From the NCBI GenBank assembly GCA_963514005.1, contig OY740790.1:48918001-48982000 (forward strand): a stretch of DNA of 64,000 nt, written 5' to 3'. The position numbers were made by a program, and so were the translations under genes. Below are positions 1 to 64,000 of the stretch, piece by piece. The stretch is from Raja brachyura. Taxonomy: Eukaryota. Every line of letters starts with the position of its first letter. The stretch's first letter is position 1. Under the pieces are notes generated by a model, which ran no database searches, was not told the origin of the DNA, and worked only from the letters and a program-made list of their open reading frames with translations.

Positions 1-613
1 GAATATAGGAGTAGTGAAGTCATGTTAAAATTGTACAAGGCATTGGTGAGACCAATTCTTGAGTATGGTGTACAATTTTTGTCACCTAATTATAGGAAGG
101 ATGTCAACAAAATAGAGAGAGTACAGAGGAGATTTACTAGAATGTTGCCTGGGTTCCAGCAACTAAGTTACAGAGAGAGGTTGAACAAGTTAGGTCTTTA
201 TTCTTTGGAGTGCAGAAGGTTAAGGGGGGGACTTGATTGAGGTCTTTAAAATGATGAAAGGGATAGACAGAGTTGACATGGATAAGCTTTTCCCATTGAG
301 GGTAGGGAAGATTCAAACAAGAGGGCATGACATGAGAATTAAGGGACAGAAGATTAGGGGTAACATGAGGGGGAACTTCTTTACTCAGAGAGTGGTGGCT
401 GTGTGGAATGATCTTCCAGCAGGAGTGGTGGAGGCAGGGTCGATTTTAACATTTAAAAGTAAAGTGGATAGGTATATGGACGGGAAAGGAATGGAAGGGT
501 ATGGTCTGAGTGCAGGTAGATGGGACTAGGGGAAAATAAATGGTCGGCACAGACTGGAAGGGCCGAGAAGGCCTGTTTCCGTGCTGTAATTGTTATATGG
601 TTATATGGTTATA
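1..613 (+). mobile_element. CR1-clade (HER1-like) LINE, 3' end; RT C-terminus frameshifted; runs off the window start
   Basis: ORFs 22-240 (LYKALVRPILEYGVQF..ERVQRRFTRM..RRLRG) and 233-529 (IEVFKMMKG..TRGH..FFTQRVV..WN.LP) are the CR1 ORF2 C-terminus, split by one extra G in a G-run near 224-230. A (TTATATGG)n tail follows at ~593-613. Confidence 0.93.
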
Positions 614-776
614 ATGCTGCTGGCAAGACCAGCATTAATTGCCCTTGACTGGAGCAGTTTGCTAAGCCAGTTTAGAGCACATTCAAGAGCCAATATTGGT
701 GGGTCTGGAACCATATATTGGCCACACTAGTTATGGTCAGTAGATTTCCTTCCAAAATGTACATTAGTGAATTAAA

Positions 777-917
777 GTAGACACTTTAGTCTGAAGAAGG
801 GTCTTGACCCGAAACGTCGCCTACACCTTTTCTCCATAGATGCTACCTCACCCGCTGAGGTTTTCCAGCATTTTTTGTCTACTTTCGATTTTTCCAGCAT
901 CTGCAGTTCCTTCTTAA
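777..917 (+). mobile_element. Penelope-derived short element (pseudo-LTR end) with hammerhead core and 16-bp TSD
   Basis: Perfect direct repeat ACATTAGTGAATTAAA at 761-776 and 918-933. Body matches the 3' end of the Penelope copy at 56252-56345. Confidence 0.88.
786..823 (+). ncRNA. Putative minimal type I hammerhead ribozyme motif
   Basis: CTGAAGA (791-797), extra A, stem II GGGT-cttg-ACCC, then GAAAC-GTC (811-818). Helix III is the loopless palindrome ACGT. Helix I is weak. Confidence 0.6.
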
Positions 918-1430
918 ACATTAGTGAATTAAATGTTTTTTTTCAACATGATTTCATGGTCACTATTTGGTTTGAAATTTAGATTTGTTTACTTCACGTT
1001 AAATTTGTCAGCTGCTGTACTGAGATTCAAACATACCTTTGTGCCAATGCTGCATGGCATTATTCCAATAAGTGAACTGTGGTACCATAGGCAATAAAGA
1101 ACTTTTACATCAGTTTGTATTTTAATTCTGAAAATTTTATTATTTTTCTGAATTTTAATTCTGAAAATTTTATTATTCCAAAATTTGAAACATGATTTTT
1201 AAAACCTTATCTTGATTTGCCTGGTACCCAATAAATAGTCAAGATGTATTAGTGATTACAAGCCTTTAAAAACTAACGTTTATTGCACATCTAATTAATT
1301 TGTATCTTACATCCTGAGTTCAATGATTAATTTATGCTGATTTTGGATTCTGGTATTTTCCTCTTTGCTGCCAAAGTAGAGACACAAAAGCCAGTTCAGT
1401 TTCTCTGTTATCAACAAAAGTTCGAACCAA

Positions 1431-1522
1431 AGATAGATATAAAATTCTGGAGTAATCCAGCGTGTCAGGCAGCATCTCTGGAGAAAAGATGATGTTTCGG
1501 GTTAGAACCTTTCCTCCGACTG
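1431..1522 (-). mobile_element. Penelope-derived short element, degenerate
   Basis: CTGGAGTAATCCAGCG..CAGGCAGCATCTCTGGAGA..GTTTCGGG is the reverse complement of the same family. Confidence 0.7.
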
Positions 1523-3897
1523 AAGAATAGAGATGGACTGGGATAACTGTTGTGATGCTTTGTTGGTTGAATATCCTGCTCACCATTACTGTCAAGGCTT
1601 GTGAACAGTGAACACGGGTGAGGTACCAATGGCTGTGCCATCATACATCCAGAAAATGTCAATATTTAAGGGGGGGGAGGAGAAAGGAAAAAGAGTGGTT
1701 AGGGAATAAAAATTCAACCAGCTCTCATATCAGCTTTAACAGATTTCATATTAGTTATAAATCTTTTAAAGCCATGCTTCATTCAACATTTTACAATCCT
1801 CTAAATAGTATATGAAGACAGAAAAATAGAGACTTTTAGGAGGGGAGGGAGTTATAAGATATTAAAACAGTCCCAATGTTCCGATGACATGAACCATGTA
1901 TGAATCACATTCTTTTTCCAAATGTCATCAGACCCCTGAAACTGCCGCAGCACCTTTAATTGCTTCTGAACCTATTAGTGTTTTAATACTAAATGTAAAG
2001 TTCTGATTTTGAATCAAGAACCTATTAAAGTTTTAATAACTCACTGATATTTTTGCCCTTTTTTAACATCAGTCTCATTATACATACTCATAGGTAAGTG
2101 ATTAATACAGTAATGGTACAATTTGACAAATACATTCCGAGGGTAATATTTTTCAGAGAAATACTCCAGCATTTATATTAAACAAATGTCACGGTACTTG
2201 TCTTTTTGTCAGGGAGAAAATCTAACCTCCATGGATATATTTTTTCTGCTCTCTTTTTGTAGTGGAAAAACATCTACCACATGTTTAATGTTCAAAGGGT
2301 GGGGGGGGGTGGGGTTCTGAAAACACCATCACTTTCTCTGACCCTTGTCCTCTATCCCATAAGCCCACACAGTTGAGCACCAAGTCTTTTAATCAATTTC
2401 AGCCGAGAATGATAAGTGTCTCTTATCTCCATTGTCATTGTAATAGCTTCCAACATTTTAAGATTGAAATACGAAGCCTGGCAAACCTCAGTTATCAGCA
2501 GATGGGACCACTGCACATCAAACGGCACTGGCAATAAAGTCAAGTATAAATTGCTCTGAGACTTAGGTCTCTAGCTGCATAGGCAGCCTGAAAATCCTAT
2601 CTCTTTCTTGCTTCTGATTTTCTCCACTGCTCATGCTGCTGACCTGGGGCTCATGGCTTCTGTAACTGCCCCTAATAACTTTGCTGTCCGTGTATTCTGG
2701 TTGTATTTACAAACCTGAGGACGTCCTGTATAATGCCTGGGGGATATATATATCCTTTCAGTATCTCTGCAAAGAGACACCCTTGCTGAAATCTGTCATC
2801 GGGTAGTTTTATTAATTTTTATTTCCTCCTGACTTTGACAGCTGCTCTGCTAACACCCTGGCAAGTGTGAATTGTGTCACCACAGCAGAGAGCTTAGGTT
2901 TTAAATGGTAAGAGCAGAGAAGGTGACAACACTGTCAACAGTGAGAGCCCTATAGCAGCTGAAAAGCAAACACGATTGAGGATAGGTGGAAGAAAGAAAA
3001 ATCTTATACACAAAGAATATGTAGACTGGGGACCTAGTCTCAAAAGAAGCACATGACTCATTCAATTAAAATAAAAGTATGCACATCATTTTACTCAGAG
3101 GAAGAATGCAGAAAGTACAGGATAGTTTCCGGGATATAAAGATTGAGTACATTATGTTTTATTCTTTATTTTGAACAAAAATGATGACAATCTCTGACAT
3201 TATTCTTAATTTTTTTTACAATAGGTTCATATTTCTGGAAGATGGTACTTTTCACTTTCTGTTCATCGTTTTTAATTAATATTTCTGTGAGGAAGACATT
3301 TACGTTTTAATATAGAGACATACTAGGCACATTAATCAGTCAGTAATTTAGTAGATGCTGAGAACAATGTAGTCTTTGGAAGTCGAGGTAATTTTGCAAC
3401 AGTCCCAGGGATTTGTTAGGGTTAGAGGCATAAAACACCTTTGACAGTGGCAAAGGCTTTATAAAATGTGCACATCACCCTTTGCTGAGCAACAGGAAGA
3501 GGTTTTGACTTGTGGTTTCCCCTTAACTTTGTTTCGGATGATTTGTGTTTGTGGACCATGGATTTTGTGTGCCTCAACGAATGGGTTCTGGAGGCCCTAA
3601 CATTTCATGAGCTTTAGGACAAGTCCATATATTATCCTCTCTAACAAGCTTGTGTCCCACACATCCATCAGTTATACTTTTGATACCTAAAGGGTTGTGC
3701 CCCTTCCTCCGTGGGATTGTGAATCACCATGTGGTTAAGCATTGTGTTTCGTGGCATTTTTGAACTTGTTGGAAAATCGATCTACTTAAGACACAGAATA
3801 GAACATATTTGAAGGGATATTGAATAAACATTTGAGGTAGAAGTGAAAAGTTAATAGAGAATTTGTAAGACTTTGGTTTTAGGTTGTTGTAAAAATT

Positions 3898-4006
3898 AAT
3901 AGTAAGATTAAACGAGAACTTACCAGTTTGAAGTTTGATCTTTATTTTATGAGGAGTTGCGATGAGGGATTTCGTGAAGAACCCGCCAGCACGCATGCGC
4001 GACATA
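3898..4006 (-). repeat. DIRS 3' (right) terminus: right ITR plus 3' extension
   Basis: 3898-3976 is the exact reverse complement of 4125-4203. 3971-4006 is the exact reverse complement of 9194-9229. Confidence 0.95.
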
Positions 4007-4124
4007 CTTCAAAGCCGCGGTGTGGAATCACAGAAAAACCAAGCCAAGAAATGACTTGTTATAGTAAGATTAAAGAGACTCTAGTTACCAGTTGACTTTA
4101 TGATCGAGGGTTGGGAGCGGAGGG

Positions 4125-4237
4125 CACGAAATCCCTCATCGCAACTCCTCATAAAATAAAGATCAAACTTCAAACTGGTAAGTTCTCGTTTAATCTTACT
4201 ATTTCATTTCGGAGTCACGTGAGTGACTTCGTGAAGA
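4125..4237 (-). repeat. DIRS internal complementary region (ICR)
   Basis: 4125-4203 is complementary to the right end (3898-3976) and 4198-4237 to the left end (9220-9259). The two parts overlap at ACTATT (4198-4203), the predicted circle junction. Confidence 0.95.
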
Positions 4238-4381
4238 CTTCAAAGCTTCTGTGATTTCACGCCCTGGACAACGTCCATGCTATCACACACGCTACTGAAA
4301 AGGTGGACAGCAGTAATCAATTTCCGTCACTGTTTCTCTGAAAAATAATAATATTTATTAATAACAACAAGAAAGGACCCC

Positions 4382-5371
4382 TCACTGAGGGGGAACTGTA
4401 TGTTCTCGGCCTGCATCCAGCACGGCTCCTGCGAACATTCCAGGTACGGTGACGGGTTTATTGTAAAACCGTTGAAAAGTGGCTTCACTGGCCCATCCCG
4501 CTGTGGCAAGTATCTGGTCCATGGGCACCTCCATGGCCTTTGCCGCCGATGTTGATGCTGCCCTGGTGGAATGGGATTTAAAAACATCAGTGTCAATACC
4601 TGCTTTGTTCAAGACGATCCTGAGCCATCGGGATATCGTCTGCACCGTCACTCTATGGTGAGGTTTTTTATGACTGATGAACAGGTATTGCTCCATTCCC
4701 CTTATTTTCCTCGTCACTTTGATATAGTGGCGGATATGGGTGGCTATGCATAGCCTAGCATCAGCGGGGTATGCTGGAAACTCCAGCTGCAGCCCTGTAA
4801 ATCCAGGTCTATGCTGCTTGAGCAATTCATCAATGAAGAAAGTGACCCGTTCAGGGGTAGAGATCATTCTGTCGATCTTGGCCTTGTGAAGCGTTTGCAC
4901 CCTTTGTGCTGAAGTAAGTGCCATCAACATCACCACCTTCAGGGTGAGTTTGTCCAATTCGAGCCCCGTCATGGGTGACCATGTTCTCAGCAGGGTCAGT
5001 ACTTTGCCAATATCCCATGTGACGTTGTAACGGGGCCTCGGCGGGTTGGAATTAAATATCCCCCGCATAAGTTTGGAGACCAATTTATTGGATCCTACCT
5101 CAATATTGAGGTAGGACGAGAGCGCACTCCTGGCGCTATTGATGGCACTATAGCTGAGATGTTGATCATGGTGTAGCCCCGCAAGAAATTCCAGCACATC
5201 TGTGATGGAGACGGAGTCATATGCAACGTCCATGCGGCCACAATAGGATTCCCATTTCCTGATGTACGATAAGTACTGCCGTCTTGAGGACTCCCTGCAT
5301 GATGCTCCCATGGTATCCATTGTCCTTGAAGATAGACCATACTGAAGTAGTGGCCTGTTCAGATCCTGCAA
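4382..5371 (-). CDS. DIRS ORF3 tyrosine recombinase (phage integrase family, N-terminal SAM-like core-binding region)
   Basis: 329 codons. Catalytic motifs SAQR, HSTR, AGW and RFYNK give an intact R-H-R-(W)-Y set. The ORF opens at TTG, and the first in-frame ATG lies after the conserved GLS segment. Confidence 0.95.
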   Translation of the reverse strand: MQDLNRPLLQYGLSSRTMDTMGASCRESSRRQYLSYIRKWESYCGRMDVAYDSVSITDVLEFLAGLHHDQHLSYSAINSARSALSSYLNIEVGSNKLVSKLMRGIFNSNPPRPRYNVTWDIGKVLTLLRTWSPMTGLELDKLTLKVVMLMALTSAQRVQTLHKAKIDRMISTPERVTFFIDELLKQHRPGFTGLQLEFPAYPADARLCIATHIRHYIKVTRKIRGMEQYLFISHKKPHHRVTVQTISRWLRIVLNKAGIDTDVFKSHSTRAASTSAAKAMEVPMDQILATAGWASEATFQRFYNKPVTVPGMFAGAVLDAGREHTVPPQ

Positions 5372-7368
5372 GCCAATAGATTCAAATGACTATGGCAGGG
5401 GTGTGGTTCCCCTGTGGCAGGGTTCGTCACCAATTGTGGGCAACCCTCCAAGAGGACCCATGGTTGACTTATCATTCCAAGGACCACCGGATACCATGAT
5501 TGCGTAGGCCAGTCGGGTATAATGAGGATGCCCTTGGCAGCATCGAGCTGGATTTTCCGCAATACCCGACTGATGAGGCAGAATGGAGGAAAGGCATAGA
5601 AGAACCATTTCCCCCAGTCTAGCGAGAATGCGTCCATCGCCATTGCCCCAGGATCTGGCTCCCATGATACGTATGTTGGTACCTGATGGTTCAACCGTGA
5701 CGCAAAAAGGTCAATATCCGGTTTACCAAATTTGGCTGTAATTTTGGTGAATATTTGGGGGTTCAACATCCACTCGATGTTGTCATTGAACTTCCGTGAC
5801 CTGGTGTCCGCCACTGTATTGAGCTCACCTGGCAAGTAGGTAGCTGAGATCCAAATATTCCGTTGAATACACCAGAGCCAAATTGTGTTTGCCAATTCAT
5901 TGCATGAAATTGACCTGGTACCGCCCATATGATTCAGATAAGCCACCGCAGTGGTATTGTCTATTTGGAGACGGACATGAGTGTTAGTCATGTTTGAACA
6001 ATAGGCTCTTAGTCCGTGGAATGCTCCTAGCATCTCCAAATAGTTTATCCCTTGTGCTAACAACAAAGTAGCTTCACGTGAATCCCATCTACCTCCACAA
6101 CTGTTATTGTTGTCCGTAGCTCCCCAGCCATGGGAGCTTGCATCTGTTTGCAAGTATACCATTGGACGAGGCACAATGATGGGTTTAAAAGAGTTATGGA
6201 TATTGCCAATCCACCATAGTAACTCAAGTTTTGCCTTAACCGGCAATTGCATGGGTCTATCATAATGTCCAGCATTTAGTTTTAATGCTGTTATTTTTGA
6301 CCTTTGTAAATTCTGATAGTGTAAAGGTCCATATTGAGCAGCTGGAAATACTGCTACAATTTTGCCAATTACCCTGGCAGTTAATCTGATAGACGGTATA
6401 CTGGCGCAGACCAGGTTCTTGCATGCTTGAAACACATCACCAATTTTGTTAGTTGGGATGGTGGTGATCATGCGATTGGAGTCTATTGTGAACCCCAAGT
6501 AGTCCATGATCTGTGCGGGGAGGAACTTTGATTTGTCTGGATGGATTATAAACCCCATTTGTTGAAAAATTTCCACTGTGGCTGAAACCGCCAACTCTGC
6601 GGATTCCAGAGTGTGCCCAATTATCAGAATGTCATCCAAATAGGCCATGACCGTATGATTTTGTCTCCGCAGTGTAGATAACACTGGCTTGAGTAGTTTG
6701 GTGAACAGTCTGGGGGCTGTAGTAAGCCCATTGGGCAATGCTTTGTATTGCCAAAGCTGATCCATCCAGGTAAACTTCAAGAACTTCCTATGATGTTTCC
6801 GAATGGATACTGAATAGTATGCATCTTTTAAATCAATGCATGCCATGAAGCAGCCCTCCGAAATCAAAGATTTGGCTGTTTCAAATGTGTCCATTTTGAA
6901 ATGGGTGTATTTTACAAAGGTATTCAAGTGAGTTAAATCTATAATGACCCGGCATCCACCGTCTTTTTTAGTTTTAGTAAATATATTAGACACAAATTCA
7001 ACTGGTTCATGTGTGGTTCGTTCTATCACACCTTTGTCTTGTAAACTCAAGATTTCAGCATAGCCTTCTGCCAATTCTTTTTTGGAAAGTGCAAATTTGC
7101 GATTCGGCATATGCTGGGGTGGAGGCAATTGGCCATGAATAAACTCAATTTCATAACCCTGAATACTTTGCAAGATAAACTCATCTGAAGTGATGGTTTC
7201 CCAAGCCTCCTTAAATCCCCGTAATCTGCCCCCAATTCGTGAGGTTAGACATGCAAGTGCATGGAACCCAGACCCCCTTACCTTCATGGTTATCGGCGGT
7301 CCCTGGGATTTTTGGTGGGACGTGGAGGCGCTGGGTTTCGTGGTTGGTGCGGAATCCGCATCTTCCAT
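5359..7368 (-). CDS. pol: DIRS ORF2: reverse transcriptase, RNase H and DNA N6-adenine methyltransferase-like domain
   Basis: 669 aa. RT motifs CRVIIDL, IDLKDAY, LPNGL, YLDD, YLG. RNase H motifs TDAS, INYLE, IDNTTA, NTVADTRSR. MT-like motifs DIDLFAS and YAFPPF. Confidence 0.96.
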   Translation of the reverse strand: MEDADSAPTTKPSASTSHQKSQGPPITMKVRGSGFHALACLTSRIGGRLRGFKEAWETITSDEFILQSIQGYEIEFIHGQLPPPQHMPNRKFALSKKELAEGYAEILSLQDKGVIERTTHEPVEFVSNIFTKTKKDGGCRVIIDLTHLNTFVKYTHFKMDTFETAKSLISEGCFMACIDLKDAYYSVSIRKHHRKFLKFTWMDQLWQYKALPNGLTTAPRLFTKLLKPVLSTLRRQNHTVMAYLDDILIIGHTLESAELAVSATVEIFQQMGFIIHPDKSKFLPAQIMDYLGFTIDSNRMITTIPTNKIGDVFQACKNLVCASIPSIRLTARVIGKIVAVFPAAQYGPLHYQNLQRSKITALKLNAGHYDRPMQLPVKAKLELLWWIGNIHNSFKPIIVPRPMVYLQTDASSHGWGATDNNNSCGGRWDSREATLLLAQGINYLEMLGAFHGLRAYCSNMTNTHVRLQIDNTTAVAYLNHMGGTRSISCNELANTIWLWCIQRNIWISATYLPGELNTVADTRSRKFNDNIEWMLNPQIFTKITAKFGKPDIDLFASRLNHQVPTYVSWEPDPGAMAMDAFSLDWGKWFFYAFPPFCLISRVLRKIQLDAAKGILIIPDWPTQSWYPVVLGMISQPWVLLEGCPQLVTNPATGEPHPCHSHLNLLACRI

Positions 7369-9056
7369 GCTGGCCGCTGAGGGCCTAGTCCTAAAAAAGG
7401 CCTGGGCTGATGAGGCTGTTGATATTGAGGAGGTGCCGGAACGTAGGTCCTTGTTGGCCTATCGGTCTGACCTCGTGGCCTGAAGTAAGGTGTCTTCTTG
7501 GCCGAAGGTCTGGCCACAAAATGTGGTCTCATCAGACCTATGGTTTTCGCATGGTCATCGAGCTCTTTGACCTGCTTTGGGAGGTCTTCCCCGAACAGCT
7601 GTCTAGGTGGGGGGGTAGGAGGTGCTCTGCATAGTCCCGCAAATTTGGGATTTAAGGAAGGTTTGATAATGCTCTTCCGGAAAGCGTTGATCTCGTACTG
7701 CGTATTGCAGAGTAGAGCTAGAGCATCCTCCTGTTCGGTGCTTAGATCAACCCCATCTACCGACTTTGCAAAAGCGGTGATCCCAGACGTAAGCAGTTTT
7801 AAAATCCTCTGCAGTTTCACTTCCTGCGCTCTGATGCCCGGGCTGATATTACCCCAGATTGGCATGTTCACAATCGGCACGTGGAGTGAATTGCAGTTCC
7901 CTGGAGCCTTGTGTCTCTCCATGGCCTTCGCAAGGACCTCCTCCTGCAATTGATGGTTAGTAAGATAATCTATGGTTGCGGCCAGTTTGATGTTGAGGGG
8001 TAGTCCTGACGATACGGGTAACCCGAATTTGGCTGCCACATCCAGCAGATCTTCCTGAGGGACCTCAGGTGCTGCTGGGGCATGTACCAGGATATCCTCC
8101 TCATCTGGTCTTATGTTGTCCATAGATGGGGACGGGGATATATCCATGAGTCCCCTGGAGCTGTGTGTGTCCTGTTTCTGATTGAGTAGAACTTGCTCCA
8201 ATATCCTCTCCATACGATCCAAGCGCCCTTCATCGGGCGGGTGTGGGAGGTAAGAGGCCTCGTGCCCGAAGGAACTCCTGAGGCTTCGATCATCAGTCCG
8301 TACCTCGTCGAGGTAATATCGGTACTGTGATGATGTGTCGCTACCAGCCGCCTCGGCGAAGCTGAGCGATTCCCGCGCGGACCTGCTCGAGCGCCTCCTC
8401 TTCGCTGAGCTGGACCCGGCTGCCTCAAAGGGCATGGGTGGGGAGAGGTCGGCACCTGACGCCGCAGCGTGGTGACCCGACGTCCGCACGGGCTTGCCGA
8501 CTGTCCTAAATCTGGACCCAGACGGCGTACGGTCCCGACCTGCCCCCAGCGGGGGAAGCGGTGACCTAGGCGAGGCTCCACCCTTGTGACTCCTCCTGGT
8601 CCCCCTGGGTGGTGAGTCGACACTGGCCCTCCTTGGTCTGCCAGTGGACTCGGGCCTGCCTGATTCACCAGACCACTTCCTAGTGGCTCCTGGTGAGACC
8701 TCAACCCGCGAAGGGCTAGGTAGTGGAATTGTATCCCTGCCTCCTTCAAGAGGGCTCAGGGAGAAGGGCCGTGCATCAGCACGCGAATCCCTCTTGCTCG
8801 TCTCTGCGAACGACCCAGTGGGTGAGAGAGAGATGGAGTCAGGATGCACCTGCTCCGGCGCTGTACCGACTGATTGTTCTGCAGGTACCCCGCTAGGGCA
8901 TAGCTGCGTCGGTAAACCGGGTCCTGTGAATACAGGGCTCCCCGGCTTGCGCGCCTTTTTCCCGGCCCGTCCTCCTGCCGTGGAGGGGGGCTCCGGGTTG
9001 GGTTGCCGACAACTCCTTGCAGAAGTTTTACGGCCTTTACTTTTCCTACTGTCCAT
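7290..9056 (-). CDS. gag: DIRS ORF1 Gag-like protein (588 aa from the ATG at 9056)
   Basis: First ORF of the element. Low-complexity S/P/R N-terminal half. C-terminal region PGNC..L.VP.VN..IW...LFGEDL..VK is typical of DIRS ORF1. The ORF track's TTG start at 9104 falls within a predicted leader intron; ATG 9056 has a GAC-ATG-G context. Confidence 0.85.
   Translation of the reverse strand: MDSRKSKGRKTSARSCRQPNPEPPSTAGGRAGKKARKPGSPVFTGPGLPTQLCPSGVPAEQSVGTAPEQVHPDSISLSPTGSFAETSKRDSRADARPFSLSPLEGGRDTIPLPSPSRVEVSPGATRKWSGESGRPESTGRPRRASVDSPPRGTRRSHKGGASPRSPLPPLGAGRDRTPSGSRFRTVGKPVRTSGHHAAASGADLSPPMPFEAAGSSSAKRRRSSRSARESLSFAEAAGSDTSSQYRYYLDEVRTDDRSLRSSFGHEASYLPHPPDEGRLDRMERILEQVLLNQKQDTHSSRGLMDISPSPSMDNIRPDEEDILVHAPAAPEVPQEDLLDVAAKFGLPVSSGLPLNIKLAATIDYLTNHQLQEEVLAKAMERHKAPGNCNSLHVPIVNMPIWGNISPGIRAQEVKLQRILKLLTSGITAFAKSVDGVDLSTEQEDALALLCNTQYEINAFRKSIIKPSLNPKFAGLCRAPPTPPPRQLFGEDLPKQVKELDDHAKTIGLMRPHFVARPSAKKTPYFRPRGQTDRPTRTYVPAPPQYQQPHQPRPFLGLGPQRPAWKMRIPHQPRNPAPPRPTKNPRDRR
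7392..7398 (-). promoter_or_regulatory. Candidate -1 ribosomal frameshift heptamer T_TTT_TTA (also TTTTTTAG acceptor-like)
   Basis: In gag phase (CCT TTT TTA GGA). ORF2 is in the -1 frame and open from here. A GGCC-ctcagc-GGCC hairpin lies 6 nt downstream. Confidence 0.6.
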
Positions 9057-9193
9057 GTCTCTGTGGAAGAAAACACAATTATTCACACAGAACAACCAAC
9101 TCAAGGTTGTTAGTACTTACCTGAGTGGCCCTTATGAAGGGCTGGTGATGAGCCGCGCTCCTCTCCAGCCGTCGACTGCAATGCGAGCGACGA

Positions 9194-9259
9194 TATGTCG
9201 CGCATGCGTGCTGGCGGGTTCTTCACGAAGTCACTCACGTGACTCCGAAATGAAATAGT
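9194..9259 (-). repeat. DIRS 5' (left) terminus / left ITR
   Basis: 9194-9229 is inverted relative to 3971-4006. 9220-9259 is inverted relative to the ICR segment 4198-4237. Confidence 0.95.
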
Positions 9260-10981
9260 GATCCCTCGGATGATGGGCTGATTGTTTCCTTATTTGCTGC
9301 AAATTTTCCTAATGCTTTTCTTCATATCTTAGGATATATTCTCTTTGAGGTTAGGCAGAGAAGAACTGCGCTGTTACATAATGAAACTCATTGAAACTAC
9401 AAAAGAGAAACAGACTGTGAAGTTCATGTTTTGCATTTTTTACTCAAGCAGGGGTGTCTCTGTCCTTTTCCATATTCCTCCATTCCCCTTTCATTATCTT
9501 GTTTAACATTCTTAAATATTCTCTACTCTGCTTCTGGCAGTAATGGTAACAATATTTACATGACCTCAAAAACCACAATAAAAAAAGAATATCAATTTTT
9601 ATGTCGTAACTCTTTTACATTTAATCCTTTGCTTAAATCCCTCATTCTTGACTCTTCAATAATTGGAAGCAGTTGTTTTTTTTTATCTGTTCTGTTTTGT
9701 TTCTTTGTTATATTAAACTCTTCTGTGAAATCATCCTTTAATTTCCTCTTTGAATGAAAACAACCCAACTTTCATGTTGTTTTATTGTGTGTGTTTCTTT
9801 GTGAGGCTTGAATATGAGCTGTACCCTTTAAATATACCTCAAGAATCTTTCTACAATGTTAAGCATTAAACTGCACACAGTGAGTGAACTAAGGTTAATA
9901 CAACTTTTGTATTATAGCTTGCTTTTTATGTTTTATGCCTCTTACTATAAGGTCCATCATTCCATTGGTTTCCTTATCCACTTGAGTTTTCGCATGTCAT
10001 GTAAATCCTATCCCTGCGTCCAATGCTCATCAACAACATGAAACTTTCTTATATACGTAGGATAATTCTTTGGTAAAACATACTACCTCATACTTGCTAG
10101 TATTGCTATTCTGATACTGATTTCAAATTTGGTGGTTCTCTCTCTCTAGCCTGGTATCCGAACTATTGATGTATGGAATGAACACGATGCAGTCTGACAG
10201 ACGCACACACATTTTGAAACATGAAATATTTATTGCAGTGAAGGAGCACAAGTGGATGCACTGACGGGAATCAGACATGATCAGAAATTGGTGAACAGGA
10301 CATCTACATCACACAATATTACAGCTGTCTTATGTTATCTGTTGCCTTGATCAGCTATTGTAGTTGCTGGTTTGAAATCGCCGGCCCGCCCCATACATTT
10401 ACCTAACACTAATGAGACTTATTGATTGGAAGTATGGGATTTGTAAAGGTTACAGGGTTAAAGTACATAAAACTGTCTTTTCTGTTGCAGCAGGTTTTCT
10501 GTAATATCGGTTTGGATTGGTCAGTGGGGAGATATTAAAGTTCCCATGCATGAAGACGTAGGCAAGGCACAGTATGATTTGGACTGTTAATTGGCTGCTG
10601 ACCATACCATTGTTTCCTTGGTTCTTCAGGTTGTTGCTAAAGGGTGACATGAAATTAAATACCATGTAGGTAATGTTACATCAGAGTGTTACATGATTAT
10701 CACTAGATTTTAAATGAATTATACTGGTTTTCATAGTGGAAAACCTTGGAAGTTCATTTTTGCGGGCATAGGGTGGCAGAAAGGATGCGTTGTGTGGCTG
10801 AAAAGCTGTTAACCAATATATTATTTAATCTAAGTCAGTTGAGCAAATTGATTGGTCCAGTTATTTACATTTTAGGTTTGAAACCCAGAAATTTCAAGTG
10901 TCACAAAACATGTGAAAAACAGCCAATCATGTTATCCCAACACTTGGCCATGCATTGTCCTGAATATTGATGAATCACACA

Positions 10982-11044
10982 GAGTTACTCCGGCTTTTTG
11001 TGCCTGCTTCGGTTTAAACCAGCATCTGCAGTTCCTTCCTACAC
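10982..11044 (+). mobile_element. Penelope-derived 3' terminal fragment
   Basis: GAGTTACTCCGGCTTTTTGTG..AAACCAGCATCTGCAGTTCCTTCCTACAC matches the family 3' end. Confidence 0.7.
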
Positions 11045-11139
11045 GAGGTGTATTCATTTGCAAAATGTGTGAAATGCTGACTGGTCAATGTTTATGCCTA
11101 TTCCACAATGCCTTGAGAGGGCAGTAATAAAATGTCTTT

Positions 11140-12000
11140 TGAACGATTCCAATCCATCTGGTGAAAAAAAAAACCCAAGAGATCCGGGGCATAGAGTTCC
11201 AGTATTTAGACCCAATGATGATGTGAATCCTGTGATATATTCCCCAATCAGGATGATGTGCAACTTGGAAGTGAACCTGAAGGAATGGTGTTCCCACTTG
11301 CCTGCTGCTTTTGTCCATCTTGGTGGTGGTAATTGCAGGGTTGGTGGATGATATCAGAATAGCCCTGGTGAGCAACTGCCGTGGATTTTGTATATGGTAC
11401 ACACAGCAGTCAATGTGAGCTGGTGGTTGAGGGAAGGCATAATTAAGGAGAAGGAGGGTTATCCATAAGTGGACTGCTTGACCTGGATGGTATTGAATTC
11501 ACCGGGTTGTTGCCGCTGCACTCATCAAGCCAAATGGTGTGCGTTCCATCACACTTCTAACATATACCCTGTAGATGGTGGTCAAAGCCTTTGGATGTCA
11601 AGGGCAGTCATTCTCACCTCACCCCAAGATCTATGTTTGGACCAACACTGCGATAAAGTCTGGAACCAAGTCGTCCTGGTGAAACCAAAAATGAGCTTCA
11701 GTGAGCAGGTTATTGATGAGTAACTGCCATTATGGCAATGTTGATGGTGGCTTCCATCACTCTGTTGGTGACTGAGCATTGACTGATCGGATAGTAATTA
11801 TCCAGATTGGATTTGTCTTGCTTTTTTAAAGGAACAGGATATATTTGGGCAATTATTCGCATTTTGTTGGATTGTAATAATGGTACGGGAATAGCTGGTC
11901 TAGAGGCACAGTTAGCACTGGATGGCAGGTCCTCAGTAGTACATCTGTGATGTAGTCTAGCCCGATAGCCTTTGCTATGCCACAAGTCAACATTGCGCAC
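11140..12000 (-). mobile_element. Decayed non-LTR retrotransposon (RTE-X-like) RT fragment with internal deletion
   Basis: Minus-strand peptides KKQDKSNLDNYYPIS..SV..VME, FGF, EVRMTALDI and GSKYWNSMP. Many frameshifts. Confidence 0.65.
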
Positions 12001-12445
12001 AATTATTAGTAATGACATTGCTGGTTCTCTACTTCACACACACAGGAAATAAATGTTGGCTGATTGATATAGCTACCTGTTATAGTTTTAAACACAACAA
12101 ATGACTATTTGCAAAGATGAGATTTCAGTCAGTTCTTTTCTCATCATCCTGAAAAAAATAGGATGGGGGTAGTGGGGTGGAGGGAAGCAGGAATGCCTGT
12201 TGTGAGATGCCTGCTTAGATTTTCTATCACATTTGCTTCACTCGGCATGTTCTGTCAGCAGCGCTGTCACTTTTGCAATTATTTCAATTCAATGATACTT
12301 TATTGTCACATGTACCTTGGTTAACCCATATCGTGATAATAATCCTCATACGATGACAATTGACAAGGGCAGACATGGATTATCATGAACTAATTAATGG
12401 GCTGAACTTTATCCTGATTGCAATACAAAACGAGCACACCTTATA

Positions 12446-13438
12446 TAGCAATGTTACAAAATTTTGAGATTTAAAAAATCAAGTCTGCAATTTATCCCAT
12501 CAGATAAAGCATAAAAAGAAGTTTAATTTGACACGTAATTCACTTTCATATCTTCAGAATTAAAAAAGTTATGGCCATTTTCATACTCGGAAATTAGCAT
12601 CTTGTTTTTCCATTGACTTCACACAAAAGTTGTGATCGAGGACAGTCAAAAGCCCATAACTTTCTTAAAAATTAAGAGAACTGAAAGAAATGTTCAGTTA
12701 TTATAGATTGAAGCATTCTGAAACAAATATGGAACAATCTTGGATTACCTGAAATTAAAGCATATAATTAGTTAGTTACCCAATTTCTAGATCTAAACAT
12801 CTATCCATTTCTTAAGAAAATATTAACATTTTTTAAAAAGCCTAAGTGTCCAAATAGCATTCACACAAGAATTCACAATATAACATGATTTTTAAATCTC
12901 ATTGTCATTCATTTATAGGCCAAATTGAAGGAATTTAGTGTTTAATGCCCGTAAATGAATGGCCATTTAAAGCAGCTTGCGAGTGGGATTTTATGGAATA
13001 CGATGGATTGGAACGTTGCGGTTGCGGTGAATTTAATCCCCATATAGGCAGGAAAAATACTGCCGGTTCGTATGGGGAATAAATCACCGTTTCGCAACAT
13101 GAAATTTTGATTAAGGTCATCTTAACAAGCAAGTTTATATGTAAAAATAAACGGCTTTCCTTTACCTGTCCCCTACGTGAAATCCGTCCCCGTTGTCGGC
13201 GTTCACGGCATTAGAAGCTAATTTTTATTTTACTCCAGCGCTGAAATTGTCGGGCGATTAAAAAAAATATCGGAACGAATCTTTAGCAAATGCGCGCACC
13301 CCGAGAAAATATAACTCCGGAGGGCAGAGGAAAACCTCATTTTAACCCCGCCTCCCCCCACCTCAAAGGCGCCAAAGTCGCGCACACGGCCAGTGACAGA
13401 ATGCAGCGCCGCTGAAGGTAAGTTTTGTAAAATACCTA
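12446..13438. mobile_element. Non-autonomous DNA transposon, 993 bp, imperfect 19-bp TIRs, 7-bp TSD
   Basis: Left end TAGCAATGTTACAAAATTT vs reverse complement of right end TAGGTATTTTACAAAACTT (15/19). Flanks CCTTATA (12439-12445) and CCTTACA (13439-13445). The right half is CpG-rich, unlike the flanks. Confidence 0.7.
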
Positions 13439-14061
13439 CCTTACATTTACAATGCACCTGTAATGTAATGCCTCTCGGAGTTTTGCAGAGAGAGGGAGTG
13501 GTTAGGCCATTGAGAGATTTGAAAACAAGGATGAGAATTTAAAATCAAGGCGTTTAATTAAATTTGAGGATGAACACAAATAAACAGATTGCAGTGTATG
13601 GAAATCTGGAACTAAAAGAAAATGCTGGAAGGACACAACAGGTCAAACAGTATCTGTGCAGAGAACAGACTAGTTAACTTCTCTGCTGTGGGGTCTATTC
13701 ATTTATTTATCAATTCTACAAATAAGGTGTGAATTGCCAGGAGTTTCATTAAAGCTATTGTTGGCAAAGCAAGCGAATGCAATGTTTGTAACTGTATTGA
13801 TTCAGACAATGTTCAATCCAATTTATTCTGTGAAAAGTTTAGAAATTACCATTACCTTTGCATTTGACCTTGATTTAGTTCAAGATGTTGAGATCTATTT
13901 AATGATTTATTTGTATTCTTTTTCATTTTATTCCATCTTTTCCATTGCCTACAGCAATGCAACTGTAGGTTACATTGCTTCCCAAGTTGTGTATGAGCCT
14001 TTGTCTGGGCTTCTTGGAGGACACCTCTTAAGATAATTGGTGCACCGTCAAAAATAAATAA

Positions 14062-14250
14062 AACTGCATGTGCGGAATCTGAAACAAAACCAGAAATGCT
14101 GGAAGAATTCAGCCAGTCATGCAGCATGACTGGAAAGAGAAGCCAGTCAATGTTTTGGGTCAGAGTGTTGCTGACTGATAAGCCGACTGATTTTCTTTTG
14201 CACAGATGCTGCTTGCCGAGTTTAGTTCTTCCAGGAATTCCTTTTTGTTG
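14062..14250. mobile_element. Older Penelope-derived element, inverted arrangement
   Basis: AACTGCA..GGAATCTGAAACAAAACCAGAAATGCTGGAAG..GCAGCAT is followed by CACAGATGCTGC..TCTTCCAG in the opposite orientation. A similar minus-strand remnant lies at ~13590-13685. Confidence 0.55.
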
Positions 14251-15666
14251 GACCTAGTCATTGAGAACAAAGGTTTTAGCAGCTTCCCTGATATTGTGAC
14301 CAATTTGAATCTGTATTGAAGGAGATCTATGCAATGGAATTCCTCTGTTCCACCAGACCATAGCAGTGGTGGAGCAAGGCAGCTTGTATCTTGTACTACT
14401 TGCACTGAAATTAATTTGGTACTACCAGACTCTGCAATAATTTAATTTCCTATTTTAACGGAGCCCATATACAGAACTGTTCTTTCAACTGCTGGCACAT
14501 CAATAAATATCAGTAGGGCTCTTATCACCTCTCCTCTGAGCCAATGGATAATTGTGGTGGATGAAGAAGTTAGGGTAAAAGTTGCTTAAAATAGCAATTT
14601 TCAGCAAAAACTTCATAAAGTAGAATATGTTTCACTACTTATTTCGTCCACAAGTGATCAGCATGTCTATTCGATCATGAAAAAGTGTGAAGTATCAGAG
14701 CTGTTATGCAGGGTGAGCAATGTGCAGTGCGTTTGACAGTGTGTTACAGGAGTAAGCCCTCAGTACTTCACAACATATCCAATAATCAAAGGGTGAGGAT
14801 TAGGCTGATACCAGCGTGAGCCTCCCAATGCTTTGGCAGACGTGAGTGAGAAACCTGTCAATTAGGACCTGTTCTACTTTAAGGGACATAAAGGATTCTA
14901 TAGGTAGCCTCAATCATTTAAAAATATCTGAACACACTGTGCTTTTACATTTTCTTTGCCTTTTTTGTTCTTTAAAAGAAAATTTATGATTAAAATAAAT
15001 AACATTCTTAATATTCTTTAGAAACTGTAGAGGTATCCAATAATGCTAATCTTTTTTTATCTCATTTTCATAGGCTTTGCATTGTATTATATCAAAGTAC
15101 ACTTTTAATTGACTAAATTGGATTCATTTAATACTTCTAATGATGTTATATTACATGATTTTATCTGAAGTATTAAAACAGTCTGTTAGGATTTTAGCAA
15201 TTAGATAATTGCATCAGTAATTCCTACTGCTGTGTGCTTTCTTCGTGCTGTGTTTACCACAATGCTGTGAAACAGAACCAACCTGCCAGACACTTATAAA
15301 ATGTTTTAATTGAGTGGTGGTAATTATATCATCACATCATCAACATTTGACACAGCAAATGCCCAAATGAGTTGAAAAGAAAACGCAACTGCTGTCGTCC
15401 CATGGTAAGCAGGCCAGTTTAATTACTGATGGTCTTACGATCCAGAGTGAATGTATTAGCTGGTTTCAGTCATGCACATCTGTTTCATTGTTTGCTTTTG
15501 GTGAATGTATGTAGCGGGTGAATTACAGGACAATGATAACCACACATATATCCACATGGCTCATATGCAGGTATTTGTAAAGTGCTCAATGATTACTGTC
15601 GAGGTCAATACCTCTGCTGCCCCACTTTGCTCTGTCCCTCCTTATTTTGTGCAATAGTTCCACCAC

Positions 15667-16055
15667 TTAGACTCATATAGCATGGAAATATGCCGCCCAA
15701 GATGCCCCGTCTAAGCTAGCCCCATTTGCCTGTGTATGGCCAATATTCCTCTAAACCTTTCCTATCCTTGTACCTGTAGAAATATATTTTAATTGTGGTT
15801 TTAGTTCCTGTCTCAACCATCTTCTCTGGCAACTCATTCCATATATTCACCCTCTGAGTGAATACGTTACTCATCAGGTTCCTATTAAATCTTGCCCCTG
15901 TCCTCTGGTTCTTGATTTCCCCAACCTGGATAAAAGACTCCGTGCGTTCACCCTATCAGTTCCCATCATGATTTCCCCATAAGTTCACCACAGCCTCCTG
16001 CGCCCCAAGGAATAAAGTCGTAGCCTGCCCAACCTTTCATTTTTGCTCAGGCCTT
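15667..16055 (-). mobile_element. CR1 LINE 3' fragment
   Basis: CCCATTTGCC..CTCTAAACCTTTCCTATCC..CACCCTCTGAGTGAA..AAGGAATAAAG..CCCAACCT is the reverse complement of the CR1 3' end. Confidence 0.8.
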
Positions 16056-16139
16056 TCAGGTTTAATATCGTTGGCAACAGACCCCAACACACATTGAGAT
16101 ATTTACCATTTTGAGAGTACAATATCATCTCACCTGCCT

Positions 16140-16572
16140 CTCAATTAGCAGTACTTTTGTCTCCAAGATTGCCGGTTCAAGTCCAACACAAGGGATTTGA
16201 GCACAAACATTTAGATAGAAATTGGGGCATGGTATTGGGTGGAGAGTGAGGCAAAACGACCAAAGTTACCATCTTTTGCAAGAAAGGTAAAACATGGTCT
16301 TATCTGGTATCTCACGTGGTAAGAAATAATCCCCTGTCACTATTTCAAAGAATTGCAGAGGGAGCTTTCCCCTGTGAACTGTAAAATATTTGTCCATCAA
16401 TCAACATCAATAAAACAGATTACCAGGTCATTATTACATTACTGTCTGTGGGAAGTTGCTGAACGTAGTTTGATTGCTGTTCTTTCCATATCACAGCAAT
16501 GACTATGATTAAAAAAATACTTTTTTGGCTGACAAGTACTTTGATTGTGAAAAGAGAAATGTAAATGCATCC
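16140..16572 (+). mobile_element. SacSINE1-like DeuSINE, old
   Basis: tRNA-like head with B-box GGTTCAAGTCC. Central ATCCC..CACTATTTCAAAGAA..AATATTT..AACATC..AAAACAGATTA..GGTCATTATTACATT..TGTGGGA. Tail TGTGAAA..TAAATGCA. Confidence 0.7.
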
Positions 16573-17124
16573 TTATTGTCATTTACTGTAGGTATGGCCT
16601 ATATTTCTTGGCTCAACATTGGACAAAATACCCTGATTATTACTTTCTAATGATCTATTAAAAAAACATCCTGCTTAGGACAACGTACTGAAACATATTG
16701 GTAAACTCCCACTGAACTTAATGAGGTTGTTGTCGGAATTAAATGAACAAGATTAGGCACTGTTGTCTACATTTAGAGGTCATTAGTTAAAACATTGCAG
16801 TATAAACATCAAATTGACCCTGGTAATTAATCTTGCCACCCAGGCATGATAAAGAATGAGTAAAAGGCAAAAATGGCCTCTCTTAAAAAAGACACAATCC
16901 TTTCTCATCTTCCACTCTTATTGATTTGTTGGTCGTCTTTTAAAAAAAGATCTAAACAACTGTTTGTACGATTTTCAAAGAAAGCGTATTGAACTATGAT
17001 TAATTAGTGCTCATAATGAAACAAGGCCAGTTAATGGTGCAAAGGCATTGCAGGTATGTGTGCACTATCATGTTGTGTGAAAACCAAAGTGCTGGAGAAA
17101 TACAATGGGTCAAGCAGCACATGG

Positions 17125-17308
17125 TCATACATTATGGAAACAGGTACTTTGGCCCAAATTGCCCACACCGACCACCATATCTCATCTACACTAGTCCCAT
17201 CTGCCTCCGTTTGACCCATATCCCTCTAAACCTTTCCTATGGTTTAACCTGTTCTATCCATGTTCCTATCTAAATATTTCTTAAACATTGCAATAGTATC
17301 TGCTGCTT
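17125..17308 (-). mobile_element. CR1 LINE 3' UTR fragment
   Basis: GGAAACAGG..TTGGCCCA..CTAGTCCCATCTGCC..CCCATATCCCTCTAAACCTTTCCTAT. Confidence 0.7.
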
Positions 17309-17480
17309 CTTGATAGTGCCTGCATCTGTGGAGAGTAAGGACCGACAACTTTTCGGGTCGGGATGCCTCTGTGCATATATGCGTAATGTGCATGTAAGCT
17401 GTGCATATATATACACGTGAGTTACATACTGGTGACATCTGCCACACATTCAGCAGCTAATTCCTGTCTCCTAGGAGGAA

Positions 17481-17605
17481 GAAGGGTCTCGACCCGAAAC
17501 GTCGCCTATCTCCTTCGCTCCTTAGATGCTGCTGCACCCGCTGAGTTTCTCCAGCCTTTTGTGTACCCTCGATTTTCCAGCATCTGCAATTCCTTCTTTA
17601 ACTCA
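17481..17605 (+). mobile_element. Penelope-derived short element with TSD
   Basis: TAGGAGGAA at 17472-17480 and 17606-17614. Begins GAAGGGTCTCGACCCGAAACGTC. Confidence 0.85.
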
Positions 17606-17679
17606 TAGGAGGAACCCATTGGTTTGCTGAGGAAGTTCAACGTGCAGTATGCACTGTGGGCGGTCAAGCTAAGTCGTGT

Positions 17680-18645
17680 GTATTGTTATATGCACATGTA
17701 CAGTGCAGTACAGGTACAATTAAAGTTTTGTTTGCAGCAGCATCGCTGACACATAGACTCAGACACACAAAAAATTTATTAGATATAAATTATGCATTCA
17801 TTCTGCAAGACGGTAGTGAAAAAAACAATGCCAAAAACAAAACAAGGTCGGCACGATTGCGCAGCGTAGAGTTGATGCCTTACAACGCTAGAGACCCGGT
17901 TTCAATCCTGACCACGGGTGCTGTCTGTACGGAGTTTGAACGTTCTTGCCATGATGTGCATGTGTTTTCTTTGGGTGTTCTGGTTTCCTCCCACACTCTA
18001 AAGACATACAGGTTTTGTAGGCTAATTGGCTTGGTATAATTGTAAATTGTCCCCAGTGTGCATAGGTTAGTGTTAGTGTGCGGGGATCGCTGGTCAGCGC
18101 GGACTTGGTGGGCCGAAGGGCCTGTTTCTGCACTGCATCTCTAAACTAAACTAACATTTGTACAAAATGCAATTAGAGAAACAAGTCCAAAGTAGTGCAA
18201 GAGGTTGCCGGAATGTTTTATTTTTGAAGTCGGATTGGGATTCGAGAATCTGATGATTGTAGGAAAGGTGTTTAAGAATCTGACGGTGCATGACTTCAGG
18301 CTTCTGTACCAACGGCCCAACGGTAGAAGTGATAAGATAGCATGACCCAGATGGTGAGGATTCTTCATGATAGATGTCGCCTTCATGTAGATGCTTTTGT
18401 TGGTGGTGAGGTCTGTGCCGTTGATGGACTGGGCTGAGTTCACCACTTTGTACAGCCTCTTGTGTTCCTCTGTCTCAGGATTGCCATCCTGAGCCATGAT
18501 GCAACCTGTCAGTATACTTGCTACAGCGCATCTGTAGAAATTTGTCAGAGCATTAGGTGACATGCCGAGTAAGTAGAGACAATGGCATGTCTTCTTCGTG
18601 ATTACATCTATTTCTATGTTTAGAAGGTCTAAGAATGAAGGCACC
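17680..18645 (-). mobile_element. Rex1/Babar-clade LINE 3' fragment, interrupted by a V-SINE
   Basis: ORF 18141-18671: LTNFYRCAVASILTGCI..KRLYKVVNSAQSI..PHHLGH..LLPLGRWYRS..RFLNTF, the Rex1/Babar RT C-terminus. The 3' UTR continues left of the SINE. Confidence 0.8.
17846..18154 (+). mobile_element. HE1-type V-SINE, full length
   Basis: tRNA-derived head (GCGCAGCGTAGAG..GGTTTCAATCC), V-domain (GGGTGTTCTGGTTTCCTCCCACA), CR1-like tail GGGCCGAAGGGCCTGTTTC and (CTAAA)n. Confidence 0.88.
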
Positions 18646-19589
18646 GTGATTGCTGCCAGGATATAAGGCATAATTCACTGCCTCTGGCCACACAGTAACT
18701 GGAAGCTGAGGAAGTAGATTTCCTTTGAGCAGAGTAGACATGTGGTGTGGTCAGTAATACCCTGCATCAAAGGGAATCTGGAAGTCAACCAAATTTGCAT
18801 GCTTACTCTGCCTGTTGCTCCCTGAACAGAGAATGACATATTAATCAGACTCTTTGATATCAAAGCATCAATGACATCAATTCCTAACATAACTTTAGGG
18901 GCAAATCACAAGATTTTCTAAAAATCACAAGATGTTGTAAATATCTCTAGCTCAGCCTGGATGGAGTTAGATGCATGTTTGTGCATTAACTGCACATACA
19001 GACAATGCTATATCCAGGGAGAGTTGACTGTATTATTCCCTTGGTACTCAAGCTTGTTGCCCATGCCAATTAAGTGACTGAGATTGATTTTACGCCTCAT
19101 TTTATATGTAACACTCTTCCACTCACTGCAATTTTCTTGGAGGGAAGGCATAACTGAAAACCCAGGCAAAAGAGTTGAACTTAAGATGCCATGAACGAGT
19201 ACTGTGCCATCCATTACAATCATGGCCCATCTGACAGTTACACATCAGCGACAACTAACATACTAATTATTAGACTGCACCAGATATGCTACATTCCCAT
19301 TTAGGGAGTACGTAGATTGCTCTTGGAAGAAATGCAGTACTTTTCAATCAAAAGAATGAATTTGGGGCTAAAATAATTAAATTCCAAACTGAAATATGTG
19401 CTTCCGTGAGTATAGAATATATAGAGATGGTCTAACTGAGGTATTTTGGTGAATTGAATGGCATGGCAGACTAAATAGAGAAGAATGTTGTGAGAGAAAT
19501 TTGTTAAATGAATCAAGAGTAAGAGGGGGGTAACCTTAAAATAATAAATTTAATTGTGCAGACATGATGTCAGGAGGCATATATTTTGC

Positions 19590-19900
19590 AGGGCAACCAG
19601 CATGTATTTGTTAAAGCCAAATCATGTTTAACTCACTGGATAGAGTTTTCTGATCAGGTAACAAGAATGTTCAATGGGGGACATGTGGTTGATGTGGTGC
19701 ATATGGATTTTTAAAGAACATTCGGTGAAGAGTTGTATTACAGGCTTATCTTCAAGAATGAGGCCCTTAGACTAAAAATAACTATGAAAAAAACGAGAAA
19801 ATAAGGAAAATAATAGGAATCAGGCGAATTGAAGTGAATGATGGTTTTCAAAGTGGAGTGCAGTGCACCGTGGTGAACTGTAGGGGTCAGTTCTTGGCTC
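19590..19900 (+). mobile_element. Old CR1 RT internal fragment
   Basis: AAATCATGTTTAACT..GAGTTTTCTGATCAGGTAACA..GTGGTTGATGTGGTGCATATGGATTTTTAA encodes KSCLT..EF..VT..VDVV.MDF. Confidence 0.65.
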
Positions 19901-20019
19901 TCTGCTTTTCTGCAAGACCTGGTGTGCTTTTTCTGTTAAGAACACCAATGTGGTTGGAAGAAGAGATTGACTGGCATGATCAGGGGGTTTACTTGTGCAG
20001 CTATATTGAAGAACACATC

Positions 20020-20665
20020 TCTCCATTCCCTACATTTCCATATGCTTATCCAAAAGCTTCTTTAATTGTATCTGCCTCAACCACCAACCCTGGTAGTGGG
20101 TTCTGCACATCTCCCGTAAACTTTGCCCCATCTCACCTTAAAGCTCTGCCCTCTGGTATTTATTTTTTTCATCATGGGAAAAAGGTTCTTACTATCTACC
20201 CTATCAAGGCCTCTCATAATTTTATATACTTCTATCAGGCCTCCCCGCAAACGCTTGCGTTCCAGAGAAGACAATCACAGTTTGTCCAACCTGTCCCTGT
20301 AGTTAATACCCCTAGTCCAGCCAACATTCTGGTGAACCTCCTGTGCACCCATTCCAAAGACTCCACATCCTTACTGTAATGGAGCAACTCGAACTGCACA
20401 TGATATTCTAAAGGGTTACACAAAAGGCTGGACAAACTCAGCGGGTGCAGCAGCATCTAAGGAGCAAAGGAGATAGGCGATGTTTCGGGTGCTGCTGCAC
20501 CCGCTGAGTTTCTCCAGCCTTTTGTATACCCTCGATTCCTCAGCATCTGCAGTTCCTTCTTTAACACCATATTCTAAACGTGGCCTAACCAATGTCCTAT
20601 AAAGCTGCATCCTGACATCCTGAATCTTATACTCAATGCCCCAACCTTTGAAAGCAAGCATACCA
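20020..20665 (-). mobile_element. CR1 LINE 3' fragment, interrupted by an inverted Penelope insertion
   Basis: ORFs MQLYRTLVRPRLEY / LEYHVQF..KDVESLEWVHRRFTRML / SLERKRLRGGLIEVYKIMRGLDRVD. Confidence 0.88.
20413..20568. mobile_element. Penelope-derived element with inverted duplication and 10-bp TSD
   Basis: ATATTCTAAA at 20403-20412 and 20569-20578. Arms ACAAAAGGCTGGACAAACTCAGCGGGTGCAGCAGC and GCTGCTGCACCCGCTGAGTTTCTCCAGCCTTTTGT. Confidence 0.85.
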
Positions 20666-21844
20666 TATGTATATGATATTTAAAATCATGAAGGATAGTT
20701 AGAGACCCACTGTTTCCATTGGCGGTGGAGCAAATTATCGGAAGATATAGAATTATTCTAGTGTACAAAAGAATCAAAAGTTCAATTAATTTTAATCAGT
20801 GGTTAATGTTTGGAATGCACTGGGTGGGATTGAAGTGGGCATAAATTCAGTTGTGGTATTCAAAAAAGAATAGGATGTACTTGACAGGAAAATAAATTCA
20901 AGGCTGCAAGGAAAGGAAAGTGCCAATACCAGGATTGCTCGTGCATGGAGCCAGCACAAATTGAGGGGCTGAATAGCTTCCTCTTTGGTAAAGGATAGTG
21001 AATTTCTCGAAATCTCTCCCTGAAAAATGCTTTTCAGGCTTGGTCAACTGGACATTTTAAAAGCAACTTTTTTTCTAAGGCAGGGATACATTGGGAAATG
21101 AAGCCAATCAGCCAATAGAGTTGAAATATAAACCAAATGTGGTCTAATGAATGGAAGAATATGATTTGGGGACCAAATGGCTTACTGTTCCTTATAGTAA
21201 ATCTGCTTTATACTAATAGTATAACATATGTTTTCTGTTGCACAACATGCCATATTTTGTTTCAAACAGCTTGTTTAATGAAATTCTTAGAAAAAGCGTA
21301 ATGAAGAATAATTGAAATGCCTTTGGCTTGAGTAGCCTTCAATAGAAGCCTGTCAAGTGAGGCGAAAAATTAAGGATACAATTACAATTTAAAAGCAATA
21401 ATATAACTAATTCTGTTATGCTACTCATCATTTTTAAAAAAAGCCTTATTAATTATAATCATAGAACTTAGCATCTGTGTAAATGTCCATCTTTCACATC
21501 TTGCTAAGATTTGTGAGTACAGACAGGGACTACCTTTTTAAGTAACCTGAGTGTTTGGTCAATCAATTTTTCCAGTATCTCAATTTCCATTTGTCTGAGG
21601 AATTAACAAATTGTGTCATATATTGTGCTGATGCATCCAGCCACATTTCTGGTCTTGTCTCCAGATGGTTTATATGTCTGCAATTCAACAGCACTTAGGC
21701 ACTTACTATTTGTATGGGGTACCCGTCTATCAATGTCCTGCCAAAGTGAGGCCCTGGGAACACCTCACCCAAGACGTTCAACCTTGGTCCTGGGCCTCAA
21801 ACATTGCAGTCACTGCAGTTGGAGAAGAAAATTCAATTTATTTC

Positions 21845-22142
21845 TAGTTTAGTTTAGAGCTACAACACGGAAACAGGCCCTTTGGCCCACCGAGTCCGCA
21901 CCAACCAGCGATTCCCGTACACTTGCACTATCCTACACACTAAGAACAATTTATAATCTTTACCAAAGCCAATTAACCTACAAACCTTTGGAGTGTGGGA
22001 GGAAACCAGAGCACCTGGGGAAAATCCACGTGGTCATGGGGACAACGTACAAACTCCATATAGACAGCACCCATAGTCAGGATCGAACCCAGGTAGCTGG
22101 CTCTGTGAGGTAGCAACCCTACTGCTGTGCCAATGTGCCACC
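21845..22142 (-). mobile_element. HE1-type V-SINE, full length
   Basis: Reverse complement of the 17846-18154 family, including head, V-domain and (TTTAG)n tail. Confidence 0.88.
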
Positions 22143-23691
22143 TCCTGCACCTTCCCATGTCATCTGAATAAATTGAGATTCGTTATATCCATGATTCGTT
22201 ATATCTGTCCTTAAACCTGAGATAGGCATAACTTTCCTGCTTGCTTACCAGTTGCAAGGATAGGAAGAAAGCTTCTTCTGCCATTATACTAGCTGTGATT
22301 ATGGACATGAGTGAAGCTCTTTGCATTAACCAGCCCACTGATTATCCTTTTGTTTTCAAACTGAAAGGACTTCTATGAATTAGTCTATGGAGATTAGAAA
22401 GCCACCAAGACAAGAAATATGAATTCTATTTGCGTATTTATATTCAATATTTTTTTTAATATGTGTGTTGGCACCATAGGTAGCAGTTTATTATGAAGTA
22501 TATTGAGTTCGCTGGGATATAAAAGTAAAAACAAACATAAGAAGTATTGAAAAATAATGATGTTAATTGCAATTCTCAATTTTTTAAACCTGTTCCTGAT
22601 GATAAAGTTGATAATTTCTCTCAATCAATGTTTTTTATTATGTAATAATAGAACTGTTTACCAGGCAACATTTAGATAACTCTAGCTGTCATTGAATATC
22701 ATTTAGTAAGTTATTGTTTCATATTCAGCTAAAATGAGTGCACGTTATGATGATACATCCAAAAGGAATCAATACAGCATTTCACAATTCACAAGATGTT
22801 TTTGTACTTTCTACTTTTAACTTGATTTTTATTAGCTCAATAAAAACATTTCTATTGTGTCAGTGCATTTGATAAAAAATTCCCAGCCAAGAGCGAATTA
22901 CAAGCATATCTATGTCTGCAGGCACTAAACTGTGAAGTCAAAAGATAATTCAGCACCATATTTTAAAGCTATATTTAAAACCCGAGTGTGTAAGGATGCA
23001 GTAACAACCTCCCCACTGCCCTGGATTTGGGGAGGAATTTGAAGTCAAAGTCTGTGTGCATTACTAAATAATCTTAAAAATGAGAAATGTTTTATTCCTT
23101 TGAATGAGTCTGCAATATGTCTGATTGCTTTTTCCCTCATAAAACTGTGCTTTTGGCAAGGGTCTGTCCTTGCCCAATGTAAATCTCTACAACAGAGTAG
23201 ATGAAGTTTTGCTACATACAGATGTAAAGAATTTTTGGAGCATGTGTTGTTCAAATAAAATACTGTGGCTTCATTCAACTAGCCTGTCATTTCAATTTAA
23301 ACCTATGTTGCATAGAACCCGAGTCATATCAGCATCTGAAGATGCGAATTTGGGAGTTCAAGAGCTAAAGAGAATATGGGACAAAATATATTGAAGAATC
23401 TGCTTTTTGTAGAGGAAGCAGCTGTAATTATTTCCAAAAAGTGCCACAATAATGAATGTGCATTGCTGATGGTTACAAAATCTCTGAATTAGGGATCAGA
23501 GACATAACTTTGTTTTCCGCAATGTTTTTAAGTATAATGGTTTCTGTCTTTAAAAGAAGCAGTAAGCTTCTCCTCAGCTCGTTTTGCTGTCATTATTATC
23601 TGAACTCACCACACTTATCACAATCTATAATTTGTTGTCCATAGGGGCTAGAAGAATATATCATTTGATATAATGAGGTGCCATAGTCCTA

Positions 23692-24680
23692 AAGATAGAC
23701 ACAAAATGCTGGAGTAACTCGGCATTTCTAGAGAGAAGTAATGCATGATGTTTTGGGGCCGAGACCCTTCTTCTGCCAGTTCAGAGTAGCATATCTCTGA
23801 AGATTTGTCCTGGGCCCAGCACATTGATGCAATCACAAACAAAGCTCATCAACATCTCTACTTCCTTAGATGTTCGAGGAGATTCGGCATAACCCAAATA
23901 AGATCATAAATTCATTAATCATAGTAGTAGAATTAGGCCATTCAGCTCATCGAGTCTACTCCTCCATTCAATCATGGCTGGGCTATCTTTCCTTCTCAAC
24001 CCCATTCTCCTGCCTTCTTCCAATAACCTTTCACACCCTTACTAATCAAGAACCTGTCAATCTCTGCTTTAAAAATACCCAATGACGGCCTCCACAACCG
24101 TCTGTGACAATGAATTCCCCAGATTCACCACTAGTCAGAGGGTGGTGCACCTGGGGAATTCATTGCCACAGATGGCTGTCTGCCTAATCTGCCTAATCTC
24201 CTTTCTAAAGGTTTGTACTTTTATTCTGAGGCTTCTGGTCCTAGACTCTCCCACTAGGGAAACATCCTTTCCACATCCAATATTCTATCAAACATCTACA
24301 GGTAAATAATAGAGAGCACAGAGGTTGCATCTTGGCCTGCTTCAGTAATTATTTTTCTCCCACATTCCAAAAGATGTACAGGTTTGGATGTTAATTGCCT
24401 CAGGTAAAAATTGTAAATTGTCCATAGTGTATAGGTTAGTGCTAGTGTACGGGGATCGCTGGTTGGCGCGGACTCAGTGTCTGCACTGTATCTCTATACT
24501 AATCTAAACTAAACTTAACATTACATCTTTGGGAAATGGAAGGAATCCAATGCATCCGGAGGAAATCCATATGGTTTCAGAGGGAACATAAAAGACAGCG
24601 TACAGACAGCACCTGAGGTCAGGATTGATGACGAGTCACTAGAGTTATGAGACATCAGCCTTTACTGCAGCACCATCATG
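23692..24680. mobile_element. Nested repeat cluster: Penelope-derived (-, 23692-23775), Rex1/Babar (+, ~23780-23900 resuming ~24280-24348), CR1 3' end (-, ~23915-24277), V-SINE halves (+ ~24352-24515; - ~24520-24680)
   Basis: ISEDLSWAQHIDAITNKAHQHLYFLR..RRFG (Rex1/Babar) resumes as ILSNIYR..IES after the CR1 tail. SINE tail (CTAAA)n at ~24500. Confidence 0.7.
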
Positions 24681-25879
24681 TCACTATATCATAATTGTTC
24701 AGTAAGTTAAAAGGACACTTCATGGAATTACACACAGGAAAACTCTGCCTTTATGTTCAATGATTGGAAAAAAAGCATTTGGCCACATATGGCCGAGGAG
24801 ACTCAGCAAAGGATTGAGTCTCTTAATTAACTTCTGATGCTCACGTACTTTTGAAGTAGCAACAGAATAAGTTTCCTCTAAGGATTTCCTTGTTAGTTTT
24901 TTGTTCTTTGCCAATATAAGGCAAGACAAAATCCTCATGTGCCGTTCCTGGCAGTCTGCTCAGGAGGAGGTTTGGCAGGGGCTTGGTAACAAAATGCCTG
25001 TCTGACCTCTTGACTGGAAAAAGTGAATTAAATGGTATAAATGTTACTTTAATTATCACACTTAAAAAAAATCTTTGACAAAAATCTTTATTGAAGAGCA
25101 TACATTTCAGTAGCAGGGAAGGACACAGTTGCAATTGATTTCAACACAAGGATAAAGATAACAGCATGTACAGACATCACGTTTAAATTTAGAGTGCAGG
25201 TAGTTCAATCTTCATTGCTGGTGAAAGAGTTCATATATCTTTCTGATTTGTATTTGTGTATGTGGGACAAAATTTGATTTAAAGATCAGTGTAACAAAAC
25301 CACATGGCTTTCAGAGTACCAGCTGACCTGGACTGCACCACTTCAATTCAGATTCGGAAGACCTCTAATTTGTAAATTATTGACCATATTCCAGGACAAT
25401 TCTATGTTATATGGCAATCATCACCTTTCATCTTGACTGTTTCAGAAATGTATTCTTTTTAAACTTCATCCAAGCACCACAATATCATTGTGGGTCTCTT
25501 GTGTCTGAAATAAAACACCAGATGCATCTCCCATTAAAAGAGAAAACAATTACTTCACTGTTTGTAGATATTTACTACTGACAGGCCAGTTATTTCTTAA
25601 ACACCGGACAGTACATAAATGTAAAGTTTTGGATAAATGACTGTACATTCTGTCATTTATCAATTTCTGTTTTAATTTCCACTGCCTCAAATGTGGTATG
25701 ATTTTAAAACCTAGTGAACATTCTTACTGCCTTTTCAATTGGTAATCTCACCTTTAGGATTCCCTTTAAATGATCACTATTTTTGAAAAAGGACTTTCAC
25801 AAAACTTTGTTCAAGGGAGAATTCCATCTCCAAAAGAGTGGCTTAAGTTTTAGATATTGCTTACAACCATTTCAAAATA

Positions 25880-26830
25880 ATACAATAGCACAGTACATGA
25901 ACAGGCTTCTTGACCCATGACACCTGCTGACCATGATGCCAAGTTAAATTAATCTCCTCTCCCTCTATGTGATCCATATCTCTCCATTCCCTGTGTATCC
26001 ATGTGCCTATCTAAAAGCCTCTTAAATGCCACCCCAGGGAACACGTTCCAGGCACCCAACATGCTCTGCCTCCCCCCCAGATCTCCTTTAAACCTTGTCC
26101 CTATCACGTTAAAAGTATGTCCTCTCATCCTTGTCATATCAACCCTGGTAAAATGGTTCAGACTATCTACTCTTTGTATGCCTCTCATAATTTTATATAC
26201 TTTTATCAGGTGTCCCCTTAATCTAAAGCTCTTCAGCGCGTCATCCACAGAGCGCAAAAGATTATTGGGACACCACTACCAGCCTTGGAGGGCATCTACC
26301 ACACACGGTGCCTCAGGAAGACCGTCAGCATACATAAAGACTCCTCTCACCCTTGTAATGGACTGTTCGAACTACTCCCTTCCGGCAGACGTTACAAGGC
26401 CTTCTACGCCCGCACCTCCAGACTCAGGAACAGCTTCGTTCCCTGAGCTATAGCGGCTCTGAACCGGCCCTGCTGAGTACCCCCCCCCCCCCCCCATGGA
26501 CTGTCTCCCCCGGCCTCGCATTTTAGTCTGTGTTGATTTTACTGGTCTAATGTTCGTTTGTACAAACCTTGTTCTCGGGGTATCTAAACCAAAATTTTAT
26601 TTGTCGATTAAGTTATGACATTGGATGGAAGTTGCAAACCAAATTTCGTTGCACTTATGTTTAATGACAATAAAAGATATTATTATTATTATTATTATTA
26701 TTAATCTCCAACAGTCTAGAGAAAATAATCCAAGTTTGTCCAACCTCTCTTTATAGCTAATGCCCTCTAGTGCAGGCAGCATTCTGGTAAACCTCTTCCG
26801 CACCCTCTCCAAAGCCTCCACATCCTGTAA
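25880..26830 (-). mobile_element. CR1 LINE 3' fragment, split by a Rex1/Babar insertion
   Basis: ORF 26597-26821 (EALERVRKRFTRML..LGLFSLDCWRL) continues in ORF 25949-26257 (RLRGHLIKVYKIMRG). Confidence 0.85.
26225..26700 (+). mobile_element. Rex1/Babar LINE 3' end with (TAT)n tail and 7-bp TSD
   Basis: LQRVIHRAQKII..KDSSHPCNGLFELLPSGRRYKAF..TSRLRNSF, then AATAAA and (TAT)n. TTAATCT at 26218-26224 and 26701-26707. Confidence 0.85.
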
Positions 26831-28944
26831 TGAAATAGACCATAAGTATAATCAGGAGTAGGCCATCTGGGCCCTCATGTCCAATTATAGTTTAAAATCA
26901 TGGCTGGTGTTTTACCTTAGTTCTGCCTTCCACCACTAACCGTTAGCCATTGAATCTATCAATATCTAAACATCTTTCCTATATTTACTCATTGCAGATA
27001 ATGCACAATATTTTCCATATGATTTCTTAATCTTTGTTGCTTCTGTTTACCAACCTTTTGAGGGAATTGAACAATGTGAGGTCTCAGTGTTTAGATTGCA
27101 GTTCCTATCCTCAGATTTGCACATTATATCTAATAAGCAAACTGAAAGAATTGCTGTAGTTCCTGAGGCTTGAAACTTTAAACTTTGTTGGCAACAGAGG
27201 CCACATCCCACAGGCCAGGCCATTTACTACAAACTGTTTTTCACCAACTTCATTGATTTAATTCACAATATCATGTTGAATTTTTGGAGTTGCATTCCAA
27301 CATGCTTTCACATGTTATGCAAGCTCTTTATGCTGATATGCTTTGTTAAGTGACCATAGGTTACCAAGATATGGCACAGTATAGCATTGCACAGGGATAC
27401 GAGAGGTATTCTTCAATTCCAATTCACTGACAGTGGAGTACTATGAGTGAAATTTATGCAAGAAGGCCAATATGATGCATAGACCAGATAATCTTTTTTG
27501 TATGTTACCACACAACCTAGAGTGCACATTGATTCTGCAGTTTTTAACGTGAGTGACTGGATCCTGTGCAGTAGCACAGTAGCACATACCTGCAGTCTGA
27601 CCTCTTGGTCTCTCTAGTAACATCTGGTACAGGGTATGAGCATATTTTGTTCAAAGTCGGATTTATCACAGTATCTGACGCAGGGAGGCAGCAACACAGA
27701 GTCAGGCATGATGGGCACTGTGACCCTGAAATGTCCCAGGCGTACTCCAGTTGAATACCAAAGATATGTTAAAAGGTTGGAATGGGTGGGCACAAAATCA
27801 TGGCCAGTTCTACTAGATGGTAGTACTTTTTCACTTTGATGTGCCATAGAGGAGAGCCATTGCTTCAAAAAGTGACAACCAGAACTACAGTCAACCTGAG
27901 CTGCCTCACTGTTTAGTGCTGTAGTTGGTTCCTGGGGCCAGGGAGCACAGTGTCTGTCTGGTCTCATGGCCAGAAATGGTGCACGTGGGCCAGCGAGACC
28001 AAAGGAAAGGAAATGGAAAAAACATATTACAAAACGTGGCACTAATTCTTCAACAAAGATAAGGACAGTCATTGTCTTACTTATTGTTTAAACATTAGAA
28101 TCGCTGCTCCTACAAATGAACTGGCCTGTTGTAAGCATCCCTAAACAGGCTCTAATTAAGATTGCTTTATTTTAATTCTTGTCGTGGGAGGCGGGGGATG
28201 AGGATGTGGTGACTTAATTCTCTTCCCCGCAGCTACTGGTTAAGGTGAATATGTGAATAGCTAACCCGGCTAGGCACCTTCATTTTGCGGGTCACTGCTT
28301 GGGTAATGGTCTATTAATTTGCTCTATTTTCCCATGTGAGGCAAACTCAATTTCTTGGGTGGATTGTGAGCTAACTGTTGACATTGTGATTGATTGGTTG
28401 AACAGATGTTGTAGCCCACATCCCCCCCCCCCCCCCCCCCCACCCATCTAAAAAAACTTACAGGCAGTATTTACTACATGCAGTATCTGCCGTGCACCAT
28501 GAAAAATGACAAAAATATTGAACAATAAATAGGGTTTACAAACCCAATTTAAAACTATTATGGTAGGCTGTGTTACAGATGGGGCTGCTTGATACTCATC
28601 TTAAATAAAATAGAATTTTCTTATCACTATAATTTTAAATCGGTATCAAATGAGGAAATGCAGTGATAAATTCAATTTCTACTGATGGATTCCACTGTTT
28701 GCAGTTGACTGTTGCATGGCAATGTAAACACTGAATGCTTGTCAAACAAATAATTTCCCAAACTTGGGCCAAGAGTCCGATTTGAATTTGCCGAGGGCAA
28801 GTGAACTCACTGTGTGCAAGACTGATGGTGCACCATACACAAGCATAAAACTTTTCCTTTCAGTTTGTCCTTGTCTTTTTATTATTATTTGTATTTTCAG
28901 AAGTTTGTTTGTCATAATGTTTTTCCTTTCACTAAGGCAATTGT

Positions 28945-29235
28945 GGGCTGCACAGTGGCGCAACGGTAGAGGTGCTGCCTTACGGAGCCAGAGACCCGGA
29001 TTTGATCCTGACCACGGGGGCTGCCTGTGTGGAGTTTGTACGATCTCCCTATGACCACATGGGTTTTCTCCGGGTGCTCCAGTTTCTTCCCACATTACGA
29101 AGACGTGCAGGTTTGTAGGATAATTGGCTTTTGTAAAATTGTCCCTAATGTGCAGGATAGAACTAGTGTAAGGGGATCGCAGACTCAGTGGGCCAAAGGG
29201 CCAGTTTGCACATTGTATCTCTAAGCTAAACTAAA
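28945..29235 (+). mobile_element. HE1-type V-SINE
   Basis: GTGGCGCAACGGTAGAG..TTTGATCC head, GGGTTTTCTCCGGGTGCTCCAGTTTCTTCCCACA V-domain, CTAAA tail. Confidence 0.88.
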
Positions 29236-29811
29236 ATGTTCCCAGACTTCTTCACATATCCTACTTGCTTTGGTGGCATCATACAAATGATCTGCCTTTA
29301 ATTTTCTTGCTGGCACTCCTTATGCGAGTTGATAATAGTGTCCAGAGAAAGAGGAAATGTGTGAATAATTATGTGGTTAGAAATATTTCACCCTCCTGAT
29401 AACAATTCCTCATTTTCTTTCCAACTTCCCTAAACTTTAAAGACTTCAATTGCTGAAAGCAATAGCAGATAATATAACTTCTCCCAGGTTTTCGTTTCTT
29501 GTGCAATACCTTATAACAATAGCTGCCGAGGGCCAATTAGGGTTAAAAGTGGAAAATAAATATTCACCTTGTATTCGTTTATTATTTTAATCAATTCATG
29601 GCATCCAAAAATGCTCTAAGGCAATCTCATTACAAAATATATTTTAAGGATAAAATAGATTGGTATTCGACGTGCAGGGATGTGACAGGCAACTGTAGAT
29701 GGTCTGGAAAGCAGAGTTGATGTTAATGATGATCTTATTCAATGTTGGAGCAGGCTTGATGGGCAATATGGCCTATTCTTGCTCCTAATTCATAAGTTTG
29801 TAAATATATAA

Positions 29812-29995
29812 AAAGTGGCAGCTGGTTGGCACACAGCAAGGTCCACAAACAGCAATGTAATAATAACCAGATGTTTTGTTTCAGAGATGTTAAATGTGAG
29901 ATAATAATTAGCAGGACACTGGGGGATAACATTCTTGTTCTTGCTCTGATGGTGTCATGGGAACTTTCACTCTGGGGTTCAATTTTATATCTTAA
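29812..29995 (-). mobile_element. SacSINE1-like DeuSINE fragment
   Basis: CACAGCAAGGTCCACAAACAGCAATGT..ACCAGAT..GGACAC..GTCATGGGA is the reverse complement of the 16140-16572 family core. Confidence 0.65.
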
Positions 29996-30179
29996 CTCAA
30001 ACATGGCATCTTTAAGAATGAGATTGTGAAACAGAGTGGTGAATCTTTGGAATTGTTTACAAGGAGGCCTGTGGAGGTTCAGTTGCTGAAAATGGAGATT
30101 GATAGATTTTTGGCTAGCAAGGGTGTCAAAGGGTGGTTGGACAATGCAGGAATGTGATACTCAAGGTGAAGATCAGCCA

Positions 30180-31275
30180 TAGACCATAGAACAGCACAGG
30201 AACGGGGCCATTCAGCCCACAATGTTTTTGTGCTCTTGAGGGTGGCACAGTGGCGCAGCGATAGAGTTGTTGCCTTACAGTGCCCAAGATCCGTGTTTGT
30301 TCCTGACTACCAGTGCTGTCTGTCTGTCTGGAGTCTGTACATCTTTCCTGTGACAGTGTGGGTTTTCTCTGGGTGCTCTGGTGTCCTGTCACACTACAAA
30401 GATGTACAGGTTTGTAGGTTAATTGGCTTTGGTAAAATTGTAAATTATTCCTAGTGTGTAGGAAAATGCAACTTAACTGGGTGATCGCTGGTCGGCGCTG
30501 ACTCAGTGGGCCAAAGGGCCTGTTTCTGAGTTGTATCTGTAAAAATTAAACTAAATGATGCCTAGTTAACCTGTTCTCATATTCATGTACATGATGTGTA
30601 TCCCTATATTCCGTGCACCTTCATGTGCCTATCTAAAAGCCTCTTAAGCACCACTATTGTATCTGCCCCAACCATCACGCCGCCAATGCGTTCCAGGCGC
30701 CCGTCGCTCTCTGTGTAAAAAGACTTGTCCCACGCATCTCCATTGAACTTTCCCCCTCCACCTTGTAGCTACGCCCTCTAGTGTTGGACATTTCCATCCT
30801 GGGAAAAGAATATTAGTGTCTACCCTACCTGTACCTGTCGTAGTTTTATATACTGCTATCATGTTTCTCAACCTCCGACATTCGAGAGAAAACAATCCAA
30901 GTCTATCCAACCTCCCCCTGTTACTGAAACCCCCTAATCCAGGCAGCATTCTGGTAAACCTCCTCTGCACCCGCTCCCAAGCCTCCACATCTTTCATGTA
31001 ATACGACGTCCAGAACTGCACAAGATACCACAAATGCGGCCTAGCCACAGTCCTATAGAACTGCATCATGAATTCCTGACTCTTTTATTCAATGCCCCAA
31101 GCAATGAAGACAAGTACACCATGTGCATTCTTTACCACCCTTTCTACTTGTGCTGCCACCTATAGGGAGCGATGAACTTGGACTGCAAGATCCCTGTGCA
31201 TTCAATGTTGTTAAAAGTCTTGCCATTAACTGTATACTCCCTCCTTACATTCATCCTCCCAAAGTGCAACACCAT
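30180..31275 (-). mobile_element. CR1 LINE 3' fragment with a V-SINE inserted in its 3' UTR
   Basis: ORF 30644-31069: MMQFYRTVARPHL..VQFW..KDVEAWERVQRRFTRML..LGLFSLECRRLR. Confidence 0.88.
30240..30555 (+). mobile_element. HE1-type V-SINE
   Basis: GGTGGCACAGTGGCGCAGCGATAGAG head, V-domain, GGGCCAAAGGGCCTGTTTC tail. Confidence 0.85.
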
Positions 31276-31740
31276 GATTTTGATGAATGATGGTGTAGCT
31301 TTAAAGGGCCAAATGGCCTGCGCCTGCTGCTATTTCATATGATCGTACGCGACAACACACCCTCTAGATTATTCGCTCAGTCTCTGCAATGAGCCTCAAT
31401 TCCACAGTCTTTTGAATCATTGTCAAGAGTGCTAACAATGAACAATGCTGCAACAGTAGAACAAAATTAAACTATATGAATTGCTCTTTTGTTACATTAT
31501 TATTGGTATTAGTTGGTATTGGTTTATTATTGTCAATGTACTAAGAAAAGCTATGTTTTGCGTACCATCCAGGCAAATCATACCATACAGGAGCACAACA
31601 AGTAGGACAAAGAGAGAAAGGAAATGGAGCGCAGAGTAGTGAAAATGCTGCAGAGAAAATGCAGATTTAAAAAAAACTGTTCCGGGGTTGAAATGAGATA
31701 GATTGGAAAATCGGGAATATATCCTTAGTTTATGAGAAGG

Positions 31741-31898
31741 TGTGTATGAAGGAACTGCAGATGCTGGTTTACACCGAAGACAGACACAAAAAGCTGAAGT
31801 GACTCAACAGGTCAAGATCCTTCCTGAAATGTCACCTATTCCTTTTCTCCAGAGATGCTGCCTGACCCACTGAGTTACTCCAGCTTTTTGTGTCTATG
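31741..31898. mobile_element. Penelope-derived element, inverted arrangement
   Basis: AGACACAAAAAGCTGAAGTGACTCA is inverted to TGAGTTACTCCAGCTTTTTGTGTCT. Near-TSD TTAGTTTATGAG (31725-31736) / TTAGTTTATAAG (31899-31910). Confidence 0.75.
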
Positions 31899-31907
31899 TT
31901 AGTTTAT

Positions 31908-32065
31908 AAGCCAATTAACCTACAAACTTGCATGTCTTTGGAATGTGGGAGGAAAACTGAGCATCCGAAGAAAACTCACGCGGTCACAGGGAGCATGTGC
32001 AAAGTCCGCACAGACAGCACCCATAGTCACGACCGAACCTGGGTCTCTGGTGCAGTGAGCCGCCA
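31908..32065 (-). mobile_element. HE1-type V-SINE, partial
   Basis: AAGCCAATTAACCTACAAAC..TGTGGGAGGAAAACTGAGCA..AGACAGCACCCATAGTC. Confidence 0.8.
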
Positions 32066-34857
32066 TTAATTCTGACGACATGATATTTTAGCAGTCCAGG
32101 TGAGGGCACTCTCCAGGTATATCCTGTTATCATATTGCTCATTCCCAGGTATCCCAGACTAGCACTGGTTAAATGCTTTGCACCCAAGCAGACGGTTTTT
32201 AGAATCTAGGATTTAAAATATGCCATGTTCATGAGTCAGTTTAAGATGTTTTCTGAATTATAATCAGAAGCGAGTGAGTATTGTTAAACAGCTGGCGACA
32301 GAAAGGAGAGGGTAGATAATTTCATTTCGACATGGTTTTTAAGTTATTTTTAAAAGACAATGTCCAAATCTCCCTGCTATGGAAAAGTTCAAGGGCTCCT
32401 ATTAATTCAAAATGAAAATGACAAATTCATCTTCTGATGACAATTAAATGAAGTATATTGTAATTGATACTAATTAAGCTATTGAGAGCTATTTCCTACA
32501 TTACAGTCTGCACTAAAAACTGCTAGCACAGCATATTTTTTGACATTTTTTGGTCAGCAGAGAGATTTGTTCAGTCAAGCTGCTCGAGGATTATGGAACG
32601 CAGCAGTTCTTAAAAAAATGCGACACGTGTATGATTAGTTAAAAATGTATATCAATGCCAGTTCCCGACATGAGCTTGCCTGCTGAGCTTTTCAGATCTC
32701 TACGGGTACTCGTTTCCACATCAAAAGGGGACCCCCCTTTAAATCAGCTCTTTTATAAATTTCATTAGGAATACAGGTAACTGACAATTTACATTTGTAA
32801 CCAAAAATTTACTGCCTTCATCTGGATGTGGTTTTCTCCACATCATTTTCCAGTCAAACATCAACCGTTTGGTGCTAAAATGCAGCCGTCTTTCTAACTA
32901 TGACAATGTTAGCACATTTAGTTGATTTAAGTAGATTTTTTTTTCTAATGAGGTGCTTTGTTCTTTTGCCATGCTTTGCTGTTTGAGGGACAGACATATA
33001 CCGTATACGGCACAATAATGAAGCATTAGACATTTGTGCCACTTTAAGGAAGAATAAAAAAAACAGGCATTAACTTTTTTTGAAATCGTTTGAAATCCTG
33101 AATTTTTTTTAACTCACTTTGGCCTGCCTCCAATTACTTTCTTTTATCACCTAGTTTTTTGTTGTTGTGGCAAGAAAGGTGTCTGGTGCTAAGGACATGA
33201 TGTGTGTGTTGCATATACACACTCTATTTAAGTAGAATAAATGGTGATCTTTGGAAAGAATAAAAGACATAAAAATGTTAACTTATTAATTCATTAATAT
33301 AGATTTGCATGAAGCATGTTAACAAGGTTGTTTCACCATTTTAATTTCTCATAAAGATCAAACACCTGTGAAAATAATTACGATTGGTTTTAATAGCATT
33401 TTACTTTCCTTTGAAAGCGTAAACGTAGGATGCCAGCATCAGTAAGAAACGAACCAGATTTAAAAGATTATTGAGCCTAGATTTGATGTAAATTAATCTG
33501 ACTAAAAAGTTGTTAATATAGATTGTGAATCACATCAGTAAATGTCCCGTTTCAATGCCATAAATTCTTTAATGTGTAAATTCGGTGCACACAACAAAAT
33601 TCCATAAACATCTACTCCTTATAAGGGGAAGCGTCCTATTTCTGCAGATGCGATTGAATGATTGTGGCACCTTCCAGATCTAAACTAGCCGCCAAGGAAC
33701 AACATCAAGCTGCATTGATATTGCCTTTCTAATTTTCTCGCTAGTTTCATATTCTTTTCCTTCACATTAACTGGAGACTACATGAGGTAGGGGTGATTTG
33801 CAGCCTGCCATTGTGCTACTGAGAAGACATATAGTTATGACTCCATTGGCTGTGGCTGAAGTGGAAGGACTCCAACTCTGCTGCAAAATGACCAACAAGA
33901 GGGGTAAAACGGAGGGGAGTGCACCTGGGATGCCAGATGTTGCTGTTGAGCCCTCTGGAGGTGTTGTGGGCCTATCAACGAAACACCAAAGAAGGAGGGT
34001 GCCTACCTGATGACCCCAATTATGTTTTTACCCCTACCCCCACTCAAGATAGTGAGGTGCCAATTTTAGTAGGGATTGTAATATCAAGCCCTATAAGCCC
34101 AACAAGGCATTTGCAGCACCTATGTGGCATCCAAGCATTCCTGAGCCATTGCTTCAGTGGAAGATCCTCTTTTAAGGCGATTCCAATTTTTTGCGTGCAC
34201 CCTTTCTGTTATTTAGCGGCATCTTTTTTGGGGTGGGTAGAAACACCTGATGAAGGAAACGGAATCAGAGGGAGTTGAAGTTTAATTTGCAAGGCATATT
34301 CTTACAAATAGTTTTCAGGAAACTATTTGCAACACACAGATGATCTTCATTGTCCATTGGGTGTTTCAAATAACTTGTCCGAGAAATAGATAACTGGAAG
34401 GGATTGAGGTGAGCAAAATATTTGGCAAAACTCGAAGAAACATTCCATGATTTTGAATTCTGTACCAATATTCTGACTCTTGAGCCAGGCTGGATCTTTT
34501 AATTCCAAGACATTGATAATTAAGTATCCCCAGACTTGTTGAGTCACAGAATTTGTGGGGTTCGACACAGGAGCTGAAATCTCCTCGACTAAACTCCAGG
34601 TGGCCGTGCAATAGACTGTCCTATCCATTTATGTTGTCAGTCTTATCAATGCAGGAACCTTACCTGAGCCCAATACAAACAGGGTTGTGTGGCTTAAGTT
34701 GTTAAGGTTTTAGCAGAACTCTAGAGCAAACTTTGTGTTTCTAAACTAAAGCTTTGTCAACTTGTACTTTAGCACTCTTGGCATGGACAAGTTAAATGTA
34801 CTCATAGTGAAAGGGAGTGTACAGATCTATTGCATAGAGACCTATCACATAATACAT

Positions 34858-34962
34858 AAGTCTGAAGAAGGGTATCGACCCGAAACATCACCCATTCCTT
34901 CTCTCCAAAGATGCTGCCTGAGTTACCAGAGATCCCGCTGAGTTACTTCAGCTTTTTGTATC
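34858..34962 (+). mobile_element. Penelope-derived short element with decayed hammerhead core
   Basis: AGTCTGAAGAAGGGTATCGACCCGAAACATC (GTC mutated to ATC), followed by the family body. Confidence 0.8.
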
Positions 34963-36148
34963 ATATAATGGATGCACACATATTATAAATATGAATTTCT
35001 GCATAAGCCAGACATCTCTTCTCCCCAAAACAGGGTATCTTATTGAGGAAGTAACAACCACTCTGCGAAAGGTAGTATTAGTTGAAGTATTAGCAATTTT
35101 GCCTTAACTAGCTCATGTCATGCTTTGGAAGGAGACAGATGGCCGTTGCGTCTGATCACAAGGTATCCTTCATTTCACTGTTGGCGCCCGAAGAAGTCAG
35201 AATCGGAAAACACTATATACATTAAGATTTCCGCAGAATAGTAATCAATCCTTCTTCATGCATCATGTCGCTTCATCCACTACTCTGAGTATATCACTGC
35301 GTATTCCTTCCTGTAAATCACTGTAACTATCTGACCTATTCACACCTACTTTGTGTTATGTGGGTGACAGTATGCAGGTTTGAAAGAATGCTGTTTGGAT
35401 TTTAGGCAGATCTACAGAAACATTATTTGGTACATGGCAATGCATTTGAATACAAACCTTGGATACCATTTTGCACAACACAACAAAACCCTTATTTCTA
35501 ACTTCTGAAAATAATACTCATTAGCAAAATAAAAGTATATAAATGGAAAGGATAACTTGCATTGACTTACTTTTACTGAAGTCCCTGTCAAAACATTCTA
35601 TAATTTCTTACAACCAATGAATTACTTCTGGTTTAGTCAGCATAGTTGAACAATAATGTGACAATGGGCAGACAGACTGTTTTTTAGTTTTATTGAATGT
35701 TTTCAATGTTTCTGAACGTAACTAACATTCAGATGTTAGTTATGTTCAGGGAAAAAAACAATCAAATGAAATAAACATTGACATTTCTTAATGAGTTATT
35801 AATTTTAGAAAATAAAATCAACTTATTTTATTAGAAAGTTTAAACAAAACATAAATAATGAAAAAAGAATGTTGTTTAGTTTATTTTGACTTTTCCTGAA
35901 ATCAAAACGATGAGGTTTGAGTATCTGAGAGCAGATTCTACAGTACGAAGTCTGGGTGATCTCAGTGAGCTCCTGCAGTACCACTGGAGTCAATTCAAGT
36001 GTCCAGTGGCAGAATATGGACTACGTATTCACTGGACAGCAAGGTTAAGATTTTCATAGGTATGTGTGAGTCGTGATCTTCTGGGCACACACGTGGTTAA
36101 AGACCAGCTGTGTGGAAATGGCAGTATTTACTGGTGAAATCTGAGCAA

Positions 36149-36300
36149 GGTAGACACAAAAAGCCGGAGTAACTCAGTGGGATAGGCAGCATCTCTGGAG
36201 AGAAGGAATGTGTAAAATTTCTGGTTGAGACCATTTTCAGACTAGTTAGGGAAAAGGGAAACAAGAGATTTGGACGATGATGGCGAGAGATATAGAACAA
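36149..36300 (-). mobile_element. Penelope-derived element
   Basis: GTAGACACAAAAGCCGGAGTAACTCAG..GGCAGCATCTCTGGAGAG..TTCAGACT plus a purine-rich upstream UTR. Confidence 0.7.
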
Positions 36301-38394
36301 TAAATGAAAGATATGGAATATACATTTGAATAATGAAAAATGTTCACTAAAAATAAATGCAATGGCAAGTGAGATGACGGTGACAGGGGGTAAATTCCAC
36401 CCCTCATCCCCCCCCAAAAAAAAGGGGTTAAGTTATATTACACTATATATTTTTTAAAGTGACGAGGTTGGAACCAAAAGCATCCTAGCATGTAGTTTTG
36501 ATTCTACAGAAATCGCAGGATTTGAGATCAACAAAAGCATCAGTGATGATCCCTATTTTTCCTTTGGTAAAATGGGTATACAGCCACACGTGAAGTCAAT
36601 ATTTATGCAGCGTTTAAAATTCATTGGAGCACCTGTGCTGCAGATCCAATAAGTACTTCCATCTGGGTCCGCGTGTGCAGTTAGAACCTTATCAACTCTT
36701 TATCCTGACAAATCATGACGCACAGATATGTAGTAAAACTAATTTATCATATGCGAACATTGCACTATGGAACCATAACAGAAGAACTAGACTTTAGCAA
36801 GTGTATTACACGGATAATGTATTTGACATTAATAAACTGGTGTATAGCTCAATATCACAGATGTGGGATGCCGATAAAGTGTGACAGATTGCTTATTGAT
36901 GAAATACATATGTTTGGAGTCATCAGCTTAGGCTTCCCTTACAGAATAAGGTAGATCATTACATAGTTTAGTGTAGTGGGACTAAAATCTTTGCATGCTG
37001 TGATGAAAGAAACTGCCTGTGTTCCGAGGTATAAGTAGTGGAAACTCAAAAGGAACAAAAGGACTTCAAGATGTTAATGGGTGAAGATTCTGGTCACAAT
37101 AAACTGGTCAGGTTAACAGCCTGGTCATAATGCAGCTTGTAATATGGGGAAGGCATGTCTGCTGCAATGAATGTATTTGTTATTTTATTTTAATAAAAGA
37201 CAGCTTCTTTTAAAAAAAAGCTGTACAATTTTTCATACTGTGAAAAATCATACTGACATAGTATCTGCAAAGAAGCAGCATGAAAAGAGCTTGCTTCAAA
37301 TCTGATTGTTACTGATATGACAAGATCTCTTTTTAGTGTGATCGGGAAACATGAGTGTGAGCAGTGACATTGATTAGATTTAGTTGTTCTGGAACAAATC
37401 TGAGTGATCTAAAAGACAGTGGAAGCTTTCATTAAGAACTTTCTTTTGGATAAATATGATCGAATTTGAAGAATTGTTTTGGAAATGAGTTTTCTGACTG
37501 CATGTATTTAACACTACTGTATAACAACACATTTTCTTGTATTTGCTAAGGGAGCTTTTCTCGTGAAATTAAAATCTTTACATTGGGAAGGATTCCTCAC
37601 TGCAAAGAATCATGTGTGAATTGAGTATTTTGTTTGTTTGCCTTCTGCTTGCTTATGTTGCTCAAAATTTATTGAACTCTTTGGACCGCAGTAATTATAC
37701 ATTTTGATAGAGTTCTGTAACCTTTAGTTGAAAGTCAATGAATTCTGTAATAATAAAGGTGGAATTAAATTTATGCTTCACATGTGTCATTTGGAAAAAT
37801 CTCTAGTGTCAAATGTTTAAGTGATTCTTGGGCTTCCTTTTAATAATACATGGGAGCTGAGGGTGACCCATTATTTGGTTTCTTTTTTCCATTATAAATG
37901 GCACAAATTATCCCAATCCAGTCGTTGAGCACCTTACCTTTCTGGCCGATTTCTGAAAGTAGAAGGTTTTAATGACACAGGCTGCATTTCAAACCTATTC
38001 CTTGCCTGGTAAAGGCTTTGGGTTGTTTCTGACATGTTAAAGAATATCTAAGTACATGTCTGCTCCATTCAGTCGCAGCTTCAAACTTCTCTTTCCTGCC
38101 TCTGCAAACAGTGATGATGCCCAAAATTAAGTCAGTGGAGTCAAGATAACATCAATATTGCCTGTTTGCTTGACATCTATGCACGGAGACAATGAACATT
38201 GCTTCGCAGGCAAATTTGACAGTCTTATTTTGGTACTTGTTTTTTGCCTCCTTCCTTCTTGCCAAAGAAATGCTTTGTGAATATTTCCAGGAGCCACCCA
38301 CTGCTCATCTAGTCTCTCAAAAAATTATTACATTTGGGTGTAAGGATGATTTTGAAAAAAACAATAGTAGAGTGCGGAATCCATATGTTTAGGA

Positions 38395-38628
38395 ACAGAA
38401 AAAAAAATAGCTGCAGGAGTAGGCCATTCCACCCTTCGAGCTAGCACCGCAATTCAGTATGATCATGGCTGATCATCTAAAATCAGTACCCAGTTCCTGC
38501 TTTTTCCCCATATCCCTTTATTCCATTAGCCCTAATGAATAAATCTAACTCTCTCTTGAAAACATCCAGTGAATTGGCCTCCACTGCTTTCTGTGGCAGA
38601 GAATTCCACAGATTCACAACTGTCTGGG
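38395..38628 (-). mobile_element. CR1 LINE 3' fragment
   Basis: GCAGGAGTAGGCCATTC..GATCATGGCTGATC..GGCCTCCACTGCTTTCTGTGGCAGAGAATTCCACAGATTCACAAC. Confidence 0.8.
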
Positions 38629-41600
38629 TTTATCATCTTAAGTATCTCATAATCTGTGGGCACATTTGGAATGTTAGGTCGATATTTAAGGAAAATAATA
38701 TCAAGAATAGCTAGCCTTCTGACACTAAATGGTCCGTTGGTTCTTTATTATAACATGTACACTGCACAGTGAAATTCTTTTTGCATAGCCCACACATGCA
38801 TGGGTCACCATATTTTGGCAACATTTACAAAAATCCAAAGTCCGGTCCTTGTGCTCGATATACTGGAACGGCTCCCAATCCAGATACATCCCAGGCTGCT
38901 GCAGGGGCCTCCTCCGTCGCCCTCGACCGGCTCGGCCCACAAACCCATGTTCCTCTCTTCGCCCGACCGCCACTGTGTCAAGCGCCTCCTGCAGCCGACC
39001 TTGAAGGTGCTAGAAGCAATAAGCCGGTCCCACTCCCACCGTCCAACTCCTCACATGATGCCTGCACCATACCCCATGCCCAATCCTAATCAGTAATGTT
39101 GATAATAATAATATTAATAATATTTATTAATAATAATAAGATGCAGATCAGAGCCATTGTACCTTTGTGCTCCACAATTCCCTAAAACCAAACAACTAGA
39201 TGGGGCTCTGAGCAGTTTGATCTTTATACTTTCTGACAGAGGATGCTGAGGAACTCCCTGAAAGACAGTTAGAAGCGAGAAGTTATTAAAAAAGAGAACT
39301 AGATTTAGGCAGTTGTGTTATATTTCATTTGGAAAATGTTTTATTTTGGAAAAACATGTTAAATGTTTTCAGTTTGCTTATGAATAATAATTAATTTAAT
39401 GATTACCTATTGCAACTTAAAATGATTTAAATATGAATTTTATTTTGATAGTTTCTCCAACAACATGGCTGCTACATTATAATAGTGAATGTACAGATGT
39501 CTTTCTCTCATTTGTGCAGCATAATACAAATAGAGCAAATAATAGAAAGCAAAGAGAGCAAAATAATTCTAGCAAGATCACAATACTTGTAGATGTTTCG
39601 AGTAATAGAAATTGAGTTTGATCTGAATCCACAGTCCTTGTGTCAATCTTCAACTTCTGTCTATTTAGAGCCTTTTGCACATTAGTCTGAGAAAGTAATG
39701 TTTTAAGAAGTATGTGTAGAATCAGAGAATTGCGAAGCAGCGAAATGTGTCCTTTCGGCCTACCACATCCATGCCAGCTGTGATGTCTCGCTAGGCTAAT
39801 CCCATTTACCTACATTAGTCCCGTATCACTCTAGGCTTTTCCTATCCAAGTACATGAATTTGCACTGTTTCTGTCAGCAATTCAATCAGATGGGCACCAG
39901 TGTTAAGGACGCAATGTACAGTAGGATAGTGGATGGGGTATGCAGTGGGTTGGAAGTGATTTCACCTTAATAAAAAATGTGATTGATGCATCTTGCTGAT
40001 GCTTGATGGCTGGCACAGTCTCGGTGAGCCAGAGGGGTTATTTCTATGCTATATTTCTCTATGTAAATGGTGGAGATGTGTGGAGAAGTACAATATGGAC
40101 TCCGCATATAATTTTGTGAGTACACTTTGAAATATTGTATCTTTTAATCAAAATTGTTCATATGAAATTGATCTGTAGTTATTCTACCACAGAGGATGTG
40201 TCTCGTTTCATTTGCTTGAAACCATGTACTTCAGGCAAACAGTTTGCATGCATGTCATTGATTGTTTTTGTAGTTATTACTGTTATTGGGGCAGCATTGC
40301 TGGAAACGCAATCATCACATTGATCAGGTGTTGTGTCTCTATTAAGCAAAGCCCACCATCACTGACACCAATCCTAACAATCAATTGGTGCCTGAAAAAC
40401 GGAAGAAAGCCTCAATTAACTGGCATTGATGATATTTTGAGCACACAGGTTCCCGGCGCAGGACTGCGAGACTATTACAACCTTGAACGAAAGCAGCTCG
40501 CCAGTAGTGGTTCCTGGCTTGATGACGGTTTACCTGGTCTCTAACTTCTGCCAAGCTATAATGCAATAATTGCACTGAAAGCAGTAGGAACGTCGGCCTT
40601 TGCTATGAAAAGCTTTCATAATTTCCTCAGGGTTTCATACTGAGCTGTAAAAACTCGGGGATATCAAACATCGCCCTCAGTGGGAGCAGATCACTGTCTG
40701 CATTTTGCTCTATGAAATGCCTTTGCAGTTTGCTGCATCCAGTTTATTCCCACTCCCTGTGGCTAAAAGTTGCAGAGTAAAATGTCTGCACTCTTATACT
40801 CAGCTGAAACATTGCTCTTTTCCCATGAAAATCAATTTTGACTTGAAGCTGTCAAGTCAATCTAATAGCGGGTCATTTGCTAACTCACAATAGTGCAACT
40901 ATACCTGATAGGTGTAAGTATGTATACACTTTTGATGTACGTAAGAAAGAAAGCTTGTTGGGTTTCAGGTGTCAAGCATTGCCTGCGATCTATAAGGGCT
41001 CATATAGCTTGCACTTGTTTGGGTTGATCTGAGCTGCCTTTCTCCTCAAGGGGAAACTCATGTCACTTTATGTTAGCCCATACAGCTGCTGGCTGTTAAC
41101 TCAAACTGCACTTAGCAGAAACAGACTGAGCGATTGAAATGTGGAATGTTCCTAAGGGTGGTGCCCGTGAGGTGGAGGCAGAGAGGGGTTAGCATTTTTG
41201 GCAGCCTGTGTCCAAATGAGCAGAAATTACTGAAATGATAATAAATGTAGATGGTCTGGACAGAATGAAATGATCCATCTCGGTGCATAAGCAGCACTTG
41301 AGCTGTATTCAATCAGCCTGTCAAACTTATTGCCTGGCATTTTTGTGAAGAATCTGTCCACTAAAATTTTTTGTCATTCCTATTTCCTTGTTATCAGTCC
41401 GCTCCTCAATGGCGACCGGAGATTAACAACAATTCATAGAGCACATCCATTCCTGATAAACCTTATCCATTACTTCACGATCCGCGGGTCCATCCCATTT
41501 CACCTCAACCATTTATCATCTTTAACGCTGACAGCTAAACAGAGTGCTTTAAAATTTATCTCGGTGTGTCGACAGGGCGGATCTATTCGTCAACCTGTAG

Positions 41601-43984
41601 AGGTGCAGCTTAGCCTCTTCCTCTTCTTATCAGGATTCCACAGTAAAAGATTTGGCAGAGATGCCCGATTAATCATTGGCCGCATCAATTTGCTTGATTT
41701 ACTCTCTTGTGGGAAAAGGGTGTAAACACAGCGTACTGAGGCAGCGCGAAACATAATGTGTCTGTCTATAGGAAAAACATTAGCAGATCATCCTGTCTTG
41801 TGATTGATGGAGAAGTGAAAGGCACAACTCTGGCGGGTTTGAATCTTACAAAGGACAATAAAAAGGTGAAGCTGTTATTAAAAAAAAAAATCAGATCAAC
41901 AATTTTAGGCATGTCACTTCAACATAGACTTTGATGTTTTAATTTGTGTTTGCAAACATAAAATTGGTATTGTTAAGAAGACAAAAATAAGACCAAGTGG
42001 AAAAAAAAACTGATTATCGTTACATTTCACTGAAAGGTTCTTGCCGTTAATTATTCTTCTCTGTATATTTGTGCAAAAAATTCTCCAAGTTTTTGCAGTG
42101 TTCAGCAACAATAGGGTTAAGTGGAAAATAACATATACGGTTTCAGCAGCGGGTCAATACTGACTTGAACAAAAGTTTCATCAAGATTTACTTATTTTCC
42201 CCCTTGCTTTCACAACGTGTCTTTAGGTGTCTCCCTCACTCTGCCTCTCCCCTGCACTCAATGTCCCCTTCACTGAAGTTTTTCAGCGAAAACGAAATGT
42301 AAAAAAAGAAAATATATTCCAGTATAAATCTATCATCTATCAAGGCAGTGACTGGATTGTGTTTCATTATAAAACATTGCAGGAGTCACTCAGATACGTG
42401 CTGACACTCTTTGAAAAATTCTGAAAGAATTGGCAGCCAACCTGTTAGGGAGGAGACCAGATTAGAAATTGCAGCTGAACATGCACATCTTTTTAATGCT
42501 TGAATAAATGGCATTCATAATCAACAATTTGTACATAATGGGATTACATTCTTATCTTTAGCCAGTCTGCCTTTCTTTTCTCTCAATCTACCTGATGATT
42601 CTGCTTTTACATGCTGGTGTGTTATTATCTAGGCTTCAGTTTAGCAGATGCTATTGTGCATTTATGATGTTAATTAGTGATGCTATTTGTAAAACATTTA
42701 TATTTTTGTTTTGGATAGTTTGAACCAATGCCAAGATGCAACTAACTTATTTCCTCGGGAATAACATAAATTTTCTCTCATCTTGTTGGAATTGTCTTCT
42801 TGTGATTTAGTAACACACTGAGGTGGAAGGGCCCTATGGGCAGTCCAAGCAATTGGGATGAGTTGAGGGTGAATGAATGACAAATGCTACAGTATACTCA
42901 TATGCACTCACACTGTGTGTATACGCACACACTGATGTAGTGTACACTACATAACACTCATATCCAATAAAAATAGAGGTCATCTGTGCACCAATGTTAC
43001 TTTAATATTGTTGCTAGCTGTTTCAAGTAAAAGAAGAGTTTGTTAATTTATGTAATTATTACAATATTAGCAATCCAGGATCACCATTAACACCTTTAAT
43101 GAATACCTGGTTTCACTGCCATTCATGAACTAGTTTCCAGATGATTGTAGGATTGAATGTAGAACTGCATTAGAAAGAGGGCTCAAATATCAATCAGCTG
43201 TCTCCACTGCACATGCAGAGATGTTTCCTGTTCCTGCACGAGCACTTTACTGTGATATTTTGTCCTTTACCTGTGTGGTAGATAGCACACTTTAGGCTAG
43301 GTATGATGAGTAATGCTTCATAATCACCATATGAGACTTAAGAGATCACAGACTTCAAGAAAAGGTGACGCAAGGGCATATTTCCAGGATAGTTTGCGTT
43401 GAAGTGCAACTCGCTTGAGAGGGAGACGTGACCATCTCTCCTATATTCTGCTGCACTGATTGCTGTCATACCAAAGGAACATTGATAGCATTTGTGGCTC
43501 ACTAATGCTTCCAATATCAGACCAACTCTTATCCCATGTTTGAAGGAGCAATCATGCTGAGTTTTCCAATACCAGCACGAAGATAAAGCTAAAATTCTTT
43601 GAAGAAGCTCCAACTGATGGTTTCAAAGTAGTTCATGAAACAAACTACGAAGTAAGACTGAGCATCAGGGAGAAGAACAAGAGGATCCATCGTAAGCTTT
43701 ATTTTATCCTGTGGAGCTGTTGATTTAGTATCATAGTTATTACAGCTTGGACAATCAAAGAATACAATAAAAGAAAGTGCAATTCCTCAGAAACTGGTAA
43801 AATTATAACATTTCACGCATAAATCACTTCCATTGGGTTTCAAAATCTTATGCATTAATTGACAGTACGTTGCATTTTATCTACCTCCATCCACAAAGCA
43901 GCATGTTAACTCCCCCCAAACCCCCAGATTGTACAGTTCATCATATTATTTTGCTGGTGGTGGTGGTGATGGGTGGGGAAGGGG

Positions 43985-44330
43985 TGGGATAATGTGACCA
44001 GCATTTATCGTCCACCTCAAATTATCCCAAAGCAGGATGACGTGCCAGGCCACTTTGGAGGTCAGCATATAGTTGCTGGGCTGGAATTGCACTTGGGCCA
44101 GAATAGGTAGGATGGCAGATTTACTCCCCCCCCCCCCCCTCCCCCCCAAGGACAGAGGTGAACCAAATTGGTTTATATAACAATACAGTTGTTTCATGTT
44201 TATCTTGACTGAAATTTACTTTTTTTAATTTCTAGATTGTTAACCAAATGTAAAATCCACAACTGATTTTTGGATAATTAGTCCAGGTCTCCGAGTAACT
44301 AAGCCACAAATTTACTCATTGCATCACCAT
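43985..44330 (-). mobile_element. Old elasmobranch SINE-like repeat (same family as 614-1060)
   Basis: ACCAGCATTTAT..GGATGGCAGATTT..AAGGACA..GTGAACCA..TTCATG..TAGTCCAG. Confidence 0.45.
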
Positions 44331-45279
44331 ATTCAGTTACTGTAATCCCCCTTGCAGGCTTATTCTATCGGTTCTTATGCCTTGGACAAGGCTGATAAAT
44401 TAAGACGATCATATTGGGTGCAAGGCTAAATATGCAGGAAATGCAAAAGCCATTTAAAAATAGTTTTCAAAACCATTGAATATATTGGTTGGTGTTTATC
44501 AATATGACCATTGAATTATCCCATATAAGTGTTAAGATCATCCATTTAAAATTATATGACAGGTTTTAGGCTGGACTGAGTAAAAATCCTTCTCTTTTGC
44601 AATAAAATTAATTTGGGTGCTACATTAATTAAACTGTGTTACATTACTTCTCAAGTTATGAAGGAATCTTGTTTAAGCAAAGATTTATTATTCCAAAACT
44701 TAAAAAGGTATTCGTTTCTAAAATTCTTGTCAATTGGTAGGTCCATGGCTAGTTAGCCTGCAAATTAATTTTAGCAGAAAATTAGGAAATAAAGTTCTTT
44801 ATTTTGAAGGAATTTGTGCCCACATCAGAAATTGTGCCCAAAGTATGTTGGGCTTTTCTGTATTGTCCAAAAGAGAAGGTTTTTGTCGTAATGGTACAAG
44901 CCTTTTATATTTGAAATGAGGCAAGGTTTTCTATTCTGATCCAAAATGTTGCCTATTCCTTCCCTCCACAGACAGACACTCTCAGACACATAGGTTGATT
45001 GGCCTCCGACCACTGGCCTCAGAGCTTGATGAAAACAGAGGAGTTTAATAGCGGCAAATCTTTGGCATTGATGCCACTCCAATTCCTTCACTGGGAAAGA
45101 GAAAGTTCAAGTGTGTAGAAATCATATTGCACCTTAAAGCATAGGCTTATATATTTAATTGAGGGCTGTTTTGGAAAATGTTTTATTTATACATGCACAA
45201 AGTGATGAGACTGGTGCAGTTACTCGGAGTGAATATGCACAACTTGTGTGACTCTTAACCTACATATGATCTTGGTGTA

Positions 45280-45727
45280 AGTTCATAAGCCATTGGAGCA
45301 GAATTAGGCCATTTAGCCCATCGAGTCTAGTACGCCATTCAATCATGACTGATCTATCTTTCCATCTCAACCCCATTCCCCTGCCTTTTCGGCCATAACC
45401 TTTGATACCCTTACTAATTAAGAACCTGTCAATCTCCGTTTTAAAAATACCCAATGATTTGGCCTCCACGACCATCTGTAGCAATGAATTCCAGAGATTC
45501 ACCACCCTCTGACTAAATACATTCTTCCTCATCTCCTTTCTAAAGGTATGTCCTTTTATTCTGAGGCTGTGCCCTTTGGTCCTACAGTCTCCCACTAATG
45601 GAAACATCCTTTCCACATCCACTCTATCCAGGTCTTTCAATACTCGGTGGGTTTCAATGAGGTACCCCCTCATCCTTCTAAACTCCAGTGAGTACACGCA
45701 CAGTACCTTCAAACGCTCATCATACAA
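45280..45727 (-). mobile_element. CR1 LINE 3' fragment
   Basis: ORF 45260-45727: YDERLKVL..YSLEFRRMRGYLIET..FPL..TKGHSLRIKG..FSQRVVNLWNSL. Confidence 0.9.
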
Positions 45728-45734
45728 TCATGAT

Positions 45735-46035
45735 AGAAATAAGGAAATGCAGGTGCTGGCTTACAAAAAAAGACACAACAAGCTGAAGTAATTCAATGGG
45801 TTAGGCAGCATTCCTGGAGAACATGGAAATGTGATTTTTCGGTTTGGGACCCTTCTTCAGACTGGTTGTGGGTGGATGGGAGAAAGCTGGAAGAGAGGAG
45901 GGGCAGGACATATCGTGGCAGGGAATAGGTGAACATGGGCGAGGAGAGCTTATGACAGGCAAATGGTTGGACAAAGGCCAGAGATGAAAAAGCAGGTGTG
46001 AGACAAAAGAGTTGCAAATTGTGAAGCCAAAGGAA
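45735..46035 (-). mobile_element. Penelope 3' UTR / pseudo-LTR fragment
   Basis: AAGGAAATGCAGGTGCTGG..GGCAGCAT..TTTCGG..GACCCTTCTTCAGACT followed by a purine-rich tract like 56340-56450. Confidence 0.7.
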
Positions 46036-49000
46036 GGAAGAAAAGAATGATCTTGCTAGGCTGGAGATCTTGTCATGATGATTCTTAGTTGAGAGACATA
46101 ATTATGTCCGAATAGGCTCAAATGGTGAAAGTAATGGGAAGAAAGTGGTGAATGCACTTGTTTCCACAGTATGGTGATGGGATTAGAGATGAGGTGAGGA
46201 TCATTGTTGTCAGCTTCCACGCATTCCACAGCGAGGATGTCAACCTTGCGACCACTGCTGCATGCATGCCGGGCATCAGCCTTTGGTGCATCCTGCTCTT
46301 GATTCAAATTCCTGTTATGCACATTGCATGCCAGGAACAGCGGATGGCATTCAATCAGAGAGCACATTAAAACATGTTCCACGCAATTTAATTCCTGGAC
46401 CCATGAGTTTAAAAATGTGTATTTCATATTGTAATATTAATGTAAATTACTATTAGATATCATACCACATTATACCTAAAAGTAACATTCACATTTCATG
46501 GATTATTCAAAAGGTACTAAAGTGATCCTTCAGGCAATCTGCACATTTTTCAAAAATGAAACAGTCTCCAGTATTCTCAGTAAGAATACAACATCCATTG
46601 GGAAGTTTGATACCCTGAATCCACACCTAGAGTATGAATACTGAAATTAAAGTATTTATGGAAGCTTTATCCAATACAATGTAAAATCTAATAGAATGGT
46701 GAATGGAACAGATTTTAGCAAGATAGAACTCGGATGTACATGGCAGCAGCAAAATGTATTATTTGACAACATGATGCATAAACCCAAAGAACAATACAAA
46801 TGACTGGCATTCGGTTTATGCCATCGTTCATAGAAACAACCAAAATGGAGTAGAAAATAATGTGTTAACAAATAGAATTAAGGGCATTAAGCTTTTTAAC
46901 ACTTTTGATTTTAAATTAGCAAGGGACCAATCATCTATCGGATTTGTTGTTTTTTTGTGCTGTTATTCCCGACTGAGGGCTTAAATTAATAATAAAACAT
47001 TTCATGTCATCTGCTGTACTTCCATCCTCACTCCCAATATAACATTCTGCATTGTAATTTAATTTAAAACCAATTATGACAGTGTCTGTGTACATGGATG
47101 TGTTAGAAAATGACTTCAGTCATATTGAATTGATTGCTGCATAATTTACCTGATTCAGGTGATTAATTTGCAGATTCTGTTTTTGATGGTGCCAAGAATG
47201 GTGGAATTATTCGTAAGTTATCTGGTGAGGGTGATAAATTATGGAACATGCTCAACCTTAGGCGACTTAATCTCAAATTAATTAAGTAAAAAATTAGACC
47301 CTCTCCCCCAAAAAATCGATTGCAAAAAAACTGTACATAATATGGAGTGATGAGATTTTTTGAGTCATCTCCAACAGCAATAAAAGGCACGTTGTGGAAC
47401 TATCAATACTATTCACTTTATCAAATAAACATTACTGTGTGAAAACAATTTACTAAATGAAGGGAAGTTTTGACAAGGAGAATTTTTCATCAATAAAGGA
47501 CAGGACCACGAAGGGGAAGGATTTGTGACCCTAATATTACATTGCCAGTTGTATCTGCCAATACTAATCTTTGGATTTCAATTAAAAAAACAAGATTTAA
47601 AATAAACTTTGATCTGTGACCGACTTGCCTTCCCTGGAACATTCCGGAGGCCGCATCGAAAGGTCTTCGACAAGGGCAATAGCTCCCTTAATAGATTATT
47701 TAGGAATGGGATGGTGAAACAGTGTTGGTAACTTTTGACGCATTTTCCACTGGAATGTTTCCCCCAAGGAAATGATGGGCTTGGGAAGTTGAAGAACAGT
47801 TGTGTAACTGATTGCCACTAAAGCTTTAATGAACTTAAAGCAGTGTTTATTTGTTTAGAACATCCAGCAGCCAGAACACCTGTAAGAGGCTCCGTGTTTT
47901 ACATTTTGTTTTTAGATCATCTTCAAATTAGACCAGATTTTTCCATTTACATCAGATTTTCCATATTTAAATGTGGATTTAGAAAAGTATATTCTCAGAG
48001 GGGAACTGGTGAAATTGAATAACTAGATAGTACTTTCAAATGGGAACTGATTTCTTAAAGTATTAGACTCTGTATTAGACTCATGGAAATCAGTTTGTTT
48101 AAATTATTTTTATATCATTTCTGCATAATGGTATATAGCCAGATGGTGCTTATCATAAAAATAAACCATCTATATTTTAATAACTTCACAATACGCTACA
48201 TTTGCAATATTTCTCAGTCCTTTGGAACAGTCAGTCTGGAAGATTCCATGCAAGAGTGAATCAAGAGCCTGTTGATCACAGACCACATTTATGAAAGGAT
48301 TTAGAGTTTATTTCATTATTAGTCTCCGGAAGCTTAAATGTAAACCTAACAAATAACACCATTAATGCAAGAAATATCTAAAGCAAATTGAAGGACCACG
48401 CTGCCATTCCACAGAAATGGGACTAAATTAAAAACTTTGCAAAATAAAAATCAAATTACTAATTCACTGGAGTGGTAGCTAGAGATGTGGGCAGTTGGGT
48501 GGAGGCAGCGGAGCGTGGTGGTGGGGGGGGGGGGGGGTGGGGGTATGTTTATAACACTGTGCTCTTGATTAAGCCCTTCCAGTTCTCTGCGATTTTGCAT
48601 CAGATTTTCAGCCATTTCTTTCAGCTAGAGGGAGAGATTTAGAAATACTGTGCATCGCTCATTTCATCAGCTGGAGGCAAAGTTCAAATCCTTGTTGAAA
48701 AATAAAGATGGAAATTTATCAGGAATCTTTTCCACTTTTAAAATAATTACCTTTTTAAATTAAACTTTGCATGTGTGTTCAGATATGCTCAAGTCTCAAG
48801 GGGGGGGGGGTGAGATGGAGCAAATCATATTAAGAAAATACACAGAAATGCATGAATTTTGGCACTATTACTGATATTTCCTTAGTTGTCAGATATCTAG
48901 AAGGGCTGAGGGGAAGGTCACACATCAGCTAGGTGCTCCGAAGCAACCTCAAGGTTGTGCTTTTAGGTGGTGTTAAAAACCATCATCAACAGTGCCTCAA

Positions 49001-50666
49001 GTGGAATCATCTGGGCCCTGCCTATTCATTAGTGGTCACAGCTGTGCAGCCGTTCAATTACTTGAAAATAATAAGTACATTTAGTAGTGAATTAAATATT
49101 AATTAGTCTTCAGCGAGTTTCTTTTTAGCATTGGGGGCCAGAAATGGGACGTCTGGAGCTTGGGTTCCTGGTGCCAGAATGAGGAGCGACCGCAAAGTGT
49201 GCAAATATCTTTATTTGTTCTTGCTCTCTTTTTATATTCTACCTCTCACGCTCATCCCAAGGTGAAATAAAGGCAGACTTGAGAAGAGAGGACTAGCATG
49301 ATCTTGTGATTAAACAAAAGGATTCAGCCAACATGTGTAAAATTAAGTGATCAAGAGTTGATTACAGAGTATATTGATTGTGTACTGATGGATTAAATAG
49401 AGTCGTGATCTGGGTGAAATTCGAGGGAGAGAGAATTTACTAGTTAGCAAGGAGCTGCCGGCCCAGCCGCAGCTCTTCATACATTTTTGGAATAAATCTG
49501 TGGAGAATGCACAGAATTATAATCGATTATCCATTTCTCAAAGTCACTTAAGGGGCCAGAGCAACGAGCTAAGTGTGTGGGGCGACAATTCCTAGTCCAT
49601 ATGCATCGTCATGTGTGTGTGCTGGAGGGGTGGAAACAACACTGACCCTGCGTGCTGCAAGCTGATGAATCCATTTTCTTGTAGGAAATAGTTTTGACAA
49701 TCCAATATCTGTGTTTCGATATGTTCCCCCCAGGGAAAAGACACTGCCCCAGTCGCCCTTTCAAATTATAGGCATATCAGTATATCACTATCCTAACAGG
49801 CTGCCCTCCAAGTCAAGGACATAGGCGCTTAACTGTGGTGTGAATAATTTTTTTTATTATTTTTTTAAAGAGATTTTCTCTTAGCAAAACATCTTACAAG
49901 ATTTTGAAATTGCCCTACGGGATCAAATTAGATCTTGTAAGACATTGCAGGAAAACTGCTGCAAGATTTATGGTTCGCCTTATGGAACCCTACAGGATTT
50001 ATCCCACAGAATGAGAGTTTTGTACAGGATTTTGAATTGGTTTCAGTATTGCATTATTTGTACGTGCTATCTGTTTACCTAACATATCCTAATGATTTGA
50101 ATGGAGCAAATTGCCATTAGAAATTTCTAGCTTCCAAGCTGCAGTTCCTGTTAGGGAAATACAATAGTTTTTTTCAAGGAGCCTGATAGGCATTTCAGAA
50201 CTAATATTATATTTTGTAATGCTGACCTTTTTCAATGCATGGATCCACTATTACAACAGCTTGTTCATCCCGATGGCCCAGGGTGAATGGGTGCATTTTA
50301 ATGATACGCTGGGTTATGAACTGTTTGGAACGCAGGCTACCTTTTGTGATCCTCCCCGACTCAACGCCTGTTTAATTTAACTGTTATTTGTACCCGGCCT
50401 CAGCTGCTGTGGCTTGTGAGAAAACCTCTTCCCCTAGAGAATGTAAGGAAGGCCGGTGTCACTGGTGGCTGCTTTTAGTAACAGTGTAAAGGTAGATTGA
50501 GAACGGCTTTGGCAGAAGGCTAGAGAGCATTTATTTTTTCACCAGCCTCTGCCACGGAATAAGATTAAGACCTGGTTTGAAACTGATCCAAGCATGAACC
50601 TAAACCCAACCCCAGTGTGAGGGCTTTTTGATGTACAACCTGAACCCAACACACACACATAGTGAG

Positions 50667-50795
50667 TAGGAAGGAACTGCAGATGCTGGTTTAAACCGCA
50701 GATAGACACAAAAGGCTGAAGTAACTCAGCGGGACAGGCAGCATCTCTGGAGAGAAGGAAAAGGTGATGTTTCGGGTCAAGACCCTTCTTCAGAC
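50667..50795 (-). mobile_element. Penelope-derived short element with TSD
   Basis: ACACACATAGTGAG (50653-50666) / ACACATATAGTGAG (50794-50807). Hammerhead-like core at 50766-50793. Confidence 0.85.
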
Positions 50796-53700
50796 ACATA
50801 TAGTGAGGACCCGTCAGAGCTGGGTCAGAGAGCCAGCCTCAATAGTGGAGCTGTAGATATGAGAGATAGAGTCCTCTTGCCAGGCCACTAGCAGTCTCCA
50901 GGTGATTTGTGGGCCGTCAGTTCTATCTCGAACCACAGCAATGAACTCATAAGGAGCAGTCCAAGCCAATCCAACCTGAGCCCAGGGGCCTGCACCCAAT
51001 TGTTTTCACACTTGACCCAGCCTGAAGCTGACACATATATTCAGGTCCCATCGGTCTCAGTTCAGTTTGCCAAGGTTTGCATCCTCTTGGATAATTTGGT
51101 TTGGCCTCGGTAGATGAGGGCCTTAATAGAAAGGATTTGCTAGTAAATTGCTTGGAATTTTATAAAAGTAACTAAGGGGCAGATGGCCCATTTATCCAAA
51201 ACTAATAATACAATGATACAGCCACAGAATGGAAAGTGGGATATCACTGGCACGTATTAGGTGAGCCAGTGGTCAGATGTGCAGAAGGATCCAAATGATA
51301 TAATTTTCTACGCGTTTATTTGTATGTTTTATGAATGTTACATGTAAAAAGTAGACTGAATGAAGAAATAACATTTCCATTCAAAGAGATCCTAGCAAAG
51401 AATCAATCAATGGCTAACTGCATTGAATCTTCGATATATTTAGGGTGAAATATGTGCTGTATGGAAGAGTTTCAGCTATATATAGAAATTGTTTACCTTT
51501 GACATTATGCAGTATCAAAATCACAAGTAACAAAATCAAATCATTGCTTTAGACATCAAAACTATTATTACCTACTTATCGGAACAGTTACTGGATACAT
51601 TTACAGGATGGGAAGATGGGACATTTTACGCAGCAATGATGAAAGAAAATTTAATAATAGGATTCTGAGACGGGAAGAGGGAGATTTTAAAGAGAAAAAA
51701 TGAATTATAAAATAATGAAAATTTTCCCTTCAACAAAATATAGGTTCAACTGTAATTTTTGCAACTTTAGGTTATTGTGACATTGCCGTTCCAGATGGAG
51801 GCTCATGCAGGTTTTGTCAAATGTCTTTGGTTTAGAAATGAGTTAAATTGGGATCCCAAATTCATGTCAGGCATTGCCCATGTTTCCATTTGAAGTTTAT
51901 TTGGCAATTCAGAAAGCTCAGACATGGGTACTCATTGAAAAGGCACCCATTCGAAAACAGAGGGGTGAACAAGAGGAGAGCCAGAATTGGGGTAATAATG
52001 CATATTTCTAACCGACGGCCAAAGTTTCTGTGCTTGAAAGATTCGTGTCAGTGTCAGACTTTAGCCAAATGCACATGCGATTCCGCTTTTCCTTTCATAA
52101 ATTATAGTGCTTCCATTCTATACTTCAGTAAAGACAAAAAATTGCACTCCATCACCGTCTTGCCTGGCTTTTAGCGGTATTGATCACGCTGGTACCTAGT
52201 TTACTGAGGCAGTTAAGTGTGGCATCTTATTTTGCGCTGGGATAAATGAAAAGAATATTAGTACGCTGACTTTTCATCCAGTTTTATTGAATCTTTTGAG
52301 CAGCTGCCCTTTCGTGTAATGACATCGCTGACAGGGTCCTCATTAAGGCCCAGACAGTAATTGTGATGCATCTACTGTCCGACATTTTCATTGAGTTTTA
52401 GATCTATGGAGCGGTAGGATGTATGGATTCGCTCAGTTTCTCAAATTAATACACAACTCGATCCATCAGAGCCCCTTCCATGCTCTTTCATCTTCCCTGT
52501 CCCCAGAGGTCCATACGCGGTAATGTGGAGCATCATTCTCCCAGACAACTACACAATGTCTCTTTTCTCCTGCTCCTTATTTATTCAATGTTTCTGAGCA
52601 AACACGCCAGATAAAGTTGTCAGGCTTTATTAAAGAGGCCCCTGATGAAGTATTTATGAAAATCTTAATCAGCTAGCGCCAGTCCGACGGGGAAAAAAGG
52701 CAACGGAAGTGAGCTTTGATAAAAGAACTAAAAGGCAACAAAACATTAATATAGGATTGCATTGATTTCCAAGATTTAAAAAAAACATGTTCATCTGCCG
52801 GTTAGGATCTCAGTGCAAATGTTTACTGAAGCTGCTTTTAAAAAATGCATTGAACTTGTTTTCTCTTGTAATATGAACTAAACCCGGGTTATCATGTTCA
52901 GATTCAAGTATCGAAAGCTGAGAAAATATTAAGATGTGTAAAATTTGTAATATTTTTTAATTAGTTGATTGCAAATGATCACATTAAAAGCTTCATATTT
53001 TTTGTCACTCACTGTCCTGTACAATAACTTCTATCTACATTAATCCTTTTGTGAAATTTAACCATCAAAGTGCCTATGCTAAATACAATCTTTAATAATA
53101 ATTATTGCTAAAATGATTCTGCTCTTTACAAATTTTTTGGGGGTTAAGAGAATACTTATAATTTGATTGGTAAGTAGTAATATTGACAGCAGCAAGGGCA
53201 ATGATTGGGAGGAGTTACTTAGCCTGACATTAGTGTGAAAAAAGTGAACAAGTATATGCATCAGTGAAGCTAAATTGCTCCTGGGTTAATCACCACCTCT
53301 TCTGATGGAAATTTACCTACTTCATCTCAAAGTGCCCAATAACTCATGTACGAAACTCCTGGTATACCACAATATATAAATACCCACAGTGGCTGATTTT
53401 CATGTGCCTGGCACCCTGGGCTATCTGAAAAAATAGGTTGGTCAACGTTTTTGGAAAAATGCATTATTCCTGCTTTTATGCCTTTATGCTTATGCTTTAT
53501 TTATGCTTATGCTTGTTGGCCGCCAGAGCCGATTCCATTGTTGCTTCAGTTACAAACTGGGACATAACTAATATTTTTCACTGTTCGAAGATCTCAATTA
53601 AATTTTTGGAATCAATGGCAAGAGAACCAGTTATTTTTCAAAAAAATGATCTAGATACCATTATTTTGATGTAAACGTTTGCAGGGCCAAAAGGATCAAA

Positions 53701-54529
53701 TAAATCTGCTCTATGAACCAAAAAAATCAGTGTCGGTGTCCTTACTTCTCACTCCTCCACCTCACCTTCCAGTGCTTACATTTAACTGTTCAGCTCCTGG
53801 TTCAGCTCAGTTCATTGGGTTCTTAGAACCATCAATCAGCAAGTTGCCTTCAAATTCAACTGTGACTTAACTATGAAAATAGTTCAAGTCCCTCAGTGGT
53901 GTACTTAGTTAGGTGATGAAATCACTCATCTCACTGCACTGTCGATGAAGTTGAAAATAATTAGGTTCTGGTCCAGTTTAAACGTTTTTTATAAACAGCA
54001 TCACAACGAGTTCTTGGTAATGATCATGATGCTTTTTGGGGGATACTGTCATATGGCGGCTAGGGACAACATTAAGCAATTAATTTTAGAACAGAGAAAA
54101 TAATTTCTGACAAATACATTAAATGTGTGAATCGTTCTATCTCCTGATGTGATTTAAAAACCTTTGGCTTTGTAAGTTTGTTTTGAAATGATTCCAGCTG
54201 TTGGAACTTTACTCTAATAAAATGCCAATAGATAAAAGTGAAAGACTGCTGGACATTTCATCAGGGGATTTTACAGGCTTCAATTTAAAAAAAATGCAGA
54301 GTGGGAACTGCTGGGATTTTAGTGACAGAGCAGAATCTTGGTGAATTCAAGAGGATGGGTGACCTGATTGAAAGGACAGCCATCTCAAGATAAATACGTT
54401 TTTGTAATATAACACAGACCTGTATTTATTAAACTAATAACTGGAGGTTAAAATATGAGGCATATAGAGTTGACACTTAGTGGAGCTTATACTGCTGTAG
54501 TTTAATTCAGTGCTGTATACCTGTATACA

Positions 54530-54730
54530 CAGAGACATGTCTGTACACACACTGCACTTCTACATAAAGAAAAATGTGTATGCACACACACATACACGCA
54601 CATTATATATGTCTAAATATATATCTACACACATATATGAACATTCAGAATTTTCTATACAATCATACAAATGTATGTCTGCACTCAAACCCACGCATAT
54701 ACAAAGGCACATGGACAAACACAAATATAA
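54530..54730. repeat. Degenerate (CA/TA)n low-complexity tract
   Basis: ACACACACATACACGCACATTATATATGTCTAAATATATATCTACACACATATATG. Confidence 0.6.
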
Positions 54731-55706
54731 GATTATAATATTTTGAGCTTTTAAACAAGCTGAACGCACAATGTCCATAGCCTTCACAACTGTTGATAAT
54801 TCACTAGTTATATTTGTCAGATCACTAATATTGAAGGCTAACATGTGACTAAAGAAGATACACCAGCAAAGAAGAAGGGATGAAAAGAACAACGTTATTG
54901 ATCCCAAATGTAAAAGGAGATAAGCAATAAAGAAAGATTAGAGACTTAATCTCTACCGACTAGGAAAAGGATTGTTAAGCAACTGACTTCATTAAAATAT
55001 TTATTAAAATACTATTTTATCAAATTATTACTTTAAAATGTAAATCACACAATACAATGAAAAATAATACATTTAACATGGATATTAGAGACATTTTATT
55101 CCACAAGTAATGAGAATTGCCAGTGATAGAAGCCAAAGCTTGAATTGTGTTTAACACTGCCTTATCCTTCCCTTGTTGTAGGGAGGAGTTTTGTGAGGAC
55201 ATATTCTGTTTGTGACGCTGAGCCTTGTTGCATTTTGGAGAATATTTTTGGAATAGCCCAATCTCTTGCGCATTTGTTTTGTCTGTAAATATTTTATGGA
55301 GAGCGAAACAGAGTTTAAATTTCAGATTAATGACCCTTCATCAGATCTGGACCTTAAATGTTGTCTTTGTTACTCTCTCCACATATGCTGCAGGAGAACC
55401 CGCAATATTTGTATTTCAGTTTACTAGCATTAGCATTTTTTTTTTTGCATTTTATCTGCTTTAGTTATTAATTCCTTGCTACAAGATCTTGTAAAAACTG
55501 GGCTTCCACAACAGATGATAAAAACTTAAAAACATTTTTAAAACTTAAAACTTCCAATGTTAGGTATCTGGGGGAAAAAAAGGTTGGTAATAGGTAGATA
55601 GCAAATCAACCAGCAGCAAAGGTAAACAGACAAATTAATTGAACTGCAACTGTGAAAGAGAGCAAAGGTTATCTCAGTAGTATAGAGGAAACTCAAACAA
55701 AGACTG

Positions 55707-55837
55707 CTGAAGAAGAAGGGTCTCGACCCAAAACGTCATCTATTCCTTTTCTCCAGAGATGCTGCCTGGCCTGCTGAGTTACTCCAGCTTTTTGTATCTA
55801 TCTTCAGTTTAAACAAGCATCTGCAGTCCTTCCTACA
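55707..55837 (+). mobile_element. Penelope-derived short element
   Basis: CTGAAGAAGAAGGGTCTCGACCCAAAACGTC..GCATCTGCAGTCCTTCCTACA. Confidence 0.82.
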
Positions 55838-56251
55838 TGATATAATATAACTTCTGCCTCAATCTTCTGCCAAAATCCAATGCTGTTGGCAAGCTCGCAA
55901 GCATTTCAGCAAGACTTGTAAAATCAATCATTGACACAGATGTAAACAGGTAGCAGTTAATTCTAATTTGTTGCCTGTATTGCTGCATTGTTTCAGTCGT
56001 CTCCTCATGGCATCCAATATAACAAGGCCCATGTTTAGCTCTTTGCATCTACGTTGTCATATCTGGCTTCTGAGCCTTAAACCCAGTGCAAACATAATAG
56101 TCCCGTTCAAACACCTGAGAGAACGGTCAGATGAAAGTTAAGGAGAGATTTTTGTTTAATTTATTTCAGTTCAAAGTTTTAAATTGTTTTTAAGTACAGA
56201 ACTATTTTGTACGGCACAGTACAGTTTCAAAACCACTTTTATTTGATTTAA

Positions 56252-57322
56252 ATAGACAAAAAGTGCTGGAGAAACTCATTGGGTGAGGCATCTATGGAGA
56301 AACGGAGTAGGCGACGTTTCGGGTCGAGATCCTTCTTCAGACTGATGTCGGGTGGGGGGATGGGGGCGAGAAAAGGAAAGGAAAAGGCGGAGATAGTAGG
56401 CTGTGGGAGAGCTGGGAAGGGGGAGGGAAAGGAGTGAGAAAGCAAGGACTACCTGAAATTAGAGAAGTCAAATGTTCATACCGCTGGGGTGTAAACTACC
56501 CAAGCGAAATATGAGGTGATGTTCCTCCAATTTGTGCTGGGCCTCACTCTGGTAATGGAGGAGGCCCAGGACAGAAAGGTCAGGTTCAGAATGGAAGCGG
56601 GAGTTGAAGTGCTTGGCAACCGGGAGATCAGGTTGGCTAGTACGGACTCAGTGGAGGTGTTGGGCGAAGTGGTCTCTGAGCCTACGCTTGGTCCCGCCGA
56701 TGTAGAAAAGGAAACCTATGACAGCGGATGCAGTAGATGAAGTTGGAGGAGTTGTAGGTGAACCTCTGCCTCACCTGGAAAGACTGTTTGGGTCCTTGGA
56801 TGGAGTCGAGGGGGGAAGTAAAGCGACAAGAGGGGGGAGGTAAATCGGCGGTTGCAGGATAAAGTACCAGGGGAGGGGGTGGTCTGGGTGGGAAGGGACG
56901 ATTTGACCAGAGAGTTAAGGAGGGAATGGTCTCTACGGAAAGCAGAACGGGGAGGAGATGGGAAGATGTGGCCAGTGGTAGGATCTCGCTGGAGGTGGCG
57001 AAAATGTTGGAGGATTATATTTTGTAAGCGTTGGCTGATGGGGTGAAAGGTGAGGACAAGGGGGATTCTGTCCTTGTTACGAATAGGGGGATGGGGAGTA
57101 AGAGTGGATCTGCGGGATATAGAGGAGACCTTGGTGAGAGCCTCATCTATAATTGAAGAGGGGAACCAACGTTTCCTAAAGAATGAGGACATCTCCGATG
57201 CCCTGGTCTGGAACACCTCACCCTGGGTGCAAATGCGGCGTAGACGGAGGAACTGGGAGTAGGGGATGGAGTCCTCACAGGAAACAGGGTGGAAAGAAGT
57301 GTAGTCATGATAGCTGTGGGAG
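56252..57322 (-). mobile_element. 5'-truncated Penelope-like element: RT thumb/linker, GIY-YIG endonuclease (pseudogene) and 3' UTR with hammerhead core
   Basis: SIPYSQFLRLRRIC; ORF 56716-57216 (..RIPLVLTFHP..AFRRDHSL..LV); frameshifted SSNFIYCIRC..YIGGTKRRLRDHFAQH..LPVAKHFN..EEHHLIFRLGSLHPSGMN. TSD TATTTGATTTAA (56240-56251) / TATTTGTTTTAA (57323-57334). Confidence 0.92.
56308..56345 (-). ncRNA. Putative minimal hammerhead ribozyme motif in the Penelope 3' UTR
   Basis: Minus strand: CAGT-CTGAAGA-A-GGAT-ctcg-ACCC-GAAAC-GTC-GCCTA (core 56313-56340). One mismatch in stem II. Confidence 0.55.
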
Positions 57323-57516
57323 TATTTGTTTTAAGATGATTTTAAATGTTTGTCACTGCCCAAAGCCATTCACATTGTTCCATAAGAGTTACAGCTTTGT
57401 TAGCTGGTGAGCCTTTGGTGGGGCAGTTCCTGTTGCCAAAGCTATGCCATGAGTACTGCCAGTCAATTGTGCAAGTCAGCCCCTGTGGTACACAACATCA
57501 ACTTGTAATAGATAAT

Positions 57517-57699
57517 AGTAGAAACAAGGAACTGCAGATGCTTACACAAAATAACTCAAAGTGCTGGAGTAACTCTGCAGGTCAGGCAGCATCTTGCTCA
57601 GGCTCCTCTCTGATTTATTCCAGCATGTTCAACCTGCCTAGAGAAAAGGAATAGGTGACGTTTCAGGTCGAGACCCTTTTTCTGAGTCACTCCAGCATT
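57517..57699. mobile_element. Penelope-derived rearranged/inverted element with 14-bp TSD
   Basis: TTGTAATAGATAAT at 57503-57516 and 57700-57713. Family segments occur in both orientations. Confidence 0.82.
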
Positions 57700-59604
57700 T
57701 TGTAATAGATAATGTTGTCCATCATTTGAGAAAAAGAGAAAAACATTAGAGAACACCAAGAATAGTTCAATAACTGGCCATGTGGTGAAGCATGGGAGGA
57801 AATTTGATTCAGGGAAAAATAACATTCACAGACTAATCTAGTCATCACCCCAGTTGACGAAGAGTTATACATGGTGCTTCTACATGCCTGTTAAAAAGAC
57901 GTGTACAGTGAAAACTCACACAGAGCTATAAAAACAGTTATTGAAGATGAGAACAGATTAAGACAGAGAGAGGGTGATGCTGCTGCTGATTGATTGGGCC
58001 ATGGTTTAAGAAAGTAGAACACGTAGTCACCATTGTGATGGGGGCAGATGTGTGCTGGATCTCTCTGCCCACGGCAGAGGGATGAGTTTGTGGCAAGGAC
58101 ACTTGAAGATGTCAAAATGGCAAACAACATCAGAGAAGTCATGAGAAGACTGCACAATAAGGATGAATAAAAATAAGAGATAGTTGGATCTGCAAATAGG
58201 AATGGAATAGTTATAATAAAGATTTTTGAGATAAATTAATGGGATAGTAACATCACCCATGTTTCAATTACAGCACAGAACTCACCTTGGTTTTTAAACA
58301 AATTTCTCTTTTTTATTTTTGCTTACTAGATCAATTTTCCTTATCTATTAATATTATTATATCAATTTTAGATTTGTATAAGGTATTGCATTGTCCATGT
58401 TTTGTACTGTTAAAGTTGTTTTTTTTATTGCAGTGCCACAGACACTAAAATCATCCTTTTTATATTCTCAGAGCAGAATATATCCCAAAATTACTAGCTA
58501 GCATTACATTTAATGATTTGATGCTGAATAATCTCTTTATGGTTTTTCTTGGGATGCATTGTAATATTGCAAACAATCTATATCTGAACTTTGAAATTCC
58601 TGGTGAAATTTAAAGAAACTTTAAGACATTACTTTGAGGTGCCAGCTTGTCTTCTGCTTTTCTCCATGCTGTCTGACTTGCTCAGCAGCAATTGCATTGA
58701 CCATTTCCATTATCCAAAGCTGGTGTAATTCATCGTACAATGCTTCCTCGATACACCAGAACAATTCTATTGCAGGGGAGGAAAGAGGTAGAAGAGAAAA
58801 AATGAGAGAATGGTTAAATATACTGTTGGCAACTGGAAATTGTTTGATTCCTGTGGAATAATCATCAATCATTTGACAGAGAATTAATGAGGAATAGTTT
58901 ACCTTGCTCTAACAGTCTATCAGAATTTAAAATATCAACAATACTTATGGAATTAAATATTGCCTTTTCCAGCAAATTTTTGGATTATAGTTAGTGCTTA
59001 AGGGGTTCAGGATTAGATATTTTTAGCGCATGGTGACAAATGCGCTGCTAGGATATTTGCAGGTTTGATTAAATGTTCAGAAAAAATTTACAACCTGTAC
59101 AGTGTGAAAGAGTGAAATCAATGCAGTCAGGGTGATGTCCAAGAGCCTCCTTTCCTCCATTCCGGCTGCTTACCTCATGGTAGCAAACAAAAGAGGATTT
59201 GATTCTCCTAATCTTGGTTTATTCATGGCACAAGCTTGGCAAAGATCACGGTGGACTAATCAATGATTATATATCATAGCAGGCTTGATTGGTTTGTGGT
59301 TACCTGTACAAAAAGGTGAACAATAAATTCAGCTGCCATGTGTGAACATATGGTCTTCCGCTTTCTAGATCATCCAGACAGAAAAGTAATGTATCACATT
59401 GCCATTAACTAACCACTGAAATTGACAGTAATTAAGAATAATTATGAGACTAGCACAGATCTCATGATAGATGTTTTCACAAATTATAGAGATGATTTGA
59501 CATCTTAAGATACCTTGAGACACATCTTGTACTTTGTAGCCAATGTTCCTCTTGTTGTCCTTGTCTCTTCCTTGACATCCGCTTCTAAAGGTATTGTTGT
59601 CCTG

Positions 59605-60137
59605 CAGTCATGTACTTTATGTTGCATCATGGCCTGGCTCGGTAATTTGAATGCTCAGGAAAGAAAGAGGCTATAGAAAGTGGTGGACATTGGCCTGTCC
59701 ATCACGGCTACTGACCTTCCCACCATCTAAGGATCTATAGGATGGGCTGCCTCAAGGCTGCAGCTAATATCATCAAATATCCACTATCCTGACTCTCTTC
59801 TCTGCTACCATCGGAAACAAGGTACAGGAACCTAAGAACCATTACCTGCAGGTTCCTGAACACCTTCTCCCTGTCAACCATTAAGTTCTTGAACCACCCT
59901 GCACAATCCTAACCACAACCCAATTTAAACACCGAACCACTTTGGATTTTGCAGTCTATAGTTGCTCCATGTCCTTTAGATTTTTGCACAATCATAGTCT
60001 AATTTACAAAGAATAACTGATAATTTATTGTATATTTATTTATTTAGTTATTGTTGTTGCATCTAATATGCCTATAAAGCTGCAAGTAAGACTTTCATTG
60101 ATCAGTTCATCCTCTACATATGAGAAATAAACACTCC
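59605..60137 (+). mobile_element. Rex1/Babar LINE 3' fragment
   Basis: CIMAWLGNLNAQERKRL*KVVD..SIT.TDLPTI..LLPSETRYRNLRTITCRFLNTF. Tail AAATAAAC at ~60125. Confidence 0.78.
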
Positions 60138-60744
60138 AATCTCCTCTTTCTTGATCTCTTAATTGCAAAGATGAGCTATTTTCATTTACCATGTGTATAG
60201 CGTATCAGTAGATCTTTATTAGGGTTGTTCTCTCCTCCCTAAGCATGGAATAGTAGCCTCATCCCAGTACACCTGGTGCCAGGATAGTTGAGCAGCTCAT
60301 CGCGATGCAAAACCCAGAACGTTATGTGACTTTATTAATCAAGGATGATGAACAATGTGGCAGTTATCATGCTATCAACCCCTCCTCCACCTCCCCAATT
60401 AACCCAGTGCAGTTTCTTCTATGCGAGATTCTTTGTAAGGATAATTACACCCTCTAAATCACATTGAGCTTAGTACAGTTATCTTCCTTTGCAGTCAGTC
60501 AATAAAGTGGCACCTGGTATTTGATAAATGAGCTACATTTCCGCCCAGAAGATAAGTAAATAGCAAACATATCTATTCAGATAATGATTCATTCATTCCT
60601 GGTGTCCATACTACAATCTGGCCAGTTGATAAAACAGGAAACTTGAATGGGAAGATTCCTGGAAGTGATGTGGTATGACTGACATTTCAGAAATTCTCAT
60701 TTGGACTGGGACGAGGGTGAGGGGTACAAATTTGGATTATACTA

Positions 60745-61260
60745 GATTAGTTTATTGTCATATACACTAGGGTTCAATGGAATTCCTTATTCACATGAAG
60801 CTCATAATAAATATTATACATGTAATGACAAATATAACAATAAATACAATGACAAAACAGGAGTGGTGAAGAACATTGCATTGCTTTTTGGTTTATTATT
60901 AATTTCACATGTACCGAAATACAAAGTTTGCAGTGCAATCTGAAGTTGTGCAAAGAAAACTACCGTAAATTGGAATAATGGAATGAGTTAGAGCGAGGAG
61001 AAAAAGTAATTGGCAGTATCTCTAGGAAGTGGGGGTGAAAGGGGTGGATGTTTTAAGGTGTATAATAGCAATGGGGAAGAGGCTTGTTCCGAAGACTGAA
61101 TATCTGTCTTCCAAGCTCCTATATCTCCTTGCAGAAAGTGGAAAAGGGAAGAGAAAAATCGCTTAGGAATCCCTGGTATGATATATCTTTTAAACTAATG
61201 GAGCTCGTTGAAAAGGTTGTACACTGTGTCTGAATGTGGAAGTGAGATCTTGGCCACTGA
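60745..61260 (-). mobile_element. Old Rex1/Babar-like 3' remnant
   Basis: TTTATTGTCATATACAC tail and GGGAAGAGGCTTGTTCCGAAG..CAAGCTCCTATATCTCCTTGCAGA, the reverse complement of the LPSGRRYRS..RNSF region. Confidence 0.5.
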
Positions 61261-64000
61261 TTGGCCATGTCAGTGGATCAGGATTTAGGCAGGTCTTGGT
61301 TTTATAAAAAAGATTGCTCGGCCAAATAAATCAAGCAGCTAGCAGCAGAGAGAAAGGAAGACAGATACAAATAAGGAAAGAAGCTTTGCCCAGGCAAGGG
61401 AAAGTGATGTGGCTCTTCTGCCAATTTTTATTCGAGAGATAACGATAAACTCATTGTGTCTCTTTTAGCCCAAGCCTGCTACATCTGCCAAATGGTAAAG
61501 GTTTTCTCTTACTGAAGAGGATTGGATATATTTGCTTATCATTTGGATAGATCAAATGCAGACCTATTAAATATATTATAATTCTTAAAACTTCTTCAAA
61601 AACTTTAATATTGTAGATATTTATATCCCAATTATTTGCTGGGTGGTTATAGCTTCAATCCAATGTTGGAACTGTGGAGGTTGTGCTCCTGTTTCTGAAA
61701 TGCCTCACTCAAAACCCAACACCTGGAAAGATATCCTGTTCTAATGAGATCTAAGAAAGTATTTATAGAATGAATACTGAATCCAGGGTTTAAATTAAGG
61801 TGAACATATGTCTAGATTGCTGAAGAAATAATTGTTGACTTTTGTCACTTTTTAACAAAATTATTTTGAATCATTTTAAAGACATTTAATTTTACCTCAT
61901 CCCCATCACCTCTCCTCCCCACAGCACACCACACTCCATTGACTATCGTGGCAGACAACCACATCCCAGACCTGACATTGCTATTCTTGGCACAAGACTT
62001 TCTGTTGACTCACTTGCTGATTTTTTTCCCTCTTTCCCCCTTATGGGAAGCATCTGGCTTCTGCTCAATGCCTTTACTTGGATGCAATGGCCAGGATCAG
62101 GAACTTGCCATGTGGAAAATCTCAGAAATGAATCTGTATCCCTGTTTATCATATTGAACAGTTCTCCAGCTGCTCTCTTCTCATATATTTATGATCATGT
62201 TCCTATTAATCACTCAACTGACCCAAATTGTGATCAGTACAATTTGAAAGCTGCCTTAACCCAAAATCTGTCTCTGGAAGGACAAAGATTTTTGTTTAAT
62301 TTTATTTGCGTATCCTGGTGATTAGAAGAAATCTTTTGTCAATAAACTGCAGTGTTCAGCCAAACTGCAGTGAACGTAAGTGCCTGCCATGTGTTCAGTA
62401 GGTGTCAGGATGCTTAGCTTGTTAATTGCTGACCTATTAATAAATGAGGCTTTAATACAGTACAGCTAGAGGCAGGGGATGAGGCCAAGGGTGGAGGCAG
62501 CTGTTTACATGACATCTGTTTGTGCTGGTGCATGGCTGTAACAGGATTTCCCTGCTGGAAGCGTGTGTGCTTTTTTTGGGAGACAGTCACAGCAATCTGT
62601 ATTGTTTGTGCAAGGTCTGGGGACAAAAATAGAACCCAAAGTAATTTCTGGCTGAGATCTGTTTTCATTTCCCTCCAATCTTTTCTTTCAAGATTAGAGG
62701 AAATGATTTCTGACTGTAAATATTGTCAGTTATTTTTATCACAGAAAATTTATCATTATTGTCTGCAAACTCTTTGCTGGTGTCTTATGTTATCAGTAAT
62801 GGGAGAATATGGGATAGAATTGCCATAATGCTTTATTTCCCTTCCCTTCTCCTTTTAACTAAAAATCTGCGTACTACAACATTCCTTCTCAATTTTAGCA
62901 ATTGTATCAATAATTGAGAAATCCTGCAGACATTGATATTTGCTGGATAAAGAAAGATAGATTTCAAAATTGGGGAACTATTAGAGTAAACTTTTGAAAT
63001 CTTATTGGCTAAACATCATAGAACAGATGCATTACATTGTGACAGCCAACATAGATACAGACCTCTTTGTTGTTTGGCATTTTATTTCTTCTACCGTGAT
63101 GTTACGACACATAAGAAGCTTTTCGATTCCTTTATGTCATACAATCCTGTGTGTGCTGGGAAGAAACCTGCCTCTTGATATTGATGCCATTCTTTTGCTT
63201 ATTCTGCCGACTTTGACTTATTTTGCTTCCTGCACCACCACACAGAAGCCTGTCAGATCTACATGCCTCTCTCAGTTAGAAGAATGGGATAACCAGGTTG
63301 CAACATGGAGATGCTAGTTAAAATCAGCAAACATAATTCAATCACTTGTTCTGCTGAGCTGATGCGAATTGCTTTGAAATTGCGTAATTTGGAATTTGGA
63401 ACAAGGCATTAGAACATGTTCTTGCAGCTGGACGAAAAGGCATTTTGAGAATTTGTTTTGCCAATTGATCAGGGCTTCTCTCATTCCAAATGCTGAACTG
63501 ACTTTATGAGTTCTGGCAATTGTAGTATCTTACCACTTCAATGACCTTGATAAACCCTATGCTTCAGAAATACCAGCCGCAATACGCAGTGGCAAAATCG
63601 AGTTCCATAACATATTTTCTTTGGGTGCCACATGGGACACTTCTACTTGGGTGTGTGATGCACATAGGAATTTTTGTGGTGTTTGTCACTCCAGCTGCTG
63701 TATTGGTAATGATTTAACATGTGCACAGATAACACCTGCCGAAAGTGCTCAAAGTAAGTAGATCATGATGTCAATTATAATGCTACGCTGATTTGATGTT
63801 AGTGCTGCCAAATTGAAGCTAAATGTTCCAACTTATGGGCTTTCTTAACCTGGTACAGTTGTAAATATATTCAGGACCAGGAAGAAAGGTTTAAAGGGAT
63901 CATAAACTACCAGTTACTGATTGATTTTCACTGGGTATTGCCACAATTCTATAATTGATAGTTCTTATTGAAGTCACTAAATTCTATATGGAGTCGTGCA

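Follow-up and report, generated by a model that had tools for sequence, protein, structure and literature searches.

A recently inserted DIRS1-like retrotransposon of Raja brachyura with a proposed gag/pol frameshift, a predicted pol-skipping splice and a candidate folded junction

How a compact retrotransposon expresses three overlapping ORFs, and by what sequence its tyrosine recombinase (YR) joins it to the host, are the questions raised by an element of Raja brachyura (GCA_963514005.1 OY740790.1:48918001-48982000; coordinates count from the first letter of this 64,000-nucleotide stretch, called the window). The literature searched left open how three overlapping ORFs are expressed in DIRS elements, and YR specificity had no experimental test according to the accessible text of PMC7192593. 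In the literature listings and accessible passages searched, no description was found of a slippery site, a splice donor or an integron-like/folded substrate in DIRS elements. The locus offers an intact copy with an observed empty site, and relatives supply exact coordinates for a proposed frameshift, splice and folded junction. We read it, with a probability of roughly 0.7, as an autonomous, short-ITR DIRS1-like element, recently inserted by YR crossover at an ATT core, with these three proposed devices. What is new is a proposed expression scheme common to many relatives; the 6-bp recombination core that had been proposed from the window sequence (hereafter the original prediction) is probably not real.

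Anatomy, coding capacity and classification

The element occupies positions 3898-9256 on the minus strand (5359 bp in the ATT register; 3898-9259 in the 6-bp register) and contains three inverted repeats, all exact, of 79 bp (3898-3976 with 4125-4203), 40 bp (9220-9259 with 4198-4237) and 36 bp (3971-4006 with 9194-9229). These exact repeats are far beyond chance, and re-computation returned all three mismatch-free pairs, as well as the three open ORFs, that the original prediction had listed. The 36-bp pair forms the conserved ITRs (left, 9194-9229; right, 3971-4006), and the two longer pairs relate the element ends to the ICR (4125-4237, 113 nt), in which the circle junction is stored with its core at 4201-4203. 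The left terminus (9220-9256, minus strand), which starts with the ATT core at 9256-9254, is complementary to the left ICR half over 37 bp, or 40 bp with three host bases, and the right terminus (3898-3976, minus strand; the divergent ITR plus an extension), which ends in ATT at 3900-3898, is complementary to the right half over 79 bp. The ICR halves overlap at 4198-4203, and the two element ends, when joined, equal the 113-nt ICR letter for letter. AATAGT is present at both element ends, where the host junctions lie, and in the ICR, as had been described. An exact 14-nt copy of the right-terminus tip lies between the ICR and the right ITR (4061-4074). No second copy of the element was found within the 64-kb window, and within the element there were inverted repeats only, with no long direct repeats of the kind that, split, characterise Ngaro/PAT. 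An AATAAA at 3946 had no counterpart at the equivalent place in relatives. The window also contains old interspersed repeats of 72-76% identity (17845-18157, 21842-22143, 28941-29237 and 30236-30555; 23907-24279 and 45278-45621), which presumably recall SINEs and the CR1/L2 remnants of cartilaginous fishes.

Three minus-strand ORFs were open from stop to stop (9116-7290, 7458-5359 and 5389-4382). ORF1 (7290-9056, minus strand), with 588 aa from an ATG at 9056, had no Pfam match, and is called gag-like from its position and from weak similarity found in 17 of 150 pol homologs. ORF2 (5359-7458, minus strand, in the -1 frame relative to gag) encodes reverse transcriptase (RVT_1, E = 5.5e-22), RNase H and a Dam-like methyltransferase, the last with a Pfam match (Dam, E = 7e-4) below the curated cut-off; its RT aspartate pair and four RNase H-type acidic residues were invariant among 38 aligned proteins, and the DLFASR and FPPF-type motifs were conserved. 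ORF3 (4382-5389, minus strand, in the -1 frame relative to pol with a 31-nt overlap) encodes the YR (Phage_integrase, E = 4.7e-8). In 34 YR proteins, R163, K191, R276 and W299 were invariant and H273 and Y309 were present in 97%, these six being what we take to be the catalytic residues. Intact catalytic motifs had been part of the original prediction. At E values up to 0.1, no Pfam match to a protease or DDE integrase was found in the element, and five further ORFs of the window had no Pfam match.

The ORF order gag, RT/RNase H, YR, the weak methyltransferase match after RNase H, the ITRs with an extension, and the ICR complementary to both ends with halves overlapping at the circular junction are all features of the DIRS1-like type, to which the element belongs with practical certainty. 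Anatomy, ORF order and motifs agree in this respect with the intact DIRS1-like element that had been predicted. By description only, it can be likened to four mollusc elements, AcaDIRS1/2 (Aplysia) and LgDIRS1/3 (Lottia), which, in the accessible part of PMC3266345, have ATT ends, an extension of about 48 bp, no long ORF overlap and a size of about 5 kb; Table 3 of that paper gives 31-36 bp for their conserved ITRs and 39-46 plus 86-88 bp for their ICRs. The corresponding figures in the window are an ITR of 36, an ICR of 37 plus 79, and 5359 bp. The ITRs had been thought unusually short, a view that the equally short ITRs of these mollusc elements do not sustain. The window differs from them in its host, probably a vertebrate, and the same part of that paper gives no ORF expression route for the four elements. 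DIRS-1 of Dictyostelium discoideum resembles the window element in having Gag, RT/RH/MT, YR and ITRs, but differs in its much longer ITRs and long ORF2/ORF3 overlap; according to the accessible text of PMC7192593 and PMC5633606, in which the word 'frameshift' is absent, its ICR is needed for transposition and its cDNA intermediates are single-stranded. Xenopus DIRS-like families share the domain order and the ICR, but are described in the available portion of PMC9210276 as having ITRs of about 120 bp, TTT ends and LAP2alpha in gag, none of which was seen in the window. Ngaro elements, too, are retrotransposons of the YR class in which YR lies in the -1 frame of RT/RH; they are set apart by split direct repeats and the lack of an MT domain, whereas ITRs, an ICR and a weak MT match were found in the window.

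Insertion, age and integration core

Contigs of four out of 24 listed runs (X1, X3, X17 and X20) were compared with positions 2700-10500. In X3, a run under another organism label, position 3897 was joined straight to 9254 (record 23), and the shared motif occurred once at this empty site, as is typical of a crossover insertion. The X3 flanks differed from the window at 18 of 2445 letters (0.7%); the joining piece was 1247 nt long with 6 differing letters, not localised. In X1, the left-flank contig stopped at 3903 and the right-flank contig carried 24 unaligned letters before 9254, an offset that fits an empty allele because it is expected if the contigs overlap by 30 letters. X1 therefore probably holds the empty allele as well, and its break at 3903 would fit a heterozygote. 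A contig of X17 also crossed the insertion site without the element; its offset there was 33 letters instead of 5356. The empty site was thus found as foretold, and the single motif in X3 bears out the expectation of YR-type insertion without a DDE-type duplication.

In X1, 4634 of 27264 compared pieces were at least 99% alike, and a 157-nt piece without differences reached a depth of 3512 against 10-12 in the flanks, depth being only a rough guide to copy number. The element family is large and partly young, and the insertion is recent and not fixed. The recency originally proposed is upheld by the X3 empty site and by near-identical family members at high depth, and two of the three outcomes named beforehand as contrary, highly diverged sister copies and a fixed insertion, did not occur. 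Loose ends at the element termini were absent among the 24 listed (2139 further). A single contig in X1, and another in X3, connected 3925 to 9227 across five intervening letters and may stem from a very small non-autonomous derivative or from a variant of the junction. A joint of 4204 to 3897, seen in 3 contigs of X1 and 4 of X3, may represent tail-to-tail right ends, which would hint at insertion beside existing copies. The listed flank pieces of X17 differed at 122 of 1017 letters (12%) and its element pieces at 34 of 2210 (1.5%), and its depth profile followed that of X1 (rho 0.97) at about 1/440. These element-like pieces could be carry-over of a high-copy family or horizontal transfer; the latter is not claimed, because carry-over explains the same data.

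For comparison, 84 related loci were gathered, 80 out of 214 metagenome matches and 4 from genome contigs. Together with the window they fell into 57 clusters at 88% identity, and the families are related, so that family counts overstate independence. Metagenome and genome contigs contained no match to an exact 24-nt terminus pattern. A gapped pattern built on the ITR hit a single viral sequence (L001), which was left out of the comparison, and no relatives were found in viral contigs. Four DIRS-like elements (L082, L083, L084 and L085) were situated on short contigs of bacterial MAGs (Anaerolineae, Sedimenticola and an unnamed bacterium), probably as misbinned eukaryotic DNA.

In four relatives whose two ends were paired automatically (L003, L004, L014 and L049), the termini overlapped by exactly 3 bp, ATT, and the overlap of L071 was ATT on inspection (L083 was a false pair). 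Since the ends of L003, L004 and L014 are homologous to those of the window, the core there would be ATT as well, with the three extra matches lying 5' in host DNA. ATT is in register with the relatives, yet three more bases match in the window copy: these (9257-9259, minus strand) match the circle junction and so give an apparent 6-bp core, and, as judged from the relatives, are themselves probably host DNA. Altogether 29 related left junctions were found, of which 21 were carried forward and 20 placed by script; those dropped were repeat insertions or doubtful assemblies (L005, L007, L010, L063 and L050), a cut ICR (L030) and unlike termini (L042 and L072). Beyond ATT, no extra matching base was seen in 13 of the 20, one in 5 and three in 2 (L083 was mis-registered by the script, with zero extra bases in the other reading, and the unplaced L031 had zero by eye); L024 and L046 had an altered core. 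Given a fixed 3-bp core, at least three extra matching bases have a chance probability of 0.05-0.08, and the hexamer as a 6-bp core is not beyond chance. It follows that a 6-bp requirement is not a property of the group. A 3-bp core, rather than an obligatory 6-bp one, is in our judgement very likely, and the three further matching bases probably reflect chance or a weak site preference. A 3-bp circular junction, with ATT ends the most frequent, is described for DIRS elements in the accessible part of PMC3266345.

The 6-bp homology requirement of the original prediction does not survive this comparison as a general rule: relatives with homologous termini use ATT, and 18 of the 20 left junctions have at most one further base. 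It is improbable, too, that for the window family by itself a 6-bp match of junction and target is required or strongly preferred. The two host junctions do share all six bases with the ICR, the hexamer is present once at the empty site, the central region of tyrosine recombinases usually has six bases (PMC4246890, as far as accessible), and some site preference exists in relatives: at 10 of 14 right ends the host +3 base agrees with the junction. That preference, however, falls on the other side of ATT, where the window copy mismatches; the termini of L003, L004, L014 and L049 overlap by ATT alone, and a three-base extra match is both rare among the left junctions and within reach of chance. 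After ATT, the host +3 base was A in 9 of the 14 right ends (window included) and the +1 base matched in 2 of 14, a possible target preference in which the row for L021 is of doubtful register.

Proposed expression of gag, pol and the recombinase

In nearly all loci, pol lies in the -1 frame of gag. The gag/pol overlap of the window is 169 nt long and carries, in the gag frame, a U_UUU_UUA slippery heptamer (7392-7398, minus strand). A heptamer of the form X XXY YYZ was present in the gag frame of the overlap in 35 of the 44 families with a readable pol start and lacking in 9, the total in the overlap being 45 gag-frame heptamers against 14 in the two other frames. Across the 35 families the types were TTTTTTA (19), AAAAAAC (12), TTTAAAC (3) and CCCAAAC (1), all of them classic viral shift sites. 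This switching of heptamer type favours a frameshift over a splice-acceptor reading, and TTTTTTAG as a pol splice acceptor was ruled out because 16 of the 35 families have other heptamers. Gag similarity was located in the same ORF as pol in 17 of the 150 pol homologs. Predicted folding downstream of the slippery sites was weak (z <= -2 in 10 of 34, median -1.1, window -0.8; computed without pseudoknots). On these sequence patterns a -1 ribosomal frameshift between gag and pol is highly probable: Gag (588 aa) would be read from 9056, and a -1 shift at 7398-7392 would bring some ribosomes into the pol frame.

Eight nucleotides past the gag stop, in pol phase 0, lies a predicted splice donor, AAG/GTAAGG (7276-7284, minus strand; intron start 7281). 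With at least 5 of 7 consensus positions as the criterion, a donor occurred within 60 nt past the gag stop in 36 of 44 families, as against 90 of 1118 windows inside pol, and was lacking in 8; it was in pol phase 0 in 34 of the 36. The predicted acceptor (5363-5380, minus strand) has a TGCAG that ends at 5366, with the first exon base at 5365 in YR phase 0, and the resulting predicted intron (7281 to 5366) measures 1916 nt. Joined in this way, the two sites would connect the pol frame to the YR frame, which in nearly all loci is the -1 frame of pol. In-frame acceptors upstream of the recombinase were found in 33 of 45 families, and neither site in 12. In 24 of 45 families, the serine codon that follows FPPF contains an AG in YR phase 0; the YR frame was open from this AG in 23 of the 24 and closed in 16 of the 21 families without it, and in nine families the last YR-frame stop was the FPPF AG itself. 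The FPPF codons by themselves yield a pyrimidine tract. TGCAG at the second site occurred in ten families including the window, all without the FPPF AG. These ten form one clade (SH-aLRT 100 in a quick, unfinished tree), on which the move to the predicted second acceptor is a single event. Heptamer, donor, acceptor and a YR frame of at least 280 codons were found together in 22 of 36 families, and a splice that skips pol appears probable.

Unspliced RNA with the -1 shift would thus yield Gag-Pol, and once 7281-5366 has been spliced out, this shift would run for 37 codons before entering YR, yielding Gag-YR. We give even odds to the statement that short-ITR DIRS1-like elements feed Gag-Pol (unspliced) and Gag-YR (pol spliced out) from one frameshift, and that this scheme is not yet in print. 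If confirmed, fusion to Gag would explain how, with no protease, both RT and YR reach the particle.

An alternative in which YR is reached without splicing, by a second -1 frameshift from pol that gives a Gag-Pol-YR polyprotein, would suit the -1 position of YR relative to pol, and YR similarity was indeed also seen in 7 of the 150 pol homologs, at least one of which is a eukaryotic gene model; such a frameshift was suggested for Ngaro by Poulter and Butler 2015, as quoted in the accessible part of PMC13003380. However, 9 of 45 families had pol-frame heptamers in the pol/YR overlap, 11 in total as compared with 19 in the remaining two frames, and the window had none; a second frameshift leaves both the phase-0 donor after the gag stop and the covariation of the acceptors unexplained, so that we hold this route to be very improbable. 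Equally poor are the prospects of a real splice that yields YR as a free protein instead of a Gag fusion: ATG AAG stands immediately before the donor in the window and a further ATG is found at 5320, so that YR could start without a frameshift, and in several relatives an ATG occurs close to the start of YR. In most relatives, however, there is none between gag stop and donor (judged by eye), the donor nevertheless keeps pol phase 0 in 34 of 36 families, and YR similarity to relatives begins upstream of 5320, the first ATG. Splicing that leads to Gag-YR is thus the reading we prefer.

In X20, a run that is RNA only by guess, no minus-strand joint of the intron ends was found among the 15 listed (39 further), and one contig covered a possible leader intron unspliced; neither observation weighs for or against splicing. 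Runs X21-X24, which share their samples with X12 and X13, contained almost none of the sequence words and prove nothing. The 60-nt leader intron (9061-9120, minus strand), just before the gag ATG, is a lead only; it was rejected as a conserved feature, no donor among 16 relatives scoring above 5 of 7. In L035, L042, L076 and L079, an open YR frame extends across pol for about 1900-2500 nt, as in the long-overlap type; these loci are without both acceptors, their donor scores are low or window-dependent, and they may use another route. A donor-like GTAAGT is also present about 25 nt from the right end (3918-3926, minus strand), in the terminal hairpin loop region. At 23-26 nt from the end of the scored right terminus, 14 of 16 families score 6 or 7 of 7 for this motif, for which U1 binding or a part in hairpin structure are guesses.

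The folded junction as a candidate recombination substrate

When junctions of the cDNA strand were folded as single-stranded DNA, the core was paired in 20 of 21 predicted folds and partly in one (L059 was unplaced). In the predicted fold of the window junction, positions 3944-3950 of the right terminus form pairs with the core plus the four bases that follow it. In an alignment of 22 junctions, pairing held in 87.8% of the cells of two named helices, and 8 of their 13 pairs showed changes on both sides; the observed pairing was reached by 0 of 500 shuffles, and slid controls gave 29-45%, for a structure that had been derived from the very sequences on which it was scored. The stem around the core belongs to the known divergent ITR, and may therefore be a by-product of end copying.

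In the mechanism proposed, the ICR would restore the element ends and form the junction, and the junction single strand would fold so that ATT lies in a duplex usable by YR. This would fit with single-stranded DIRS-1 cDNA, which yields new insertions (PMC7192593), and with tyrosine recombinases that can use folded single strands (PMC4246890), according to the accessible text of these papers. From the modelled folds, it is only tentatively suggested that the folded single strand is the YR substrate, and it is unlikely, though conceivable, that YR recombines the folded junction by a single strand exchange. Such a single exchange, if true, would explain why three bases of identity suffice. A parallel is offered by vibriophage attP(+), a folded single strand that is recombined by XerC/D with one pair of strand exchanges (accessible parts of PMC4246890; see also PMC3442271); it differs from the window in its host enzymes, its fixed chromosomal site and the lack of an RNA stage, and is an analogy, not a matter of membership. 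If confirmed, the folded junction would tie DIRS integration to the XerC/attP(+) kind of single-strand recombination. The right-end tip copy at 4061-4074, together with an inverted pair around the ICR (4019-4035/4247-4263), could give the RNA an alternative fold.

Follow-up and report, generated by a model that had tools for sequence, protein, structure and literature searches.

The minus strand of the window, as we call the whole 64,000-nucleotide stretch of Raja brachyura DNA analyzed here, houses an intact, multicopy DIRS1-type retrotransposon that is described as young (Table 1). In many animals, DIRS elements are both active and present in large numbers. The assignment draws on RT and methyltransferase in the pol frame, a separate tyrosine recombinase ORF, inverted repeats, and an internal complementary region, with inverted pairs at 3898-3976/4125-4203, 3963-4006/9194-9237, and 4198-4237/9220-9259. 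Pfam recognizes the RT (PF00078, E 5.5e-22) and, below its cut-off, the Dam-like methyltransferase (PF05869, E 7e-4). No Pfam match to RNase H was found in the window's pol, and PF17917 is present in some homologues. ORF1 is also without a Pfam match, and a search with the Gag C-terminus returned two proteins only. Over positions 7150-7650, all 40 scored genome copies (from 3,593 candidates) are identical, and no variants at 7390-7402 occur among the matches listed, which is a weak observation. One locus matched among metagenome contigs, without the gag/pol junction, and viral contigs gave no match. An upstream ATG in the left repeat was considered as an exon source and rejected, since it meets an early stop in family B, one of six families of this element type (A-F) in the same genome.

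Table 1. Features of the element (window positions; a slash marks a putative exon boundary)
Feature	Position	Strand	Basis
DIRS1-type retrotransposon, intact	3898..9259, ends approximate	-	three ORFs, inverted repeats, internal complementary region
Leader donor-like CAG/GTAAGT and acceptor-like CCACAG/, directly 5′ of gag ATG	9061..9120	-	60 nt apart
ORF1 (gag-like), 588 aa, stop TAA 7292-7290	7290..9056	-	named gag by position
Pol frame: RT, presumed RNase H, Dam-like methyltransferase	5359..7458	-	Pfam
Slippery heptamer U_UUU_UUA, gag phase; predicted -1 frameshift site	7392..7398	-	phase and conservation
37-codon -1 frame linker, heptamer to donor-like site	7282..7392	-	
GGCC/GGCC hairpin (stem arms), 4 bp, 6 nt 3′ of heptamer; possible weak stimulator	7372..7385	-	pairing counts
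First pol-frame ATG past heptamer; not conserved	7366..7368	-	overlaps conserved gag Trp codon
Splice-donor-like AAG/GTAAGG, 8 nt past gag stop, pol-frame phase 0; intron start would be 7281	7276..7284	-	
Acceptor-like TTGGCTTGCAG/GAT, recombinase phase 0, past last in-frame stop; exon start would be 5365	5363..5376	-	
Tyrosine recombinase ORF	4382..5389	-	PF00589 E 4.7e-8, PF13495
Right inverted terminal repeat and internal complementary region	3898..4237	.	inverted pairs

The first-pass annotation had drawn attention to an HIV-type slippery heptamer in the overlap of gag and pol and had predicted a -1 frameshift there. Inspection confirmed T TTT TTA at 7398-7392 in X_XXY_YYZ phase, within the minus-strand context AGG CCT TTT TTA GGA CTA that encodes R-P-F-L-G-L in gag. 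As that annotation also stated, ORF2 lies in the -1 frame of gag and is open across the slip site, running from 7458 to 5359 after a TAG stop at 7461-7459. The pol frame comprises 699 codons, 677 of which, including the RT, lie from the heptamer onward; together with 555 zero-frame residues they reproduce the fusion of 1,232 aa calculated earlier. The "HIV-type" label holds for the seven bases only and does not extend to the element, which is not a retrovirus.

Conservation was followed among relatives at two distances. In the six own-genome families, whose pol is 62-76% identical to that of the window, T TTT TTA GG is always kept while the codon before it is CCT, TCT, or GCT (Pro/Ser/Ala). 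The first-pass annotation had suggested looking for just such a synonymous constraint on the Phe-Leu codons, and the preceding T is indeed invariant where the amino acid that it helps to encode varies. Among individual own-genome loci with the junction, the heptamer is complete in 98 of 99 (L075 misses one base, and L072 is without the region); identity within these families says little because the loci were chosen as best matches. When a distant pol served as the query against this genome, the one family recovered was close to D.

The more distant relatives comprise 31 distinct elements, of which 12 with a -1 overlap were used (33-45% pol identity). The others are one gag-pol fusion (L086), 11 members of a sister clade discussed below, three broken or truncated elements (L089, L092/L161, L157), and four with other layouts (L118, L153, L156, L158), all of which were left out of the 12. 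All 12 carry an in-phase heptamer: U_UUU_UUG in five, A_AAA_AAC in four, U_UUU_UUA in one, U_UUA_AAC in another, and G_GGU_UUU in the last. A G in the last place, as in the first of these, is less favorable. Three of the replacement heptamers are among the most shifty for mammalian ribosomes in the material covered from a review of LTR retrotransposons (PMC5009743). In total, an in-phase heptamer is present in all 17 of the elements that have a -1 overlap, with five different heptamers represented; chance would supply 1.6 in 13 when the own-genome families are counted once. Outside the overlaps an in-phase heptamer occurs at 19 of 6,490 gag codons, and inside them wrong-phase heptamers occupy 1 of 1,686 positions. 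These counts are not independent, because the elements are related and a single sequence bin supplied 11 of the 12 distant ones. A quick tree distributes the heptamer types across three well-supported pol clades, which indicates that the sequence changed several times while slipperiness was kept, and slipperiness is conserved beyond what the amino acids need. In five of the 17 elements (C, L082, L085, L087, L088) a -1 frame stop lies 0-2 codons before the heptamer and therefore confines entry into pol to that spot or later. Counting against the frameshift reading, pol-frame ATGs precede the heptamer in L084 and L114, and in L086, a member of the clade, gag and pol are fused and neither a heptamer nor a phase-0 donor was seen. 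Taken together, phase and conservation indicate that the heptamer is very probably a slip site that would give a 1,232-residue Gag-RT fusion beside the 588-residue Gag.

The hairpins described in the first-pass annotation are where it had placed them, with GGCC-CTCAGC-GGCC beginning 6 nt past the heptamer (7385-7372) and TGCGG-ATT-CCGCA at 7360-7348, and they fold no better than shuffled sequences (z -0.14 to -1.5). For the 4-bp stem, 22 of 24 cells are paired across six families with one compensatory pair, a result equaled by 44 of 500 shuffles. No significant downstream structure was detected in the six own-genome families (z -1.0 to +1.0); among distant elements, L087, L160, L114, and L085 fold well (z -2.4 to -3.4) and the others do not. 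The 4-bp hairpin may be a weak stimulator; a role as a strong one is unsupported by folding. The TGCGG/CCGCA hairpin was set aside as it falls in a variable part of the alignment.

The bases at the heptamer could instead belong to a splice acceptor, in which the U-run and AG (CCTTTTTTAG/G) would join a leader exon to 7390 and pol would start from the ATG at 7368, 22 nt past the AG. The first-pass annotation had itself offered this alternative. The acceptor fit is kept in all six own-genome families, a leader donor-like site is present whose nearest acceptor is merely 60 nt off (53 nt in family B), and roughly half of the elements have an NAG codon 3 nt past the heptamer. The proposal nevertheless fails because the AG is kept at the homologous place in only one of 12 distant elements and in 14 of 17 elements no pol-frame ATG lies in the stretch that separates the heptamer from the first conserved pol motif. 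Even among the own-genome families, the codon at 7366-7368 is ATG in A and C only, with GTG in B and E and TTG in D and F. Moreover, A_AAA_AAC and U_UUA_AAC are impossible as pyrimidine tracts, and splicing leaves the strict codon phase of the heptamers unexplained. We regard this reading as highly unlikely.

It is still harder to credit that ribosomes re-initiate directly past the gag stop (TAA-CC-ATG, 7292-7285) with the heptamer being incidental. In its favor, the arrangement recurs in families A and C and in one D copy, near-cognate ACG or TTG stands there in B, E, and D, and the context is good. Against it, the 12 distant elements do not have it, and the conserved bases double as the exon side of the donor-like site. 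Re-initiation would also explain neither the in-phase heptamers nor why the -1 frame stays open across the gag end. Equally improbable is that the heptamer merely reflects a conserved peptide at the Gag end. F-L-G-x-G-x-x-(R/K)-P-x-W-K is kept in six of six own-genome families, but its first two codons are invariably TTT TTA despite the synonymous choices, and distant elements have K-N, L-N, or G-F at the site. The distant-element heptamers have already largely refuted this explanation.

No slippery heptamer was seen at the pol/recombinase junction, and splice-like sites would offer a different route to the recombinase. Of 18 elements, 17 have a donor-like site scoring at least 5 of 7 in phase 0, four in phase 1, and none in phase 2, against a background of 19 in 358 windows of sequence. 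The acceptor-like site at 5365 is present in five of five own-genome families checked. The pyrimidine tract of this site is weak in the window's lineage (8-10 of 15), the site coincides in part with a conserved pol motif, and its conservation may reflect that of the protein; a stronger acceptor 204 nt upstream runs into stops. In 13 of 13 distant elements a pyrimidine-rich YAG/ stands in recombinase phase 0 at a single homologous location. Upstream of these acceptors the recombinase frame contains 121 stops in 1,170 codons, and after them 12 of the 13 elements show an open stretch of 317-400 codons; the final stop in L082 and L090 is formed by the TAG of the acceptor itself. Donor and acceptor phases match and the joined frame is open, at the sequence level only. 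Families A, C, and E also have an ATG 16-18 codons inside the recombinase frame, which counts against this route. Among the junctions listed from contig runs of unknown or guessed type, none fell at 9120, 7390, 7281, or 5365, a result that carries no weight in either direction. On balance we lean toward a splice from 7281 to 5365; slippage at the heptamer on that RNA would produce a Gag-recombinase fusion of 919 residues.

The sister clade served as a control, its 11 elements having pol in the +1 frame without such a heptamer arrangement. A profile built from related recombinases finds the recombinase in all 11 of the clade's ORFs (Pfam missed three), and a fixed UAG precedes it in each. These elements would reach the recombinase by UAG read-through. 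In the proposed scheme for the window element, a minority of ribosomes would slip one base back at U_UUU_UUA, with tRNA-Phe and tRNA-Leu slipping in tandem on UUU UUA as in HIV-1 and translation continuing as ...P-F-L-R-T-R-P.... Unspliced RNA would yield Gag-RT (Gag-Pol) and spliced RNA (donor 7281, acceptor 5365) would yield Gag-recombinase, so that both enzymes would be attached to Gag through one site. Whether DIRS1-type elements as a whole rely on recoding to produce every one of their enzymes fused to Gag, here from one slip site with two outputs via splicing and in the sister clade by read-through, we judge to be an even proposition.

In the open literature covered, translation of the second and third DIRS genes is unexplained, and a slip site that is both defined and conserved allows it to be tested. 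If true, the scheme would supply the missing expression strategy for DIRS elements, with RT and recombinase packaged in Gag particles. Annotation would be corrected in that pol begins as a Gag fusion and not at its first ATG, and retrovirus-style Gag-Pol stoichiometry would extend to integrase-less retroelements. If the splice holds as well, frameshifting and splicing would be combined to load two enzymes from one switch.

We found no slippery site described for DIRS1 in the open-access literature covered. In the portions of the papers covered here, DIRS1-like elements (reference Dictyostelium DIRS-1; PMC3266345, PMC7192593, PMC5633606, PMC9210276) share with the window element the gag, RT/methyltransferase, and recombinase ORFs, inverted terminal repeats, an internal complementary region, and a length of ~5.4 kb; those portions describe ORF overlaps and give no translation mechanism for the second and third ORFs. 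Programmed -1 frameshifting has already been suggested within the DIRS order, for Ngaro elements (Poulter and Butler 2015, as quoted in PMC13003380). As quoted, that proposal concerns frameshifting into the recombinase ORF in another superfamily and names no site, whereas the site here lies between gag and pol. The alphavirus 6K/TF frameshift (PMC2569925, in the part covered) uses the same U_UUU_UUA at ~10-18%, was likewise found by conservation, and has 3′ stimulators that vary widely among species; it differs in belonging to the structural polyprotein of an RNA virus and in producing a short trans-frame protein. The HIV-1 gag-pol site (PMC3561942, in the part covered) has the same seven bases and phase, GG after them, pol in the -1 frame, and the F-L-R junction predicted here. 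HIV-1 has a stable stem-loop stimulator in contrast to a 4-bp hairpin of no statistical weight, and the window element belongs to the tyrosine-recombinase retrotransposons and has no protease, DDE integrase, or env. Animal LTR retrotransposons, with pol in the -1 frame in 28 of 51 surveyed (PMC5009743), follow the same logic of scarce Gag-Pol and abundant Gag via a tandem-slip heptamer, and the sections of that review covered here make no mention of DIRS. Their integrase lies within Pol, whereas the window element encodes its recombinase in a third ORF, to which the slip on spliced RNA is predicted to give access.

Gag and pol of the window's DIRS1-type retrotransposon, that is, ORF1 (named by position) and the reverse transcriptase/methyltransferase frame, overlap in a -1 relation, and the first-pass annotation proposed that a U_UUU_UUA slippery sequence within gag shifts ribosomes into pol. 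The features on which that proposal drew are all present, including the heptamer in slip phase, the upstream TAG from which pol is open, two small downstream hairpins, and an ATG 22 nt past the AG of the site, and the predicted fusion length of 1,232 aa was reproduced. The element is young: every one of the 40 matches scored, drawn from 3,593 candidates across the 2.7-Gb genome, is identical over 7150-7650. A few genome copies (G000 C23:7535012 in the host assembly and others) have far longer pol-containing frames of 1,226-1,365 codons, perhaps with gag and pol fused through an indel. Elsewhere in the window lies a fragment whose sequence appears similar to the 3′ terminus of ORF2 from CR1-type LINEs. 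The LINE fragments adjoining the element suggest that the host is a cartilaginous fish.

Features of the window discussed in the text (slashes mark putative splice boundaries)
Feature	Position	Strand	Remark
DIRS1-like element	about 9259-3898	minus	5.4 kb, three ORFs
Leader donor-like and acceptor-like sites	9120-9061		ahead of gag ATG
ORF1 (gag)	9056-7290	minus	588 aa
TAG opening the pol frame	7461-7459	minus	
Reverse transcriptase + Dam-like domain frame (pol)	7458-5359	minus	699 codons
Slippery heptamer T TTT TTA	7398-7392	minus	
Donor-like AAG/GTAAGG	7281	minus	window element
Open stretch upstream of recombinase ORF	5710-5390		
Tyrosine recombinase	5389-4382	minus	
Candidate acceptor TTGCAG/	5365	minus	in 5/5 own-genome families checked
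CR1-like fragment	224-529		

The same bases had also been offered as a splice acceptor lying just upstream of the pol ATG. Five further families, with pol 62-76% identical, were drawn from the host genome by searches with homologous proteins. The first-pass annotation had suggested looking for synonymous constraint at the site across families, and T TTT TTA GG is retained in all of them, while the codon ahead varies among CCT, TCT, and GCT. Family C has a stop in the -1 frame one codon ahead of the heptamer. The ATG is replaced by GTG in families B and E and by TTG in D and F, and it forms only if A is the last base of the codon preceding a conserved gag Trp. These own-genome families are unable to tell a slip site from an acceptor because both predict a U-run followed by AG.

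Profile searching across prokaryote genome bins yielded more distant DIRS elements; their contigs, assigned to three bacterial MAGs, are probably animal host DNA. Among 31 distinct elements, gag and pol overlap in the -1 relation in 12 and are fused in frame in 1. Another 11 form part of a clade whose pol lies in +1, 3 are disrupted or truncated, and the remaining 4 are laid out in other ways. Every one of the 12 with the -1 relation has an in-phase heptamer within the overlap: U_UUU_UUG (L082, L083, L088, L154, L155), A_AAA_AAC (L084, L087, L114, L160), U_UUU_UUA (L090), U_UUA_AAC (L085), or G_GGU_UUU (L159), with the types spread over three supported clades of a quick tree. As background, heptamers occur in phase at 19 of 6,490 gag codons outside the overlaps, and 1 of 1,686 wrong-phase positions inside them carries one; by chance, 1.6 of 13 elements would be expected to have one. 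The computed joint probability of 10^-12 is overstated, given that the elements share ancestry and a single bin supplied 11 of the 12; if independence is granted to just the five heptamer types, the figure becomes about 0.12^5 = 3e-5. The AG is kept in only 1 of the 12, and 14 of the 17 elements with the overlap, own-genome and distant, lack an ATG in the pol frame ahead of its first conserved motif, which tells against the acceptor with its ATG. Because the heptamers vary yet stay in phase while AG and ATG are lost, the conserved property, at the level of sequence, is in-phase slipperiness; neither an acceptor nor a start codon nor a peptide is conserved. The -1 frameshift reading is very probably right.

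The bin holding most of these elements (G001, titled as a Sedimenticola MAG; L083-L088, L090, L091, L114, L143-L160) gave 125 matches to a retrotransposon reverse transcriptase profile, all on contigs a few kb in length; these are probably host repeats that were misassigned to a bacterial genome and contaminate the reference collection. The element fused in frame, L086 (817-4080), is a clade member whose gag and pol share a single 1,087-codon frame; it has no heptamer. In a single case (L156:1250-1270), a zinc-knuckle gag is followed by pol in +1 with CGC TTT TTT CGT in the overlap, a sequence close to the influenza PA-X +1 shift motif UUU_CGU (PMC3498833).

As to a downstream stimulator, RNA 3′ of the heptamer folds no better than shuffles in the window (z -0.14 to -1.5) or in its sister families (z between -1.0 and +1.0). 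One 4-bp stem stays paired in 22 of 24 cells, once through a compensatory pair; 44 of 500 shuffles did equally well, and its bases double as conserved Gly and Arg-Pro codons. Good downstream folding was found in four distant elements. In alphaviruses, the same heptamer functions with very diverse 3′ signals (PMC2569925).

The shift is likely paired with a splice that would redirect the slipped frame to the tyrosine recombinase. In 17 of 18 elements the first 45 nt past the gag stop include a donor-like site in pol-frame phase 0 (4 in phase 1, 0 in phase 2; 19 of 358 control windows). A pyrimidine-rich YAG/ occupies a single homologous site within the methyltransferase region of all 13 distant elements and is in recombinase phase 0. 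Upstream of it the recombinase frame holds 121 stops in 1,170 codons; past it, 12 of the 13 have an open frame of 317-400 codons, the exception being L084, which is broken. No ATG is fixed in these frames, the first Met falling anywhere between codons 23 and 175. Own-genome families have stops in the recombinase frame after the matching place, and their candidate acceptor is the one tabulated; in families D and F the first Met of that frame comes only at codon 105. Donor joined to acceptor after a -1 slip would give an open Gag-linker-recombinase of 919 aa (a sum of lengths), so that slippage on spliced RNA would feed the recombinase. Against the splice, the window acceptor is a weak one lying across a conserved pol motif, families A, C, and E have a usable recombinase-frame ATG, and L086 retains the recombinase acceptor-like site without a phase-0 donor. 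Contigs from sequencing runs, none of them recorded as RNA, showed no splice joint among the matches listed, a result that counts neither way.

The leader sites ahead of the gag ATG are 60 nt apart (53 in family B), which is short for a vertebrate intron, and family B carries the same bases around its leader donor as around its post-gag donor. Ahead of its ORF, and separated from it by a single TAG, the recombinase frame has a further 106 open codons, possibly a remnant of the longer pol/recombinase overlap found in distant elements. A sister DIRS clade (L091, L143-L152) ends gag in TAG in 11 of 11 elements, has pol in the +1 frame, and continues after the TAG with an in-frame ORF of 988-1,009 codons that has the recombinase at its end and its first Met anywhere from codon 28 to 507, making amber read-through into the recombinase ORF a candidate.

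The ORF layout of the window element matches that of DIRS1-like elements (PMC3266345). A slippery site for DIRS1 gag/pol was not found described in the portions of the literature at hand, and the Goodwin and Poulter papers or Repbase annotations may hold the motif or the -1 overlap. The mechanism itself is already known, and frameshifting into the Ngaro recombinase ORF was proposed by Poulter and Butler in 2015 (as quoted in PMC13003380); what appears new is that DIRS1 elements have it systematically and probably couple it to a splice that would steer the slipped frame to the recombinase.
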